Shown: piece after piece, positions 1 through 64,000 of the stretch
Position numbering within the stretch: the stretch's first letter is position 1
Layout: the number at the start of each line of letters is the position of its first letter
DNA from: Cyanobacteriota bacterium
GTDB lineage: Bacteria; Cyanobacteriota; Cyanobacteriia; Thermostichales; Thermostichaceae
NCBI GenBank assembly: GCA_033764955.1
Contig: JANRIL010000041.1
Coordinates: 32,001-96,000 of the forward strand
Direction of reading: 5' to 3'
DNA: 64,000 nucleotides
The notes under the pieces: generated by a model
The model's database searches: none
What the model saw: the letters and a program-made list of their open reading frames with translations, nothing else
Told to the model about the DNA's origin: nothing
Program-made: the position numbers and the translations under genes

Positions 1-1263
1 ATGTCCATAGGGTTGTCCATGTTACCAACTGAACTGTTGATTCACCGCTCGCAGGGAGAATCCCTCCGACCCAAGCGCCTGCCCCTAGATGGTCGTCATC
101 GAGAACTAGCCAGCGAACTGATCCGTCTTTTTGCCGATCACCAAGGCAAAACCCAGGCCGAATTGGATCACCATCTGAAGGCGCTAGCGGGTGATAGCCC
201 TGATTATCGAGTCATGCGCGGCTTAGCCCACCTTCTCAAAAATCATTTTGCTCACTTTGAGGCCGTCAGTATTTTGCCTCCCGTAGATCTACGCCAGCGG
301 GTGTTTCGCCAAGCCGCTCAACGGATCCCCACGCCCGCTGTCCTGGCCGACTTACTCGATCAGATGGCTCTTCAACTCAGCCAAGAACTCAGCCAAGATC
401 TTCTCCCCATTCACCTGGAGGAAAGTCTCTACGCCGATCTCCCCGACAACCACCGCCTGACCACCTGGGATCCCCCCAGCCCCGACGCCCTGATCCACCG
501 CTACAACCTCTCTCAAGTGCAGGGCATTTTTTACAAAGCTAGCCAGGTGGTTTTACACGCCTACCGCAATGATCCCGGTGAATATAAGCTCCTGTTTCGC
601 TACCTGAAGTTGTTTCAACTGATGGCCTATATCGAGGGGGATGCTGACCACGGCTTCACGATCAGCGTGGATGGTCCCACCAGTTTGTTTGGGGCGAGTA
701 CCCGCTATGGTCTGGCGATGGCTAAGTGGATCCCGGCCTTGCTGCATGTCTCCCGTTGGAGTTTGACCGCTACGCTGCACAGTCGGGATCCCGATACCCG
801 CCAGCCGCGAATCGGACGGTTCAGCCTCGCTGCAGATTGTGGATTAGTCAGCCACTATCCCCCTAGCTCCCCCTACGACAGCTTGATCGAATCCTCTTTT
901 GCTGAGGCTTGGGCTACCCTCAAAACCGATTGGCAACTGGAGCGGGAAGTAGACTTAATCCCCCTGCCCGGCAGTGTGATGATTCCTGACTTTCGTTTGG
1001 TTCATCCCGACGGACGGGTTTATTTGTTAGAAATCATTGGTTATTGGCGACCGGACTATCTGAAAAAGAAGTTTTGGCAAGTGCGGCAATCCGGTTGTCG
1101 TCATTTAATCTTAGCGATTTCGGAGCGGCTCAATGTGGCCAAATCAGGGATCCAGTTACAAGATATCGGTGTTCCCATCCTCTGGTTTAAGGAGCGACTC
1201 TTGCCCAAAGCCGTCTTAGCGCTTCTCAACGCCGTCAAGCCAGCCAATGCCACCATAGAGTAG
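1..1263 (+). CDS. DUF790 family protein (predicted PD-(D/E)XK nuclease)
   Basis: 420-aa ORF with RYNLSQVQG, DGPTSLF..RYG and C-terminal MIPDF..LEIIGYW motifs typical of DUF790; true start may be ATG at 19. Confidence 0.8.
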   Translation: MSIGLSMLPTELLIHRSQGESLRPKRLPLDGRHRELASELIRLFADHQGKTQAELDHHLKALAGDSPDYRVMRGLAHLLKNHFAHFEAVSILPPVDLRQRVFRQAAQRIPTPAVLADLLDQMALQLSQELSQDLLPIHLEESLYADLPDNHRLTTWDPPSPDALIHRYNLSQVQGIFYKASQVVLHAYRNDPGEYKLLFRYLKLFQLMAYIEGDADHGFTISVDGPTSLFGASTRYGLAMAKWIPALLHVSRWSLTATLHSRDPDTRQPRIGRFSLAADCGLVSHYPPSSPYDSLIESSFAEAWATLKTDWQLEREVDLIPLPGSVMIPDFRLVHPDGRVYLLEIIGYWRPDYLKKKFWQVRQSGCRHLILAISERLNVAKSGIQLQDIGVPILWFKERLLPKAVLALLNAVKPANATIE

Positions 1264-1313
1264 CTAATGTCGAGGAACGGGGATCCCGAACCCCATCCAG
1301 CCACTAGGGAGTT

Positions 1314-2399
1314 TTGCTTGTGTCACGCCCCCTCCAGATCACCGATCAGCCCTGGGGAGAAACCTACTCGGAGATTATTGACGTTCGCTCCCCCAGCGAG
1401 TTTGCCGAGGATCACTGGCCGGGATCCGTCAATCTGCCTGTGCTCAACGATAGCGAACGGGCGGAGGTAGGCTGGCTCTACAAACAGGTGGATCCCTTAA
1501 CCGCCCGCAAACGGGGAGCCACTTTTGTGGCTGCCAACATTGCCCATCACCTCAACCAGCACTTTGTCGATAAAGACCGCCATTATCGCCCCCTCATCTA
1601 CTGCTGGCGGGGGGGACAGCGTTCCCGCAGCTTAGCCTTGGTGCTGGCGGAGGTGGGCTGGTGCGTCAGCCTACTGCAAGGGGGATACAAAACCTATCGC
1701 GCCTGGGTGCGGGAACAGCTCAAAACATTACCTGGCCGGTTTCACTATCGTCTCTTGTGTGGATCCACAGGATCCGGCAAAACCCTAATTCTGCGCCGCT
1801 TAGCCGTCCAGGGATCCCAGGTTTTGGATCTGGAGGGGCTGGCTTGCCATCGGGGATCCCTGTTGGGGGAAGAATGGCGGATCCCTCAGCCCAGCCAAAA
1901 GTGGTTTGAGACACAGCTTTGCCAAGCCCTCCAGCAGATGGATCCGCAGCGTCCGGTTTGGCTAGAAGCAGAAAGTTGCAAAGTGGGTCAACTGTATATC
2001 CCTCCCGCCCTTTGGCAAGCCATGCTACAAGCTCCTGCCCTGGAGATCCAGACCCCCCTTCCCGAACGGATCAAAGGATTAATCCAAGACTACCCCCACT
2101 GGATCGCCCAACCGGAATGGCTAAAAGCCAAGCTTATTTTGCTCAAGCCCCGCTATGGACAAGCCCAAATCACCCTTTGGCTAGATTGGATCGACCAACA
2201 GAACTGGTATTGCTTAGTCGAGGATCTCCTCAAGGTTCACTATGATCCCAGCTACTATCACGCCCTAGAGCGCAGCTTCCGACCGAGCAGCGAGCGCATA
2301 GTCCTAGCTGATTTCTCAGAGGGCAGCCTCCAGCAGGCGGTGCAAAAGCTTCAGCATTGGCAAGGGATCCCTCTGCCTCGCCCCGTTAACCCAGCCTGA
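1314..2399 (+). CDS. mnmH: tRNA 2-selenouridine synthase
   Basis: Rhodanese DVRSPSEF and YCWRGGQRS plus P-loop GSTGSGKT and DLEGLACHRGS. Confidence 0.9.
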   Translation: MLVSRPLQITDQPWGETYSEIIDVRSPSEFAEDHWPGSVNLPVLNDSERAEVGWLYKQVDPLTARKRGATFVAANIAHHLNQHFVDKDRHYRPLIYCWRGGQRSRSLALVLAEVGWCVSLLQGGYKTYRAWVREQLKTLPGRFHYRLLCGSTGSGKTLILRRLAVQGSQVLDLEGLACHRGSLLGEEWRIPQPSQKWFETQLCQALQQMDPQRPVWLEAESCKVGQLYIPPALWQAMLQAPALEIQTPLPERIKGLIQDYPHWIAQPEWLKAKLILLKPRYGQAQITLWLDWIDQQNWYCLVEDLLKVHYDPSYYHALERSFRPSSERIVLADFSEGSLQQAVQKLQHWQGIPLPRPVNPA

Positions 2400-2412
2400 T
2401 CAACTGGGCTGT

Positions 2413-3579
2413 TCATCCACCAAAATGAATTTGGACTAAAGAAACATCATCTGCAAAACTGTCTCGGCCACCAAATTGCTGCACCTCCTGCAAGATCTGA
2501 TCCAAGGGATGTAGAGAAGGTTGTGGATGAACCAGGCTGTGGTTTAGTCCCAACAACCCCCATAGCTGACCCTCTAAATTGGTTACCTCATAGACTCCAT
2601 CACTAAATAAATAGAGAAAACTATCTTTCTCAAGCTGACAAACCGACTCGATAAAAGTTGTATTGGGCATCATCCCAATCGGGATATTCGCGGTTTTTAA
2701 GGCTTGAACAGAAGATCCAGAAGCCCCGTGATGAACCAAAAGAGCCGGAGGATGTCCGGCACTGGCATAAACCAACTGGCGATGCTGCGGTTGATAGACC
2801 CCATACCAAATCGTAAAATACATTTCGTTCTGGTTCGCCATCTGAAACGTATCGTTGAGGCTGGCTAGCACGGAAGCTGGTTGAGCAAAATCAGTGGAAG
2901 GCAAAGAGGGGAATAACCCCTGCGTCAAAGTTGCTGAACGCAGTAGATTCATGACTGAAACTGACAATAAAGCCGCTCCCACCCCATGACCCGAAACATC
3001 CAATAAATAGAGAGCCAAGTGATCGGCATCTAACCAATAATAGTTAAAGCAATCTCCCCCCAAATGCTGGGAAGGAATAAACCGCCAATCGGCCTTTATT
3101 TGGTATTCAGAAAAAAGTTGACTGGGTGGCAGTAAGGACTGCACATATTTGGCCGCTTCTGCCAATTCTGCCTGTAAAAGTTGCGTTTGTTTGGTCAAAT
3201 CGCGGCTTAACTCATGCAACCGCAAACCCGCCCTTACCCTGGCTTGCAATTCATTGGAATCAATGGGCTTGGCTAAAAATTCATCTGCTCCTGCATCCAG
3301 TCCTAAAACTCGATCCTCCACCTCGGTACGGGAGGTGAGCAAGATAAAAAATGTTGTGGAAAATTGGACTTGTGACTTCAGATGACGACAAACTTGTAAG
3401 CCATCCATCGCGGGCATCATCCAATCACAGATGATCAAAGCAGGTAGATATTGCTGAGCCTGCTCCAAGCCCTCTTGGCCATCACAAGCAATCCTGACTT
3501 GGTGCCCCTGTCGCTCTAAGCCTCGCTTAAGCACCATGCGAATGGTGGGGTCATCATCAATAATTAGTATCTCGGCCAT
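2413..3579 (-). CDS. Response regulator with PP2C/SpoIIE (RsbU-like) phosphatase output
   Basis: N-terminal receiver (IIDDD, CDWMMP, KP) plus GGDCF, DVSGHG, FSDG and DDVS PP2C motifs. Confidence 0.9.
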   Translation of the reverse strand: MAEILIIDDDPTIRMVLKRGLERQGHQVRIACDGQEGLEQAQQYLPALIICDWMMPAMDGLQVCRHLKSQVQFSTTFFILLTSRTEVEDRVLGLDAGADEFLAKPIDSNELQARVRAGLRLHELSRDLTKQTQLLQAELAEAAKYVQSLLPPSQLFSEYQIKADWRFIPSQHLGGDCFNYYWLDADHLALYLLDVSGHGVGAALLSVSVMNLLRSATLTQGLFPSLPSTDFAQPASVLASLNDTFQMANQNEMYFTIWYGVYQPQHRQLVYASAGHPPALLVHHGASGSSVQALKTANIPIGMMPNTTFIESVCQLEKDSFLYLFSDGVYEVTNLEGQLWGLLGLNHSLVHPQPSLHPLDQILQEVQQFGGRDSFADDVSLVQIHFGG

Positions 3580-3759
3580 AAACCAGCCAAACAAGCATGT
3601 TTACTTAACAAACACTTTATTTTATGTAGATGCTTCATTTGTTCATCAATATTTATTCATGAACATTATTGAGAGGAGCTCAACAGGAGCAAGGCATAGA
3701 ACGACACCCAAAATTTCGGATGATTTTCCCACCCAATGGGCGGCAATTAACCATACAAT

Positions 3760-3801
3760 GCAATCTAGTCATGGCAATCTAGTCATGGCGATCTAGTCAT
3801 G
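3760..3801. repeat. 14-bp tandem repeat x3 (GCAATCTAGTCATG)
   Basis: Three adjacent copies with one mismatch, in the divergent intergenic region. Confidence 0.9.
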
Positions 3802-3897
3802 GTCTCTAATTATATTATCTGGGTCTGCTCCTGAGTTGAGCAACTTCATCTTACGAAAGACTAGCCTTGCGGATGCAAATCCTGGAGGGAATGTTTT

Positions 3898-4389
3898 ATG
3901 CTGACATCAGTATATCCCGCTAGCAAGTTCTGGAGCCAGTTTTATCCCGTGGTGCAAACCTTTTCTCTGCGGGTCGATACTTCTTTAGATGCTCTCAATC
4001 AAGTTCTGAGTTGGTTTGAAGCATTTAAGAATGATCCGATTCCTAGTTCTGTGTGGATGAAGTGCCAACTCGCACTGGTAGAGGGATTTACCAATACGGT
4101 TCGCCATGCTCACAAATCTCTGGCTGCAGATACTCCCATTGATCTGGAGTTAACCCTGTTGCCAGAAGGTTTGGAGATCCGCATTTGGGATCAGGGAGCG
4201 CCCTTCGATATGATGGCGTTTATCGAAAAAATCGGTGACAAGGTGGATGAAGAGGCAGAAGGAGGACGGGGCATTCATCTCATGAAGGTCATTGCCAGCC
4301 ATCTCAGCTATACACGCCTCGCTGATGGGCGTAATTGCCTATTGCTGCAAAAAGATTATGCGGATGAGTTAGATGCTTCCCGCCTCTAG
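3898..4389 (+). CDS. Anti-sigma factor/Ser kinase (RsbW-like HATPase_c)
   Basis: LALVEGFTNTVRHA, IWDQG and GGRGI motifs. Confidence 0.85.
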   Translation: MLTSVYPASKFWSQFYPVVQTFSLRVDTSLDALNQVLSWFEAFKNDPIPSSVWMKCQLALVEGFTNTVRHAHKSLAADTPIDLELTLLPEGLEIRIWDQGAPFDMMAFIEKIGDKVDEEAEGGRGIHLMKVIASHLSYTRLADGRNCLLLQKDYADELDASRL

Positions 4390-5056
4390 CGCCACACCGG
4401 ATCCCTCTCCCCAACCGCGCCAGGGAGGGCAGCCTCGGCAAGACTGGCTGTTTTATCACCTACTTAAGTGGTTGGTGGTCAACCCCCTATTTCGGCTGAT
4501 CTATTGGGGCAAGGTATATGGGGCTGAACGGGTAGATCGGCATCATCCTCTGATTGTGGTGAGCAATCATGCTAGCCATTTTGACCCACCGATTCTTTCT
4601 AACAGTGTCTGTCGTCCAGTGGCGTTTATGGCGAAAGCAGAGTTGTTTCAAATTCCTTTCCTCAAACAGGCTATTCAACTGTATGGAGCTTATCCCGTTA
4701 AGCGAGGGGGTAGTGATCGCTCCGCTCTCCGGGCAACCGAAGCGGCTTTGCAAAAGGGGTGGGCGGTGGGAATTTTTTTGAATGGAACGCGCACTCTCGA
4801 CGGTCGCATCAACCAGCCTCACTTGGGGGCTGCTTTGATCAGCGCCCGCACCCAAACCCCCCTCCTCCCTGTTGCCCTCTGGGGAACCGAGCAGGTTTTG
4901 CCCAAAGGTCGTAAATTTCCCCGCCTCTTTTGTCCGATTACCGTGCGGATTGGAGATCCGATTCCACCGCCTGCTTCTAGCGAGCGGGAAGACTTGCTGA
5001 TCACCACCCAAGCCTGCGTAGAGACTATTCATCGTTTGCTGGCCCAAGGTCGATAA
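4373..5056 (+). CDS. plsC: 1-acyl-sn-glycerol-3-phosphate acyltransferase
   Basis: NHASHFD, FMAKAELF and FLNGTR motifs. Confidence 0.9.
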   Translation: MLPASSATPDPSPQPRQGGQPRQDWLFYHLLKWLVVNPLFRLIYWGKVYGAERVDRHHPLIVVSNHASHFDPPILSNSVCRPVAFMAKAELFQIPFLKQAIQLYGAYPVKRGGSDRSALRATEAALQKGWAVGIFLNGTRTLDGRINQPHLGAALISARTQTPLLPVALWGTEQVLPKGRKFPRLFCPITVRIGDPIPPPASSEREDLLITTQACVETIHRLLAQGR

Positions 5057-5087
5057 TTGCCCCCCATATCAGCCAGCTCTTTCCCTG

Positions 5088-5597
5088 ATGGTCGAATTAT
5101 TTATGTTGGGTTTAACGGAAGATAGTCACCCACCCTGGCCGATGGCCGAAATGCTAATGATCTTTTTTGGTCTATCTGCCCCAGCCCAGCAGGCTATGTT
5201 GCCTAAGCTAGCCATAGCCCAAAAGTTTGATTTTCCTGAAGGGGATTTGCTCTCAGCCAATGCGCTGGAAATATTACTGAATAGTTACAAGGCTTGCCTA
5301 AACACAATTGCTATCCATTTCTTGATCCAGATGGATGAGCTTGAGAAACAGGGTCAGCAGGATGCTTTGCTTTTAGAGTTAACCGATATTGTTGATCAAA
5401 CTTTGTATGAAATCAGCCAACGAGAGGGGAGTTTTGCTCTGGAGGAGGATGCTCATCAATCCACCAGCAGCCTAGATCATCCGGCCTGGGATCCCCTTCG
5501 CAAATGGTCTTTAACCCTAAAAAATCATCTGCATCTTGAGAGGGAAATTACTCCCCCCATGGTGAAATCTTGCCTAACCTATTGGCTACACCCATAG
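5088..5597 (+). CDS. Hypothetical protein
   Basis: 169-aa ORF following plsC; no motif recognised. Confidence 0.6.
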   Translation: MVELFMLGLTEDSHPPWPMAEMLMIFFGLSAPAQQAMLPKLAIAQKFDFPEGDLLSANALEILLNSYKACLNTIAIHFLIQMDELEKQGQQDALLLELTDIVDQTLYEISQREGSFALEEDAHQSTSSLDHPAWDPLRKWSLTLKNHLHLEREITPPMVKSCLTYWLHP

Positions 5598-5648
5598 CCG
5601 CATTTTTCATCGACCATCTGCACCCGATCAACAACAGGTGTCTGACTC

Positions 5649-5676
5649 AAAAAAGTCCCCTTAAGTTAAGGGGACT
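5649..5676 (-). terminator. Intrinsic terminator (may act in both directions)
   Basis: AGTCCCCTTAA-G-TTAAGGGGACT inverted repeat with a T-run on the minus strand, between convergent genes. Confidence 0.7.
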
Positions 5677-5715
5677 ATCAGGAGAAAAGATGATGGCTAA
5701 AGGGTGGGAATGCCC

Positions 5716-6237
5716 CTATCCAGCTTGGTTAATTTTGGCATCCTCTACCAATCGTGCCAGCAGGGAGGGAGAATCATCGGGAGGCAAATCCAACACTAGC
5801 TGATCTTGCACCTCCGGCATAGCAGGAAGCGGCCCAAAATCAGGAAAAGCAGATTCAGGAATCTCGGATAAAACACTCTTCTGATCGACAGACTTAAGGA
5901 GGGAGTATTTAGGTTCCCCTTTAGAGAAGGTTTGGATGCGCCCCCAGAATTTTTTCTCATAGGGGTTGAAGTAGTAGAGATAGTCAGGCTTCGTAGGAGT
6001 ATAGATGACAAACTGATGCTTATAGCCAGCGTAGCTAGGGGTCGGTTTATAGTAGTAAGTCCGAAACGAAAACTGAGGGGTTTTTACCCAGTCAGAATAA
6101 AATTGACGGGGAGATGCAAACTCAGCCGCCGTTGCTCCTGCTTTGTCTTCTCCAGCCAAAACATGGCTGGTTCCCACCAGAATCAGTACCAAGAAACTAG
6201 CCAAAACCAAGGCTAGGGGTTTCAGGAATTTACCCAT
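5716..6237 (-). CDS. Secreted Tyr-rich hypothetical protein
   Basis: Signal peptide MGKFLKPLALVLASFLVLILVG..VLA; aromatic-rich mature domain. Confidence 0.7.
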   Translation of the reverse strand: MGKFLKPLALVLASFLVLILVGTSHVLAGEDKAGATAAEFASPRQFYSDWVKTPQFSFRTYYYKPTPSYAGYKHQFVIYTPTKPDYLYYFNPYEKKFWGRIQTFSKGEPKYSLLKSVDQKSVLSEIPESAFPDFGPLPAMPEVQDQLVLDLPPDDSPSLLARLVEDAKINQAG

Positions 6238-6511
6238 GGTCAGACTCCCAAATCGGTTAATCACAACGATACCTCATGCGTATCAATCTGGATTTAGTAC
6301 GGGGCTATCGAGAAATCAGATTTAACAAAAATATCATTGTGATCACAATCACTTTTCCCAGATTTCTATAACAAATTTCGATCTTTAACTTCAAAACAAG
6401 AGATTTGATGGATGACTTTGATGTTATGATTTCGTTTCGTAACGCGATCCCCATTTTCCTCCCCGCTACTCCCTCCTTTGCGGTTTGCCACTAAGCTGGA
6501 TCCCGTAGCCC

Positions 6512-7207
6512 TTGCCTAGTCTTAAATTTGTGAGTCAACCTCGTCCCCAGGTGGGGGAATTTCCCTCCCTGCCGCCCCCGCCCCCCCGCCCCCCTGCTTT
6601 GCGCTTGGTGGAAACGGCTTTTTTGGCCAGTACGGCTGTACTTGCTTGGATTTTGAGCCTTACCCCTCTAGCCCCGATTGTTCGTCTGTTTTTTCCGATT
6701 CCAGTAGCTTTAGGGGTGATGCGCTGGGATCCCCGCACGGGCTGGATGACCTTGGTGGTATCGGGTTTGTTGTTAACGATTTTGATGGGGCCGACCCGCA
6801 GCATTCTCTATGTCATTCCCTACGCCTGGATTGGACAGTGGTGCGGCGAGCTGTGGAAGCAAGGCCGCTCCTGGTACTGGTCGATGCTGGTGGGATCCCT
6901 GATCAGTACGGGGGGGTTGATCTTTCAATTTGTCTTTTCGTCGGTGATGCTGGGGGAAAATCTCTGGACTTATCTGACCATTCAACTCACCAACCTGACC
7001 AACTGGCTTTTAGACATCACCCTCAGCCGCTTGGGTATTTATTGGGTGGCGGATCCCTGGATGATTCAAGTAACGGTGATCGGGTTTATTGCCCTCAACT
7101 CCGTTATTTATGTCTTTACTGTGCATTTAGTGGCAGCTCTGGTTATGGAGCGGTTACGCTGCCCCCTTCCTCCCCCGCCCAGATGGGTACAGTTTTTGTT
7201 GGAGTAA
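6512..7207 (+). CDS. DUF2232 family membrane protein
   Basis: LVETAFLAS, FFPIPVAL and LMGPTRS motifs; several TM segments. Confidence 0.8.
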   Translation: MPSLKFVSQPRPQVGEFPSLPPPPPRPPALRLVETAFLASTAVLAWILSLTPLAPIVRLFFPIPVALGVMRWDPRTGWMTLVVSGLLLTILMGPTRSILYVIPYAWIGQWCGELWKQGRSWYWSMLVGSLISTGGLIFQFVFSSVMLGENLWTYLTIQLTNLTNWLLDITLSRLGIYWVADPWMIQVTVIGFIALNSVIYVFTVHLVAALVMERLRCPLPPPPRWVQFLLE

Positions 7208-7363
7208 CCCCCGTCCCCTCTGGCACGATAATTCCCAGAAGAAACTCAAAAACATTAGCAATCAAGTTTGGCCTGGACTAGTCAGGTTGGGACAGATGTA
7301 GCTAGAATAACTAAGCTTCAGGGCTTGTCTTTGATATTGTTTCACGCCCTGTCTCCAAGATTC

Positions 7364-7927
7364 ATGATGCCAATTCCTGCCCTTTCCCACGACCTCCACT
7401 ATCGGGCGCTCGGTTTGATCAAAGGCACATTACAGCGCATTTCTGACCATCAGGGTTTATTGCTGACTGAAGATGGGCAAGAATATCCGGCTACCCCAGG
7501 CCGCGCTCAGATCCTCAAAAAATTTAGCCAGTGCCTCGATAGCCCGCAGCCCCACTGGTTTTATGTTCAGCCGCAGCCTCGACCCGGTGGGGTCTTGGGA
7601 CTGGGGATCATCCGCATTTTAGGGCTACCCGAAGAGGAGCAGGATCCCGCCCATTTTGAGGCAGAATTTCCCCTGGCTCCCCCTGATATGGCGGAAGGAT
7701 TTCATATTCGCGGGGATATTCAGATCGGCAAAGGCACGATCACCGTCTCCGTCAAGCGCAAACCCCAAGGGGCAAAGCAGTTCCCCCCCCTACAGATCCC
7801 ATTGGAGGGTTTTTTACCCGGATCCAACGATGGTGAATTTTGGGATTTGCAAGCGGAGCGAGAAGGGCAGTCCCTCGTTTTGATGGATGGCAGCCGCGTT
7901 TTACCGGCTCGCTCCCCAGCCAGCTAA
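7364..7927 (+). CDS. Hypothetical cyanobacterial protein
   Basis: ORF with YRALGLIKG motif; ATG at 7364 in frame. Confidence 0.6.
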   Translation: MMPIPALSHDLHYRALGLIKGTLQRISDHQGLLLTEDGQEYPATPGRAQILKKFSQCLDSPQPHWFYVQPQPRPGGVLGLGIIRILGLPEEEQDPAHFEAEFPLAPPDMAEGFHIRGDIQIGKGTITVSVKRKPQGAKQFPPLQIPLEGFLPGSNDGEFWDLQAEREGQSLVLMDGSRVLPARSPAS

Positions 7928-8094
7928 CCCCGGCGATGGACACGCCATCCCTCACCATCTCTACCCATGTCACCCCAATAAAATGGCCGGATAAAATGGC
8001 TGGAACCTCGCAGCCTAATTTGAGTGACTAGAGCCTTTACCCCTTGCACTGCTCTATCTGACCAGCGTCCCCATCTCCCGTCATTTCTCCCCCC

Positions 8095-9312
8095 GTGAAC
8101 GATAGCCCTCCGTCTGCCCCATCTGCCTCCAGAGCAACGCCCCCTCCTCTCGCGGCTCGTGTTGCCTGCTTGACTCCTTCCACCACCCTCGCCATCTCCG
8201 CCAAAGCCAAAGCCATGCAGACGGCTGGGTTGGATGTGTGCAGCTTTAGTGCTGGAGAACCAGACTTTGATACGCCCCCCCACATTCGAGCCGCTGCCGT
8301 GCGCGCGCTGGAGGAGGGCAAAACCCGCTATGGTCCTGCCGCCGGGATCCCAGCGTTGCGGGAAGCTATTGCCCACAAATTGCGGCAAGAGAACGGGTTG
8401 ACCTATTCCCCTGAGCAGGTGATGGTCAGCAATGGCGGCAAACAAACCCTCTACAACCTGATGATGGTTCTGCTTGACCCTGGGGATGAGGTGATTATTC
8501 CGGCTCCCTACTGGGTGAGCTATCCCGAAATGGTGGCCTTAACAGGGGCAACTTCGGTCATTCTGCCCACAACAGAAGCCCAAGGATTCAAAATCACCCC
8601 CGCCCAGTTGCAGGCAGCCATCACCCCTGCCACTAAACTATTGGTTCTCAACTCCCCCTCCAATCCAACGGGATCCGTCTATACGCCAGCCGAGTTAGCC
8701 GCTCTTGGGGAGGTGATTGAGCCACACAACTTTTATGTAATCAGCGATGAAATCTACGAAAAGCTGGTCTATGACGGGGCTACCCATGTCAGCCTGGGAT
8801 CCCTGAGTCCGCATCTTTTGGAACGAACGCTTGTCAGCAGTGGTTTTGCCAAAGCCTATGCCATGACGGGTTGGCGGATCGGTTATCTGGCAGGTTCCCG
8901 TTCCATCATCCAAGCCGCCACCAATTTACAAAGCCATAGCACGTCCAACATCTGCACCTTCGCCCAATATGGCGCACTCGCCGCTCTGGTCAGCCCGGAG
9001 TCACCGTCAGCCATCGAAGCTATGCGAAAGGTATTTGAGGAACGCCGCCGGGTGATGGTGGAGGGGTTAGCCGGGATCCCTGGTTTAACCTGCGCTACCC
9101 CGATGGGAGCTTTTTATGCCTTCCCCAATATTCAAGCGACGGGTCTGAAGTCTCTGGAGTTTTGTAGTCGCCTTCTGCACGATCATCAGGTGGCTGCTGT
9201 TCCTGGCCTCGCCTTTGGAGCTGACGATTACATTCGCCTCTCCTACGCTACCGACTTGGATACCATCCAAAAAGGATTGTACCGCCTAGAAAAATTCGTC
9301 CAATCGTTGTGA
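8095..9312 (+). CDS. aspC: PLP-dependent aspartate aminotransferase (class I/II)
   Basis: [19 protein letters not shown] and [11 protein letters not shown] motifs. Confidence 0.9.
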
Positions 9313-9481
9313 AAGGGCTGGCGGATTGGCATCCTCTTAACGGCCTAAACTCCCGCCAAATTCACTAACCTCTACGGGCATCTTTACGGGTATTAGGGGA
9401 TCCCTTGACCACAAGAGCCTCTGGCTAGCTAAGAAGCAGGGTGATAGGCTGTTTTGTGGTGTGCTGGTGGGGACAAAAAAC

Positions 9482-11836
9482 ATGGCATTTCAGCAACGTC
9501 AGGGATCCGAACCCGTTTTGCCCAAGATGCGCCGCCCCACCCCCACGGCTGCCCCACCCCCTGCTGGTCAGGCTCATGCACAACGCCGCTCCTACAGTGC
9601 CTACAATCAGCCTTCCCACAAAAGAGGACGGGGCGGCTTTCGCTGGTTTTTCCCCCTTTTTGTGTTGTTGGGTTTTTTGACAGGAGCCGCTTTCTCCTGG
9701 GGCATTGCCCGTCCCGATTGGTCGATTCGTCTGCCAGCCAATCTCTCCGCTCCCCTCTCCTGGGGATCTCCTGCCACCGTCAGTCAGGATCGCACTCTCG
9801 CCAAAGCGGCTCGGTTTACCTCCCTCCCCCTGCCTGTTGCCACCAGCCAGCCGACGGATCCCTTTGCCCTGCATCCTTTGGTGGGGCTGTCCTATGTGCC
9901 CTCCATCATGTATCACGATGTTGTCGGATCCTACAAACAGGTTTGGTTTGACACCACCCAAGCGGAACTACGCCAACATTTTGAGGCGATTCGGGAGGCA
10001 GGCGTTACCCCCATCTCCATCGACCAGCTCTACCAACACCTACAACTGGGGGATCCCTTGCCCCCCAAGGCCATCCTGCTTACCTTTGATGACGCCTATT
10101 TGGGACAATACGAGTTTGCTTATCCTCTCCTCAAAGAATTTAACTACCCCGCCGCCTATTTTGTCCAAACCGCCTTTGTGGGAGTGCCCACCAGCAAAGA
10201 TCACTTTACCTGGGAACAAATGCAGCAGATGGATCGGGAGGGATTAGTCAGCTTTGCCGCCCACACGGTTTCCCATCCCTCAGATCTAAGAGCTTTACCC
10301 GACGACAAACTGCAACGGGAGTTGGTGGAATCGAAGCGGTTGATGGAAGAAAAACTGGGACATGCCATTGAGTATTTTGCCTATCCTGAGGGGAACCGCG
10401 ATGCACGGGTGATCGAGGCCGTCAAAGCAGCGGGCTACAAAATGGCCTTTACGATGGACACTGGATTTACCGGACAGTCCCCCAACCTGTTAGAGGTACG
10501 CCGCTTTAATCAGTTCCGCCTCACCGAGGCGATTGTGGGAGCCAAAACCCTGGCCAGCAAAGCTAATCCCGCCTATGAGCTGGAGGTCAGCACCCCCCTA
10601 CAGGTTAAGACCGAAGATCTGGAGCAAGTGCGAACCCTCACGATTCGCGGGGGACGGATGGCCACCGTACATGCGGATCAACGCTACAACGTGGGTACGC
10701 TAGTTTCCCGCTATCAGGCCACCGCTGGCATCAACGGCAGCTTCTTCTCGATTCCCTGGATCAACGCCTCCAGCAATGTGATGATTGGCCCCGTCATGAG
10801 CGCCAACAGCAAGGTGTTCATTCCGGGGCGACCGGAGGATGATGCCGTGATTCGCGGTAGACCCCTGGTGCTGCTGGGTCAGGATCGCCTGCAATTTGTC
10901 CCTTTTGATCCTGACACCATGAATAGCCTAGAGGAGATTCAGCGGTTGATGCCCGATGTCACGGATCTGTTTGTGGGCGGACTCTGGCTGGTGCGGGATG
11001 GACAACCCCTCACCCCGGCTCAGTTGGATTCCTTCCGGCTCTCCAGTGCCGCCGAGTTTCGCCCCCGTGCCTTTTTGGGAGTGGATCAAGACGGGCTGGT
11101 GGTGGCAGGAGTTACCAAAACCCACGTCAATGCCGCGATCTTGGCTACTATTTTGCCTAAAACAGGGATCCAAGAGGCCATCCTACTCGACTCCGGCTTT
11201 AGCACCTCCCTGATCTACGAGGATGAAATCCTGGCCACAGGACATGCCACCGCCAGCCAACCCAGCCGCCCTGTGCCCCATGTCATCCTGCTTTACGACT
11301 TGCCCAAGCTCTGGCAAACCGGATCCCCAGAGGGTCTGGCCACCCCTCCAGATCGGCTGGAATCCCTGATTAGTAGCCTGCCCACGGAGCAACAAGCCTC
11401 CAGTCGGGCAGTTCTCTCGGCGGTTTTGTCGGGACAGCAGGTGTTGCGCCGAGGGGATCGGGGGAGTGCTGTTGCTGCTGTGCAAATTGGTTTAGCCCGC
11501 TTAGCCGCCAGCCAAGGCCAAACAGGCTTGCTGCCCTCCGGCCCCGATGGTGTCTATGGACGAGAACTGGGACAAGCCCTAATGGTGCTGGGGCTAACCA
11601 TAGATACGACTGCTTCCTCGACTTCTTCCTCACTCCCGTCAGCCAGTCCTACCCCCTTGGCTGGCCCCGGTTCCGCCCCCCTCGTCACCGAGTTTGTGGA
11701 TACCCTGGATGCTTCTATCCTCAACCGCCTCTTAGATCAGGTACAACAAGCCCCTCCCGCCGTCTTGGTTAGCACCACCCTGACTCGTCAACCGCCTGAC
11801 CTCAGCCGCAAACCCAGCCGTAAGCCCCTCTCTTAG
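9482..11836 (+). CDS. Membrane-anchored polysaccharide deacetylase + phosphodiester glycosidase (NAGPA-like) + putative peptidoglycan-binding domain
   Basis: TM segment; MYHD, LTFDD, HTVSH, FAYPEG (NodB); INGSFF, RPRAFLG, LDSGFS; C-terminal LRRGDRG..DGVYG. Confidence 0.8.
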   Translation: MAFQQRQGSEPVLPKMRRPTPTAAPPPAGQAHAQRRSYSAYNQPSHKRGRGGFRWFFPLFVLLGFLTGAAFSWGIARPDWSIRLPANLSAPLSWGSPATVSQDRTLAKAARFTSLPLPVATSQPTDPFALHPLVGLSYVPSIMYHDVVGSYKQVWFDTTQAELRQHFEAIREAGVTPISIDQLYQHLQLGDPLPPKAILLTFDDAYLGQYEFAYPLLKEFNYPAAYFVQTAFVGVPTSKDHFTWEQMQQMDREGLVSFAAHTVSHPSDLRALPDDKLQRELVESKRLMEEKLGHAIEYFAYPEGNRDARVIEAVKAAGYKMAFTMDTGFTGQSPNLLEVRRFNQFRLTEAIVGAKTLASKANPAYELEVSTPLQVKTEDLEQVRTLTIRGGRMATVHADQRYNVGTLVSRYQATAGINGSFFSIPWINASSNVMIGPVMSANSKVFIPGRPEDDAVIRGRPLVLLGQDRLQFVPFDPDTMNSLEEIQRLMPDVTDLFVGGLWLVRDGQPLTPAQLDSFRLSSAAEFRPRAFLGVDQDGLVVAGVTKTHVNAAILATILPKTGIQEAILLDSGFSTSLIYEDEILATGHATASQPSRPVPHVILLYDLPKLWQTGSPEGLATPPDRLESLISSLPTEQQASSRAVLSAVLSGQQVLRRGDRGSAVAAVQIGLARLAASQGQTGLLPSGPDGVYGRELGQALMVLGLTIDTTASSTSSSLPSASPTPLAGPGSAPLVTEFVDTLDASILNRLLDQVQQAPPAVLVSTTLTRQPPDLSRKPSRKPLS

Positions 11837-11995
11837 ACCAACACTGCCGATGTGCCCCCAGAATTTGAGGGATCCCCAGACCTTCCGTAATTGGTGATAC
11901 ATCCATCCTGAGTTTTAGTGCCTATACTAAACACAATTATTTTGTTAGCACCATATATGGTGTAGATCGTTGTGTTTAAGGGGTGAAAAGAGTTT

Positions 11996-12214
11996 ATGGT
12001 TGTTCGACAAACGTCCCTTCCGTCCCTGCGCTCCCGATTTTCTCCAGGCACCGCCGTTGAGGTTCTCTATCCCCCCTACGCCCAGGGATCCGTGGGGGTG
12101 ATCGCCGCGCGGGAAAATGCGGAACGCTGGCTAGTTAGTATCCCTAGCAACGATCTCAACCAGGAACCGCTGTTACTCTCGTTACATGAGCTGGAACTGC
12201 AACTGGCCAGCTAG
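11996..12214 (+). CDS. Small hypothetical protein (possible SH3/KOW-like)
   Basis: 72-aa ORF with PGTAVEV..GSVGVI..RWLV pattern. Confidence 0.55.
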   Translation: MVVRQTSLPSLRSRFSPGTAVEVLYPPYAQGSVGVIAARENAERWLVSIPSNDLNQEPLLLSLHELELQLAS

Positions 12215-12426
12215 GGCAAATAGCGTAGAGGAGGAAACCTTTAATCCGCATGATCTCCCAAGCTTTTTCTGGCGATCTGCCGTTACCCTAGAACCTACAG
12301 CTACGTATTTGTGAGGGGCATCCGTAGATATTTCCCTCATTCAGGAGGATATTTCCTGCCTAAGGAGGATCTACCCAGAAGCAGACGTAACTGGACAAAG
12401 CTGGACAACCCAAAGGAAACGAGTGG

Positions 12427-13212
12427 ATGGCAGATCTCAACCCTGGGCTAGGCTCAATTCCTTCCTCGGCTCCTTCGGGATCCGATGTGGTAGGGATTCC
12501 TTTCCCTTTAAGTTCTGATACGTTAGCCCTGCTGGATAGGTTAGCCTATGATACCCAGGGTTTGCTACCCGCCATTGTGCAGGATTATCTGGACGGGGCG
12601 GTGTTAATGCTGGCCTGGATGAGCCGCCAGTCTTTGCAAAAAACCCTAGAAACCGGGCGCACCTGGTTTTGGAGCCGTTCGCGGCAACAGTTATGGCCGA
12701 AAGGAGAAACTTCTGGTCACTGGCAGGAGGTGAAAGCCATTCGCTATGACTGCGACCAAGATGCTCTGCTGATCATGGTGGAACAAAAGGGAGACGTGGC
12801 CTGCCATACGGGATCCCGCAGTTGTTTCTTTCGAGATCTGGTTGGCTTGCCCTCTACTACCCTTGCGCCAGCTTTCTCTGTGGATCCCTCCTCCGGTGAT
12901 AGGGATCACCCTCCCCCCCCTCCCCTAGCCGATACGCTGTCTCAGGTATTTGCGGTGATTCAGCAACGGCAGGCTTATCCTCAGGCCAACTCCTACACCA
13001 ATCAGTTGCTCGATAAGGGGGATAATGCCATCCTGAAAAAGCTGGGAGAAGAAACTGCCGAGGTGGTGATGGCAGTCAAAGATCGGCAGCCGGATGCCAT
13101 CGCTGGTGAAATTGCTGACCTTTGGTATCACTGCCTTGTGGCTCTTGCCTATCATCATGTGGATCTAAAAGATGTCTATCGCAAGCTCCAAGCCCGTCGC
13201 ACCCCCCGCTAA
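12427..13212 (+). CDS. hisIE: Phosphoribosyl-AMP cyclohydrolase/phosphoribosyl-ATP pyrophosphatase
   Basis: KGETSGH, DCDQD, ACHTG..SCF, SYT and KKLGEE motifs. Confidence 0.95.
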
Positions 13213-13222
13213 CCCTACCGAG

Positions 13223-13825
13223 ATGCCATCCTCCATTGAGATTGTGGCTCACCAGCAGGGGCAGGTTGACTTAGATACAGATGTGCAGGCTTTAGCCCAC
13301 TATCTCAATCATCATCAATCCTGGATTCACCACTGCTTTAAGCCCTTGCAGGTAGAGGCTCTTTCTGAAGACACCTACCGCCTCCAGTTCTTTCGGATTG
13401 GCGGCATGGGCTTTGAACTGGAGCCATGCTTTGGGGTAAAAATCTGGCCGGAAGATCAACAGGTGTTTCGCCTTAGTTCGATTGAATTGCCCAGTGACGC
13501 CGAACTTCCCTACAAAGTGGATTGTCAGTCTTACTTTCAACTAGAAGCATTGCCGGATGCTGGGAATAGTGCTCCACAAACCCGTGTGCATTGGGATTTG
13601 AAGCTGCGAATCGGGATGGAGCTACCCGGCTTTTTGCTAGCTTTGCCCCGTAAATTGGTTCACAAAGTGGGATCCCGTGTGGTTAACCAGGTGACTCGCA
13701 GCATGAGTGATCGCCTCACCCACAATGTCTGTACCGATTTTTATAAGTCCATCAACAAAGCGGGCCGCAAATACCGCTTGATTAGCCTCAGTCATCCTCA
13801 GGCTAAAGCCAATGACTTGGGTTAA
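13223..13825 (+). CDS. DUF1997 family protein
   Basis: YLNHHQSW..CFKP and VHWDL pattern of the cyanobacterial START-like DUF1997 family. Confidence 0.7.
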   Translation: MPSSIEIVAHQQGQVDLDTDVQALAHYLNHHQSWIHHCFKPLQVEALSEDTYRLQFFRIGGMGFELEPCFGVKIWPEDQQVFRLSSIELPSDAELPYKVDCQSYFQLEALPDAGNSAPQTRVHWDLKLRIGMELPGFLLALPRKLVHKVGSRVVNQVTRSMSDRLTHNVCTDFYKSINKAGRKYRLISLSHPQAKANDLG

Positions 13826-13967
13826 GCCAAGGGATCCCTATCCCCCTCGCCGGTTGTCATTCTTAAGGAAGCAAGCTAGGGTGCTATCGGCAAAAGGTTG
13901 GTTAAGGGATCCCCTTTTTCCTTTTGTTATGACCACTTTGTTATGACCACTTCAGAGAGGCTGACGA

Positions 13968-15458
13968 TTGCTGACTATTCCCCTTCTGGCTAGCGCTGCT
14001 ACCGAACTTGAGGTAGCCCATTCTGCCCAACTGGCTCCCTTTGTCCTGATTGCTGTCTTGCTAGCTCTGGTTACGATCTACCTGGCTAGCCGTATCCTGG
14101 GAGAAATCGCCATCCGCCTCAGCCTGCCTCCCGTTCTGGGGGAATTGATCGGGGGGGTGATCGTCGGGTCTTCGCTGCTGAGTCTGCTGGTGTTTGGGGA
14201 GGGGGGAGGAGAAACCCTGACCCATTTGGCTGAGTCCTCGGGCATTATTCGTATCCTCCAGGCAACTGCTGGACTGGAAACAACAGCGATCGGACAGGTG
14301 TTTGCCTCCCAACGGGAAATCGTCGATCTCCTTTCGGAAATAGGGGTGATTATCCTGCTTTTTGAGATTGGTTTAGAGTCTGATCTAAAGGAGCTGATTC
14401 GAGTGGGGCCACAGGCTGCTGTGGTAGCTGTGGTGGGTGTGGCAGTTCCCTTTACCTTGGGTACGCTGGGTTTGATTTTTGCCTTTCATCTGCCGACGAT
14501 TCCATCCGTGTTTGCGGGGGCAGCCTTGACTGCCACTAGCATCGGTATTACGGCTAGAGTGCTGGCGGAATTGCAAAAACTCTCCACCTCCGAAGGGCAG
14601 ATCATCATCGGGGCTGCCGTCTTGGATGATGTTTTAGGAATCATGATTTTGGCGGTGGTGGCAGGGCTAGCCAAAACGGGCGAAATCAATTTGGCCGACA
14701 TTGGCTTGATTGTCGTAAGTGCGGTGGTCTTTTTGGTGGGATCCATTGTATTGGGTCGCCTGCTTAGTCCCTATCTGGTGCAGTTAATCGATCAACTCAA
14801 AACCCGTGGCAACCCGCTGGTTCCCGCTCTGATCCTGGCTTTTGCCCTCGCTTATGTCGGACAAGTCATTCATTTGGAGGCGATTTTGGGGGCATTTGCG
14901 GCGGGTTTGATTTTGGGAGAAACCGAAAAGCGGCATGATTTGGAGGAGCAGATTCGCCCCATTTCCGACCTGTTTGTGCCGATCTTTTTTGTTTGTGTGG
15001 GAGCCAAAACCAATTTGGCGGTTCTCAATCCACTGATTCCGGCCAACCGAGAGGGATTAATTATTGCCATCTTTTTGATTGGGGTGGCAATTGTCGGCAA
15101 GTTGGTGGCGGGGATCGGAGCCTTTGGCAAGCCTGGTATTAACCGCTATGCAATTGGCGTGGGCATGATTCCACGTGGGGAGGTGGGCTTAGTGTTTGCC
15201 GGCGTGGGAGCCGCCAGTGGCGTATTATCCGACTCCCTAGATGTCAGCATTATTGTCATGGTGATTGTCACCACCTTTATCGCTCCCCTCTGGCTACGCA
15301 GTGCCTTGCAGGCAGAACCCAGTCCAGAGGCAACAGGCTCATTGCTGGATTTGCAAGCGCAGGTGGTCGGTGGTGAAGGGGATCCCGATTCCGCTTCTGC
15401 CCAGATGGGATCCCGATTGATCCCAGAGGAAGAGTCATCGGGATCAATTTCTTCCTAA
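13968..15458 (+). CDS. Na+/H+ antiporter (CPA2, NhaS3-like)
   Basis: LFEIGLES, TATSIGIT, AAVLDD and GMIPRGEVG; many TM helices. Confidence 0.9.
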   Translation: MLTIPLLASAATELEVAHSAQLAPFVLIAVLLALVTIYLASRILGEIAIRLSLPPVLGELIGGVIVGSSLLSLLVFGEGGGETLTHLAESSGIIRILQATAGLETTAIGQVFASQREIVDLLSEIGVIILLFEIGLESDLKELIRVGPQAAVVAVVGVAVPFTLGTLGLIFAFHLPTIPSVFAGAALTATSIGITARVLAELQKLSTSEGQIIIGAAVLDDVLGIMILAVVAGLAKTGEINLADIGLIVVSAVVFLVGSIVLGRLLSPYLVQLIDQLKTRGNPLVPALILAFALAYVGQVIHLEAILGAFAAGLILGETEKRHDLEEQIRPISDLFVPIFFVCVGAKTNLAVLNPLIPANREGLIIAIFLIGVAIVGKLVAGIGAFGKPGINRYAIGVGMIPRGEVGLVFAGVGAASGVLSDSLDVSIIVMVIVTTFIAPLWLRSALQAEPSPEATGSLLDLQAQVVGGEGDPDSASAQMGSRLIPEEESSGSISS

Positions 15459-15477
15459 CCCTTGAGTTGTATAACCC

Positions 15478-15675
15478 TTAAATCCCGTCGTAGGGCAGAG
15501 TGGGGGGATCCTCATCGTTCAGGCTGGGGCGAGTGGGTAAGGGGTAGGATTGGGTGTCATCCAACAAAATTAAGACTCGTATCTGACTATGTTTGGGCAG
15601 GATCCGTAGGGCCTCGCTAGGGAGTTTAAGGTTGCCATCCTCCCCCAAATATCCTAAAAATTCATAAGCTTTCAT
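15478..15675 (-). CDS. Small hypothetical protein (MKAYEF-type)
   Basis: 65-aa ORF MKAYEF..GNLKLP..IRVLIL resembling small cyanobacterial antitoxin-like proteins. Confidence 0.55.
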   Translation of the reverse strand: MKAYEFLGYLGEDGNLKLPSEALRILPKHSQIRVLILLDDTQSYPLPTRPSLNDEDPPTLPYDGI

Positions 15676-15779
15676 ATAGCCCGAATCTACTTTGAGTCTA
15701 TTGTGAACTATTGTGAATTTGATCATGAGCCGATGAAACCCAGTCCAATCGTGGCTCAACAGCCATGGGGCTTGTGTCT

Positions 15780-16727
15780 TTAACCTAGCTTTTGCCAATA
15801 GCGTTGCAGCCCTTCATAAACGGTTCTTAAGCGATGCCATTGGGCTTGGCTCTCGGCTTGACGGTCAATCATGCTGGCTGTGAGGGGATAGTCAATTACT
15901 CGTGCGGCTCTCGATTGGTAGTGCTCCAGTGCCACTAACCCCCTTTGGCTAAACTGCCGCAGATAGATCTCTGCCGCGTTTTGACACCCCTGAATGACCA
16001 CATCTTCATAGGAAACTTGCCGGAAGGGTTGCGGCTTATCGGAAGATCCCCCTTGGTTGAGCAGATAGCTGGCACCGCCTAGGAGTGCCGCCCCAGCCGG
16101 CCCCCCAAACAGCAGACCCACTCCGGTAGCCACGATAACAGGCGTCAAATCTTTGCTGGTGGGAGCCGCCGGTTCAGCGGTTGGTAGCACCACTTGGGGA
16201 TGCTCAGGAAAAACTAAGCTCAAGGGAGCCGGCAGGTTCAGATGAAAGAAATTGGAAGCTTTTTCAATCCATGCCTCCACTGCTCGTCGCTGATCTTCCC
16301 AGGCAGGTCGCAAGTCATGCCGCTCCCAGTCATCAAACTCTAGAGCCTGCAGGGCGCGGCTAGCAGCAGCATGATACTGACTCAGGAGGTGATCGACACT
16401 CAGCCAAGTCTGTAGTGCCTGCCCACTCTTGCGGTATCCTTCCTGCAAAAGAACCTGGGCTTTTTGTTTGAGTTCTAGCTCACGGGCGTTTTTAGCCAAC
16501 TGGGCAACTTGCTCAGCCTCTTGTTCACGGATAGTGGTTTCTAGGGTGTCGATGACTCGCTCCAGTTTCTGCCGCCATGTTTGCAGATCGGGGTCATCGT
16601 TGCGAAAGTTCTGCAACCACGTTTGCAAATCCCCCAAGCCCGTTTTCTGGATGGTAGCCGGATCTAACCCTTGATTAGCGGTCACTAAGAGATTGATCAG
16701 CAACGATAAACGTTCGGAGCGAGCCAT
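15780..16727 (-). CDS. Hypothetical coiled-coil protein with glycine-zipper segment
   Basis: 315-aa ORF; GVGLLFGGPAGAALLGGA. Confidence 0.7.
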   Translation of the reverse strand: MARSERLSLLINLLVTANQGLDPATIQKTGLGDLQTWLQNFRNDDPDLQTWRQKLERVIDTLETTIREQEAEQVAQLAKNARELELKQKAQVLLQEGYRKSGQALQTWLSVDHLLSQYHAAASRALQALEFDDWERHDLRPAWEDQRRAVEAWIEKASNFFHLNLPAPLSLVFPEHPQVVLPTAEPAAPTSKDLTPVIVATGVGLLFGGPAGAALLGGASYLLNQGGSSDKPQPFRQVSYEDVVIQGCQNAAEIYLRQFSQRGLVALEHYQSRAARVIDYPLTASMIDRQAESQAQWHRLRTVYEGLQRYWQKLG

Positions 16728-16891
16728 TTTTACCCTCAGCAGGTCGTGCTTTGATCCTAGCCTTCAGCATGAGAGGTTATCCAGCCTGAGGGGAAGCGTG
16801 GCAGTTCTCCATCTCGATCTGGGTATCCGAACAATGGCATGATAGGACGAGTGTTGCGGGGATCCCTGTTCACCCTAAAGGAGTAAAACCA

Positions 16892-17470
16892 ATGGTTCGC
16901 ACCGCCTCTACGATGTTGGCGCTGGGCACGCAAGCCCCTGATTTTGATCTACCGGATGTGGTTAGCGAAAAAAGAATTTCTCTTGCCAGCTTTGCGGATC
17001 GGGCTGCCCTCTTGGTCATGTTTATTTGCCAACATTGTCCTTATGTCAAGCACGTACAAACCGAGCTAGCTCGCATCGGTCAGGACTATGTAGGGCGGGG
17101 TGTTGGCATTGTGGCTATCAGTGCCAACGATGTTGAAAAATATCCTGACGATAGCCCTGCTAACCTCAAGCTGATGGCAGAAACCCTCGGCTTTCCCTTT
17201 CCCTTGTGCTACGACGAAACTCAAGCTACCGCCAAAGCCTATTCAGCGGCCTGTACCCCCGATTTTTTTCTGTTTGATAGCCAACGCAGACTGGTTTATC
17301 GGGGACAGTTAGATGACAGTCGCCCCAGTCTTGATCTTCCGGTCACGGGGAAGGATCTGCGGACGGCTCTGGAAGGGGTCTTGGCAGGTCAAGCGGAGAT
17401 TCCCAATCAAAAGCCGAGTCTGGGCTGTAACATCAAATGGAAACCGGGCAACGAACCCAACTATGGATAA
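16892..17470 (+). CDS. AhpC/TSA thioredoxin-family protein
   Basis: FICQHCPYV, ACTPDFF and GCNIKW motifs; AAGGAG RBS. Confidence 0.9.
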   Translation: MVRTASTMLALGTQAPDFDLPDVVSEKRISLASFADRAALLVMFICQHCPYVKHVQTELARIGQDYVGRGVGIVAISANDVEKYPDDSPANLKLMAETLGFPFPLCYDETQATAKAYSAACTPDFFLFDSQRRLVYRGQLDDSRPSLDLPVTGKDLRTALEGVLAGQAEIPNQKPSLGCNIKWKPGNEPNYG

Positions 17471-17533
17471 TGGCTGGGATAGGTTTCTGTTATAGTTTAT
17501 AAGCTGGTTGGTAGGATCTTGCCTGCTGACTGA

Positions 17534-17607
<74 letters not shown>

Positions 17608-17735
17608 TGGGCATCAAATGCTTAGCTAGTCAGGGTTTCAGCCATTATTGGCTTCGCTAAACCCTAGCATTTTTTGTGCCGCACGGATCCGTATAGGCAG
17701 TTTTTAAGAGGATTTCAGGTTAGTTTGGGTATGGA

Positions 17736-18731
17736 ATGGGTATGAAGTCTCCAAAAGGGGTAGTAGCAGTTGAGGCATTCCAGAGCCGACTTCGGCTGCG
17801 TTGGCGGCATGATGGAAAGCGGTATACGCTCTCAATTGGTTTGCCAGATTCAAAAGTCAACCGTCAAGTGGCAACCCAGAAAGCGATGCAGATCGAACTA
17901 GATATGGCCAGCGGCAATTTCGACTCTACCCTCAGCAAGTACAAGCCACAGGTTCATACCCAGCTTCATACCCACAAGATGACGGCTCAAAGTCTATTCA
18001 GCAACTATATTGAGTACAAGGCAAATACTGTTCTGCCCAAAACTCTCGATAACTATCGGGTGGTGCCACGATATCTCCATCTATTTTTCGGTCAAAAAGC
18101 CGCTGAATCGATCACATCAGAAGAGGTGGTGAAGTTTGTTGAGTGGTTTGGGCGAGAAGCTACGCTTATACCTAGAGTTCAGCGGGAAAAAGTCGCTATG
18201 ATTCGTTCCGCTTGGGAGTGGGCGATCAAAAACAGACTTATTGAAATCACTCTAAACCCCTGGGAGGATGCCCCCCTCCGTCTGAAGGTACCGCCAAAAC
18301 AGCCGACAAAGCCTTTCACTCAGGAAGAGATCGAGAAAATTATTCAGGGGTTCCGAACGGATCGATTCTATAGTTTCTATACTGACTTTGTGACATTTCT
18401 TTTTTTAAGTGGCTGCCGAACCGGTGAGGCAATAGGTTTACGCTGGGGATCCGTTAGTGAAGACTGCTCGACGATTTGGATCGGTGAAAGTATGGTTAGG
18501 GGTGAAAGAAAATCAACCAAAACTAATAGAGCCAGAGTCATCGCAGCATCAAAAAATCTACAGCAGATGCTCAAACAACGACGCACCTCTTCTGTTGAGC
18601 CAGACCAACTAGTCTTTCCATCTCCCACAGGGAAATCAATTGATGATCATTGTTTTTCTCAGCGATCTTGGAGATCAGTATTAGGAAAATTAAATATTGG
18701 GAACCTCGAAAAATACAATACTCTCCTATAG
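17736..18731 (+). pseudogene. Tyrosine integrase with N-terminal arm-binding domain, C-terminally truncated by an IS
   Basis: Next to tRNA-Pro; SGCRTGEAIGL box I present; H-x-x-R/Y box II absent; frame runs into the IS end at 18699. Confidence 0.85.
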
Positions 18732-19981
18732 CCAAGCGACTCAAGTAGGAGAGCACTCGTCATTGAAGCTCTTGTCAAATCAATTGGGCTTCTTATACTT
18801 GTTACCAATTTAATTTATTAGTTTGTCTCAGTACTTACTTTTCGATTCCTCAAAATCCTCCCTGTCTCTGATGCACCGCTTGCTTCTCCCAATAGATATA
18901 TCGCTTAAAGTTATAAGCTAGATTCCTTAGCCCAATCACTGTCTTTGCCCTAGCAATTCCTATCGTCTCAATCAGTTTCCCTCCCATCTCGTTCACCCAT
19001 GTACCAAAGTTATGCTCGACCTTAGCCCTAGTCTTTGACCGTTCATGGTTCTTCCGTTTCTGTTCCTCACTAAGCTCTTGATTCCGGTATTTCCTCTCAT
19101 GTATCTGGCTCTCATATCCCAGCAAACCTAAAACCTTCTCTTCTAAATCACTGCGATAAGCACTGTCTCCCCACAATTGATCTGAATCATTCTCTACATC
19201 CAGTAAAGCTGTCAACATTTGCGAGTCATGCACCGCCGCATCAGTCACCTCATAGCATCGAATAAACCCATATCTTACATCCACACTTAGATGGTTCTTA
19301 TAGCCATAGTATGATTGACCATTTTTGTCCAGCGTGCATCTCTGTCCTTCTGACTCACTTTTTTAGGCTTATCTTCCCACCCCTCTGGAAACTTTCCCTC
19401 TTTCATCTGTGCATTCTCTTTCTTGCTATTATGTTGCTTGGGTACTGGCACTAAACTGGCATCGACAATCTGACCTCCTCTGGCTTCATATCCTTGTTCG
19501 GTTAAATAGTCATTGAACTGTATAAACAGATCCTTTGCATAACCTCCTTTGACAAGCTGCTCCCGAAATAGCCATACTGTTGTCGCATCAGGAACCCTAT
19601 CTTCCAAGCCTAACTCCAAAAACTCCATAAATGAGAGTCGGTCATTCACCTGGTACTCTAGTTCACTATCACTGATATTGTAGAGACGCTGAAGAATCAA
19701 CATCTTAAACATTAGAATCACATCAATTGGCTTACGACCTGCTAGACTCTTGCGTGCTTTTTGATGAATACTCTCCAACTCCAAGCGAAATTCCTCCCAC
19801 GGAATCATTCTCTTCAAACGCAAAAGCATGTCTTTCTGTTCCGTAAGCTTTTCTTTTCGTTTCTCTAGATCCCAAAATCCCTGCTGACCCATTGCTATCC
19901 TTATGATTTATCTCCTTAAACAATCTCATAAACTATAGAAAGTCGCCAGTCAAATCCCTCAATTGATTTATCGATGTGCCC
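18699..19981 (-). mobile_element. IS5-family insertion sequence (~1283 bp)
   Basis: Imperfect 16-bp terminal IRs (GGGAACCTCGAAAAAT / GGGCACATCGATAAAT, 13/16), TATT on both sides, internal DDE transposase. Confidence 0.85.
18850..19892 (-). pseudogene. IS5 transposase split by a frameshift near 19320
   Basis: DRLSF..PDATT, VDAS, GDSAY and RAKVEH motifs; after WTK the expected NGQSYYGYKNHL continues in another frame at an A-run. Confidence 0.85.
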
Positions 19982-20360
19982 TATTGCGAAGCTTCCCTGT
20001 CCACTTTGATGTGTTTTTATCGATTCCTTTAGTGAAGGATAAACGATTCCAAACTCTATCATCGTGGATTGGGATTGCCTTTTCTTTGGGTAACCAGACG
20101 ATCGGTTTAACCTTAAAGCGAACCACAAAAGGGTCATCCTGAGGAAGAAAAACTGGGTCATCATCTGAGAAGCATTCGCTTTGCACCTCAAAAACCCCTA
20201 TCCATCGAGATAGCTTAGTCATGTAACAGATAAACTTATCGCCAATCTTAATCCGGCTTGCGGCATTTTGTTGACGTAAACGAAACCCAGAAACAGCACG
20301 ATTTGACTGCGAGAATACTTCATAAGTTTCTGGGGAAAAGAGATTCAGGTAGTACGCCAA
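19982..20360 (-). pseudogene. EVE/PUA-like domain protein, probably truncated by the IS
   Basis: MAYYLNLFSPETY..IKIGDKFICY..RWIGVFEV..RFKVKP; GAGGAG RBS; frame ends a few codons into the IS end. Confidence 0.6.
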
Positions 20361-20480
20361 CTTCTAATGCTCCTCGTCTTACATCCCCACCTGATTCTAA
20401 GCAATGAAATAGAGGTGGTCACCCTACGGGCAATTTCGCAGTTGCTTCCTCACCAAAAGCTCAAGCCACCTAACAACAAC

Positions 20481-21461
20481 CTATCCACCAATTTGGGACA
20501 TGGTGCGGCGGTAGGGATTGCCTGTCGTGCCAGAGTCCCGCTGCTTGAAATTGATGTCAGGTTTGATCAATAGGAGTTGTCCCACCTGTTCCCGCAGATC
20601 AGCTAGCGGGGATCCCTGGCGCAGTTGTGTCTTGAGATCGATTTGTCCGGTTTCGTTGAGCAGGCAGGGGCGCAGCCAACCATCTGCCGAGAGCCGCATC
20701 CGATTGCAGCGATCACAAAAGCACTCCGACATCTGGCTGATAAAACCCACCGTTCCTGCTGCCCCTGGGATGCGAAACACATCGGCGGGGCCATGTCCGA
20801 CCACCGCTCCCGTCGTCAGACCAAACCGTTGCTGGAGGCGTTGTCGCAGTTGAGCGGAATCCACCCAGCCTTTATCCTCAAACAGGGGTTGATTGCCAAT
20901 GGGCATGAATTCGATAAAGCGGATATGCCAAGCTCGATCAAGGGAGAGGGCGGCTAGATCTTCTATTTCGTGATCGTTCACCCCTGGGATCACCACCACA
21001 TTCAGCTTGAGGGGATCAAACCCGACCCGATGGGCGGTTTGGATGCCCTGCCAGACTTTTTGCCAAAGGTCACGTCCGGTGATCTGGTGAAAGGTATCGG
21101 GGTGCAATGAGTCGAGGCTGATGTTGATGCGCCGTAATCCCGCGTCGTAGAGTGGCTGGGCTTGTGCCGCCAGATCAAATCCATTGGTGGTTAGGGAGAG
21201 ATCCTCCACTCCTGATAATTGGCGGATGGCCTGGATCAGGCGAGGCAACTGGGGGCGCAAAAGCGGTTCTCCCCCGGTCAGGCGAAAGTGATGGATGCCC
21301 AGAGGAATAAAAACTTCCTGTAATAAAGTCAGTAATTCCGGATCCGTTAACAGATTTTGTTTGGCGAGCCAAGCGATCGAATCGCTGTCAGGCATACAGT
21401 ATTGACAACGAAAATTACAACGGTCGATCAGACTAACCCGCAAATAGTTAACCGATGGCAT
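20481..21461 (-). CDS. moaA: GTP 3',8-cyclase
   Basis: CNFRCQYC radical-SAM motif, [10 protein letters not shown]-terminal MSQIGG. Confidence 0.97.
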
Positions 21462-21569
21462 AGGCTGATAATGGGTTTGAAGTCAGCCAGATCAAAGGAA
21501 ATGTCTAGCTTCTTTCAACCTCCTAAATTTAGGCTTATTGTAACCTGACTTTTTGAGGGGATCCCGGCT

Positions 21570-22445
21570 ATGTTAACTCCCTCGATGGCTAGTGGGGTGC
21601 TTTATCTGGTGGCGACCCCCATCGGCAACCGCGAAGACATCACCCTCCGCGCCATTCGCATTCTCAAAACGGTGGATTGGATTGCTGCCGAAGATACCCG
21701 CCATTCTGGGTTGTTGCTCAAACATCTAGAGATCCGCACGCCTCTGATTAGCTATCACCGTCATAACCAAGCGCAACGGATCCCGGAGTTGCTGCAACGC
21801 TTACAGGCGGGACAGTCGGTGGCTCTGATCAGCGATGCCGGAATGCCCGCCATTTCCGATCCGGGAGAGGAGATGGTGCAAGCCTGTCTAACCTCTGGCA
21901 TTTCAGTCGTACCCATTCCAGGGGCAACGGCGGCGATCACAGCATTAGCGGCTTCCGGTTTGCCGACAGAGCGGTTTGCTTTTGAGGGATTTTTGCCCAC
22001 CCAAACCGCCGCTCGTCGGGAGCGTCTCAGCCGACTTGCCCAGGAAGAACGCACCCTGATTGTGTATGAAGCCCCTCACCGCCTACCACGCACTCTTCAG
22101 GATTTGGCGATCAGCTTGGGGGAGGATCGGCAGGTGAGCGTGGGGCGGGAGTTGACCAAGCATTACGAAGAGTTTTGGCGGGGTAGCCTGGGATCCGCCC
22201 TCGCCCATTATCAAAGCCAACCTATTCGCGGAGAGTTTACGCTGGTGATCGCAGGGGGTAAGACAACGACAGCCACCGCCTCCATCGATGACCTCAAACA
22301 AGAGCTACAACACCTTTTGGAGGAGGGGGTTTCTCTCTCCCAAGCCAGTCGGCAGGTGGCCAAACACCGCCACCAATCTCGCCATCAGGTTTATCAACTG
22401 GCGTTGCAACTGCTAGCCTCCCAACCTGGATCAGAGGATGCTTGA
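21570..22445 (+). CDS. rsmI: 16S rRNA C1402 2'-O-methyltransferase
   Basis: LVATPIGN, AEDTR, SDAGMPAISDPG and RELTK motifs. Confidence 0.95.
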   Translation: MLTPSMASGVLYLVATPIGNREDITLRAIRILKTVDWIAAEDTRHSGLLLKHLEIRTPLISYHRHNQAQRIPELLQRLQAGQSVALISDAGMPAISDPGEEMVQACLTSGISVVPIPGATAAITALAASGLPTERFAFEGFLPTQTAARRERLSRLAQEERTLIVYEAPHRLPRTLQDLAISLGEDRQVSVGRELTKHYEEFWRGSLGSALAHYQSQPIRGEFTLVIAGGKTTTATASIDDLKQELQHLLEEGVSLSQASRQVAKHRHQSRHQVYQLALQLLASQPGSEDA

Positions 22446-22505
22446 GAAAAGAAAGTGGCCAAAAGAAAGCCCAGATTCAGGGAGAGAAGAGGATCCCTGG
22501 AAATT

Positions 22506-22907
22506 TTAGGGGGAGGGACGCACCCAACAACGGGGATGTCGGCTAAATCCGATGCGTGGATAATAAGCATCAGCCGCCGGAGCCGCAATCAAAATGAGAG
22601 TGGCATGGGATCCCAACTGCTCTTGAGTCAGAGATAACAGCTTTTGGCCGATCCCGTGCCGCTGATAATCGCGGTGAACAGCCAAATCTGAAACATAACA
22701 GGCGTAGTGAAAATCAGTGAGGGAACGAGCCACCCCCACTAGGCGACTTTCATCCCAAGCCGTGACGATCAGATTGGAGTTTTTGACCATTCCCTCCATA
22801 CAGATAGGATCATCAATAGGTCGGCGTTCTCCTAATGTAGAGGCCACAAGTAGGTCAATAAACTGCTCAGTAGTAATTGCTTGATTGACACCATAGTGGA
22901 TGTTCAT
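22506..22907 (-). CDS. GNAT family N-acetyltransferase
   Basis: DLAVHRDYQRHGIG acetyl-CoA motif; YYPRIGF. Confidence 0.9.
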   Translation of the reverse strand: MNIHYGVNQAITTEQFIDLLVASTLGERRPIDDPICMEGMVKNSNLIVTAWDESRLVGVARSLTDFHYACYVSDLAVHRDYQRHGIGQKLLSLTQEQLGSHATLILIAAPAADAYYPRIGFSRHPRCWVRPSP

Positions 22908-23101
22908 AAATTATCAATGCTGATAGTAGAGAGATTGTAGATCCTCACTAATACTGCGATTCAGTCCGACTAGCCATTGGCTCAATAGCTCCCTTGAGGT
23001 TGCGCCACACTCATGGGCTGATGTGAGGGTTTATGGCGATGGCTAGCCAAGCTGTCGCCCTCTGGGTTACGGTGAGGGGTGCTGATTTCAAGACAGACTG
23101 G

Positions 23102-24077
23102 CATGGTTAACGGGGGAGCAACACCGTCTCGTGAAGGGTTACGGATCGGATCCCGCAAAAGCGAGCTGGCTCTGGTTCAATCCCGTTGGGTCTTGGCTCA
23201 GTTGCAGCAGCACTATCCGGATCTGAGTCTGGAACTGCAAACCATGTCCACCCAGGGGGACATCATCCTGGATGTGGCTCTCGCCAAAATTGGGGATAAA
23301 GGACTTTTCACCAAAGAACTGGAAGTAGGCTTGCTGCAAAAAACCAGTGATTTGGCGGTGCATAGCCTGAAAGATTTGCCGACCCAGCTACCGGAAGGCT
23401 TAACTCTAGGAGCCGTCACCAAGCGAGAAAATCCTGCCGATGCCTTGGTAGTACATCGCAACAAGCAGGACTATCAACTGGATACGTTACCCGCCGGAAC
23501 CGTGATCGGCACCTCCTCCCTACGCCGCTTGGCTCAACTGCGCCACCACTATCCCCATCTGGAGTTCAAAGATGTGCGGGGCAACCTCAACACCCGCCTC
23601 AGCAAGCTGGACAATGGTGACTATGATGCCTTGATCCTGGCGGTGGCAGGGCTAGAGCGTTTGGGGATGGCGGATCGCATCCACCAGGTGATTGACCCCA
23701 GCATTTCCCTCTACGCGGTCGGACAGGGATCCCTAGGCATCGAGTGTAGAGCCGATGACGCCCCCACCTTGACCCTGATCAAACCCCTGATCGATCCAGA
23801 ATCTCAGGTTCGTTGTTTAGCCGAACGAGCACTCCTCCGTTCCCTAGAAGGGGGATGTCAAGTGCCGATTGGGGTGCATTCCCAGGTCAGCGGCGACCAA
23901 CTCACGTTAATGGGTATGGTGGCTAGTCTGGACGGAAAAACTCTGATTCGGGATCAGGTGACCGGTTCCATCAAAGAACCGGACCATATTGGCCTCACCC
24001 TCGCCGAGCAACTCAAGGAACTGGGAGCCGCCGACATTCTGCGAGAGATCTTTCGGCAAGCTCGCCCTAGTGCCTAG
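23102..24077 (+). CDS. hemC: Hydroxymethylbilane synthase
   Basis: [30 protein letters not shown] and GGCQVP motifs. Confidence 0.97.
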
Positions 24078-24094
24078 GGATCCCCATACTTCGG

Positions 24095-24727
24095 CTAACT
24101 CAAGACAATATCCTCAGCAGGGCGTTGAGCCAGCCGCTTTAGGTTTTGGTAGCGCAGCACATCCAACAACTCGTTACCGGAGCGTCCTTCTAGGCGGGCT
24201 TCCACATGCAGGGCTTGTCCGAGGGCTTCTACCGCCTGTAACCGAGGGATCCCGCGCAGCACCAGCCGATCCACCGCGTAGGCATCAGCCGCCAAGAGAC
24301 GACGGTCATTGGTTTGATCCCGACGTAATTGCCAGAGGGCTAAACCCCCCAATCCACCGGAAACCGTAATCCCCACCGGATCCTGCTGGAAGGCTTCAAA
24401 GACAAGGCTCAAACTGCCAAGAGCAGTTAAAGCCAGATAAAAGTCAATTTGCCGTGAGATAGCTCGACTATAGTAGCCAACCTTATGCAAAAACAAACCG
24501 GAGCGTTGATTGGGGGTAAATTGCCGCCATTCATGGGGTTTAACAAACAGCCGCAAGCGTCGCCGCCAGAGAAATTGGCGCTGCCCTTTGATCACAGTCG
24601 TTTGCCGATCGGGGGCAGGCAAAATCTCTACAGAATCGCGTAACCCCGCTGGTAATAGATCGAGGAGACGGGAGACTTCAGCCGGATCCAATTCGGGTTC
24701 GTTGTAGCCGTAATAACTACCATTCAT
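24095..24727 (-). CDS. DUF3318 family protein
   Basis: EVSRLLDLLPA, two TM segments, ADAYA and LRYQNL pattern. Confidence 0.7.
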   Translation of the reverse strand: MNGSYYGYNEPELDPAEVSRLLDLLPAGLRDSVEILPAPDRQTTVIKGQRQFLWRRRLRLFVKPHEWRQFTPNQRSGLFLHKVGYYSRAISRQIDFYLALTALGSLSLVFEAFQQDPVGITVSGGLGGLALWQLRRDQTNDRRLLAADAYAVDRLVLRGIPRLQAVEALGQALHVEARLEGRSGNELLDVLRYQNLKRLAQRPAEDIVLS

Positions 24728-24741
24728 GCTGACTATCCCTC

Positions 24742-25461
24742 TCAGCCTAAGCCCATTGCTTGTTTCATTTCCCGCACAGCTCGTTCTAATCCAACCAAGA
24801 CGGCTCGGCTAATAATGCTGTGCCCAATGTTGAGTTCCTCCATGCCGACAATCGCCGCCACCGGCGCAACATTCCAATAAGTAAGTCCATGTCCAGCGTT
24901 GACCCGCAGTCCCAAAGAACGAGCCTGTTGGGTAGCCTCTTCTAAAAGCTTAAGCTGGAATGATCGGATGGCGGGGGTTTTGGCTTCGGCATAGCTGCCT
25001 GTGTGTAATTCTACCCACTGGGATCCCACCTGGGCGGCGGTGGTAATGGGATCCGGATGGGGGTCAATAAACAGGCTGACCGGGATCCCGGCGCTCTGAA
25101 GTTGCTCCACAATGGTTTTGAGGGAATCCGCTTGTCCTACCACATCCAGTCCACCCTCTGTGGTCACTTCCTGCCGACGTTCAGGAACCAAGGTGACATA
25201 ATCGGGTCGCAGGTCAAGGGCAATTGCTACCATCTCCGGCGTAGCGGCCATTTCCAAGTTGAGGTGAGTACGCACCGTCTGCCGCAACAGCCGCACATCT
25301 CGATCTTGAATATGTCGGCGATCCTCCCGCAGGTGAGCCGTAATCCCATCCGCTCCGCCCAGTTCGGCGAGAACAGCCGCCGCTACCGGATCCGGTTCTA
25401 CGGTGCGACGAGCCTGCCGTACTGTTGCCACATGATCAACATTCACTCCGAGACTCAACAA
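24742..25461 (-). CDS. pdxJ: Pyridoxine 5'-phosphate synthase
   Basis: [29 protein letters not shown] and ELNIGH motifs. Confidence 0.97.
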
Positions 25462-25495
25462 AGTAATGATTTCTCCAAGTTGGCCATACTACACT

Positions 25496-25557
25496 TTAGC
25501 CGATTCGGTAGGAAGCCCCGCGCCCTTTTCAGGGTGAGTCTGGGGATGAAAGCCGAG
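25496..25557. other. Hairpin resembling an IS200/IS605-family end remnant
   Basis: CCCCG-CGCCCT-TTTC-AGGGTG..TGGGG stem within TTAGCCGATTCGG..GATGAAAGCCGA; no tnpA/tnpB nearby. Confidence 0.3.
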
Positions 25558-25660
25558 CCTGCCGATGAAACTTCTCCGGTCAAGAGGGTAGACGAGTCGT
25601 CCGCCGCTGGTCTAGTCGCCGTTTTCTCAGATAGCGAACCACTATCCTTTTTGATTGAGC

Positions 25661-25740
25661 CTGAAGTTTATGCAACAGGGATCCCGATCCGGAGTCAGAG
25701 TTGGACTGCGTGAAGGAGATGGACTGAAATAAGCAGCTCG
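25661..25740 (-). repeat. Terminal cassette-leader remnant, including the left copy of a 24-bp direct repeat
   Basis: 25698-25740 identical to 28366-28408; 25661-25684 matches 32585-32608 at 23/24. Confidence 0.85.
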
Positions 25741-26379
25741 CTACTCATCACTTGACCAAACTAACTTGGGAGCAAACCCTAACAACCCATGCTCTTGGAT
25801 CCGCTCAACGAATATGTCTGACACATAAGGCCATGCAGATTTTGGGTGATGTAACTTCATTCTGAAAATAGTTTGATCCTTAACTAAATCAGGATAAAAC
25901 TTGAAACTCACGATACGGCTGAGAGTGCGGTCAGCTAATAAACCCTTGCTTCTCAGAGAATGATAAGAGCCAGGAGGCAATAATTTAGCTTCCTGAGCGG
26001 TATAGCAATAATCAAATTCAGAATTTTCTGTATCCAGAGCATGTACATAATTAGTTATATTATAGCAATAATATAGTCCATCTTCAGTAATGATGGGTAA
26101 CAATTCACCGTTTGGAACAAGTAGATCTTCTAATGCATCTACTGCTTTCTGACTGAAGACACGGCATGAGCCACAACCTGGGAAATCTGAAATAGGATAT
26201 TTTTTAGGTTGCTCATCAGTTACCCAATAAGCCTTGCAGGGAGTCCATTCTTGTTGGATAGATATCCCAGTAAACCATTTTTTCTCAGGAATATTCTTTA
26301 TGATTTTTCGAGCATACTCTCGCTCTAAGTTGAGCAAGTTATAAGAATTTACATCTGCGTCAAGAATATATATTCTCAT
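25741..26379 (-). CDS. Immunity protein 4 (Imm11/DUF1629-like)
   Basis: GELLP, YNITNYVHALD, IFR, VSDIFVE..GLLGF motifs; follows an AHH tip; paralog of 28409-29047. Confidence 0.8.
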   Translation of the reverse strand: MRIYILDADVNSYNLLNLEREYARKIIKNIPEKKWFTGISIQQEWTPCKAYWVTDEQPKKYPISDFPGCGSCRVFSQKAVDALEDLLVPNGELLPIITEDGLYYCYNITNYVHALDTENSEFDYCYTAQEAKLLPPGSYHSLRSKGLLADRTLSRIVSFKFYPDLVKDQTIFRMKLHHPKSAWPYVSDIFVERIQEHGLLGFAPKLVWSSDE

Positions 26380-26404
26380 CTGTTATAATCCTTCATTCTG
26401 GAAA

Positions 26405-26791
26405 TCAAAGATCTAAGTGGCCAATTACTAAATCACGGGTAATTAGTCTTAGTTCTGTAATTATTTTAGATCGAAGCTGAGAGAAATCGTCATTAGGATT
26501 ATCCTCTATAATATCCCTCAATCGCGTATTAACAGCACTATAATAATCACCACTATGCCCACCATTGTGAATGGCACCTGGCACACGCTTCGCTACCTCA
26601 CTATTAGCAGGCAACATCACCCCATTCTCGGCACTGTTGATGCCAATGCCATAATCTCTCAGAATATCCTGGGCTAACTTCGCTGCTGTTGCCGTTGCAG
26701 CCACAATATGATGAGGTCTTGTGCCACAGGGCATGTCCCCATAAACAGCTTCTAATGCTCTTGCCAGTTGGTCAGAGTTGCTAGTAGAAGA
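26405..26791 (-). pseudogene. Orphan toxin tip 3: AHH nuclease domain only (internal ATG at 26734)
   Basis: RPHHIV..INSAENGVMLP..HNGGH; close DNA paralog of ~29210-29472; lacks Pro linker and pre-toxin domain. Confidence 0.75.
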
Positions 26792-26901
26792 TCATGATTC
26801 TGTTTGTATTGTCTCTATCAGAATGCTAAAGATTATGTTGAGATTGCGTTGGCTCTATGAAATGTGAGATTTACCTTTCTCTGATAGGAATTTTGGAGTG
26901 T

Positions 26902-27453
26902 CTAAGAGGAGGATGACCAGACTTTATCAAACTTAAACCCTGTTAAATGATGTTGGCGAACCAACTCGACAAATTGATCGCTGACATAAATACTATATCT
27001 AAATTGTTTATGAGGAATCCTAAAAATTTGCAAATCACCTATTTTACTTGGAAAGAATGAATGCTTTAGAATCTCTATAGGAGATCCAGAGGGAAGTGTT
27101 CTAAATTCGGAGTTTTGTTCATCTAAGCAATCGCAAGATGAGGTAAAGTGATAAGCAAAATATGCGCCGAAACATGGTTGCAGTGGTAAAAGCTCTCCAC
27201 TCTCTAATAAAAAATTACCTAAAACCATAATTGCCAAATCACTAAAAACTGGAATAGTTCCATAAATAGTAGCTCGATCACCAGGTATCCTCCCTCTTTG
27301 TCTTTTTGATATTGAGAGATGTACTGGATTCCAGATATCTCGAATTGGATTATCCTTATGCCATCCCAGCTCCATTAATTTCTTTGACTGATCAGGATCT
27401 AGGCAATGAAACATTATCCCATTATTATCGATTACAAGCAGATATATATTCAT
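26902..27453 (-). CDS. Immunity protein 3 (Imm11/DUF1629-like)
   Basis: MNIY start, GELLP, DCLDEQNS, IFR, VSDQFVE..LTGF..VW. Confidence 0.8.
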   Translation of the reverse strand: MNIYLLVIDNNGIMFHCLDPDQSKKLMELGWHKDNPIRDIWNPVHLSISKRQRGRIPGDRATIYGTIPVFSDLAIMVLGNFLLESGELLPLQPCFGAYFAYHFTSSCDCLDEQNSEFRTLPSGSPIEILKHSFFPSKIGDLQIFRIPHKQFRYSIYVSDQFVELVRQHHLTGFKFDKVWSSSS

Positions 27454-27457
27454 GGAT

Positions 27458-28408
27458 CTAAAGCCATAGACTTGAATCATGGTTCAGAAGTCTAGTTCTT
27501 AATTCATTGAGGATTTGAACTATTTCATTGACTGGTTCATTGTTATCTTTAGCAGACTTTAATAATGTATTTACCGTATTGATATACTTGCTTGTATGAA
27601 TAGTTTGATGATACGGCCCAGGAGCATAGGACTCTCTTCCCCCAGGTAAGAAAACTCCATTCACTGCATCATCAATGCTAATTTGATAGCTATCTAATAC
27701 ATCTCGTGCTTGCTGAGCACTAGGATCATTTTGCTCTACAATATGATGCGCCTGAGTATCACATGGTTGAAAGGTTGGGGGAGGCGCTTCAGGTAAATGG
27801 CTCCCTTGTTGCATATTTTGGGCTAGGCGATTAGTGGGTGATATCCGACATTCCACCTCAAATTCTATAAATTGATTGGCTTGACCGTCAGTTCCAAGAA
27901 GACTACTCCAAACAGTAGCTGAGGATGGAGAAATACTGTTCAGCAGTTGAAAACCCATAGTGGCAGGCGGATAAGTCCCCTCAGAAGCTACCTCAATTTT
28001 TATCTTACTGAAAACTGCTCTGAGTTGAAGAGGCTGGTTTGCTACGGTTCCCTGATCCCAAAGCAATTGGCTTGATTGGGTAGTTTCGACTTGTGGGTAT
28101 GGAGGGTTGATAGTGACTCCATTTTGCTTATTCAGGAGAGGTGTAACAGTGATGCTAACTCTGTCTCCATCATCAGGATAATGTCCATTATCCCACAACT
28201 CATTTTCAAGCAAATATTCATTGGAACTAATGACAATACTGGAGGGAGGAATCTTATCGTCAACTTTGGGATCCGGTGAAGGACTAGGAGAGGGAGAAGG
28301 ACAAGCGGAGGGAGTGGGATCTGGGGGAGGATCTGGAGTCGGAGGAGGATCCCGATCTGGAGTCGGAGTTGGACTGCGTGAAGGAGATGGACTGAAATAA
28401 GCAGCTCG
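27458..28408 (-). other. Orphan toxin cassette 2: Pro linker + DNGH domain + AHH nuclease, with no start codon at its 5' end
   Basis: Frame open from 28408 to 27458; QAHHIV..DAVNGVFLP..HQTIHT; 63 bp identical to the main toxin gene. Confidence 0.85.
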
Positions 28409-29047
28409 CTACTCATCACTTGACCAAACTAACTTGGGAGCAAACCCTAACAACCCATGCTCTTGGATCCGCTCAACGAATACGTCTGACACATAAAGCA
28501 GACCAGCTTTTGAGTGATGTAAGTCCATTCTGAAAACAACTTGGTTTTTAACTAAATCAGGATGAAACTTGTAATTTATGATATGACCAAGGCTACGATC
28601 AGCTAATAATCCCTTAGTCCTTAAATAACCATAAGAACCAGGAGGGAGTAATTTAGCTTCTTCAGCAGTATAGTAATAATCAAACTCAGAGTTTTCTGTA
28701 TCCAGAGCATCCACAAAGTTAGTTACGTTGTAGCAGTAATAGGTTCCATATTCGGTAATGATAGGTAATAATTCACCGCTTGGAATAAGTAGGTCTTCTA
28801 ATACGTTCACTGCGTTCTGACTGAAGGCAATACGCCCCCCACAACCTGGAAAATCTGAAAGAGGGTACTTTTTAGGTTCTTCATCAGTTACCCAATAAGC
28901 TTTACAAGGAATCCATTCATGCTTAATTGGTTTTCTATACAACCATTTTCTCTCTCTGTAGTTAGCAGTAATTCTTCTAGAATCACTTGATTCAAGATTA
29001 AGCAAGTTGTAAGGATTAGCATCCCAATCAAGAATATAGATATTCAT
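28409..29047 (-). CDS. Immunity protein 2 (Imm11/DUF1629-like)
   Basis: MNIY start with GAGGAG RBS; GELLP, YNVTNFVDALD, VSDVFVE..GLLGF..WSSDE. Confidence 0.85.
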   Translation of the reverse strand: MNIYILDWDANPYNLLNLESSDSRRITANYRERKWLYRKPIKHEWIPCKAYWVTDEEPKKYPLSDFPGCGGRIAFSQNAVNVLEDLLIPSGELLPIITEYGTYYCYNVTNFVDALDTENSEFDYYYTAEEAKLLPPGSYGYLRTKGLLADRSLGHIINYKFHPDLVKNQVVFRMDLHHSKAGLLYVSDVFVERIQEHGLLGFAPKLVWSSDE

Positions 29048-29082
29048 TTGCTCCTCTTCTGTATCTTTGTTAAAAGTCTGGC

Positions 29083-30045
29083 TTACAATTGCAAATTCCC
29101 AAGAACTAAGTCGTTAGCAATTTTTCTTAGTTCATCAATTATTTTCCCTCTAATTTGCTGATAATTGTTACTGTTAGTAACTGCTTGATCTCTAGTTATT
29201 CTCAGTCGGTCGTTAACAGCACTATAATAAGCACCACTATGTCCACCATTATGAATAGCACCTGGCACACGCTTCGCTACCTCACTATTGGCAGGTAACA
29301 TCACCCCATTCTCAGCACTGTTGATGCCAATGCCATAATCTCTCAGAATATCTTGAGCTTCCTGCGCTGCTCCTGCCGTTGCCGCCACAATATAATGGGG
29401 TCTTGTGCCACAGGGCATGTCCCCATAAACAGCTTCTAATGCCCTTGCCAGTTGGTCGGAGTTACTGCTGGAAGTATAAGATAATCTCCTGCATTCCAAA
29501 TTAAATTGATACTTTTGACCCAGCTCTAGCATTGGTAGATTGGCACTCAATGGCTTTAACTGACTATAGCTACTGATGCTTCCTCCTGTTGGGTCATGAT
29601 TATTAAACAAAAGGTTGAGGGTCGCTGCATCAGGATAACTCCCCAAATCAATCGCCTCAATAGTAACAGAATTGTTAAATCCTGGTAAATCAACTGTCTG
29701 TAAGTTCCCTAATGTGATTGTTAGCTCGACAGGAGAGAGAGCAGGTTGAGCTGCAATATCAGAGGTAGAAGGGTTAAAAGAACCCGCAGATTCGATAGTT
29801 AGCTTGATGCGATCTTGATCCTGGTGATGTCCATTGTCTTCAAAGTTTATACCCAGAGAATAAGTATCATTCTTCAAGACCACTCTTACAGCAGACTGAA
29901 AGGCAAACGGAGTCGGATCCTTTAGGTCAGGACTAGGGCTAGGAGAGGGCGAAGGACAAGCGGAGGGACTGGGATCCGGGGGAGGATCTGGAGTGGGACT
30001 TGGGCTGAGAGGCGGCGGTGGTGGCGAACTGAATAAGCAGCTCAC
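29083..30045 (-). CDS. Orphan toxin cassette 1: Pro linker + DNGH domain + AHH-type nuclease (PHY variant)
   Basis: GTG overlapping the immunity-1 stop; PDPSPSACPSPSPSPSPD linker as in the main gene; NSAENGVMLP..HNGGH. Confidence 0.8.
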   Translation of the reverse strand: MSCLFSSPPPPPLSPSPTPDPPPDPSPSACPSPSPSPSPDLKDPTPFAFQSAVRVVLKNDTYSLGINFEDNGHHQDQDRIKLTIESAGSFNPSTSDIAAQPALSPVELTITLGNLQTVDLPGFNNSVTIEAIDLGSYPDAATLNLLFNNHDPTGGSISSYSQLKPLSANLPMLELGQKYQFNLECRRLSYTSSSNSDQLARALEAVYGDMPCGTRPHYIVAATAGAAQEAQDILRDYGIGINSAENGVMLPANSEVAKRVPGAIHNGGHSGAYYSAVNDRLRITRDQAVTNSNNYQQIRGKIIDELRKIANDLVLGNLQL

Positions 30046-30596
30046 TCCTCATCACTTGACCAAATCTTGCGAAACAGAAAGCCTGTTAATCGAGCCCGTT
30101 CAACAATATTTACAAACTGATCTGTCACACAGGGATAGCTATCATGAGGAATTTGCACAGTCTTAAAAATGGTAAGTTGGGAAACCTTTTGTGGAATAAA
30201 ATAATATTTTTTGATATAATAAACTAAGCCATTTTGATTCTTTGATAGGGAAGACTTTTCTTCATCAAGAGCATCTACAATCGTTGTGGTATTGTAGAGA
30301 TAGAATGTTCCATTATCACTTTCTAACGGTAATAACTCTCCATTCATCTCTAGTACTTCTCCTAAAGCTTCTACTGCTTTCTCGGTAAATGCAGGCATCC
30401 CACTCAATCCTGGAAAATCACTAATTAGTCGAGGGGGTTTGTCAAGATCACTAACGAGCTGGACTGGTACTGGCTCCCAAATTCCTAATACAGGATTTCC
30501 AGAGAGAAATTTACTCACTTTATTGAGTTTCTCCCCACTGCCCACAACTAAACTTCGATATCTACTAACATCGGGTACTAAATGATAAATATTCAT
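30042..30596 (-). CDS. Immunity protein 1 (Imm11/DUF1629-like), cognate to the full-length toxin
   Basis: Starts 10 nt after the toxin stop; GELLP, YNTTTIVDALDEEKS, IFK, VTDQFV..LTGF..IW. Confidence 0.85.
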   Translation of the reverse strand: MNIYHLVPDVSRYRSLVVGSGEKLNKVSKFLSGNPVLGIWEPVPVQLVSDLDKPPRLISDFPGLSGMPAFTEKAVEALGEVLEMNGELLPLESDNGTFYLYNTTTIVDALDEEKSSLSKNQNGLVYYIKKYYFIPQKVSQLTIFKTVQIPHDSYPCVTDQFVNIVERARLTGFLFRKIWSSDEE

Positions 30597-30606
30597 GCTC
30601 TGAACC

Positions 30607-32451
30607 TCAATGGGGAAATGTTTTTGCAATCAGTTCTTGTCGAATGTTATTCAATACATCTTGAATGTTAAATGTTGTTGCTCCTGGTTGATTTGCTGCT
30701 GCTGCTAATCTTCTCCTAACTTCCTGAACATAAGTGTTCGTATGAAGCCCTGGAGATTGATTATGAGGTGTGCCAGGAACGGGAATGCTATTATTCTGTG
30801 GTAATACTACTCCGTTTGAGGCACTGTTGATATGAATATCAAACTGAGTCAGAATATCTTTAGATGCTTGTACCGCTTCACTCATTTCCGGACTACCACT
30901 AAAGTTTCCTTTCGGCACAATATGATGAGCTGCCGTACCACATGGCATCCTTTTCCCATAATATCCAAATGGCTCTGAAAATACATTCCCAGATAAATTC
31001 ATGTGGAGTCCTTGCTCCATATTTCTGGCTAGCTTAGCGGCATCATCACTGCCACCAGCCGGAGCACGACGACACTCTACTTCAAAGGTAATGCTTTGGT
31101 TAGCACTCAACAACACACTCCCTTCAAATGTGGTGAGGCTAACCGATTGACTAGATCCAGGGAGAGGAGTTGGATCTTGTTCTACCTTTTCTATCTTAAA
31201 TTCTAGAGTGGCTGGCGGATATTCTCCTTCCGATAACCCCTCAATGGTGACTTTGTTCTCAACTGACTGGAGATCAAATACACTTGATTTGTCTTGAGCC
31301 GATAAATTAATAGAATCTTGCTCACCTGTAGCAGAACTAAGAGTATATCCAGTAGGTTCAACGGTAATAATAACGGAATCACCATCAGAAGTATGATGAC
31401 CATTATCGTTAAGCTTCATCGTAAATTGTTGATAGTCATGCACCACAACCTTGACAGGAATCTTATCGTCAACTTTGGGATCCGGTGAAGGACTAGGAGA
31501 GGGAGAAGGACAAGCGGATGGACTGGGATCCGGAGTTGGGGGAGGATCCGGAGTAGGAGTGGGTTGAGGAGTGGGAGTAGGACTCGGTGAAGGGAAAGGA
31601 TCTGGTTGGTTATAAATCTCTTCTAGAGTAGCGGCAAAAGCAGCTAGCTGCTCAGGAGCCATATAGTCCTCGACCAAGGCTAACAACTGAGCCGTGGAAT
31701 AGCCAACTAAGCCAAAGACTTCAATAGTTGTGAGAATACAGCCATTGGGATTGGCAAGAGCCAAGCATTGGTTAATAGCAGTTGCAAACGCTTGTGGGGA
31801 AACAGAACTAGTCTTGCTTTCGCTCTCAGAGAGGTGAAGGCTACTCTGGTCAGGAGGGCAAGGATCCGGAGTGGGAGTTGGGCTGGGAGGTGGCGGTGGT
31901 GGCGGTGGCGGTGGCGGTGGCGGTGGCGGCGGTGGTGGCGGAGTGGGATCTGGAGAGGGGAAAGGAGAAGGACTGGGGGTTGGGCTAGGAGAAGGGGAAG
32001 GACTGGGGGAAGGAATCGGGGAGGGACAAGTATCACGAGTCACTTCAAAGAAGCTTTGAGTTCCATCGGTTCTGCCGTAGCAGGCTTTAGTGCATTGGGA
32101 AGTACCCGTTAAAACATTTGTCCAGCAAAAATCATAGTAATAGCGAGTTGGCTGATCAAAAATCTGCTCTAGGGAATGGAAACGAGCATTATTCCAGCAG
32201 CGCGGCCCATGATAGAGCCAGGTTCCGTTATGGGGATAGTAGTAGTAGCACTGCGCACAGACCTGGCACATGGGAGTGCGAGTGGGGGATCCTGTTGGGG
32301 AAGGGCTGAGAGAGGCTGCTGGGGATGCTGCCACATTGACCGGATCATTGGGATCAACAGCAGGAGCAATCACCGTAGGAGCATGACTAACCGCACAGGC
32401 GGCTAAGCCAAAGCTGAGCAATCCTCCCCAGAGCCAAATCGAGCGAGCCAT
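30607..32451 (-). CDS. Lipoprotein polymorphic toxin with C-terminal AHH (HNH/EndoVII-fold) nuclease
   Basis: Signal peptide ending LAA-C (Cys19); Cys-rich domain; Pro-rich linkers; TAAHHIV..INSASNGVVLP..H..GLHTNTY. Confidence 0.85.
   Translation of the reverse strand: MARSIWLWGGLLSFGLAACAVSHAPTVIAPAVDPNDPVNVAASPAASLSPSPTGSPTRTPMCQVCAQCYYYYPHNGTWLYHGPRCWNNARFHSLEQIFDQPTRYYYDFCWTNVLTGTSQCTKACYGRTDGTQSFFEVTRDTCPSPIPSPSPSPSPSPTPSPSPFPSPDPTPPPPPPPPPPPPPPPPPPPSPTPTPDPCPPDQSSLHLSESESKTSSVSPQAFATAINQCLALANPNGCILTTIEVFGLVGYSTAQLLALVEDYMAPEQLAAFAATLEEIYNQPDPFPSPSPTPTPQPTPTPDPPPTPDPSPSACPSPSPSPSPDPKVDDKIPVKVVVHDYQQFTMKLNDNGHHTSDGDSVIITVEPTGYTLSSATGEQDSINLSAQDKSSVFDLQSVENKVTIEGLSEGEYPPATLEFKIEKVEQDPTPLPGSSQSVSLTTFEGSVLLSANQSITFEVECRRAPAGGSDDAAKLARNMEQGLHMNLSGNVFSEPFGYYGKRMPCGTAAHHIVPKGNFSGSPEMSEAVQASKDILTQFDIHINSASNGVVLPQNNSIPVPGTPHNQSPGLHTNTYVQEVRRRLAAAANQPGATTFNIQDVLNNIRQELIAKTFPH
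31885..31941 (-). repeat. Tract of 19 Pro codons (mostly CCA/CCG)
   Basis: GGTGGC-type repeat on the plus strand. Confidence 0.95.
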
Positions 32452-32584
32452 TCAGCCGTACCCTGCCAAACCTTCCACAGGCTACCGGCGATTAAGTAGC
32501 TTTCTAAAAAAAATCATAATTGTTTAATATTATGGATGAACTGAATGAAAGAAAGCGGATCCACCCCTTTCTCTAGTCATAGCT

Positions 32585-32631
32585 CTGAAGTTTCTGCAAC
32601 AGGGATCCGGATCTGGGGGAGGATCCGGAGT
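32585..32631 (-). repeat. Right copy of the 24-bp direct repeat plus Pro-linker-like fragment (TPDPPPDPDPCCRNFR)
   Basis: CTGAAGTTTCTGCAACAGGGATCC matches 25661-25684; adjacent GGATCTGGGGGAGGATC matches the cassette-2 leader. Confidence 0.8.
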
Positions 32632-32693
32632 TAGGTTGTTAGCTTTAATATGGATGACAGGCTCCCGCACACCATCAACCATCCGCTTAACCC

Positions 32694-33260
32694 TCAATCC
32701 GCCCTCTCCCTCGAGCATTCCTCCGGAAATTGAGCCAGGAGTGTCAAGGCTTCTTCACACCAAGCGATCCAATCGGCCTCATAGCGGATCCCGCGTTTAA
32801 GGGTGAGATATTGAAATTGATGTTCTAAAGGAACTTGCCGTAAATTAGCAAAGAAAGATTGTTCCACTTGCCGATAGTGATCGAGCTGGTTTTGGTGAAT
32901 CTTCTGTCGTCGTTTTAGCTCCTCTTCAATCAAGTTTTTGGGCACCAAATATCCCGCTAAAACTTTCACCAGTAAATCTTCTCGAAGCACCGTAGGTTGC
33001 GAAGGTTCCTTCAACCATTCCTTGAGGTTTTCCTTGCCTAAGGGGGTTATTTCGTAGACTTTTTTGTTGGGGCGATCCGCTTGAATCTCTAGGTGAGAAT
33101 GAACCCAACCCTCCACCTCTAATTTCGCTAATTCTCGATAAATCTGCTGCTGACTGGCCTGCCAATAACAGGCTACATACTGATCAAAATGCTTGGCTAG
33201 GTCATAGCCGCTTAGAGGAGAACGAGCCAGTGTCGCCAAAATGGCGTGGGTAAGTGCCAT
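32694..33260 (-). CDS. PadR family transcriptional regulator
   Basis: SGYDLAK..WQASQQQIYRELAKLE..RPNKKVYEIT. Confidence 0.92.
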   Translation of the reverse strand: MALTHAILATLARSPLSGYDLAKHFDQYVACYWQASQQQIYRELAKLEVEGWVHSHLEIQADRPNKKVYEITPLGKENLKEWLKEPSQPTVLREDLLVKVLAGYLVPKNLIEEELKRRQKIHQNQLDHYRQVEQSFFANLRQVPLEHQFQYLTLKRGIRYEADWIAWCEEALTLLAQFPEECSRERAD

Positions 33261-33308
33261 AGGGTGCAAAATATGACCGCAACAACAAACAGTCTGTGGT
33301 TTAGCGCA

Positions 33309-33328
33309 CTATACAACAAGTTGTATAG
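33309..33328. promoter_or_regulatory. Candidate PadR operator
   Basis: Perfect 9-2-9 inverted repeat CTATACAAC-AA-GTTGTATAG between the divergent padR and efflux genes. Confidence 0.65.
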
Positions 33329-33350
33329 GTGCTTTTATGATTATTAACTA

Positions 33351-34790
33351 ATGAGACTACTCTGTTCAGCTTACCTTGCGGAGGCCCCGATGCTCCATCC
33401 TTCAGCCCCACGCCAACCGGCGGATCCCCCTTCGCCCCCTTTGGACAATTTAGGCAAGGGATCCCCTGTGCATCTTTTCTGGTCGAGCGGATCCCGCTTC
33501 TGGGGGCTGGGGCTACTGATCAGTGGCGGGATCCTGTTGGGGGTGTGGCGGCAGCCCTTGGGTTTGGTGCAGGCTGCGGATCCCAAAAATATAGAGGCGG
33601 CAGATAGAGAGGCTGTGGGGATGGCGGTGGCAACCCTCTCGATAGAACCTGTCACCACTCATGCAGTGGAGCGGGTTTATACAGGGGAGGTGATAGCCCG
33701 CCGTACCAGTGATCTGGGGTTTGAGCGAGGGGGAGAACGGGTGAGCGTTTTGGTAGAGGAGGGGGATGTTGTGGAAGCGGGATCCCCCCTGGCTCGTCTA
33801 GATACCCGTAAGTTGCAGGCGGAAAAAGCCCAAGTCATGGCTCAACAAGCCCGTGCCCAAGCTCAGCTAGCGGAATTGCAAGCAGGCCCCCGTCAGGAGG
33901 TGATCGCAGCAGCAGCAGCAGCGGTTCAGGATCTAGCTCAGCAGCGGGATCTTGCGGAGACCAAGCGGTTACGTCGTCAAGAGCTTTATGCCGCCGGAGC
34001 GATTTCTCGCGAACAGTTGGATGAACTGGCTTTTGAAACCCGCGCTTTGGAAGCTCGCTGGCAGGCCGCCTCGCAGGAGTTAACCGAGTTAAAAGCAGGC
34101 ACTCGCCCCGAACAAATTGCCGCCCAGTCGGCAGCCGTTCAACAACTGGCGGCCAGTCTGAGCCGTGTGGAGGTAGATATCAGCCAAAGTACCCTGACGG
34201 CTCCCTTTGCTGGACGGATCACCCAGCGGTTTGTGGATGAAGGTACCGTCCTTGGATCGGGCCAGCCTGTCCTGCGATTGGTGGAGGTGGGATCCTTGGA
34301 GGCTCGGATTGGTGTGCCCAGTCAAGCCACCACCGCCCTCAGCATAGGCTCTACCCAGACCGTGTGGGTGGGGGAGACTGCTTATCCCGCTCAGGTGAGT
34401 GCCCTCTTGCCGGAGGTAAATCCTACCACCCGTACCCTTCCGGTCATTCTCCGGCTACCCGATTCCCTAGGGATCCCTTCCGGTCAAACCGCCCGCCTAT
34501 CCCTGACGGAGACGGTAGAGATGGCTGGCTTTTGGTTGCCAACTACCGCTTTGGTTCCGGGCACCCGTGGACTCTGGTCAGCCTACACCGTAGAGGCAGG
34601 CACGGCAGGCTCACAGGGCGATTTTCAAATCAAGCGACAGGATCTAGAAATTTTGCATACAGAAGGGGAGAAGGTGTTGGTGCGAGGCACCTTACAAGCC
34701 GGAGATCAGGTAGTAGCAACCGGAGTCCAACGGTTAGTACCTGGACAATCGGTGATCCCGCAGCCAACAACATGGCTCAGCTTGCCGTAA
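33351..34790 (+). CDS. RND efflux periplasmic adaptor (MFP)
   Basis: VEEGDVVEAG lipoyl half-motif, coiled coil, LTAPFAG; start uncertain. Confidence 0.9.
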   Translation: MRLLCSAYLAEAPMLHPSAPRQPADPPSPPLDNLGKGSPVHLFWSSGSRFWGLGLLISGGILLGVWRQPLGLVQAADPKNIEAADREAVGMAVATLSIEPVTTHAVERVYTGEVIARRTSDLGFERGGERVSVLVEEGDVVEAGSPLARLDTRKLQAEKAQVMAQQARAQAQLAELQAGPRQEVIAAAAAAVQDLAQQRDLAETKRLRRQELYAAGAISREQLDELAFETRALEARWQAASQELTELKAGTRPEQIAAQSAAVQQLAASLSRVEVDISQSTLTAPFAGRITQRFVDEGTVLGSGQPVLRLVEVGSLEARIGVPSQATTALSIGSTQTVWVGETAYPAQVSALLPEVNPTTRTLPVILRLPDSLGIPSGQTARLSLTETVEMAGFWLPTTALVPGTRGLWSAYTVEAGTAGSQGDFQIKRQDLEILHTEGEKVLVRGTLQAGDQVVATGVQRLVPGQSVIPQPTTWLSLP

Positions 34791-35022
34791 TTCTATCGTG
34801 CGACTATCAATGCTTGGTTTTATCTAACACAAAATAGGCGAACCAAGAGCCATCAAAAATGCTGTCATCATTGACCAAATAGAAATAGAATCCGGCCACT
34901 TAAATTAGGACTTTGGTCAGACGCAAATCTGTAATTGAAGAGACTAAATTAGAGTCACCTCTAAATAGTTCAAAAAATCAGTTACCCCAACCAAACACTA
35001 ACCTTGCTTAGGAGAATGGATC

Positions 35023-35424
35023 ATGGTTGTTGTCTCAGTTACTCGTCTAAAAATTCGCTCTCCACTTTTTTTGATTCCTTTCATGATCTCGGCCATTCAG
35101 TCGAGTCAACAGGCGAAACGGGCTGCTGGAAATCTCTCCGCAGCCACCCGTAAAGATCAGGGTCTCGTCTTTTGGACACTGACCACCTGGGATAGCGAAG
35201 CGTCGATGCGGCACTACATTCGGGCGGGATCCCATGGGAAGGCGATGGCGAAATTGGCGGAATGGTGTGATGAGGCCAGTCTTGTGCATTGGCTACAGGA
35301 GCCGGATCAGCCTGTGAACTGGCAGATTGCCTCAGAACGGATGCTCAAGGAGGCGCACTTTAGTCGGGTTAAATATCCTTCTGTTGATCACCAACAACGA
35401 CGGATCCCGACCCCTCAGTTTTAA
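35023..35424 (+). CDS. DUF3291/ABM-like protein
   Basis: VSVTRL..FWTLTTWDSEASMRHY..H..AM..WCDE; AGGAG RBS. Confidence 0.7.
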   Translation: MVVVSVTRLKIRSPLFLIPFMISAIQSSQQAKRAAGNLSAATRKDQGLVFWTLTTWDSEASMRHYIRAGSHGKAMAKLAEWCDEASLVHWLQEPDQPVNWQIASERMLKEAHFSRVKYPSVDHQQRRIPTPQF

Positions 35425-35541
35425 GTTGGCTTGAAGTTTATTGACTAATATTGATCGCTCAATTCTTGGCCAAGACCCGTTATATCCCTACTGGCGTTGT
35501 CTTGGTCATTGACCCTTTTTTCTCAAACCCTATTCCGAAGT

Positions 35542-38500
35542 ATGTTTACCCTTTTTTATCGCAACCTGCGCTTATTGATTTTAACTCTGATCCTGATTGG
35601 GGTTTGGGGATCCACCGCTTTCTTCAGCTTGCCCCGTTTGGAAGATCCCGAATTGACGGCTCGTAATGCGGTGGTGACAACATTGTTGCCGGGGGCCAGT
35701 GCCGAACGGGTGGAAACATTACTAACAGACAAAATTGAACAAGCCCTTTTAGAAATGGAAGAAATTGACACGATAGAATCCACCTCCCGCTTGGGAATTT
35801 CGATTGTACAAATTGAGTTAAACGATGATGTCAATCCTGTCGATAATGCCTGGTCACGCATTCGAGATCAAATTTCCGATACCATACCTTTCCTGCCCCC
35901 CTCCGCCAGCGATCCCGAATTTGAAATCAGCACCGTCGGAGCTAATGCCCTGATTGTCGGCTTAACTTGGGATCCCCCCCATCCCGTCAATAATGCCGTG
36001 CTGCGACGACAGGCGGAGGCTTTGCAATCGCGCCTGCGCGGGATCCCTGGCACAGCGGAAGTAGAGTTATTTGGGGATCCTGAGGAAGAAATTGGGGTAG
36101 AAATCCAGCCCAGCCAGCTAGCCCGCCTCGGTCTGACCCCCCAGCAGTTGGCGGCACAGATAGCGGCTAGTGATGCCAAAGTCACCGCCGGACAACTGCG
36201 TAGCCCCACCAGCCAGTTGCTTGTGGAGGTGCAAGGAGAATTAGACTCACTGGAGCGGATCCGGCAAATTCCGATTCGGTTTGGCTCTGGAGAACAATTT
36301 GCTCGCCTGGGCGACATCGCTCAGGTAGAAAAAACGGTACGGGATCCCCTTTCGGAGCTGGCGCTGTTCTCAGGGAAAAGGGGGATTGGGGTGGCAGCCA
36401 AAACCGTATCGGGAGCACGGGTGGATGACTGGGCGGTAGAGGTTCGGCAACAACTGGAGGATTTTCAGACCCAACTTCCCTCTGGCATCAACGTGCAGGT
36501 GATTTTAGATCAAAGTCGGTATGTTGAAGCCCGTCTTAACTCCGTGATCAGCAACTTGCTGGTGGGGGCACTGCTGGTGATTGGGGTCACGCTGTTCATG
36601 ATGGGCTGGCGGTCAGCTCTGATGGTTGGCTCAGCTCTGCCCCTCTCGGCGCTCATGGTGTTTGGCAGCATGAAATGGCTGGGGATCCCGCTCCACCAAA
36701 TTTCGGTGACAGGCATCATCATTGCCTTGGGTCTGCTGATTGATAACGCCATCATCATCGTGGATGAAGTACAAACCCGCCTCCAATCCGGCTGGGATCC
36801 CGGTCACGCGGTTCATCACACAACCCAGCGGATGGCCGTGCCCTTGCTCAGTTCTACCCTGACCACAGTTCTGGCCTTTATGCCGATTGCCCTAGCACCG
36901 GGGGGAGTGGGGGAGTTTACCGGAACCATTGGCGTGACGGTAATTTTAGCCCTGACCAGTTCCCTGATTTTATCGCTGACGGTGATCCCGGCTCTGGTGG
37001 GGCACTTCCAGCCTTCCCAACCCCTTAGCCAGTCAGCTTGGTGGCAGGTGGGGTTCAGCAATGGGGGGCTAACGCGCCTCTATCGCCGATCGATTGCCTA
37101 CTTTTTGGCGAGACCTTGGTGGGGAATTGGACTGGGGTTGGTGCTGCCTCTGGCCGGATTTATGGTAGCTCCCCAACTGCCACAACAGTTTTTCCCCCCC
37201 GCTGGACGAGATCAGTTTTATATCGAGCTGGCTCTGCCCATCCAAACCTCTATCACTGAAACCCAGGCGGTAGTTGCCCAAGCCACCTCGCTTATCACAG
37301 CCCACCCCGCCATTAGCGATGTGGCCTGGTTTATCGGCAATGCTGCTCCTCGCTTCTACTACAACGTGATTGGCGGATCGGAAAATTCGCCCAACTATGC
37401 CCAGGCGCTCGTTCAACTGCACCAGGGATCCCCCAGCCCCACTCTCCTGCAAACCGTTCAAGATGAATTGGATCAGACTTTTCCAGCGGCACAGTTCTTA
37501 GTTCGGCAGTTGGAGCAAGGACCACCCTTTGCCGCCCCCGTTGAAATGCGTCTCTACGGCTCCGATCTGGAGGAGTTGCAACGGTTAGGGGAGCAGGTGC
37601 GAGCTGTCCTGGCTGGGATCCCGGCGGTGATACATACCCGTGCCAGCCTGACGGAAGCCCTACCTACCCTCGGCCTCGCTCTTGACGACGAACAAACCGG
37701 ACTGGTGGGATTGAACAAAACCACGATTGCCCAACAGCTCGCAGCCACCCTAGAAGGGGCGGTGGGCGGCTCAATCCTGGAGGGAACAGAGGAGATTCCG
37801 GTGCGGGTAAGGGGATCCCAAGTACAACGGGCGGATTTGGCTGCCATCACCTCCTTAGATTTGGTTGGTGCCCAGCAACAAACTCTTCCTCTCAACAGTT
37901 TGGGGCAGATTCGCCTCACTCCCGATCCGGCTGTGATTGCTCGGCGGCAGGGGGAACGGGTCAACACGATACAAGCCTTCCTCACAGCAGGTATTTTGCC
38001 CTCGACGGTCTTAGCCGAGTTGCAAACCCGCTTGAGCCAAATCAACTGGCTATTGCCCCCCGGCTATCGCTATGAGTTTGGGGGGGAAAGTGATGCGCGG
38101 GGAACCTCCATCGCTAATCTCCTCTCCACGGTGGGGGTGCTGTCGGTGCTGATGGTGGCAACTTTGGTGCTTTCCTTCAATTCCTTTTGGATGGCGGGAT
38201 TGATCGGCATTATTGCGGCTTGTGCGATGGGACTGGGCTTGGGGGCACTGTTTCTCTCCGGCTATCCCTTCGGGTTTACGGCAATTTTGGGGACGTTAGG
38301 GTTAGTGGGTCTGGCGATTAACGATTCGATTGTGGTGCTATCGGCGCTGCAGGAGGATCCCGCCGCCCGTCACCGGGATCCCACCGCCATGTTGGGGGTG
38401 GTGATGCACTGCACCCGCCATGTGATAGCCACCACCGTCACCACCCTAGTTGGCTTCACTCCCCTCCTGTTTGATGCCACAGGATTTTGGCCGCCTCTCG

Positions 38501-38646
38501 CCATCTGCATTGCGGGCGGATTGGGGGGAACAACCCTGATGGCGCTTTACGTCGTTCCCTGCGTTTATCTATTGCTGGGACGCCCTTCGTTGCTGCCACC
38601 CGAAGCTAGCCATTCTCCGCCCACTTATTCCTCCCTCAGCCGTTAG
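35542..38646 (+). CDS. RND efflux permease (AcrB/AcrD/AcrF family)
   Basis: LPRLEDP, GLLIDNAII, STLTT and INDSIV motifs; about 12 TM segments. Confidence 0.95.
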   Translation: MFTLFYRNLRLLILTLILIGVWGSTAFFSLPRLEDPELTARNAVVTTLLPGASAERVETLLTDKIEQALLEMEEIDTIESTSRLGISIVQIELNDDVNPVDNAWSRIRDQISDTIPFLPPSASDPEFEISTVGANALIVGLTWDPPHPVNNAVLRRQAEALQSRLRGIPGTAEVELFGDPEEEIGVEIQPSQLARLGLTPQQLAAQIAASDAKVTAGQLRSPTSQLLVEVQGELDSLERIRQIPIRFGSGEQFARLGDIAQVEKTVRDPLSELALFSGKRGIGVAAKTVSGARVDDWAVEVRQQLEDFQTQLPSGINVQVILDQSRYVEARLNSVISNLLVGALLVIGVTLFMMGWRSALMVGSALPLSALMVFGSMKWLGIPLHQISVTGIIIALGLLIDNAIIIVDEVQTRLQSGWDPGHAVHHTTQRMAVPLLSSTLTTVLAFMPIALAPGGVGEFTGTIGVTVILALTSSLILSLTVIPALVGHFQPSQPLSQSAWWQVGFSNGGLTRLYRRSIAYFLARPWWGIGLGLVLPLAGFMVAPQLPQQFFPPAGRDQFYIELALPIQTSITETQAVVAQATSLITAHPAISDVAWFIGNAAPRFYYNVIGGSENSPNYAQALVQLHQGSPSPTLLQTVQDELDQTFPAAQFLVRQLEQGPPFAAPVEMRLYGSDLEELQRLGEQVRAVLAGIPAVIHTRASLTEALPTLGLALDDEQTGLVGLNKTTIAQQLAATLEGAVGGSILEGTEEIPVRVRGSQVQRADLAAITSLDLVGAQQQTLPLNSLGQIRLTPDPAVIARRQGERVNTIQAFLTAGILPSTVLAELQTRLSQINWLLPPGYRYEFGGESDARGTSIANLLSTVGVLSVLMVATLVLSFNSFWMAGLIGIIAACAMGLGLGALFLSGYPFGFTAILGTLGLVGLAINDSIVVLSALQEDPAARHRDPTAMLGVVMHCTRHVIATTVTTLVGFTPLLFDATGFWPPLAICIAGGLGGTTLMALYVVPCVYLLLGRPSLLPPEASHSPPTYSSLSR

Positions 38647-38978
38647 GTGCTTTTGAATTGTGAACTTGAGACGAGACTTTTCCGTGCCAATAAAGAAGCA
38701 ATAAATGGCTAGGGAAAATACAGAGAAACTCGATCGGGAGGGATCGATTACTGGTATTCATACGTCCGCTGTTGTTGAGTAGTGCATCAACCCGTTGTCC
38801 ATAAATCCCGTGCAATTACGCTCCTCAATTGAGGGTTTCTCCCCGATACTAAGAGCGATACATATTACTCTAAAAAAGGTTATTATGGGTATCGCATCCC
38901 AGGCTCAGTTGCTCGCACGGATGTTAGGGTCAGCATTTAATCTGGGAGATCTCTCCGAATTACGGCTCCATTTTCAGG

Positions 38979-40904
38979 ATGGTCAAGCAGTGGAGTGGGT
39001 TGCTTCCGGCAAGCAGAAGCTTTCCTCCGGTCAGTCTGAGCCATCCCCAGCCAATCGAGCCAGGTAGGATTCCTCTTGGGCTGCATGACTGTCTTACCGC
39101 ATCTCACCCACTAGAGCTGGTTATGAATCTCGAGAGCCGATTAGGGATCCCAGAGCCGTTGCGGAAAATGGAGCGACCCAAAACGGAGATCAGCCTACGA
39201 GAACTAGACGACAACCAGTTACGGGGCAGCTTAGGTAGCCTGGTTTTGAACAAAGCCACCTGGAGTCACTTCAGTCTTAATGAAACCAGCCGCTTGTTGC
39301 GACCTCTGCAAATCTCACCGGAATTAACCGGAACCACCATTCTCACCCAAGGAGCCACGGCAGAAATCACCTACAAATTCCCTTTGAATGGGGGACGGAT
39401 CGGCACGATGACGGGCATGATTTCCATCGAAGACTTTCGTGGAGATCGGCTAGGGGATATTTATCAGCAACTCAATATTCGACAAATTATTGATGGCTTT
39501 ACCCAAACCATTGTCATTCAAATCATTGATCATCTCAGACCCATTTTTGCTAGAGAAAATGATGCTTTGCTTTGGCAGGAATCTGTCATCTTTCTTCCCA
39601 AAGATATCAGACAACATGAGTTCCTGATTCGGGGGCTGCGACCGGAGGGGATCCCCAGAAGTTTTGCCCCCCATTTAGAAAGTATTTATCGCTTGATCAT
39701 CTCAGTTTGTCCGATCTTTCCTAATGTTGCGTTTCAGCTTTGTTTGCGTACCTATTTAGAATACAACGCTATCCCCAATCAAGAATTACTAGCTCTCCTA
39801 CTCAGTAAATATTTTTATACCGTTTTTCGTTTGCAAGGATTGCACCAAGAGTCCTCCATTTATGTGGGTTCGGCTCTGCTGGGATCCCCGACTTCCCAGT
39901 CCCGTTTACGCACACTTTCGGGTTTGATGACCATCGATAATGATAGCGAGGCTACCCTTCTAGATGGAGGAGGAATTGGTCGAGGGGGGGGCGGCAGCTA
40001 TTTTTCGGGAGAGCAGGAATTTAGCGAACAGGGAGAACTGATCACTGCTGAAGAATTTGCCCGTCTTCGTCAAGATGCCCAACAGGCGCGTAGTCAGGCG
40101 GAAGAAGCAACCCAGTTAGTGGCACGTTACCAAGAAGAAGAAAAGCAGGAACTTCTCAAGCGGTTAAGCGATCCCGATCGCTTTTTAGCGTTTAGTCTCA
40201 ACCAATTTTTTGATGATATTTTTACCAACATGCCCCAAGGAATCCGCTCCGAGTCGGGCGTAGTTTGGATTCCAAAAACATCTTTGCTTGATGAACTCAA
40301 ACGGGAGGAATTAACCCAGTATCTGCGACGGGTGACCAGCGAAAATTATCTTTTTCGCGTCACTTCTGCTGAGGCTCGCATTATTGGCTATTGGCGAACC
40401 CTGGCAGAACCTTTTTACAACCAGTGGGTTCTCAATCAATATAAACAACTTCAGGACTATAATATCAAGCTGGAAAGTGTCAGTATCAAGATGATTTCAC
40501 GGGAACGTTTTGTGGAGGAGGTGGAGCTACGCTTTGCCTCACGACACATGGAGATCGTTAATCAGAACCTCAGTAAAATTGCCTCTGTTGTTGTAGAAAA
40601 ATTGGCTCAAAGGGTGGCGATCAATACTTCTCAGCAAAGCTTTCAGGCGATGCGAGCCAAACTCAACAATGTGCTGGATATGGAAATTTCCCGCAGTGAT
40701 GTGAAAGAAGCGAAAAAGCTGATTGATATCTTTGAAGAAGTCTTTATGGGCAAAAAGGAACAGCACCGATCTCCTTATCCGGTGGGAACCATTTTGGAGG
40801 TCTATCGAGATTTACGTGGTCGCTACAAAGATGGCCGCACTTTAGTGGGCATGGAAATTTTATCGCAAATTTATCAGGAATATATGGCCAAAAGTCAGAG
40901 CTAG
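38979..40904 (+). CDS. Large hypothetical protein
   Basis: 641-aa ORF with Gly linker and coiled coil; start uncertain (ATG at 39123 possible). Confidence 0.7.
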   Translation: MVKQWSGLLPASRSFPPVSLSHPQPIEPGRIPLGLHDCLTASHPLELVMNLESRLGIPEPLRKMERPKTEISLRELDDNQLRGSLGSLVLNKATWSHFSLNETSRLLRPLQISPELTGTTILTQGATAEITYKFPLNGGRIGTMTGMISIEDFRGDRLGDIYQQLNIRQIIDGFTQTIVIQIIDHLRPIFARENDALLWQESVIFLPKDIRQHEFLIRGLRPEGIPRSFAPHLESIYRLIISVCPIFPNVAFQLCLRTYLEYNAIPNQELLALLLSKYFYTVFRLQGLHQESSIYVGSALLGSPTSQSRLRTLSGLMTIDNDSEATLLDGGGIGRGGGGSYFSGEQEFSEQGELITAEEFARLRQDAQQARSQAEEATQLVARYQEEEKQELLKRLSDPDRFLAFSLNQFFDDIFTNMPQGIRSESGVVWIPKTSLLDELKREELTQYLRRVTSENYLFRVTSAEARIIGYWRTLAEPFYNQWVLNQYKQLQDYNIKLESVSIKMISRERFVEEVELRFASRHMEIVNQNLSKIASVVVEKLAQRVAINTSQQSFQAMRAKLNNVLDMEISRSDVKEAKKLIDIFEEVFMGKKEQHRSPYPVGTILEVYRDLRGRYKDGRTLVGMEILSQIYQEYMAKSQS

Positions 40905-41148
40905 CAACCCCTTCCATTCATCTTTATATTCCCTCATCCACCACTCATTCCTACCGCCGAGCCGCGTTAGGGAACAGGATCGATCCCACTTGGGTTCTGG
41001 TCGAGCCACCAGGTAGCCAAACTATGGGAGCAGAAGAACACAAAACTTTAGATTAAAATCTTAAGGTCAGGTAAAGGTTTATACGCAATCGTTGTCATTC
41101 CCCTAAAAGACTAAGTTAACCTCAATAGATACTTTGGGAGATAGGGGA

Positions 41149-42285
41149 ATGGGTAATTGGCGTTGGTGGCAACTACTGGGTTGGGTAGGGTTGGGAATGT
41201 TGGCGAGCTTGGGGGGGGTATGGTCGGATCCCCTTGCTGCTCAGGGCTACGCTCCCCCTTTTTTGCTCAGCCTGCGGCAGCAACCGACGGATTTTTCCCA
41301 ATACTCCCTGGGATCCCCGTTTCAGACCCAGCGAGTTGTCATTCCTCCCCAGTTTGATAAGGCCAGAGGATTTTCAGAAGGGTTGGCGGCGGTCAACATC
41401 GACGGGCAATGGGGCTTTATCAATCGGGTGGGCGATAGAGTCATCCCCGCCACCTATGATTTCGTCTTGGACTTTTCGCAGGGGAAGGCGGCGGTTAGAC
41501 GAGGAGATCTGTGGGGCTACATCAACCCCCAAGGCCAAGAAGTGATCCCCTTGCGTTATCAACAGGCGGGGCGATTCTCGGAAGGGTTAGCGGCTATTCG
41601 CATCAATAATCGAGCGGGTTATATCAACCTGCAAGGGCAAATGGTGATTGCCCCCCGTTTCGGAGTTGCCCAAGAATTTTCGCAGGGGTTGGGGTTGGTG
41701 CGTATCAAAAGAAAATGGGGCTATGTAGATAAAACGGGATTGCTAGCGATTCAACCTCAATTTGATGGAGGATCTGGTTTTTCGGAAGGGTTAGCGGTGA
41801 TTCACCAAAATGGCAAATCGGGTTATATCAATCGTGGTGGGGAGGTGGTGATTCCGGCTATTTATGACGAGGCGCTCAGCTTTACGGAAGGTCTAGGGCT
41901 GGTCAAAATTGGACAAAAATGGGGATTTGTCGATCCTACTGGTCAATTGGCCATTCAACCCCAATTTGATACAGCCTTTCGCTTTTCGGAGGGGCTGGCT
42001 TCCGTTGAAATGGCAGGCAAATCCTTCTATATTGATCCGCAAGGGGAGGTCGTTTTGAAATCACCCCTGGATTTAGGCTTTGGAGTCGCTCTGAATTTCT
42101 CCGAAAACTGGGGAGCCATCGGCATTGGTGACAAATGGGGATATATCGATAAGCTGGGTAATTTGGTGATTCCTCCTCAATTTGATCGGGTGTCTTTTTT
42201 CTCCGAAGGGATGGCGGCTGTCAATATCAATAACAAATGGGGATATGTCAGCAAGCGACGGTTTATCCCCGAATTTGACCGTTAA
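41149..42285 (+). CDS. Secreted WG (KWG) repeat protein
   Basis: Signal peptide plus repeated FSEGLA..KWGYI..G..VIPPQF units. Confidence 0.92.
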   Translation: MGNWRWWQLLGWVGLGMLASLGGVWSDPLAAQGYAPPFLLSLRQQPTDFSQYSLGSPFQTQRVVIPPQFDKARGFSEGLAAVNIDGQWGFINRVGDRVIPATYDFVLDFSQGKAAVRRGDLWGYINPQGQEVIPLRYQQAGRFSEGLAAIRINNRAGYINLQGQMVIAPRFGVAQEFSQGLGLVRIKRKWGYVDKTGLLAIQPQFDGGSGFSEGLAVIHQNGKSGYINRGGEVVIPAIYDEALSFTEGLGLVKIGQKWGFVDPTGQLAIQPQFDTAFRFSEGLASVEMAGKSFYIDPQGEVVLKSPLDLGFGVALNFSENWGAIGIGDKWGYIDKLGNLVIPPQFDRVSFFSEGMAAVNINNKWGYVSKRRFIPEFDR

Positions 42286-42441
42286 TTTGGATCCTGAAAG
42301 TCGGCAGGTTTATCGTGTGGATAGCCTGGATCAATCAGCCACAACAAAACCAACCATTTGTTGAGATGTTGTTTTCGTACCAGGTTTTAACCACCAGAAA
42401 CTTTCTACGCATTGGTGTTATTGAGCATTTTCAACCCATGT

Positions 42442-44715
42442 TTAAGAATTTTGCTGTAGTCTTAGCACCAACGTAGAAAGAGGTGGCAAGCAAAGTTCTA
42501 CTGAATAAGGCATGGCATGATAAGCCCAATCGTCAGACCATTTTCCCCCATAATTGCCACAACCTGTCCCCCAAAATTCAACGGCATCACTGTTGAGGAG
42601 TTCTTGATAAAAGCCAGAGAGAGGCACACCAATTCGATAGTGGCTACGAATAACGGGAGCAAAGTTACAAACCACCACCACAAACTCCTCATGATTTTGA
42701 CTCCACCTCAGAAAGGAAATAACCCCACTGTGGTCGCTACAGTCAATCCAACGAAAGCCTTCGGGGTTGATATCTTGGGCATACAAAGCGGGTTGGGATC
42801 TGAGTAGATGATTGAGGGCTTTTACATACTTTTGTAGCTTGCGGTGGGGATCAAATTGCAAAAGATGCCATTCCAAGTCCCCCCAAACATCCCATTCTCG
42901 AGTCTGGGCAAACTCCATGCCCATAAACAGAGTTTTTTTGCCCGGATGACAAAACATATAGCCAAACAGACATCTGACACTAGCAAATTTCCCCCATTCA
43001 TCTCCCGGCATTTTATAGATCATGCTGCTCTTGCCATGCACCACCTCATCATGGGAAAAGGCCAACATATAGTTTTCACTAAAGGCATACATGAGAGAAA
43101 AGGTCACCAAATTTTGATGAAACTGACGGAACCACGGATCCATGTGGAAATAGTCGAGCATGTCGTGCATCCAACCCATGTTCCACTTGAGGTTAAAGCC
43201 CAACCCTCCCACATGCACAGGCCAGGTCACCATCGGCCAAGAGGTCGATTCTTCAGCAATCGATAATGTACCTGGAAAGTTTTTGAAGATTAAGGTGTTG
43301 AGTTGTCGGAAAAATTCGATGGCTTCAATATGCTCTCTGCCACCGTATTGGTTGGTCACCCATTCTCCGGGCTGGCGAGAATAATCCAGATAAAGGGTGG
43401 AGGCCACGGCATCGACACGGATCCCATCAATGTGATATTTGTCAAACCAAAATAGGGCGTTGGCTACGAGATAATTGCGGACTTCATTTCGGCCATAATC
43501 AAAAATTAAGGTTCCCCAATCTTTATGCTCTCCCTTGCGGGGATCCGCATATTCGTAAAGGTGGCTGCCATCAAAGAAGGCTAGCCCATGTCCATCTTTG
43601 GGAAAATGTCCAGGCACCCAATCTACGATGACCCCAATGCCTTCCTGGTGAGCGCGATCGATAAAGGTCATCAAATCCTGCGGGGATCCGTAGCGGGAGG
43701 TGGCGGCATAATGCCCAATCACCTGATAACCCCACGATCCATCAAAGGGATGTTCGGCTACGGGCAGCAACTCGATGTGGGTAAACCCCAGCTCTTTGAC
43801 ATAGGGGATGAGTTTATCCGCCAATTCGCGGTAGGTGAGGAAACGAGCCGAGGGCTTCTGTTCGGATACAGGTACAACAGCACCCGTTGCCTCCCCCTGC
43901 TCATCGAGGGGAGGGGCTTCGCTGGAGGCATGTAGCCAGGATCCCAGATGCACTTCATAAACTGAAATGGGGGAACGCAAGGGATCCCCTTGGGCACGCG
44001 CCTCCATCCAGTCCTGATCCTGCCACTGATGGGTGCTGAGATTAGTGACAATGGATCCGGTGCGGGGTCTTACCTCCTGTTGAAAGCCATAGGGATCCGA
44101 TTTTTCATAGATATGCCCCTGCCAGTTTTTGATCTCATATTTATAAATGGCTCCGCTGGTCAGCCCCGGCAAAAACAATGCCCAAATGCCACTGTTTCCT
44201 AGCCGCCGCATTTGGTGCTGCCGTCCATCCCAACGGTTAAAGTCACCGATCAAGCTAACATTGCGGGCATTGGGTGCCCAAACCGCAAAATGCACCCCTG
44301 CTACCCCTGCCATATGAATAGGATGGGATCCCAATTTTTCATAGATCTGATGGTGGTTCCCCTCCCCAAACAGATGCAGATCCAGATCCCCCAAAAAATT
44401 GGGCGGAAATCGATAGGGATCCTCTAAAAGCTCCTGCTCATCCCAGATGCGCTCCACCCGAAACTGATAGTCCGGCAAGGGATCCGCCACTGTGATCTCA
44501 TATAACCCAACTGGATGGATCAAGCTCATGGGTTGAGATTCCCCAGTCTTTCTATTCAGCCATTCCACCTGGCGACTGTTAGGGATGAGGGTACGGATGA
44601 TCCACACCACCGAGTCCGCTTGGGGATGGGCGTGAGGCCCCAAGATGAGAAAGGGATCCGTCTGTTGGTTGGTAACCAGACTCTCGACTTGCTCAGGGGT
44701 GAGGGGGGTTGACAT
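42442..44715 (-). CDS. glgB: 1,4-alpha-glucan branching enzyme
   Basis: FAVWAPNA, SWGYQ, DGIRVDAVAS, AEEST and SHDEVVHGK motifs. Confidence 0.97.
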   Translation of the reverse strand: MSTPLTPEQVESLVTNQQTDPFLILGPHAHPQADSVVWIIRTLIPNSRQVEWLNRKTGESQPMSLIHPVGLYEITVADPLPDYQFRVERIWDEQELLEDPYRFPPNFLGDLDLHLFGEGNHHQIYEKLGSHPIHMAGVAGVHFAVWAPNARNVSLIGDFNRWDGRQHQMRRLGNSGIWALFLPGLTSGAIYKYEIKNWQGHIYEKSDPYGFQQEVRPRTGSIVTNLSTHQWQDQDWMEARAQGDPLRSPISVYEVHLGSWLHASSEAPPLDEQGEATGAVVPVSEQKPSARFLTYRELADKLIPYVKELGFTHIELLPVAEHPFDGSWGYQVIGHYAATSRYGSPQDLMTFIDRAHQEGIGVIVDWVPGHFPKDGHGLAFFDGSHLYEYADPRKGEHKDWGTLIFDYGRNEVRNYLVANALFWFDKYHIDGIRVDAVASTLYLDYSRQPGEWVTNQYGGREHIEAIEFFRQLNTLIFKNFPGTLSIAEESTSWPMVTWPVHVGGLGFNLKWNMGWMHDMLDYFHMDPWFRQFHQNLVTFSLMYAFSENYMLAFSHDEVVHGKSSMIYKMPGDEWGKFASVRCLFGYMFCHPGKKTLFMGMEFAQTREWDVWGDLEWHLLQFDPHRKLQKYVKALNHLLRSQPALYAQDINPEGFRWIDCSDHSGVISFLRWSQNHEEFVVVVCNFAPVIRSHYRIGVPLSGFYQELLNSDAVEFWGTGCGNYGGKWSDDWAYHAMPYSVELCLPPLSTLVLRLQQNS

Positions 44716-44785
44716 GAGGAAAACCAGACATGGGCTACTCTACTCAGGATATCGTTCTTAGGATCCCAACCCCTATCTCACCCCT

Positions 44786-45793
44786 TCAATCCACCCAGGC
44801 ACGGGGCTGCCGTAACACGTCATAGAGGCGAGCCTCCCAGCTCCCCATCGGCGGTTGATAGCCATACTCCCAGCGCACCAAGGGGGGCAGCGACATCAAG
44901 ATAGACTCGGTACGCCCATTGGTTTGTAGGCCAAAAATCGTGCCCCGGTCATAGACCAGGTTAAATTCCACGTAGCGCCCCCGCCGATAAAGCTGAAACT
45001 GTCGTTCCGCTTCCCCCCAAGGGGTGGCTTGCCGCCGCTCCACAATCGGCACATAGGCAGGCAAAAAGGCATTGGCACACGACTGCACCAAATCGAATAA
45101 ATCCTGCCAACTGCGCGCTCCGACAGTCTGGGCAACCGCTTCCGGCAAAACCAGTTGACTGGGCTGATGGTCTCCACTGCGATAAATCAATCCGGGTTGA
45201 GAATCTTGATAGTCAAAAAAGAGTCCACCAATACCCCGCCCCTCTCCCCGATGGGGCAAATAGAAATAGCGATCACACCAATACTTAAACACCCCATAAT
45301 AGGCCGGATCATGGGCATCGCAGGCCGCCTTCAGCTTGGCATGAAAATGCTGGGCATCCTCCTCAAACAGATAGTAGGGGGTTAGATCAATCCCTCCCCC
45401 AAACCACCAAACCGGCCCCGCCTCAAAATAGCGATAGTTGAGGTGAACGGTAGGAACATAAGGATTGCGGGGATGTAAGACCATCGAAGTCCCCGTGGCA
45501 TAAAACTCATGCCCAGCCGCTTCCGGTCTTTGCTTGAGAATCGAGGGAGGGAGAGTCGAGCCAAACACCTCCGAGAAATTCACTCCCCCCTGCTCAAACA
45601 CTCCTCCTTCCCGCAACACCCGCGAGCGTCCACCCCCCCCTTCCGGTCGTTGCCACTGATCTTCCTGGAATTGGCTTTTGCCATCTAACGTTGCTAGGCG
45701 ATGACAGATGTCCTCCTGCAACTGTTGAAGAAATTGGCTGACCTGTTGGCGACTGGTATGGGGAGGGGCAAGTGGGGAGGAAGTAGCCATCAT
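44786..45793 (-). CDS. hemF: Oxygen-dependent coproporphyrinogen III oxidase
   Basis: [21 protein letters not shown] and [10 protein letters not shown] motifs. Confidence 0.97.
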
Positions 45794-45889
45794 GGGGAGT
45801 AAAGATTTTTCAAGGTAACGAGCGATGGGCAGAAGGGGGCTGAGGGATCCGATCCCTCCTGATCTGGCTCGATGATTTGCTCGATTATT

Positions 45890-46132
45890 TTAGGTGGGAA
45901 CTGGCTCATGTGGGCGAAGCTTGACCCATTTGTTACGTTCTTCCCGAAAGCTTTGGCATCCCACTACATCCCATTCCATCTCCCGTCCGCCATTGCGGAT
46001 GTTGACGTTGATTTCGGGCTGAATTGGCTCAAAATCAGGGGTGAGGGTGAGATGGGGCTGTTGGTGCTGATCTTCAACCGCATGATAGGTCAGGCAGCGA
46101 TCCACATAGTGACAATGAATACAGATACACAT
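45890..46132 (-). CDS. ycf34: Ycf34 Fe-S protein
   Basis: MCICIHCHYVDRC..EWDVVGC. Confidence 0.92.
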   Translation of the reverse strand: MCICIHCHYVDRCLTYHAVEDQHQQPHLTLTPDFEPIQPEINVNIRNGGREMEWDVVGCQSFREERNKWVKLRPHEPVPT

Positions 46133-46596
46133 GCCAGCCCTGCCTCCTTATTTACCCAGGCCAATCATTTATCGGAACTCGTCTTTCCCCACAACCGATG
46201 GGATCCACAGGTGATGAAGCCATCCTTGATCTATAGCGAATTGATCCCTCCTTTGCCCACCTCATCCTTGACAACTTGGCTCACTCCATTCACAAAGAGA
46301 ACTTATCCACTTCCTCCTCCGAAACCCAGGCAGAGCCTAGCCTGAAAGGGGGGGGGAGGGATCCCTCTGGACGAAACTAGAGGAAGCTGCTAAGTTTGCG
46401 GGTATAGCTAGTAGTCCAGGATACCGTCAAAACACGAGACTTTAGGGTAGTAGGTTAGATAACGGCTCAGTCATGCTTAGGAATGAGTGCAATTCATTAC
46501 TGGGTTAATCAAAGGGGTTATGGCAAAAGTTAGCGCCGCCGATCCTTGCATGGGTTGGGCATGGCTTGTCTGCCATGAGACAGCAGGGTTGCGCCT

Positions 46597-49101
46597 ATGA
46601 CCACACAACCCGCCGCAGTGCCTGTCTCACTGATTGGACTGATGGCTTCTACGGTTGGGCTAGGGCTTGCTTTGCTGGGCTTTTATCAGGTCGAGTCTGA
46701 GGATTTAAGGGAACAAGCCCTCAATCAGCAGACAGCCAGAGCAGAAAGGCTTGCCCAGGGCTTAGAAGCCTATCTGATTTCGGCTCAGCAGGTTGTCCAA
46801 ACCACCACGGCCTTGTTCACAGAAGTCCCTCCTCCCCCGTTAGCCTCTCCGGATCCGCAAAGCAGCCCTCCGGCGATTTCCAGAGTATTCCCCAGCAACT
46901 CGGCGGCTATCGCTGACGGCTTGCAGCGAATTTTGTCCTCTACACCGGCAGAGGCCGTCTATGGGATTGGGGTTTGGTATCAACCCTATGCCTGGGATCC
47001 CGACCTCCTCAACTTTAGTTCCTATCAATCCCGTCCCTTGGCTGGATCCCCTCTTCCCATCCCTGACCCCAATCAACTCAACAGTGACTATCGGCAGCAG
47101 CCGTGGTATCAAGCGGCAGTGTCCGGGCAAGGGGATCCCGTCTTTACCCAGCCCTTCGTGGACAGCGATGGTGTTTATGTAACGGTGGCAGAAGCGTTTT
47201 ATCAGGGAGAAGCCCTGGCAGGGGTGGTGAGGGTTGATGTGGTGCTCCCTCAACTCAATGACTTCATTGTGGAGGCTAGCCTCAATGGGGCTGAGTTTAG
47301 CTACATGACCAGTGGCGAGGGATCCCTGTTCATCCATCCATTTCAGGAGCAACTGCTGGCGGCAGCTCGGCAAGCAGGGGAGGATCCCGACAGCCTAAAC
47401 GATCTATCGCACGAGGACTGGCGGAGATTCCAAGAGGGTTATTTTACCTCCCCTCGCCAAGAAGCTCAGGTTGTGGTCAACCCCGTCGGCTGGAAACTCT
47501 ATATCAACTCCGCCCAAAAGGATTGGCTAGTAGAAGTGGGGCAGTTGCAGCGCGATCTCTTAGGGGTGGGGGGGTTAGCCTGGACAGGCTTGGCCTTGCT
47601 GTGGTTAGGGTGGCAACGCATCAACAACCAAACTCAGCGCACCCTGAAACTGGAGCATGAAAAAGCCCGCCTAGAACGAGAGATCTCGGAGCGAAAGCGC
47701 ACCGAGATGATGCTGCGTCAGCAGGAATTTCAACTGCGCGAGCAAGCCAAACAACTCGATTTTGAAGAACACCACGACTCTCTCACCAAACTGCCCAACC
47801 GCAACTGGCTGTTGATCCGGCTTCAGACCGCCCTGGATCGCGCCCATACCTATTCCGACTATCAATTTGCCCTGTTGTTTTTAGACTTGGATCGCTTCAA
47901 AGTTCTCAACGATAGCCTAGGGCATGATCTGGGGGATCAGGTTTTGAAGGGTCTAGCCAAAAAATTAGAAGCCTGTCTGCGGGTAGTAGATGCGGTGGCG
48001 CGTTGGGGAGGAGATGAGTTTGTGATTTTGTTGGATTATTTGTCAGAAGAAAAAGAAGCCCTCAAAATTGCGGAACAAATTCAAGCAACTCTCCGCACGC
48101 CGTTAGTGATTGATCGGCAAGATGTCTTTGTCACCGCCAGCATCGGGATTGCCCTCAGCAACCCAACCTACGATAAACCAGAAGATTTGCTGCGAGATGC
48201 CGATATTGCGGTGCATCGTGCCAAAGTCCAGGGCAGAAATTGCTATGAAATTTTTAACCCAGATATGCATAGCGAAGCCGTTGCCTTGCTCCAAATTGAG
48301 TCCAACCTGCGACGAGTGATCGACCAAATTCAAGCGGATCCCGATCAGGAGCAAGAACTCCAGGTTTACTACCAACCCATTCTCTGCCTAGAGACTCAAC
48401 AGGTGGAGGGATTTGAGGCTTTGGTGCGTTGGCAGCATCCTACCTTGGGCATGGTGCAGCCGGATCGGTTTATCTACACGGCTGAGGAAACCGGCTTAAT
48501 CACAGCCATCGACGAATGGATATTGCGGCAAGCCTGCCTACAGCTCCAAAAGTGGCAACAACAATTCCCCACCCTACGACCCCTCAGCGTCAGTGTGAAT
48601 CTTTCGGGGCGTGATTTTACCCAACCCCGCCTCTTAAACTGGATCGACCGCGTTTTAGAAGAAACCGGTTTGCCCCCCAGCAACCTTAAGCTGGAAATGA
48701 CCGAAAGCAGTGTCATGAGTGAAATGGAGAGTGTGATTCAAATCCTCCATCAACTGCGGACACGCGGGATCCCCATCTGCATTGATGATTTTGGAACGGG
48801 CTATTCTTCCCTTAGTTATTTACACCGCTTTCCCATTGATGTTCTGAAAATTGACCGTGCTTTTGTCGATCACATGGGAGAACAGGCTGAGCAGGATGCC
48901 ACGGTTAAAGCGATTATCACGCTTGCCCACAGCCTCAACCTGACAGTGATTGCCGAAGGAATTGAAACCCCCGCCCAAGCTGCCCAACTCAGGCGGCTGG
49001 GGGCAGAACAGGGACAGGGATACTATTTCTCCCGACCTCTCAATCTAGAAGCGGCCACTGACTATCTGCGACGCTGCCAGGGATCCCTGATCCCTTCTTA
49101 A
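46597..49101 (+). CDS. Membrane sensor (Cache-like) diguanylate cyclase/phosphodiesterase
   Basis: Two TM segments flanking DYRQQPWY..FTQPF; intact GGDEF, EAL and DDFGTGYSS. Confidence 0.92.
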   Translation: MTTQPAAVPVSLIGLMASTVGLGLALLGFYQVESEDLREQALNQQTARAERLAQGLEAYLISAQQVVQTTTALFTEVPPPPLASPDPQSSPPAISRVFPSNSAAIADGLQRILSSTPAEAVYGIGVWYQPYAWDPDLLNFSSYQSRPLAGSPLPIPDPNQLNSDYRQQPWYQAAVSGQGDPVFTQPFVDSDGVYVTVAEAFYQGEALAGVVRVDVVLPQLNDFIVEASLNGAEFSYMTSGEGSLFIHPFQEQLLAAARQAGEDPDSLNDLSHEDWRRFQEGYFTSPRQEAQVVVNPVGWKLYINSAQKDWLVEVGQLQRDLLGVGGLAWTGLALLWLGWQRINNQTQRTLKLEHEKARLEREISERKRTEMMLRQQEFQLREQAKQLDFEEHHDSLTKLPNRNWLLIRLQTALDRAHTYSDYQFALLFLDLDRFKVLNDSLGHDLGDQVLKGLAKKLEACLRVVDAVARWGGDEFVILLDYLSEEKEALKIAEQIQATLRTPLVIDRQDVFVTASIGIALSNPTYDKPEDLLRDADIAVHRAKVQGRNCYEIFNPDMHSEAVALLQIESNLRRVIDQIQADPDQEQELQVYYQPILCLETQQVEGFEALVRWQHPTLGMVQPDRFIYTAEETGLITAIDEWILRQACLQLQKWQQQFPTLRPLSVSVNLSGRDFTQPRLLNWIDRVLEETGLPPSNLKLEMTESSVMSEMESVIQILHQLRTRGIPICIDDFGTGYSSLSYLHRFPIDVLKIDRAFVDHMGEQAEQDATVKAIITLAHSLNLTVIAEGIETPAQAAQLRRLGAEQGQGYYFSRPLNLEAATDYLRRCQGSLIPS

Positions 49102-49151
49102 GAGCTAGCGACTAGCTAGAAACGGCTGCATAGCCAGATGTTCCCAGCCAA

Positions 49152-49181
49152 TTGACGGGCAGCTTGACTCTTCAGTATGAT
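49152..49181 (+). promoter_or_regulatory. Sigma70-like promoter for tRNA-Leu
   Basis: TTGACG-18 bp-TATGAT just upstream of the tRNA. Confidence 0.5.
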
Positions 49182-49196
49182 AACTAAGGGTTAAAT

Positions 49197-49276
49197 GGGC
49201 GAGTGGCGAAATTGGTAGACGCACCGCACTCAAAATGCGGCGGGAAACCATGTCGGTTCGAGTCCGACCTTGCCCA
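49197..49276 (+). tRNA. tRNA-Leu(CAA)
   Basis: GGGCGAG/CTTGCCC stem, CCGCA-CTCAAAA-TGCGG anticodon arm, variable arm, GGTTCGAGTCC. Confidence 0.95.
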
Positions 49277-49380
49277 TCATGGTTGAAGCAATTAGCTGCA
49301 TTATCATAGCTTTCGAGACGAATGCAGGTTGGCTCTGAAGTCGGTGACTATGAATATTTCCATCATGATGTTCACTTGTT

Positions 49381-49577
49381 GAAGTGGGCAATCTCCACAT
49401 CAACCGGGGTATTGCAGGGGGAGTTGTGGCTGGTCAGCCCTTTGGGGACTTCAAAATGTCGGGGGCAGGATCCAAAGCCGGTGGCTCCGATTATCTGCTG
49501 CAATTTTTAGAGCCGCGTGTCATCACTGAAAATATTCAAGGCAGGGATTTGCCCCGATTGAGGGAGCGGAAAATTAG
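49381..49577 (+). pseudogene. putA: 3' fragment of putA/P5C dehydrogenase, frameshifted
   Basis: GNLHINRG..QPFG.FKMSG.GSKAGG.DYLLQFLEPRVITEN, then GFAPIEGAEN* in a shifted frame. Confidence 0.75.
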
Positions 49578-49692
49578 GCAAGGGGATCCCTGTCTAACCC
49601 AGAGACAGCAAGAGATCTGCCACATTGCCATTGACGTTGAGATAGCTTCTGACTAGCCTAAAATCATCCTCACCACTACGTGGAGAAATTGT

Positions 49693-50505
49693 ATGGTAGG
49701 CTCCCCCACCTGGTTCCTCGCAGCCGGACTCTCGCTTGCCTCCCTAATCGCGGTAGGAGTAACTATCATCCACCCAGAGCGAGAGGGGTTCTTAACCGAG
49801 GGGGAGTATCCAGTCACCGCCTCTAGTCATGCCTTGAGTCATCCGTTGCACCAAGCCATTCAACAGGGATCCCTGACGGAGGTTGTCTCACTGCTGCGCC
49901 AAGGGGCGGATCCTAATCACCCACAGAATGGCCTGACCGCTCTCCACCTAGCTACCCAGGTGGGCAACCCGACGATCATGCAAGTGGTAATGGCGGCAGG
50001 AGCTGATTTGGAAGCTCGTGATCCAGACGGCAAAACTCCCCTGGTTTACTCCCTCCACCATTCGGATCCTGATGGGATGGAGATTCTGTTGGATCAAGGA
50101 GCAGATCCCAACACTCAGGACAACAACCTCTGGACTCCATTGGAACATGCCGCTTGGTTGAGGCGCACAGAACAGGTTGCTATACTCCTCAATGCCGGAG
50201 TAGATGTGAATGCGCGGGATGCCTGCGGTCGTTCCAGCCTGCATTATGCCGTTTGGGTCAATGACTGGGAAATTGTGCGACAGTTGCTAGCCGCAGGTGC
50301 TGATGTGAATGCGCGGGATCGCTGCTGTGCTTCGGTGTTGCACTGGGCAGCCAAAGCTGGAAATCCAGAGATGGTGGGCTACTTGATTGCTGCTGGAGCC
50401 GACATTCACGCCAACGGCAGTCAGGGGTCTGTGATGGACTGGGCCACACCGGAGGTAGTTCCCATTCTGCGATCTGCCCAAACTCTGGCGCAGGCTAGCT
50501 ACTAA
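49693..50505 (+). CDS. Ankyrin repeat protein with N-terminal hydrophobic segment
   Basis: Repeated TALHLA/TPL..GADVNARD units. Confidence 0.92.
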   Translation: MVGSPTWFLAAGLSLASLIAVGVTIIHPEREGFLTEGEYPVTASSHALSHPLHQAIQQGSLTEVVSLLRQGADPNHPQNGLTALHLATQVGNPTIMQVVMAAGADLEARDPDGKTPLVYSLHHSDPDGMEILLDQGADPNTQDNNLWTPLEHAAWLRRTEQVAILLNAGVDVNARDACGRSSLHYAVWVNDWEIVRQLLAAGADVNARDRCCASVLHWAAKAGNPEMVGYLIAAGADIHANGSQGSVMDWATPEVVPILRSAQTLAQASY

Positions 50506-50589
50506 CCTATTGCCTGACAACTCCTCTCTCCACTACCAACGAGAGTGACCTGTTGTCTGTACATTCTCAGCCATCGAACTCAGGTTATG

Positions 50590-50877
50590 TTAATCTAACT
50601 GATTCACTTTTGCCGACGATTTCTGACCTAAAAACCAATAGAGTTCAGCCACGATCAACCCCACTCCTAACCCCGTCACCCCAAGTTTGAGGGGGAGGGG
50701 TTGCTCCATTTTGGGAAACCGTTGCCTGGATGGCTGCTCATGTCTGGGATCCCTTGCCTCTTTCGGAAAAGAGCTGGGGGTAGCCGGAGTCAGGCCGGCA
50801 CTGCCCAGGAGCAACGTCAAGCTGAGCAGGGATCCCGTTAGGCAGACATGGAGTAGGGGTGAGAAAGGCAGTCGCAT
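50590..50877 (-). CDS. Small membrane protein associated with the Cu-ATPase
   Basis: QPLPLKLGVTGLG..ELYWFL resembles the N-terminus of cyanobacterial cupredoxin-domain proteins; no cupredoxin domain present. Confidence 0.55.
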   Translation of the reverse strand: MRLPFSPLLHVCLTGSLLSLTLLLGSAGLTPATPSSFPKEARDPRHEQPSRQRFPKMEQPLPLKLGVTGLGVGLIVAELYWFLGQKSSAKVNQLD

Positions 50878-50902
50878 CGAGAAGTAGGGGTAGGGGGACT
50901 AG

Positions 50903-53218
50903 CTAGGGGATCCCAGCGGAAAAGCGGCGCAGACGCAGTGCATTACTAACCACAGAAAGTGAGCTAACCGCCATCGCCGCCCCCGCCAGCATCGGGTTGA
51001 GCAGGATCCCCCAGGCTGGATAGAGCAGCCCCGCCGCAATCGGGATCCCTAGAACGTTGTAGATATAGGCAAAGAAGAGGTTTTGGCGGATGTTGTGGAG
51101 AGTAGCGCGGCTGAGATGGATGGCCGTAGCAAGCATCCGCAAGTCCCCCGATAAGAGGGTAATATCACTGGCGGCAATGGCTACGTCGGTTCCCGTGCCA
51201 ATGGCGATGCCCACATCCGCCTGGGCGAGTGCCGGAGCATCGTTAATGCCATCTCCCACCATCCCCACAACTTTGCCCTGGGCTTGCAGAGCGCGAATCA
51301 CTCCCGCTTTTTGGTCGGGTCGAACCTGAGCCATCACCTGGTCGATGCCCACTTGCTGAGCGATGGCGGTGGCGGTAGCGGTTTGATCTCCCGTCAGCAT
51401 CACCACCTCTAGCCCCATCCGTTTTAGGGATCCCACCGCGTCCGCCGCTGAGGGTTTAAGGGGATCCGCGATAGCAATAGCTCCCCGCTGCTGGGATCCC
51501 ACCGCCACATAAACCATGGTTTGACCGGAGGTTTCTGCCATCGGGTCCAAAGGTAAGGGGGGATCAAGGCTGCCGATCTGATTTTCCCGCAACCAGCTTT
51601 GATTACCAATCCGAATGGTTTCTCCCTCCACGACCGCCACCACCCCACTGCCGGGAACCGCCTCAAATTGACTGGCCGGGGGTAGGGTTAATCCAGCGGC
51701 TAGCGCATGGTTAACAATGGCCTCCGCGAGGGGATGCTCCGATAGCCGCTCAACCGCCGCCGCCCATCTCAGCAGTTGCAGGGGATTTTTCTCCTGGTCA
51801 ATCACTCCCGTCACCGTCGGTTTGCCCTGGGTCAAGGTGCCAGTTTTGTCAAAAACAAGAGTGGTTAGGCGGTGAACTTGCTCTAAGCTGTCAGCCCGCT
51901 TAAAAAGGATCCCCAATTCGGCTCCTTTGCCCATGCCCACCATAACCGAGGTGGGGGTGGCTAACCCCAACGCACAGGGGCAGGCAATGATCAGCACCGT
52001 AGCTGCCGTCAGAGTCGCCACCGTCAGATTGCCCATCCACCAAAACCAGAGGAGAAAGGTGGTGATGGCGATAGCGATCACCACGGGCACAAACCAGCCG
52101 GTAATCTGATCCGCTAACTTTTGAATGGGTGCCTTTGAGGATTGTGCCTGTTTCACCAACTGCACGATTTGCGCCAGCACCGTAGCTTTGCCCACCCGAC
52201 TGGCTCGCATTTGAAAACTGCCCAGTTTGTTGATGGTGGCTCCGATCACCTCGTCCCCCACCTGCTTGTGAACCGGAAAACTCTCCCCACTGATCATGCT
52301 TTCGTCCACCGATGAAGATCCCGCCACCACCACGCCATCCACCGGGATCCCTTCGCCGGGACGCACCACCACCACCTCCCCCACCCCCACCTCCGCCAGG
52401 GGAATATCGATCTCTTGGCTATCTCGAATCACCCGCGCCGTTTTGGGCTGCAACCCCAACAAATGGCGGATCGCCGCCGAGGTTTGCTGCTTAGCTCGAC
52501 TTTCCAACCGTTGACCCAGCAAAATCAGGGTGATCACCACCGCCGCTGATTCATAATAAACATCGGCAGGTAGCCCCTGACGGTGCCACCATTCAGGAAA
52601 AATTGTGGGAAACAAAGAATACCCATAGGCCACATGGGTTCCCAAGGCCACCAACGTATCCATAGTGGCAACATGATGGCGAAAAGCGCTCCAGGCTCCC
52701 CAGAGAAAGCGCCGCCCCGCCCAAAATTGGACAGGAGCCGTCAGCATAAGCTGCACCCACGGATTATGGAGCTGATGGGGGATCCCTGGAATGGGCAATC
52801 CGGTCATCATGGGTAGGGATCCCACCACGACGATGCTGCTCAGGACGGCGCTGACCCATAGCTCCTGTTGCAGGCGACGATCAGCCTGTTGGCGGGCATG
52901 GTTAAGAGCCGCTTCCTCCCCCAGTCCATCGCTGGCGAGGGTGGCCTGATAACCCAGATCGGTGATGGTTTTTTGCAGGCTAGCGAGGGAGGTTTGCTGG
53001 GGATCATAGCGGAGGGTAGCCTGTTCACTGGCAAAGCTGACACTACAGGCGATCACACCACGGGTGGATTGCAGCGTTTGCTCAATCGTGGTCGCACAAC
53101 TGGCACAGCTCATCCCCTCTACATCCAGCAGCAGATCGGGGAAGTTCTGAGGGGAAGAGGGAACGGGGGAGGGATCCCTACGCTCTTGGGATGGGGGATG
53201 GGAAGAAAACGTAGTCAT
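50903..53218 (-). CDS. copA: Cu(I)-translocating P1B-type ATPase (CopA/PacS-like)
   Basis: GMSCASC, CPC, DKTGT, SEHPL, GDGIND, YN and MAVSS motifs. Confidence 0.93.
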
Positions 53219-53221
53219 GGT

Positions 53222-53416
53222 TTATTGGGGGGGATAACCTGCGGCTGCTAGAGTTTGCCGGATCTGCCCCTCCGGTTGCTGGCTGGTCACAATCACCTGC
53301 TTGGTTTTGGGATCCGCCTGCACCACCGCCTGCGGATCTAACTTCTGAATGGCCTGGGTAACGGTAGCTACGCAAGCACCACAAGCCAGTTTGGGAACAT
53401 GAAATTGCAGAGCCAT
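53222..53416 (-). CDS. HMA-domain copper chaperone (CopZ/Atx1-like)
   Basis: 64 aa, LACGAC motif, ends AAGYP. Confidence 0.88.
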   Translation of the reverse strand: MALQFHVPKLACGACVATVTQAIQKLDPQAVVQADPKTKQVIVTSQQPEGQIRQTLAAAGYPPQ

Positions 53417-53453
53417 AAAGCCTGTGAAGAGAGTTTTTAGTAACGATAGATTC

Positions 53454-53485
53454 AGCCTAAAGTCTCCTGTCCACTGGAGAGTCAA
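53454..53485 (-). promoter_or_regulatory. MerR-type promoter/operator
   Basis: TTGACT, 19-20 bp spacer containing the dyad TCTCCAGT-GG-ACAGGAGA, then TAGGCT. Confidence 0.8.
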
Positions 53486-53715
53486 GAGGGATCCCTGCCT
53501 TTGTTGCCCTTTTTGGCTAGCCAGAGGGTTTACGATCGAGGAAGTTATCCTCCGGTAAGGCCACCTCAGCCATGAAACCCTCACAATCCGAGATCCCCTC
53601 CCCAACCCTGCTGGCTTCCTCTCGACAGAGGGATCCTGGTCTGTCCGCCCTTCAGCCCAATCCAACGCTTAGGCCAGAGATTGATGGCGAAGGGGATCAA
53701 GAACAAGAAAAAATA

Positions 53716-54207
53716 GTGGGACTTTTGATCGGGCAGGTAGCGGCTGAAAGTGGGGTGCCGATCAAAACCATTCGCTTTTATGAAGAACAGGGATTACTCA
53801 CTGCTCTAGGCCGTTCTGCGGGGGGATTTCGCTTATTTTCTGTAGATGTTTTGCCCCGTTTAGCTTTTATCAAGCGGGTACAAAAATTGGGGATGAGTCT
53901 ACAAGAGATCCGCGAGTTTCTTGACATCCGCGATCAAGGATCCTATCCCTGCGACAAAATCCACGAAAAACTCAAGGGCAAAATCCTCGATATTGACCAG
54001 CGGATTGAGCACCTGTTAAGCCTCAAGCACCATTTGCTCGACCTACTCACCGCTTGGGAAGCCCCCCCCCACATGGCAGGAAGCCACTATTTGCCCCAAC
54101 CTGCAACGGTGACCGCGATAGAAACTTCAGCCGCTCTCCCCCTGGCATCCGTGGGATCCCTAGGGATCCCTTCCCGACTTTCTCCCCCAGGCTCTAAGCT
54201 GAGATAA
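53716..54207 (+). CDS. MerR family heavy-metal-responsive regulator
   Basis: IGQVA..TIRFYEEQGLL..GFRLF..FIKR..LQEI..PC; start uncertain (53572 possible). Confidence 0.88.
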   Translation: MGLLIGQVAAESGVPIKTIRFYEEQGLLTALGRSAGGFRLFSVDVLPRLAFIKRVQKLGMSLQEIREFLDIRDQGSYPCDKIHEKLKGKILDIDQRIEHLLSLKHHLLDLLTAWEAPPHMAGSHYLPQPATVTAIETSAALPLASVGSLGIPSRLSPPGSKLR

Positions 54208-54253
54208 GCCTTTTTCGTAGGGCTAAGGCAGAGCGCAAATCGTTTGGACAGCT

Positions 54254-56071
54254 ATGACAACACGCACCCATTCACGCACCCATTACTGTGGGCAACTGGC
54301 ATCGGCAGATATCGGCCAGCAGGTGACGCTATGCGGTTGGATCGACCGCCGCCGTGATCATGGGGGGGTGATTTTCCTCGATTTGCGGGATCGATCCGGT
54401 TTGGTGCAGTTGGTCAGCGATCCCCAAAAAACCCCTGACTCCTACGAGGTGGCGGGAGAAGTTCGCAGTGAATATGTGGTGCAGATCCACGGAACCGTTT
54501 GTGAGCGCCCACCAGAATCGGTCAACCCCCGCCTAGCCACGGGGACGATTGAGGTTTATGCCGATCGAATTGAGATCCTCAACCGGGTTGGCAAGCAACT
54601 GCCTTTTAGCATTACGGAAGGGGAAGCCGAATCGGTTCGAGAAGAAGTTCGGCTGAAATATCGCTATCTGGATCTGCGACGGCAGCAGATGTCGCAAAAT
54701 CTGCAACTGCGCCATCGGGTGGTGAAAGCCATCCGCCGATTTTTGGAAGATCACGAACACTTTATGGAAGTGGAGACTCCCATTCTGACCCGCTCCACCC
54801 CCGAAGGGGCACGGGATTATCTGGTGCCGAGTCGGGTTAACCCAGGGGAGTGGTTTGCTCTGCCGCAGTCTCCCCAATTGTTTAAGCAACTGCTGATGGT
54901 GGCCGGATTGGATCGCTACTACCAAATTGCCCGCTGCTTTCGAGATGAAGACCTGCGCGCGGATCGCCAGCCGGAGTTCACCCAACTGGATATGGAAATG
55001 AGCTTTATGGATCAGGCAGACATCCTGACCCTCAACGAGCGGCTGGTTTGCCACCTCTTTCAGACGATCAAAAACATTGAACTGCCCACCCCTTTTCCTC
55101 GCATCACCTATGCCGAAGCGATGGATCGCTATGGCTGTGACCGTCCAGACACCCGCTTTGGCATGGAGTTGGTGGATGTCTCGAATTTTTTTCAAGGTAC
55201 CCGCTTCAAAGTTTTCGCCAATGTTTTAGCTAGTGGCGGCATCATCAAAGTCTTGCCCATTGCGGGTGGGGACGAACTGATCTCCAACACCCGCATCAAA
55301 CCAGGGGGAGATTTGTTCAAGTTAGCGGCTCAGTATGGGGCGCAGGGACTGGCTTTCATTCGCGTTCGTCCCGGCAACAGTTTGGATACGATTGGTGCCC
55401 TCAAAGAGAGCCTGAGCGAGGCACAACAAGCCCAGTTGCTAGAAAAAACCGGTTGCCAAACCGGAGATCTGCTACTTTTCGGAGCGGGTGCGCCCGCGAT
55501 TGTCAACGAGTCTCTTCATCGTCTCCGCTTGCATTTGGGCAAGGAGCTGGGGAGGATCCCGGCGGATGCGATTCATTTGCTTTGGGTGACCGACTTCCCC
55601 ATGTTTGAATTTAATCCTGAGGAGCAGCGCCTACAAGCCATTCACCATCCCTTTACTGCCCCCAATCCCGCTGATTTAGGGGATTTACCGACGGCACGAG
55701 CCATTGCCTACGACCTAGTTTGGAATGGTATTGAAGTGGGTGGCGGCAGTCTACGCATCTATCAACGGGACATTCAAGAAAAAGTTTTTGCTGCTCTCGG
55801 TCTGGATCTGGCCACAGCTCAGGAGAAGTTCGGATTTTTATTAGAAGCCTTTGAGTATGGTACTCCCCCCCACGGCGGCATTGCCTATGGGTTAGATCGT
55901 TTGGTCATGTTGCTGGCCGGGGAAGACTCGATTCGAGATGTCATTGCGTTTCCAAAAACTCAACAGGCAAAATGCCTCCTCACGGGTGCTCCTTCATCGG
56001 TAGAAAGCAAACAACTGCGAGAGCTTTATGTGGCCTCTACCTATCAACCTACGGCAGAAAAGTCGACATGA
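54254..56071 (+). CDS. aspS: Aspartate-tRNA ligase
   Basis: [28 protein letters not shown] and PPHGG motifs. Confidence 0.97.
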
Positions 56072-57132
56072 TCAACCTGATTACTGAGTTGAAACGTTTA
56101 GGGATCCTGGATGGGTTATCGTTTCAAGTCGCTTCGGTGGGAGCGAGAGATATGGGTGAGCAAGATTTTTCCCATCTTTGGTATGAATTAGGTGAACAAC
56201 TCACCATCTACAATTTTGAACCCGATGAACAAGAATGCCAAAAACTTGCTGAAAGATTTACTCGGCAAGGCATGACTCATCAAGAAATTTATATTCCCAA
56301 AGCCCTTGGTCAACGTTCGGGACAAGAGGATTTTTATATCACCCGCAACCCCGGTTGTTCCTCCCTATATCTACCTGATGAGGATTTCTTGGGTCGCCTG
56401 AGCCTCAGTCGCAGCACGAGTGGAAAATTCGAGCGGCTGAAGGATCTGAATGAATGGACTCAATTCGCTAGGGTTGAAACGGTCAACTGCTCAACCTTGG
56501 ATCAAGAGATTGGCAATCACCCTATTGATTTTATAAAGATTGATGCTCAAGGAGCCGGTTTAGATATCTTGAGAGGGGGTGAAGAGAGGGTTTTGAACTC
56601 ACTACTAGCCATTCAAGTTGAAATCGAATTTGTTAACCTTTATCACGGTGAATCTCTTTTTGGTGAAGTTGATACTTTCTTGCGGCAAAGAGGGTTTTCA
56701 CTTTTACTGATTGATCCTTCCGGTCAAAAGCTGCGATCCCTTACTCCGCTTGTCTATCAACGACAACCTTCCCCTTACTTTGTCGGTCAACTGGTTTGGG
56801 GAGATGTCATTTATTATCGAGATCTTATTCAAACTCCAGACTCTCATCCTAATTTGCCACAGTCATTACTTAAGCTTATTTGTGTTTTGTATTGCTTACT
56901 TCCCCATCGTTTTATCGACATTTGTGCGGAATATATCATCTATCTGATTACCCATTATGGGGATCCCCAAGCCAATCATCTTTTTGATCTCATGCCTATC
57001 ATCAAAGACTGGTTTCAATCTCCTGATCTAGGATTGCAACTATCCGACGCTGAGCTAGGAGAAACAAAAGCTTGGCAGCAACTTTCCTGGGCTAAAGAGT
57101 TAGCTCAGCAGATATCCACGTTGGAGGATTAA
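56068..57132 (+). CDS. FkbM family methyltransferase
   Basis: ATGA overlap with the aspS stop; [28 protein letters not shown]. Confidence 0.85.
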
Positions 57133-57327
57133 GCCATTATTGGGTCACCATGAGATGGCCAATGGGTTATTCATCTCCTGGTTTGTCAGGACAGGTTGTG
57201 CAACAAAATCTGAATTTTTTTTGCAAATCTCAGGAACCCCTCCACAGGATCAGAGGGATCCCCGATGGATCTACTACACTTTGGGTGAGTTAATCCCGCC
57301 ATCCACATCACCCAACTAGGAGCCGGT

Positions 57328-58047
57328 ATGGCAGAAACTTTATACACTTATGCTTTTTTCCCAGTGCCGGATGCCGCCATTGTAGATGCTATTGAGCAAA
57401 CGGAGGGTCTAGCCGGATCAATTCAGGTGGTTGCTCCCCAGGGAGGAATGATCGCGGCAGCGGTAGAGCGCTTATCGGATTTGGCCTATTTGGAATCCTC
57501 CGATGAAATGCTCCTCCGTTCTGCTCTGCGCCATGATCAGGTCATTTGCCAACTATTTAGTCAGCTACAGGTTTTGCCCCTGCGATTCGGAACCTGTTTT
57601 GTTTCCCGCGAAAAGTTGCAATCCCATCTTTTGGCTAAGCAGGTAGATTATTCGGAAGCCCTCAGCAGCATAGTTGGACGGGCGGAATATCTCTTGAAGG
57701 TTTTTGCTCCAAGCGAGGTTCAACCTCTAGATCCCTCAACAACGACTTCAGGAACCGCTTATCTATTAGCCAAAAAACAAGCCTATGCACGCCTACAGGC
57801 TCAAGCGGCTGAGCAGGCTGCTTTGCTCAATGAAATCCAGGAATTATGGCCACTTGATTGGCCAAGGCAAACCATTTCTCCGCAAACGGATGAGATTTTA
57901 AGAATCTATTTTTTGTTGTCAGCCGTAGAGTATCATCACGCATTGACCATTACAAAAGAGTGGCTAGAAGCGCATGAAGGGTGGAAGCTAGAGTGGAGTA
58001 CCGCTTTGCCCCCTTACCACTTTGTTCAATCGCCCGCTCTATCTTAA
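57328..58047 (+). CDS. GvpL/GvpF family protein
   Basis: LYTYAF, HDQVI..VLPLRFGT, SGTAYL and LPPYHF motifs. Confidence 0.85.
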   Translation: MAETLYTYAFFPVPDAAIVDAIEQTEGLAGSIQVVAPQGGMIAAAVERLSDLAYLESSDEMLLRSALRHDQVICQLFSQLQVLPLRFGTCFVSREKLQSHLLAKQVDYSEALSSIVGRAEYLLKVFAPSEVQPLDPSTTTSGTAYLLAKKQAYARLQAQAAEQAALLNEIQELWPLDWPRQTISPQTDEILRIYFLLSAVEYHHALTITKEWLEAHEGWKLEWSTALPPYHFVQSPALS

Positions 58048-58237
58048 GGTTCAATTCCCTGCTATCACCCCACCATCAATAGGATCACCAATGTGAGTAA
58101 CGGCGTGAATGGTCAATCCACTAACTTAGTTAGCCAGCGATCCTATTGCCTTATTCACTGAAGAAGTTTATTTTGGATTGACGGAAATACTTGAAAACTA
58201 ATTTCCTCAATCTTTTTGTTGAGCCTCAGGGATCCCT

Positions 58238-59998
58238 ATGCCACCATTTATTCGACGCCATTTTTGGATTTTTGGGATCCTCAATCTCCTAGTTTGGCTG
58301 TTAGCAGCATGTGGTGAACCTACGGTTGTGAGAGAAACGCTGGTCAGCTCAGTGATTTCGGATCCCAAAACATTCAACCCCTATTTACAAGCAGAAAGTT
58401 CAAGCCGAGAGGTAACTGCCTACCTACAGGCAGGACTGACCCGACTCAACCCAGATACCCTCCTCCCCGAACCCGAATTGGCTGAGAAGTGGGAAGTCTT
58501 TGATGAGGGATTGCGTTATGTTTTTACTCTAAAATCTGGATTGCGATGGTCTGATGGATATCCATTAACGATGGAAGATGTGGATTTCACATTCAATCAA
58601 ATTATTTTCAATGAAAAGATTCCCACCTCCTCGCGGGATGTTCAGCGCATAGGGGAAAGTGGAACCTTACCTACGGTTACGCTTCTCAATGAATCCCAGA
58701 TAGAGTTTATTCTGCCGGAACCTTTTGCTCCCTTTTTGATTCAAGCAGGGGCATCTATTGTGCCAAAACATATCTTTCTGCCCACATTAGAGCAGGTGGA
58801 TGAGCAAGGAAACCCATTGTTTCTCAAATCTTGGGGTATCGATACTCCCGTTCATCAGTTGATCAGTGCTGGTCCTTATATCATCGCGGAATATACTCCT
58901 GGTCAACGGGTGGTCTATAGGGCAAACTCCCATTACTGGAAAAAAGGATCTCAAGGAGAGTTGTTGCCTAAAATTAGGCGACTGGTCATCCGAATCGTTG
59001 ACTCTCAAGACACCGCTTTGTTACAGTTTCGTTCTGGAGAAACAGACAGTTATAGTGTGAGAGGAAGTGATTTTCAGTTATTAAAACGGGAAGAAGATCG
59101 GGATCAATTCACCATTTATAATCTAGGATCCACCCTAAATAATAATTTTATATCCTTTAATCAGAGTAAAGCACGGGATCCCAAGTCGGGAAAGCCATTT
59201 GTGGATCCCATAAAAAGCCAATGGTTTAATGATATTTTCTTTCGACGAGCAGTTGCTTATGCCATGCACAAACAGGGCTATGTAGATAGCGTACAACAAG
59301 GTTTAGGCGAACCTCAAGATTCTGTTATTTCACCGGCTAGCCCCTTTCATCTGAGTCGCCAGGATGGGCTTCTGGTCTATGATTATGATCCACAAAAAGC
59401 ACGAGATCTGTTACTGTCGGCGGGATATCGCTATGACAATAATCAGCGACTACGGGATCCTCAAGATCATTTAGTTCGGTTCACTCTCAATACTAACTCT
59501 GGCAATAATCAACGGGAAGCAACAGGTTCATTAATTAAATCCGATCTCGATCAAATCGGTATTACCGTTGATTTTGTGCCCATTGCCTTTAACAAATTGG
59601 TTGAGATTACGGATCAGCGGGCATGGGAGGCGATCATTCTTGCTTTTGGAGGCGGGGGGACGGAACCTAATAATGGTTCCAATATCTGGCGTAGCACCGG
59701 ACGACTGCATTTGTGGAACCTAGGCGACTTGCCAGATAGTCGAGCCGAAGGAGTAGAAGTCACAGAGTGGGAACAGGAGATTGATCGGATCTTTAATCAG
59801 GGAACCCGTGAACTTGAATTTGCCAAACGCAAAATTCTGTATGACCGTTTCCAAGTTATTATTCAAGAGCAGTTGCCCCTAATTGGAACCTTTAATCCGC
59901 TGGTTTTAGATGCGATACGCAATCGGCTAGAGGGTGTGGATCCCAGACCCATTTTGGGATCCCTATGGAATCTTGATGAGATTATCTTGGCAAACTAG
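58238..59998 (+). CDS. ABC peptide/nickel transporter substrate-binding lipoprotein (family 5)
   Basis: LAAC lipobox, DPKTFN, LAEKW..LRWSDG. Confidence 0.9.
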   Translation: MPPFIRRHFWIFGILNLLVWLLAACGEPTVVRETLVSSVISDPKTFNPYLQAESSSREVTAYLQAGLTRLNPDTLLPEPELAEKWEVFDEGLRYVFTLKSGLRWSDGYPLTMEDVDFTFNQIIFNEKIPTSSRDVQRIGESGTLPTVTLLNESQIEFILPEPFAPFLIQAGASIVPKHIFLPTLEQVDEQGNPLFLKSWGIDTPVHQLISAGPYIIAEYTPGQRVVYRANSHYWKKGSQGELLPKIRRLVIRIVDSQDTALLQFRSGETDSYSVRGSDFQLLKREEDRDQFTIYNLGSTLNNNFISFNQSKARDPKSGKPFVDPIKSQWFNDIFFRRAVAYAMHKQGYVDSVQQGLGEPQDSVISPASPFHLSRQDGLLVYDYDPQKARDLLLSAGYRYDNNQRLRDPQDHLVRFTLNTNSGNNQREATGSLIKSDLDQIGITVDFVPIAFNKLVEITDQRAWEAIILAFGGGGTEPNNGSNIWRSTGRLHLWNLGDLPDSRAEGVEVTEWEQEIDRIFNQGTRELEFAKRKILYDRFQVIIQEQLPLIGTFNPLVLDAIRNRLEGVDPRPILGSLWNLDEIILAN

Positions 59999-60056
59999 CC
60001 AGAATTCACTAGTGGCTTTGAACGGTATGGTTTTGGGTTCTTTTGCTACTCATCTT

Positions 60057-60620
60057 CTAGCGACGAGTTTGTTTGAGCTTTTGCAATTCTTGCTCGACCT
60101 CAAGATCGTGGAACTGTTTTTCCAGTTCCTCCCAGGAGGAGGAGGGTTTCGTCCAACCACTAAATTCTTCTGTAGGGGTGGAACGAGCAGCTTTTTGTTG
60201 TTCGACTCGCATAGCTTGTAGCTTTTGTTTGACCTCCTGCCGTCGTTCTTGAATTTGTCGAAGTAAGGCTTCCATTTGGGCAATGCGTTCGCGGATCCCT
60301 TTCATCTGTCCCCACAGTTGATTACCCTGGTTGAGTAGATCGGCTTCGCGGTCACGTGCCCCTTGAGCGAGATCGGGACGGTTGGCCTTCATCGCTTTGT
60401 CGATGCGGAGATGCCAGGTTTTGATGGTTTCAGCGGTGGCTAAGACGCTATGTTGAAGTCGCTGTTCTTCCGAACGACTTTCGGCCAGCAATCTGACTGT
60501 ATCGGATTCCTGCTGGCGGAGTTGTTCATCAAGGGCTTGCAGTTCCAGATCGGGGTGAGCCTTCAGAAATTCCTCGAGGCGGGTTTCCAAAAAGCGGCTG
60601 AGGTCATCAAACAGTCCCAT
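60057..60620 (-). CDS. TIGR04376 family (PspA-like) coiled-coil protein
   Basis: MGLFDDLSRFLETRLEEFL..LLNQGNQLWG. Confidence 0.8.
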   Translation of the reverse strand: MGLFDDLSRFLETRLEEFLKAHPDLELQALDEQLRQQESDTVRLLAESRSEEQRLQHSVLATAETIKTWHLRIDKAMKANRPDLAQGARDREADLLNQGNQLWGQMKGIRERIAQMEALLRQIQERRQEVKQKLQAMRVEQQKAARSTPTEEFSGWTKPSSSWEELEKQFHDLEVEQELQKLKQTRR

Positions 60621-60739
60621 AATCTTGGATCCCTTCCCGTTCTGAAATAACCCCCATTTTACTTGGCCTATTCCTCGACGCTTCATGCCCCTGTGAAAAC
60701 TCTGAGGGGATCCAGACAATGGCCTGCCAGCCAGATCCA

Positions 60740-61003
60740 CTATGCCAGATGCCTCGCTAACACCGAACGGGGGGCGCGGCGAATCCGACAGAGAATAGTT
60801 TCGTGCCCCAAACGGGTACAGGCTTCCGTGCGATGACAGCCAGAAAAGCCATAAAATTGACCCTCCACCTCCAAAACATCAATCGGCTCCTGCTGCCCCA
60901 CCTCCTGAATGGATTGCATGAGTGCGGCCACTTTGCTCGCATCGGTTTGGCGGATGAGGGGACGACGAATCTGTGCCAAGGGGATCCGCTCTACTCTTGC
61001 CAT
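60740..61003 (-). CDS. srxA: Sulfiredoxin
   Basis: PIDV..YGFSGCHR signature. Confidence 0.9.
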   Translation of the reverse strand: MARVERIPLAQIRRPLIRQTDASKVAALMQSIQEVGQQEPIDVLEVEGQFYGFSGCHRTEACTRLGHETILCRIRRAPRSVLARHLA

Positions 61004-61069
61004 GGTGAAATGTCTCCCGACTATCTATTCTCTAAATCATACTCATAACGACTATGAGTTGAAAAGGAG

Positions 61070-61774
61070 CTAGTCGTCTTCCTGAATAGCTTGGGGCAGT
61101 GGGCGGGTACTTTTGGGGAGGCTGACCGAAAACCGCTGAGGGGATCCTTGACCAATCTGCACGCTGACGTGCTGAGGATCTGGCACTTGCCGAGCCGAGA
61201 AGACAAAGATCTCCGGTTGAATGGCAACGGCTCCCCCGGCGGTGACCAAGCGGGTCAGACTGGCTTGACCGCTTGTCCCTTCCAGAGAGACCTTAACCGT
61301 TTCCGTTGGGGGTGGGGATCCCAACCCTCCCCGAAAGATCACCTGAACCCGGTAGCGATCGGGAAAAAAGACCGCGTAGGGAACCTCCGTGACAACGGCG
61401 GTGGTGCCATCGGGCAGGATGGTGATGGGCAGATTGTCCTGACGAGGATTGAGCGTTCTGATCCGGCGTTCACTGCGGGTGGCAGCCACTTCAGCTTGCA
61501 CACGGGTGACGGTAAGGCGACTGATGGTTGGGGTAGGGGTGGGCAAGAGAGTCAACAGGCGACTCCGGTAGGCTTGCAGTTGCTTTTTTTGCTGGGGATC
61601 CGCTTGCAGCGAGGGATCCGCCAACCACCGATCCACTAGGGTCAGAGCCGCCTGCCAATTCTCTTCAGCTACCGCCGCTTGCAGTTGGCGATGCCGCTCT
61701 GTGGGGGTTTGGGGAAACACTGGACAAGCAGATAAAACAAAGCCAATGGCCAGCAAAACAGCAAGCGGACGCAT
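61070..61774 (-). CDS. Secreted hypothetical protein (possible lipoprotein)
   Basis: Signal peptide with LSAC; helical then beta-rich region. Confidence 0.6.
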   Translation of the reverse strand: MRPLAVLLAIGFVLSACPVFPQTPTERHRQLQAAVAEENWQAALTLVDRWLADPSLQADPQQKKQLQAYRSRLLTLLPTPTPTISRLTVTRVQAEVAATRSERRIRTLNPRQDNLPITILPDGTTAVVTEVPYAVFFPDRYRVQVIFRGGLGSPPPTETVKVSLEGTSGQASLTRLVTAGGAVAIQPEIFVFSARQVPDPQHVSVQIGQGSPQRFSVSLPKSTRPLPQAIQEDD

Positions 61775-61849
61775 GAAACAACAATCCTCGAATTAGTGCT
61801 GATCAAGTATCTTATGAATAGAAGCTCAAAGACTTGAGGCAAAGCACCC

Positions 61850-62713
61850 ATGACCGCTGTGCTCATCAACAATCGTTATCGGCTGATTTCTCCTTTGGGC
61901 AAAGGTGGCTTTGGCATCACAGTCTTGGCAGAAGATACTCACATGCCCTCCCGTCGTTCCTGTGTGATCAAACAACTTAAGCCCGCCAGTGATGATCCTC
62001 GTTTTTATCAATTTGCTCAAGAACGATTTCATCGAGAAGCGGCCATTTTAGAAGAATTAAGCCGGGGCAATGAGCAGATTCCGAAACTGCACGCTTATTT
62101 TGAAGAAACCGGACGGTTTTATTTGGTGCAAGAGTTAATCGAAGGCAAAACTCTCCAGTCTCATATTCGCAGCGATGGACCGATGAGTGAGAGCCAAGTC
62201 ACCGAAATTTTAGCCAGTATTTTATCTGTCTTAGAATATGTCCACAGTAAAGGAATTATTCATCGGGATATCAAGCCAGATAATGTGATTTTACGACTGG
62301 CTGACCATAAGCCCGTGTTGATTGATTTTGGGGCGGTCAAAGAAACCATGATGGATCACGATGATCATGGTCAAACCAAGGTGATCGGTACGCCGGGATA
62401 TATGCCAATTGAACAAGGTTTGGGCAGACCCGTCTATTCCAGCGATCTCTATAGTTTGGGATTGGTGGCTATTTTTATGTTGACGGGCAAACATCCCAAA
62501 GATTTGGGTCACGATCCTTTAACAGGAGGAATTACCTGGCAGAAAGCACTGCCCACCATCAGTCCCACCCTCGCCACCGTCATTAACACCGCCATTCAAC
62601 CCCATCCCCGCGACCGCTATAGCACGGCGCAAGAGATGCTCTCTGGCATGGGGGACTTGCATGTGGATATGTTGACGGATCAGTTGCGCCGCTTTCGCCG
62701 TAAGGATCGCTAA
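61850..62713 (+). CDS. Hanks-type Ser/Thr protein kinase
   Basis: LGKGGFG, VIK, HRDIKPDN, DFG and GTPGY motifs. Confidence 0.95.
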   Translation: MTAVLINNRYRLISPLGKGGFGITVLAEDTHMPSRRSCVIKQLKPASDDPRFYQFAQERFHREAAILEELSRGNEQIPKLHAYFEETGRFYLVQELIEGKTLQSHIRSDGPMSESQVTEILASILSVLEYVHSKGIIHRDIKPDNVILRLADHKPVLIDFGAVKETMMDHDDHGQTKVIGTPGYMPIEQGLGRPVYSSDLYSLGLVAIFMLTGKHPKDLGHDPLTGGITWQKALPTISPTLATVINTAIQPHPRDRYSTAQEMLSGMGDLHVDMLTDQLRRFRRKDR

Positions 62714-62722
62714 GGCAAACCC

Positions 62723-64000
62723 CTAGAGGATAATCTGGGTTACGCTGTCATCGGAGCGACGGGAGAGCACACGATTGAGGGTGGTTTTGGCCTCAGGAAA
62801 GTCGGGGTTGAGGTCGATGGCACGCCGCAATTCTTCCACCGCTTTATCCAGTTGCCCCAGCTTGGCATAAATGGATCCCAGGCGAAAGTGAGCCGCCGCG
62901 TAGCTACCATTGGCTTTGATTGCCGCCTGATAATGCTGGACAGCAAACAGTAAATTGCCCCGAATCCGAAAGAGTTCTCCCATGCCAAAATGGGCTTCTG
63001 GCACCGAGGGATCCTTGCGCACAACCGTCTCAAATTTGTTGCCAGCGGCCTCTGCTTGTCGGGAATGAATAAACTTTTTGCCGGAGAGATCCTGTTGTTT
63101 TTGGGATAAAAAGGCCAGTCCAATACAGGCGGTAGCCGCCCAAAAATGGTGATCCAAATTGTGAGCCAGCTCAAACTTTTTGATGGCTTCGTCATTGTCT
63201 TTGTTTGCCATCAACACCTGCCCCATACCGTAGTGGGCGCGTGCCAAGTTGGGATCCCTGGTCAGAGCTTTTGTAAACTCCTGCGCGGCATTCACCACAT
63301 CTCCGGTTTGCAGTAAAGCCAGCCCTAAATCCACATGAAAATCCGGTTGAGGACGGGTCGCCTTCTCCACCGCCGTCCGTAGGGAAGCGATTGCGGGGCG
63401 CAGTTGTCCTAGGAGGAAAAAAGCCACCCCAGTACCGTGATGGGCTTCCGGCAGATTGGGGTTGATGCCCAGGGCTTTTTCAAACATATCAATGGCTAAT
63501 TCCCGCTCTCCCTGATAACAAAGGGCATAGCCTGCCCCACAATAGGCGCTGGCTAAACTGGGATCCTGAATGAGCGCCTGTTGAAACTCAGATTTGGCCT
63601 CAATCCACAACCGCTGCTGCAAGAACGCCTTGCCCAAGCAGACATGAATCTGGGCTTTCTTGGCTTTGGGACTATTCACCTGAGTGGTGGCAATGGCGTT
63701 GGCCGCCCGAAATTGGCTGACGGCTTCGTGGGGATCCTTTTGGGTGAGCAACTGTTGCCCATACTCCATCAGGGTATCCAGCAGTTGCGTGGACAGACCC
63801 TCCAGGTCGGGGTTGATCTGCTCCGCTTGCCGAAATAGGGGGATGGCTTCCTGAAAACGGCCTTTGCGAAACAACAAATAGCCCCACTGCTGATAGGCTG
63901 CCGCGTAACGGGGATTGACCTCAATGGCCTGCTGTAACTCTAGGATGGCGGGATCCCATTGGTTCTCTTGAATCAGGGTGAGGGCTTGGCCGAAATGGCG
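62723..64000 (-). CDS. TPR repeat protein (5' end beyond the window)
   Basis: Many TPR units; frame stays open to 64000. Confidence 0.9.
   Translation of the reverse strand, partial: RHFGQALTLIQENQWDPAILELQQAIEVNPRYAAAYQQWGYLLFRKGRFQEAIPLFRQAEQINPDLEGLSTQLLDTLMEYGQQLLTQKDPHEAVSQFRAANAIATTQVNSPKAKKAQIHVCLGKAFLQQRLWIEAKSEFQQALIQDPSLASAYCGAGYALCYQGERELAIDMFEKALGINPNLPEAHHGTGVAFFLLGQLRPAIASLRTAVEKATRPQPDFHVDLGLALLQTGDVVNAAQEFTKALTRDPNLARAHYGMGQVLMANKDNDEAIKKFELAHNLDHHFWAATACIGLAFLSQKQQDLSGKKFIHSRQAEAAGNKFETVVRKDPSVPEAHFGMGELFRIRGNLLFAVQHYQAAIKANGSYAAAHFRLGSIYAKLGQLDKAVEELRRAIDLNPDFPEAKTTLNRVLSRRSDDSVTQIIL

Follow-up and report, generated by a model that had tools for sequence, protein, structure and literature searches.

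The window, a stretch of 64,000 nucleotides from a hot-spring cyanobacterium, carries on its minus strand (25741-32451) a toxin gene followed by four Imm11 genes that alternate with three AHH cassettes. All eight open reading frames of the original prediction were found where it had placed them, on the minus strand and in the alternating order. The main toxin gene (30607-32451) encodes 614 aa with a lipobox and a C-terminal AHH domain and is followed by imm1 (30042-30629), the orphan cassette tip1 (29083-30045), imm2 (28409-29047), the orphan cassette tip2 (27458-28408, its listed ORF spanning 27458-28213), imm3 (26902-27480), tip3 (26405-26734) and imm4 (25741-26379). The likely ATG of imm1 is at 30596 (MNIYHL), 10 nt past the stop of the main gene, and the gaps from toxin to immunity gene are 4-35 nt. 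Cassette tip1 consists of a proline-rich linker in frame, domain C and AHH, tip2 likewise of linker, domain C and AHH, and tip3 of the AHH core alone (109 aa). Beyond imm4 lies the start of a fourth cassette (25661-25740, minus strand), about 20 codons of linker that are ended by the second copy of a border repeat.

This border repeat is an imperfect 32-nt direct repeat (25661-25692 and 32585-32616, 91%) and coincides with the region ends first proposed, 25661 and 32608. The upstream border (32479-32631, minus strand) comprises about 47 nt of linker-like sequence and an att-like core (32585-32610) that falls within the repeat copy. It also has a conserved leader, AT-rich and about 130 nt long, whose end lies 27 nt ahead of the main-gene ATG. 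The region had been described as visibly more AT-rich than its flanks. This holds for 26000-31499, where GC is 0.35-0.47 in 500-nt windows versus 0.53-0.58 in the flank 23000-25499, but the main gene has a GC of 0.53-0.56 in its proline-rich 5' third (31500-32499), and AT-richness accordingly falls short of the whole span. The gene upstream of the main toxin encodes a PadR regulator. In an empty-site test on the loci of 10 relatives, PadR adjoined the HlyD-type gene in 4 and pdxJ did so in none, and the pre-insertion site could therefore not be defined. Promoter and terminator scans gave counts no higher than in shuffled sequence, and an Rfam scan yielded nothing but a sub-threshold RgsA row.

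Export signal and domains of the main toxin

The N-terminus of the main toxin reads R3, a hydrophobic run and then L-A-A-C19. The predicted lipobox LAA-C passes a PROSITE-style rule which only 49 of the 3197 genome ORFs of at least 150 aa pass. Such a lipobox would specify only anchoring on the non-cytoplasmic side of a membrane, and in a cyanobacterium the outer membrane, the plasma membrane and the thylakoid lumen all come into question. The signal peptide (Cys19) is followed by a Pro/Ser/Ala-rich spacer, a Cys-rich domain A (~61-142), a proline-rich linker with an unbroken proline run (143-197), domain B (~198-283, probably helical), a second linker (284-326), the beta-sandwich pre-toxin domain C (~327-480) and the AHH nuclease (503-607). 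About 140 residues of proline-rich spacer set apart the anchor, domains A and B, and the C-terminal unit.

AHH (PF14412) was detected by Pfam in all four toxin-like ORFs at 43-56 bits (E 6.9e-13, 4.5e-11, 4.2e-15 and 6.9e-14; gathering cut-off 22.3 bits) and Imm11 (PF07791, DUF1629) in all four immunity-like ORFs at 30-39 bits (E 8.1e-10 to 3.5e-7; cut-off 22.1 bits), which bears out the proposed pairing of AHH toxins with Imm11 immunity. AHH is an HNH/EndoVII-fold domain and in the main toxin a predicted DNase. The conserved Tox-AHH residues as listed in the excerpted text of Zhang et al. (PMC3482391) are [AG]HH, N, H, H and Y; all of them are kept, the first as AHH, in the main toxin and in tip2. 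Inspected by eye, the Imm11 proteins show no signal peptide.

AHH was the sole Pfam match of the main protein, with no Rhs/YD, CdiA, TPS/FHA, VENN, MafB-N, VgrG/PAAR or Hint module, and NCBIfam together with Pfam added nothing but proline-rich noise. In the genome (89% complete) we found no Hcp and no RHS_repeat, the controls of both searches matching as expected, and the absence of such modules is as originally reported. A search for ShlB was empty as well, but its control also matched nothing, which makes it uninformative.

Relatives of the carrier domains

Domains A and B have almost no relatives, hardly any of them credible, and match no Pfam or NCBIfam family. Each of domains A, B and C alone gave only chance-level rows against Pfam at E up to 10. 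In a whole-protein word search, all 56 matches besides the genome's own paralogue were proline-rich low-complexity sequences. Exhaustive HMMER searching with domain A returned four matches, among which P0062 alone was credible (four repeats and a T9SS tail, Pfam); the other three were repeat or low-complexity proteins. For domain B the word search was empty, ESM Atlas held nothing above 0.8 and none of 400 other genomes of the phylum matched. One family match (E 0.0017), by eye a large sensor-kinase-like protein, was judged spurious. An AF2 model of residues 55-290 reached a pLDDT of only 43 and was therefore unfit for a fold search. Sequence comparison with solved structures turned up no credible match for Imm11 and, for the toxin, proline-rich noise alone. 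No relative emerged from single-protein scans of genome and metagenome contigs, and the sole AHH relative found on a viral contig is, by eye, a classic Rhs/YD and Hint-like protein with an AHH end.

Domain C is predicted to fold as a beta-sandwich (pLDDT 74.7, pTM 0.72). A word search found the genome's own paralogue and nothing else, and Foldseek gave nothing at E 0.001 or better. The best match in a VIA fold search (Z 6.5) was within the tool's stated background, among generic Calx-beta, FN3 and C2-like sandwiches, and such generic matches say nothing on function. With a profile, domain C was found in 7 of 23 genomes of the family (one borderline), while 400 other genomes of the phylum gave only 4 weak matches.

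Carriers related through this domain occur in the same family, a relative within which also supports the cyanobacterial origin first put forward; all have the beta-sandwich pre-toxin domain, with either AHH or EndoU at the C-terminus. Like the main toxin, all 7 related carriers have a lipobox, and they span five N-terminal types. In G017 a lipobox is combined with AHH and with domain C, which is present twice; G003, likewise with lipobox, domain C and AHH, has a large N-terminal region. G005 and G013 combine a lipobox and a domain C-like region with an EndoU-like C-terminus (Pfam E 2.5e-11, G005 alone scanned). Lipobox, Cys-rich motif and domain C are common to G017 (AHH) and G005/G013 (EndoU), and immunity-like genes follow each of the four. 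Different toxin ends on similar carriers are seen for these G017 and G005/G013 proteins, while the full-length carrier with domains A and B is a single copy in everything searched. Because the beta-sandwich is always found together with the toxin and reappears on lipobox carriers that are otherwise unrelated, we infer that it is a module for target-cell binding or entry.

Orphan cassettes and their junctions with the main gene

The frame of tip1 begins right at the imm1 stop, and its sole listed start is a GTG, the first codon of the frame. That of tip2 begins right at the imm2 stop and runs for 316 codons; its first start codon (TTG, 28213) falls within domain C. Both frames are open for 316-321 codons. 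In tip1 the HH dyad has become H-Y (PHY in place of AHH), the second histidine thus being lost. Stop codons lie upstream of tip3, whose motif is PHH and which is 91% identical to tip1 across 262 nt. Gene imm4 is a paralogue of imm2 (72% aa identity).

The main gene and tip2 share a 63-nt exact match at the junction of linker and domain C, inside a stretch of 84% identity over 144 nt. Beyond it no nucleotide alignment is left, yet the proteins are about 40% identical. Identity is 83% over 81 nt between tip1 and the main gene and 97% over 62 nt between the fourth-cassette linker and the start of tip2. The cassettes are start-less and homologous to the main gene, which supports the spare cassettes first suggested. 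They are under purifying selection, with dN/dS of 0.13-0.32 in nine of nine toxin and immunity paralogue pairs, orphan tips among them. Neither a recombinant (switched) form of the locus nor displacement of a tip was observed.

A second array and the balance of toxin and immunity genes

Another contig of the same genome, C44, holds a second array; the att-like core and leader again precede it and are present at C44:221. AHH is present in only 6 of 401 genomes of the phylum sample, yet this genome has 7 AHH domains and 10 Imm11-type genes. The excess of Imm11 over AHH, the reduction of tip3 and the H-Y dyad of tip1 fit either partial decay or an immunity-hoarding role. The locus could accordingly be an island selected for protection from the AHH toxins of neighbours, its start-less tips being remnants of past insertions. 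On the C44 array the leader leads directly into an immunity gene, the lead toxin gene lacks its N-terminus, and there are also a SUKH+TPR gene and an Imm11-like gene (177 aa) without a partner, all of which, like the truncated tip3, would suit such an island. The open frames of tip1 and tip2, with dN/dS of 0.26 and 0.32 against their own C44 copies, the retained exact junction match and the full-length toxin with export signal at the head of the array argue against it, and we consider this account rather unlikely as the main explanation. It is compatible with cassettes held in reserve, and the two are not mutually exclusive.

Interpretation

We consider it likely that the locus is a polymorphic toxin/immunity system with a Sec-exported, lipid-anchored carrier and reserve cassettes. 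The sole full-length toxin would be exported by Sec and, going by the lipobox, lipid-anchored at Cys19, with the beta-sandwich pre-toxin domain and the AHH DNase as its C-terminal unit. Cytoplasmic Imm11 from the gene just downstream would bind and neutralise the nuclease, giving cognate immunity to what is presumably a toxic activity. The downstream cassettes (linker, beta-sandwich, AHH and own Imm11), without start codon or export signal, would form the reserve. Through homologous recombination in the shared linker DNA the expressed carrier could acquire another tip, and the immunity genes of the cassettes would guard the cell wherever neighbours used these same tips. The beta-sandwich may act as a target-cell binding or entry module, comparable to the CdiA-CT entry domain or the SitA escort domain. 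Least certain is how the toxin would reach neighbouring cells of a dense mat, whether through contact, on vesicles or after cleavage in a linker. The locus may serve in competition or kin discrimination, as first put forward.

A broader and decidedly more tentative proposal is that the Thermostichus family uses a secretion-system-independent mode of toxin delivery, in which a lipid-anchored, polyproline-tethered carrier presents a beta-sandwich and nuclease unit swapped via linker recombination, the whole 6.9-kb unit being carried on a mobile low-GC element. As part of this proposal the unit might move between chromosomal sites, and the att-like end of the element might be a copy of the 3' end of a CCG-domain gene. 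If true, antagonism or kin discrimination in mats would here be non-homologous to SitA outer-membrane exchange, CDI, Rhs and T6SS.

A SitA-like system proper, i.e. an outer-membrane lipoprotein passed on by outer-membrane exchange after receptor-mediated recognition, appears improbable. The layout of lipobox, disordered stretch, N-terminal domains, AHH and downstream immunity gene is the same in the available text of PMC8546572, and the low-GC, repeat-bounded DNA recalls the location of sitA genes near mobile elements (PMC5562445, in excerpt). Against this, the excerpted PMC5562445 states that SitA homologues were not found outside Myxococcales and are confined to species with traAB; the main protein belongs to no NCBIfam or Pfam family but AHH, and PadR rather than a sitB-like gene lies upstream. 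An intracellular toxin-antitoxin or anti-phage abortive-infection module with no exported weapon would account for the pairing of a nuclease with a small protein that neutralises it, and for the AT-rich, probably mobile DNA around the two, but is very improbable given the signal peptide and lipobox of the main toxin and all its related carriers, the absence of any PADLOC match among the 8 locus proteins, and the AHH/Imm11 pairing and orphan arrays, which the excerpted PMC3482391 describes as hallmarks of polymorphic toxin systems.

Cell-cell antagonism is little documented in cyanobacteria, and our literature search found no description of a lipoprotein toxin system from this phylum. Closely related ecotypes of the Thermostichus family dominate hot-spring mats. 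It is there that a toxin system which tells self from non-self would shape the structure of populations. The locus provides toxin/immunity pairs that can be tested, the beta-sandwich as a candidate for the entry module, and a recombination junction of unusual clarity.

Comparison with known systems

The general kind of system is already published, and calling it undescribed, as the original prediction did, overstates the case. Lipobox-bearing APD1/APD2 are included among the Sec-type polymorphic toxins with lineage-specific N-terminal domains of Zhang et al. 2012, and Tox-AHH and Imm11 are both listed there for cyanobacteria (PMC3482391, in excerpt); myxobacterial lipoprotein toxins with AHH tips (SitA) are likewise established in the available text of PMC8546572 and PMC5562445. 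As far as the excerpts go, the Sec-exported 'T2SS'-class toxins (MafB-N, Microscilla N-domain, APD1/APD2) resemble the present locus in their signal peptide or lipobox without a dedicated secretion-system module, N-terminal domains confined to a narrow lineage, Tox-AHH with Imm11, and standalone cassettes with poly-immunity arrays. In Pfam, neither the beta-sandwich nor domains A and B fall into any of those N-terminal families, and MafB-N (DUF1020) does not follow the signal peptide as it does in MafB. APD proteins are described in the excerpted PMC3482391 as having eukaryotic-host targets and no serial cassette displacement, whereas in the present locus a classic orphan array goes with a lipobox carrier.

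With SitA, as portrayed in the same partial sources, the locus shares the lipobox, the disordered stretch that follows it, non-toxic N-terminal domains, modular C-terminal nucleases including AHH (PF14412), a cytoplasmic immunity gene downstream and an association with mobile DNA. It differs in having no sitB upstream, and the word 'orphan' does not occur in the available text of PMC8546572. CDI (CdiA-CT/CdiI) and Rhs orphan arrays are similar in that a full-length gene is followed by start-less tip/immunity pairs, a short highly conserved junction is common to the pairs and the main gene, and the swappable unit is a pre-toxin domain plus toxin. Unlike them, the main toxin has no TPS/FHA, RHS/YD repeats, VENN, PAAR or Hint, and its junction is proline-rich linker DNA. 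The carrier protein was seen nowhere else in the searches, and its orphan array on a lipoprotein unites features of CDI/Rhs and of SitA that were known separately.

Organisation of the probable toxin/immunity locus

Eight consecutive ORFs occupy the minus strand between positions 25741 and 32451, in the order originally predicted: the 614-aa lipobox toxin gene (30607-32451, hereafter the main gene) is followed by four immunity genes, imm1 to imm4, interleaved with three orphan toxin cassettes, tip1 to tip3. Pfam assigns AHH (PF14412) to the C-terminus of the main protein and to all three tips, and Imm11 (PF07791) to the four interleaved genes, in each case above the gathering score. With Pfam matches for all eight ORFs and a main protein passing the lipobox rule, the predicted series was borne out; the locus is real and well organised. 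The AT-richness ascribed to it holds for 26000-31499, where GC content is 0.35-0.47 as compared to 0.53-0.58 in the flank with pdxJ and hemC, but not for the 5' third of the main gene, which is rich in proline codons.

The main protein starts with M-A-R-S-I-W-L-W-G-G-L-L-S-F-G-L-A-A-C and passes the lipobox rule, a PROSITE-style pattern that is passed by 49 of the 3197 long ORFs in this genome (G000). After Cys19 follow some 40 residues rich in Pro, Ser and Ala, a Cys-rich domain A with eight cysteines (residues ~61-142), a Pro-rich linker including an unbroken proline run, domain B (~198-283), a second linker, domain C (~327-480) and the AHH domain (503-607). The latter retains the HH, N, H, H and Y positions listed for Tox-AHH in the table of PMC3482391. 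Beyond AHH and Pro-rich noise, Pfam and NCBIfam yielded nothing, and no known toxin-delivery module was recognised in the protein by Pfam. From an alignment of eight homologues domain C is predicted to fold into a beta-sandwich (pLDDT 74.7, pTM 0.72), whose fold matches were all of generic Ig, Calx-beta or FN3-like kinds, the best Z of 6.5 lying inside the stated background of the tool; for domains A and B the structure model was of too low confidence to be used (pLDDT 43). In G000 domain A is present once, and the other 22 family genomes lack it; among 1.84 billion representatives searched exhaustively with HMMER its single credible relative is P0062, a 511-aa protein with four tandem similar small Cys-containing modules and a T9SS C-terminal sorting domain. 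Domain B was found only in the main gene and in its copy on contig C44. The N-terminus of this carrier is an orphan.

Orphan cassettes and their junctions

The frames of tip1 and tip2 open immediately behind the stop of the immunity gene before them and run in frame through a Pro-rich linker and domain C into AHH. In tip2 the first start codon is encountered only in the middle of domain C, while the single start listed for tip1 is a GTG, the first codon of the frame. tip3 comprises the AHH core only, with stop codons upstream, and a fourth cassette begins after imm4 and is broken off at about 20 codons. The HH dyad reads H-Y in tip1 of the window and H-H in its C44 counterpart and in tip3; the tip1/tip3 type carries P in place of the A or G of the family AHH motif.

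The main gene and tip2 share an exact match of 63 nt (nucleotides 934-996 of the main gene), running from the linker end into the very start of domain C and sitting inside 144 nt at 84% identity. Past this junction no nucleotide alignment is left, yet the proteins are about 40% identical; tip1 matches the main gene at the same junction with 83% over 81 nt. Near-identity that gives way abruptly to divergence, as at this junction, is the pattern known from the sites where CDI and Rhs orphans are exchanged. The stretches tip1-imm2 and tip3-imm4 repeat each other with 80-91% identity, 2668-2684 nt apart; the array has thus expanded through tandem duplication of a unit comprising two cassettes.

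A second array and purifying selection

Three further AHH domains are located on contig C44 of G000 (3.8 Mb, 48 contigs, 89% complete), which brings the genome-wide count to 7 AHH domains, alongside 10 Imm11-type genes. The C44 array consists of an Imm11 gene, a main-gene copy starting at residue 183 and devoid of signal peptide and domain A, the counterparts imm1', tip1', imm2', tip2' and imm3', an unpaired 177-aa Imm11-like gene that has no Pfam match and matches the Imm11 profile built here, a 377-aa SMI1/KNR4 (SUKH) and TPR gene, another Imm11 gene and a cassette remnant. The 177-aa and SUKH/TPR genes (12446-14232 of L008, the locus extracted from C44) make up a mixed poly-immunity stretch with no matching toxin.

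Counterpart genes of the two arrays show 76-93% protein identity. In all nine pairs, comprising window/C44 counterparts and three further paralogue pairs, dN/dS lies between 0.13 and 0.32 (0.26 and 0.32 for the orphan tips), and the cassettes are therefore kept as coding sequence rather than decaying. In the C44 copy one domain B cysteine is replaced by Phe (Q-C-L to Q-F-L, L008 7353-7676), consistent with relaxed constraint on a copy without export signal.

Related carriers in other genomes

Searching 41 related genomes with the whole main protein gave matches in 32, nearly all of them in the Pro-rich linker; the genuine ones were confined to domain C and AHH. A domain C profile detected 7 of the 23 family genomes, one of them borderline, and only four weak matches (E 4e-5 to 8e-4) in 400 other genomes from across the phylum. 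The carrier in G017 (526 aa) combines a lipobox, a Cys-rich motif, two domain C copies and AHH, and is followed by an Imm11-like gene. Those of G005 and G013 have a lipobox, the same Cys-rich motif, a domain C-like region and an EndoU-like C-terminus (E 2.5e-11 in a Pfam scan of the G005 protein), and the small gene downstream differs from the Imm11-like gene at G017. A 1069-codon frame in G003 (L025 658-7692, contig C58) encodes a lipobox and an N-terminal region that is large, unrelated and unassigned, then a hydrophobic helix, a linker, domain C and a weak AHH match, with three Imm11-like genes downstream; the same carrier is split into two frames in G010 (L022, contig C225), and in G002 a lipobox protein weakly matches domain C. 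Also after the G003 carrier, L025 holds a second lipobox protein (564 codons), which weakly matches VWD.

All seven related carriers pass the lipobox rule. Judged by these sequences, lipobox anchoring is what they have in common, the beta-sandwich is the part that accompanies the toxin throughout, and the toxin domain itself varies, so that the carriers would by definition qualify as a polymorphic toxin family.

The Cys-rich motif of about 35 residues, shared by G017 (L011 2683-3072), G005 (L024 3651-4040) and G013 (L040 1015-1404), matches no Pfam family and has at least 232 relatives in metagenomes. In 79 genes from the 80 metagenome loci kept (L063-L142) it is mostly C-terminal, and 24 of these 79 pass the lipobox rule. 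Pfam scans of two longer proteins identified one with a metallo-beta-lactamase fold and one homologue of staphylococcal nuclease; others are small (60-130 aa).

Borders of the island

The 32-nt repeat bracketing the island is part of a longer element with four copies in G000, at 32479-32631 and 25661-25692 of the window and at positions 221 and 104661 of C44. Its att-like core and a conserved, AT-rich leader of ~130 nt precede the main gene and, in the C44 array, stand immediately before the first immunity gene. Core and leader are also present at C44:221. Here the core makes up the final 12 codons of a CCG-domain gene (Pfam 21.4 bits, cut-off 20.6) and another low-GC region starts, the third to be preceded by the leader, with response-regulator, GGDEF/EAL and kinase-like genes. 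Because direct repeats of the linker-to-core junction bound the island as one 6924-nt unit, its border suggests an att-like end, or the remnant of a tandem or circular form. Neither was a recombinase gene present inside the 6924 nt nor one identified for the border element, and no empty pre-insertion site was definable in the relatives.

About 5 kb from the island lies a separate AT-rich patch (17534-20360) in which tRNA-Pro (17534-17607) is followed by genes for a tyrosine integrase with Arm-DNA-bind_2 and Phage_integrase domains (17736-18731), for an IS5-type transposase (DUF772, DDE_Tnp_1) broken into two ORFs (18850-19892) and for an EVE-domain protein (19968-20360). The patch has the appearance of a degraded integrative element of small size at the tRNA.

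Proposed mode of action

We regard it as probable that the locus is a polymorphic toxin/immunity system with a lipid-anchored, Sec-exported toxin, a swappable C-terminus, cognate Imm11 proteins and reserve cassettes. The expressed toxin would be exported by Sec and anchored by lipid, its exchangeable C-terminal unit being the beta-sandwich plus AHH DNase, and cytoplasmic Imm11 proteins would neutralise the cognate nucleases. Cassettes lacking a usual start may serve as recombination reserve and immunity store. In the orphans the beta-sandwich is inherited together with the toxin, and it turns up again on unrelated carriers; from this we infer that it is the target-binding or entry module. Transfer to another cell could be served by contact, vesicles or release through linker cleavage.

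An immunity-hoarding island with relic tips, a less likely reading, would be compatible with such a toxin/immunity system. That the locus represents true SitA-type outer-membrane exchange is improbable, as the authors of the SitA work found no homologues outside Myxococcales (PMC5562445). Least of all do we expect an intracellular TA or abortive-infection module, for none of the eight proteins matches PADLOC.

Comparison with known systems

Tox-AHH with Imm11 is listed by Zhang et al. (2012; PMC3482391), both families also in cyanobacteria, and that work describes export by signal peptide only as well as lineage-specific N-terminal domains as proposed surface anchors, including the lipobox-bearing APD1/APD2. 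SitA toxins (PMC5562445, PMC8546572) are myxobacterial lipoproteins in which a disordered stretch and escort domains are combined with modular nucleases including AHH, and they were found only in species with traAB (PMC5562445). The original prediction was right in kind, but to call the system undescribed was too strong. We found no account of such a system in cyanobacteria in a literature search whose coverage left out most subscription journals. Hcp and RHS repeats are absent from G000 at its 89% completeness, and a ShlB search of the genome returned no match, its control matching nothing either. None of the features compared places the locus in the SitA, CDI, Rhs or Maf families; it resembles a blend of a lipoprotein carrier, as in SitA, and an orphan array in the style of CDI and Rhs.
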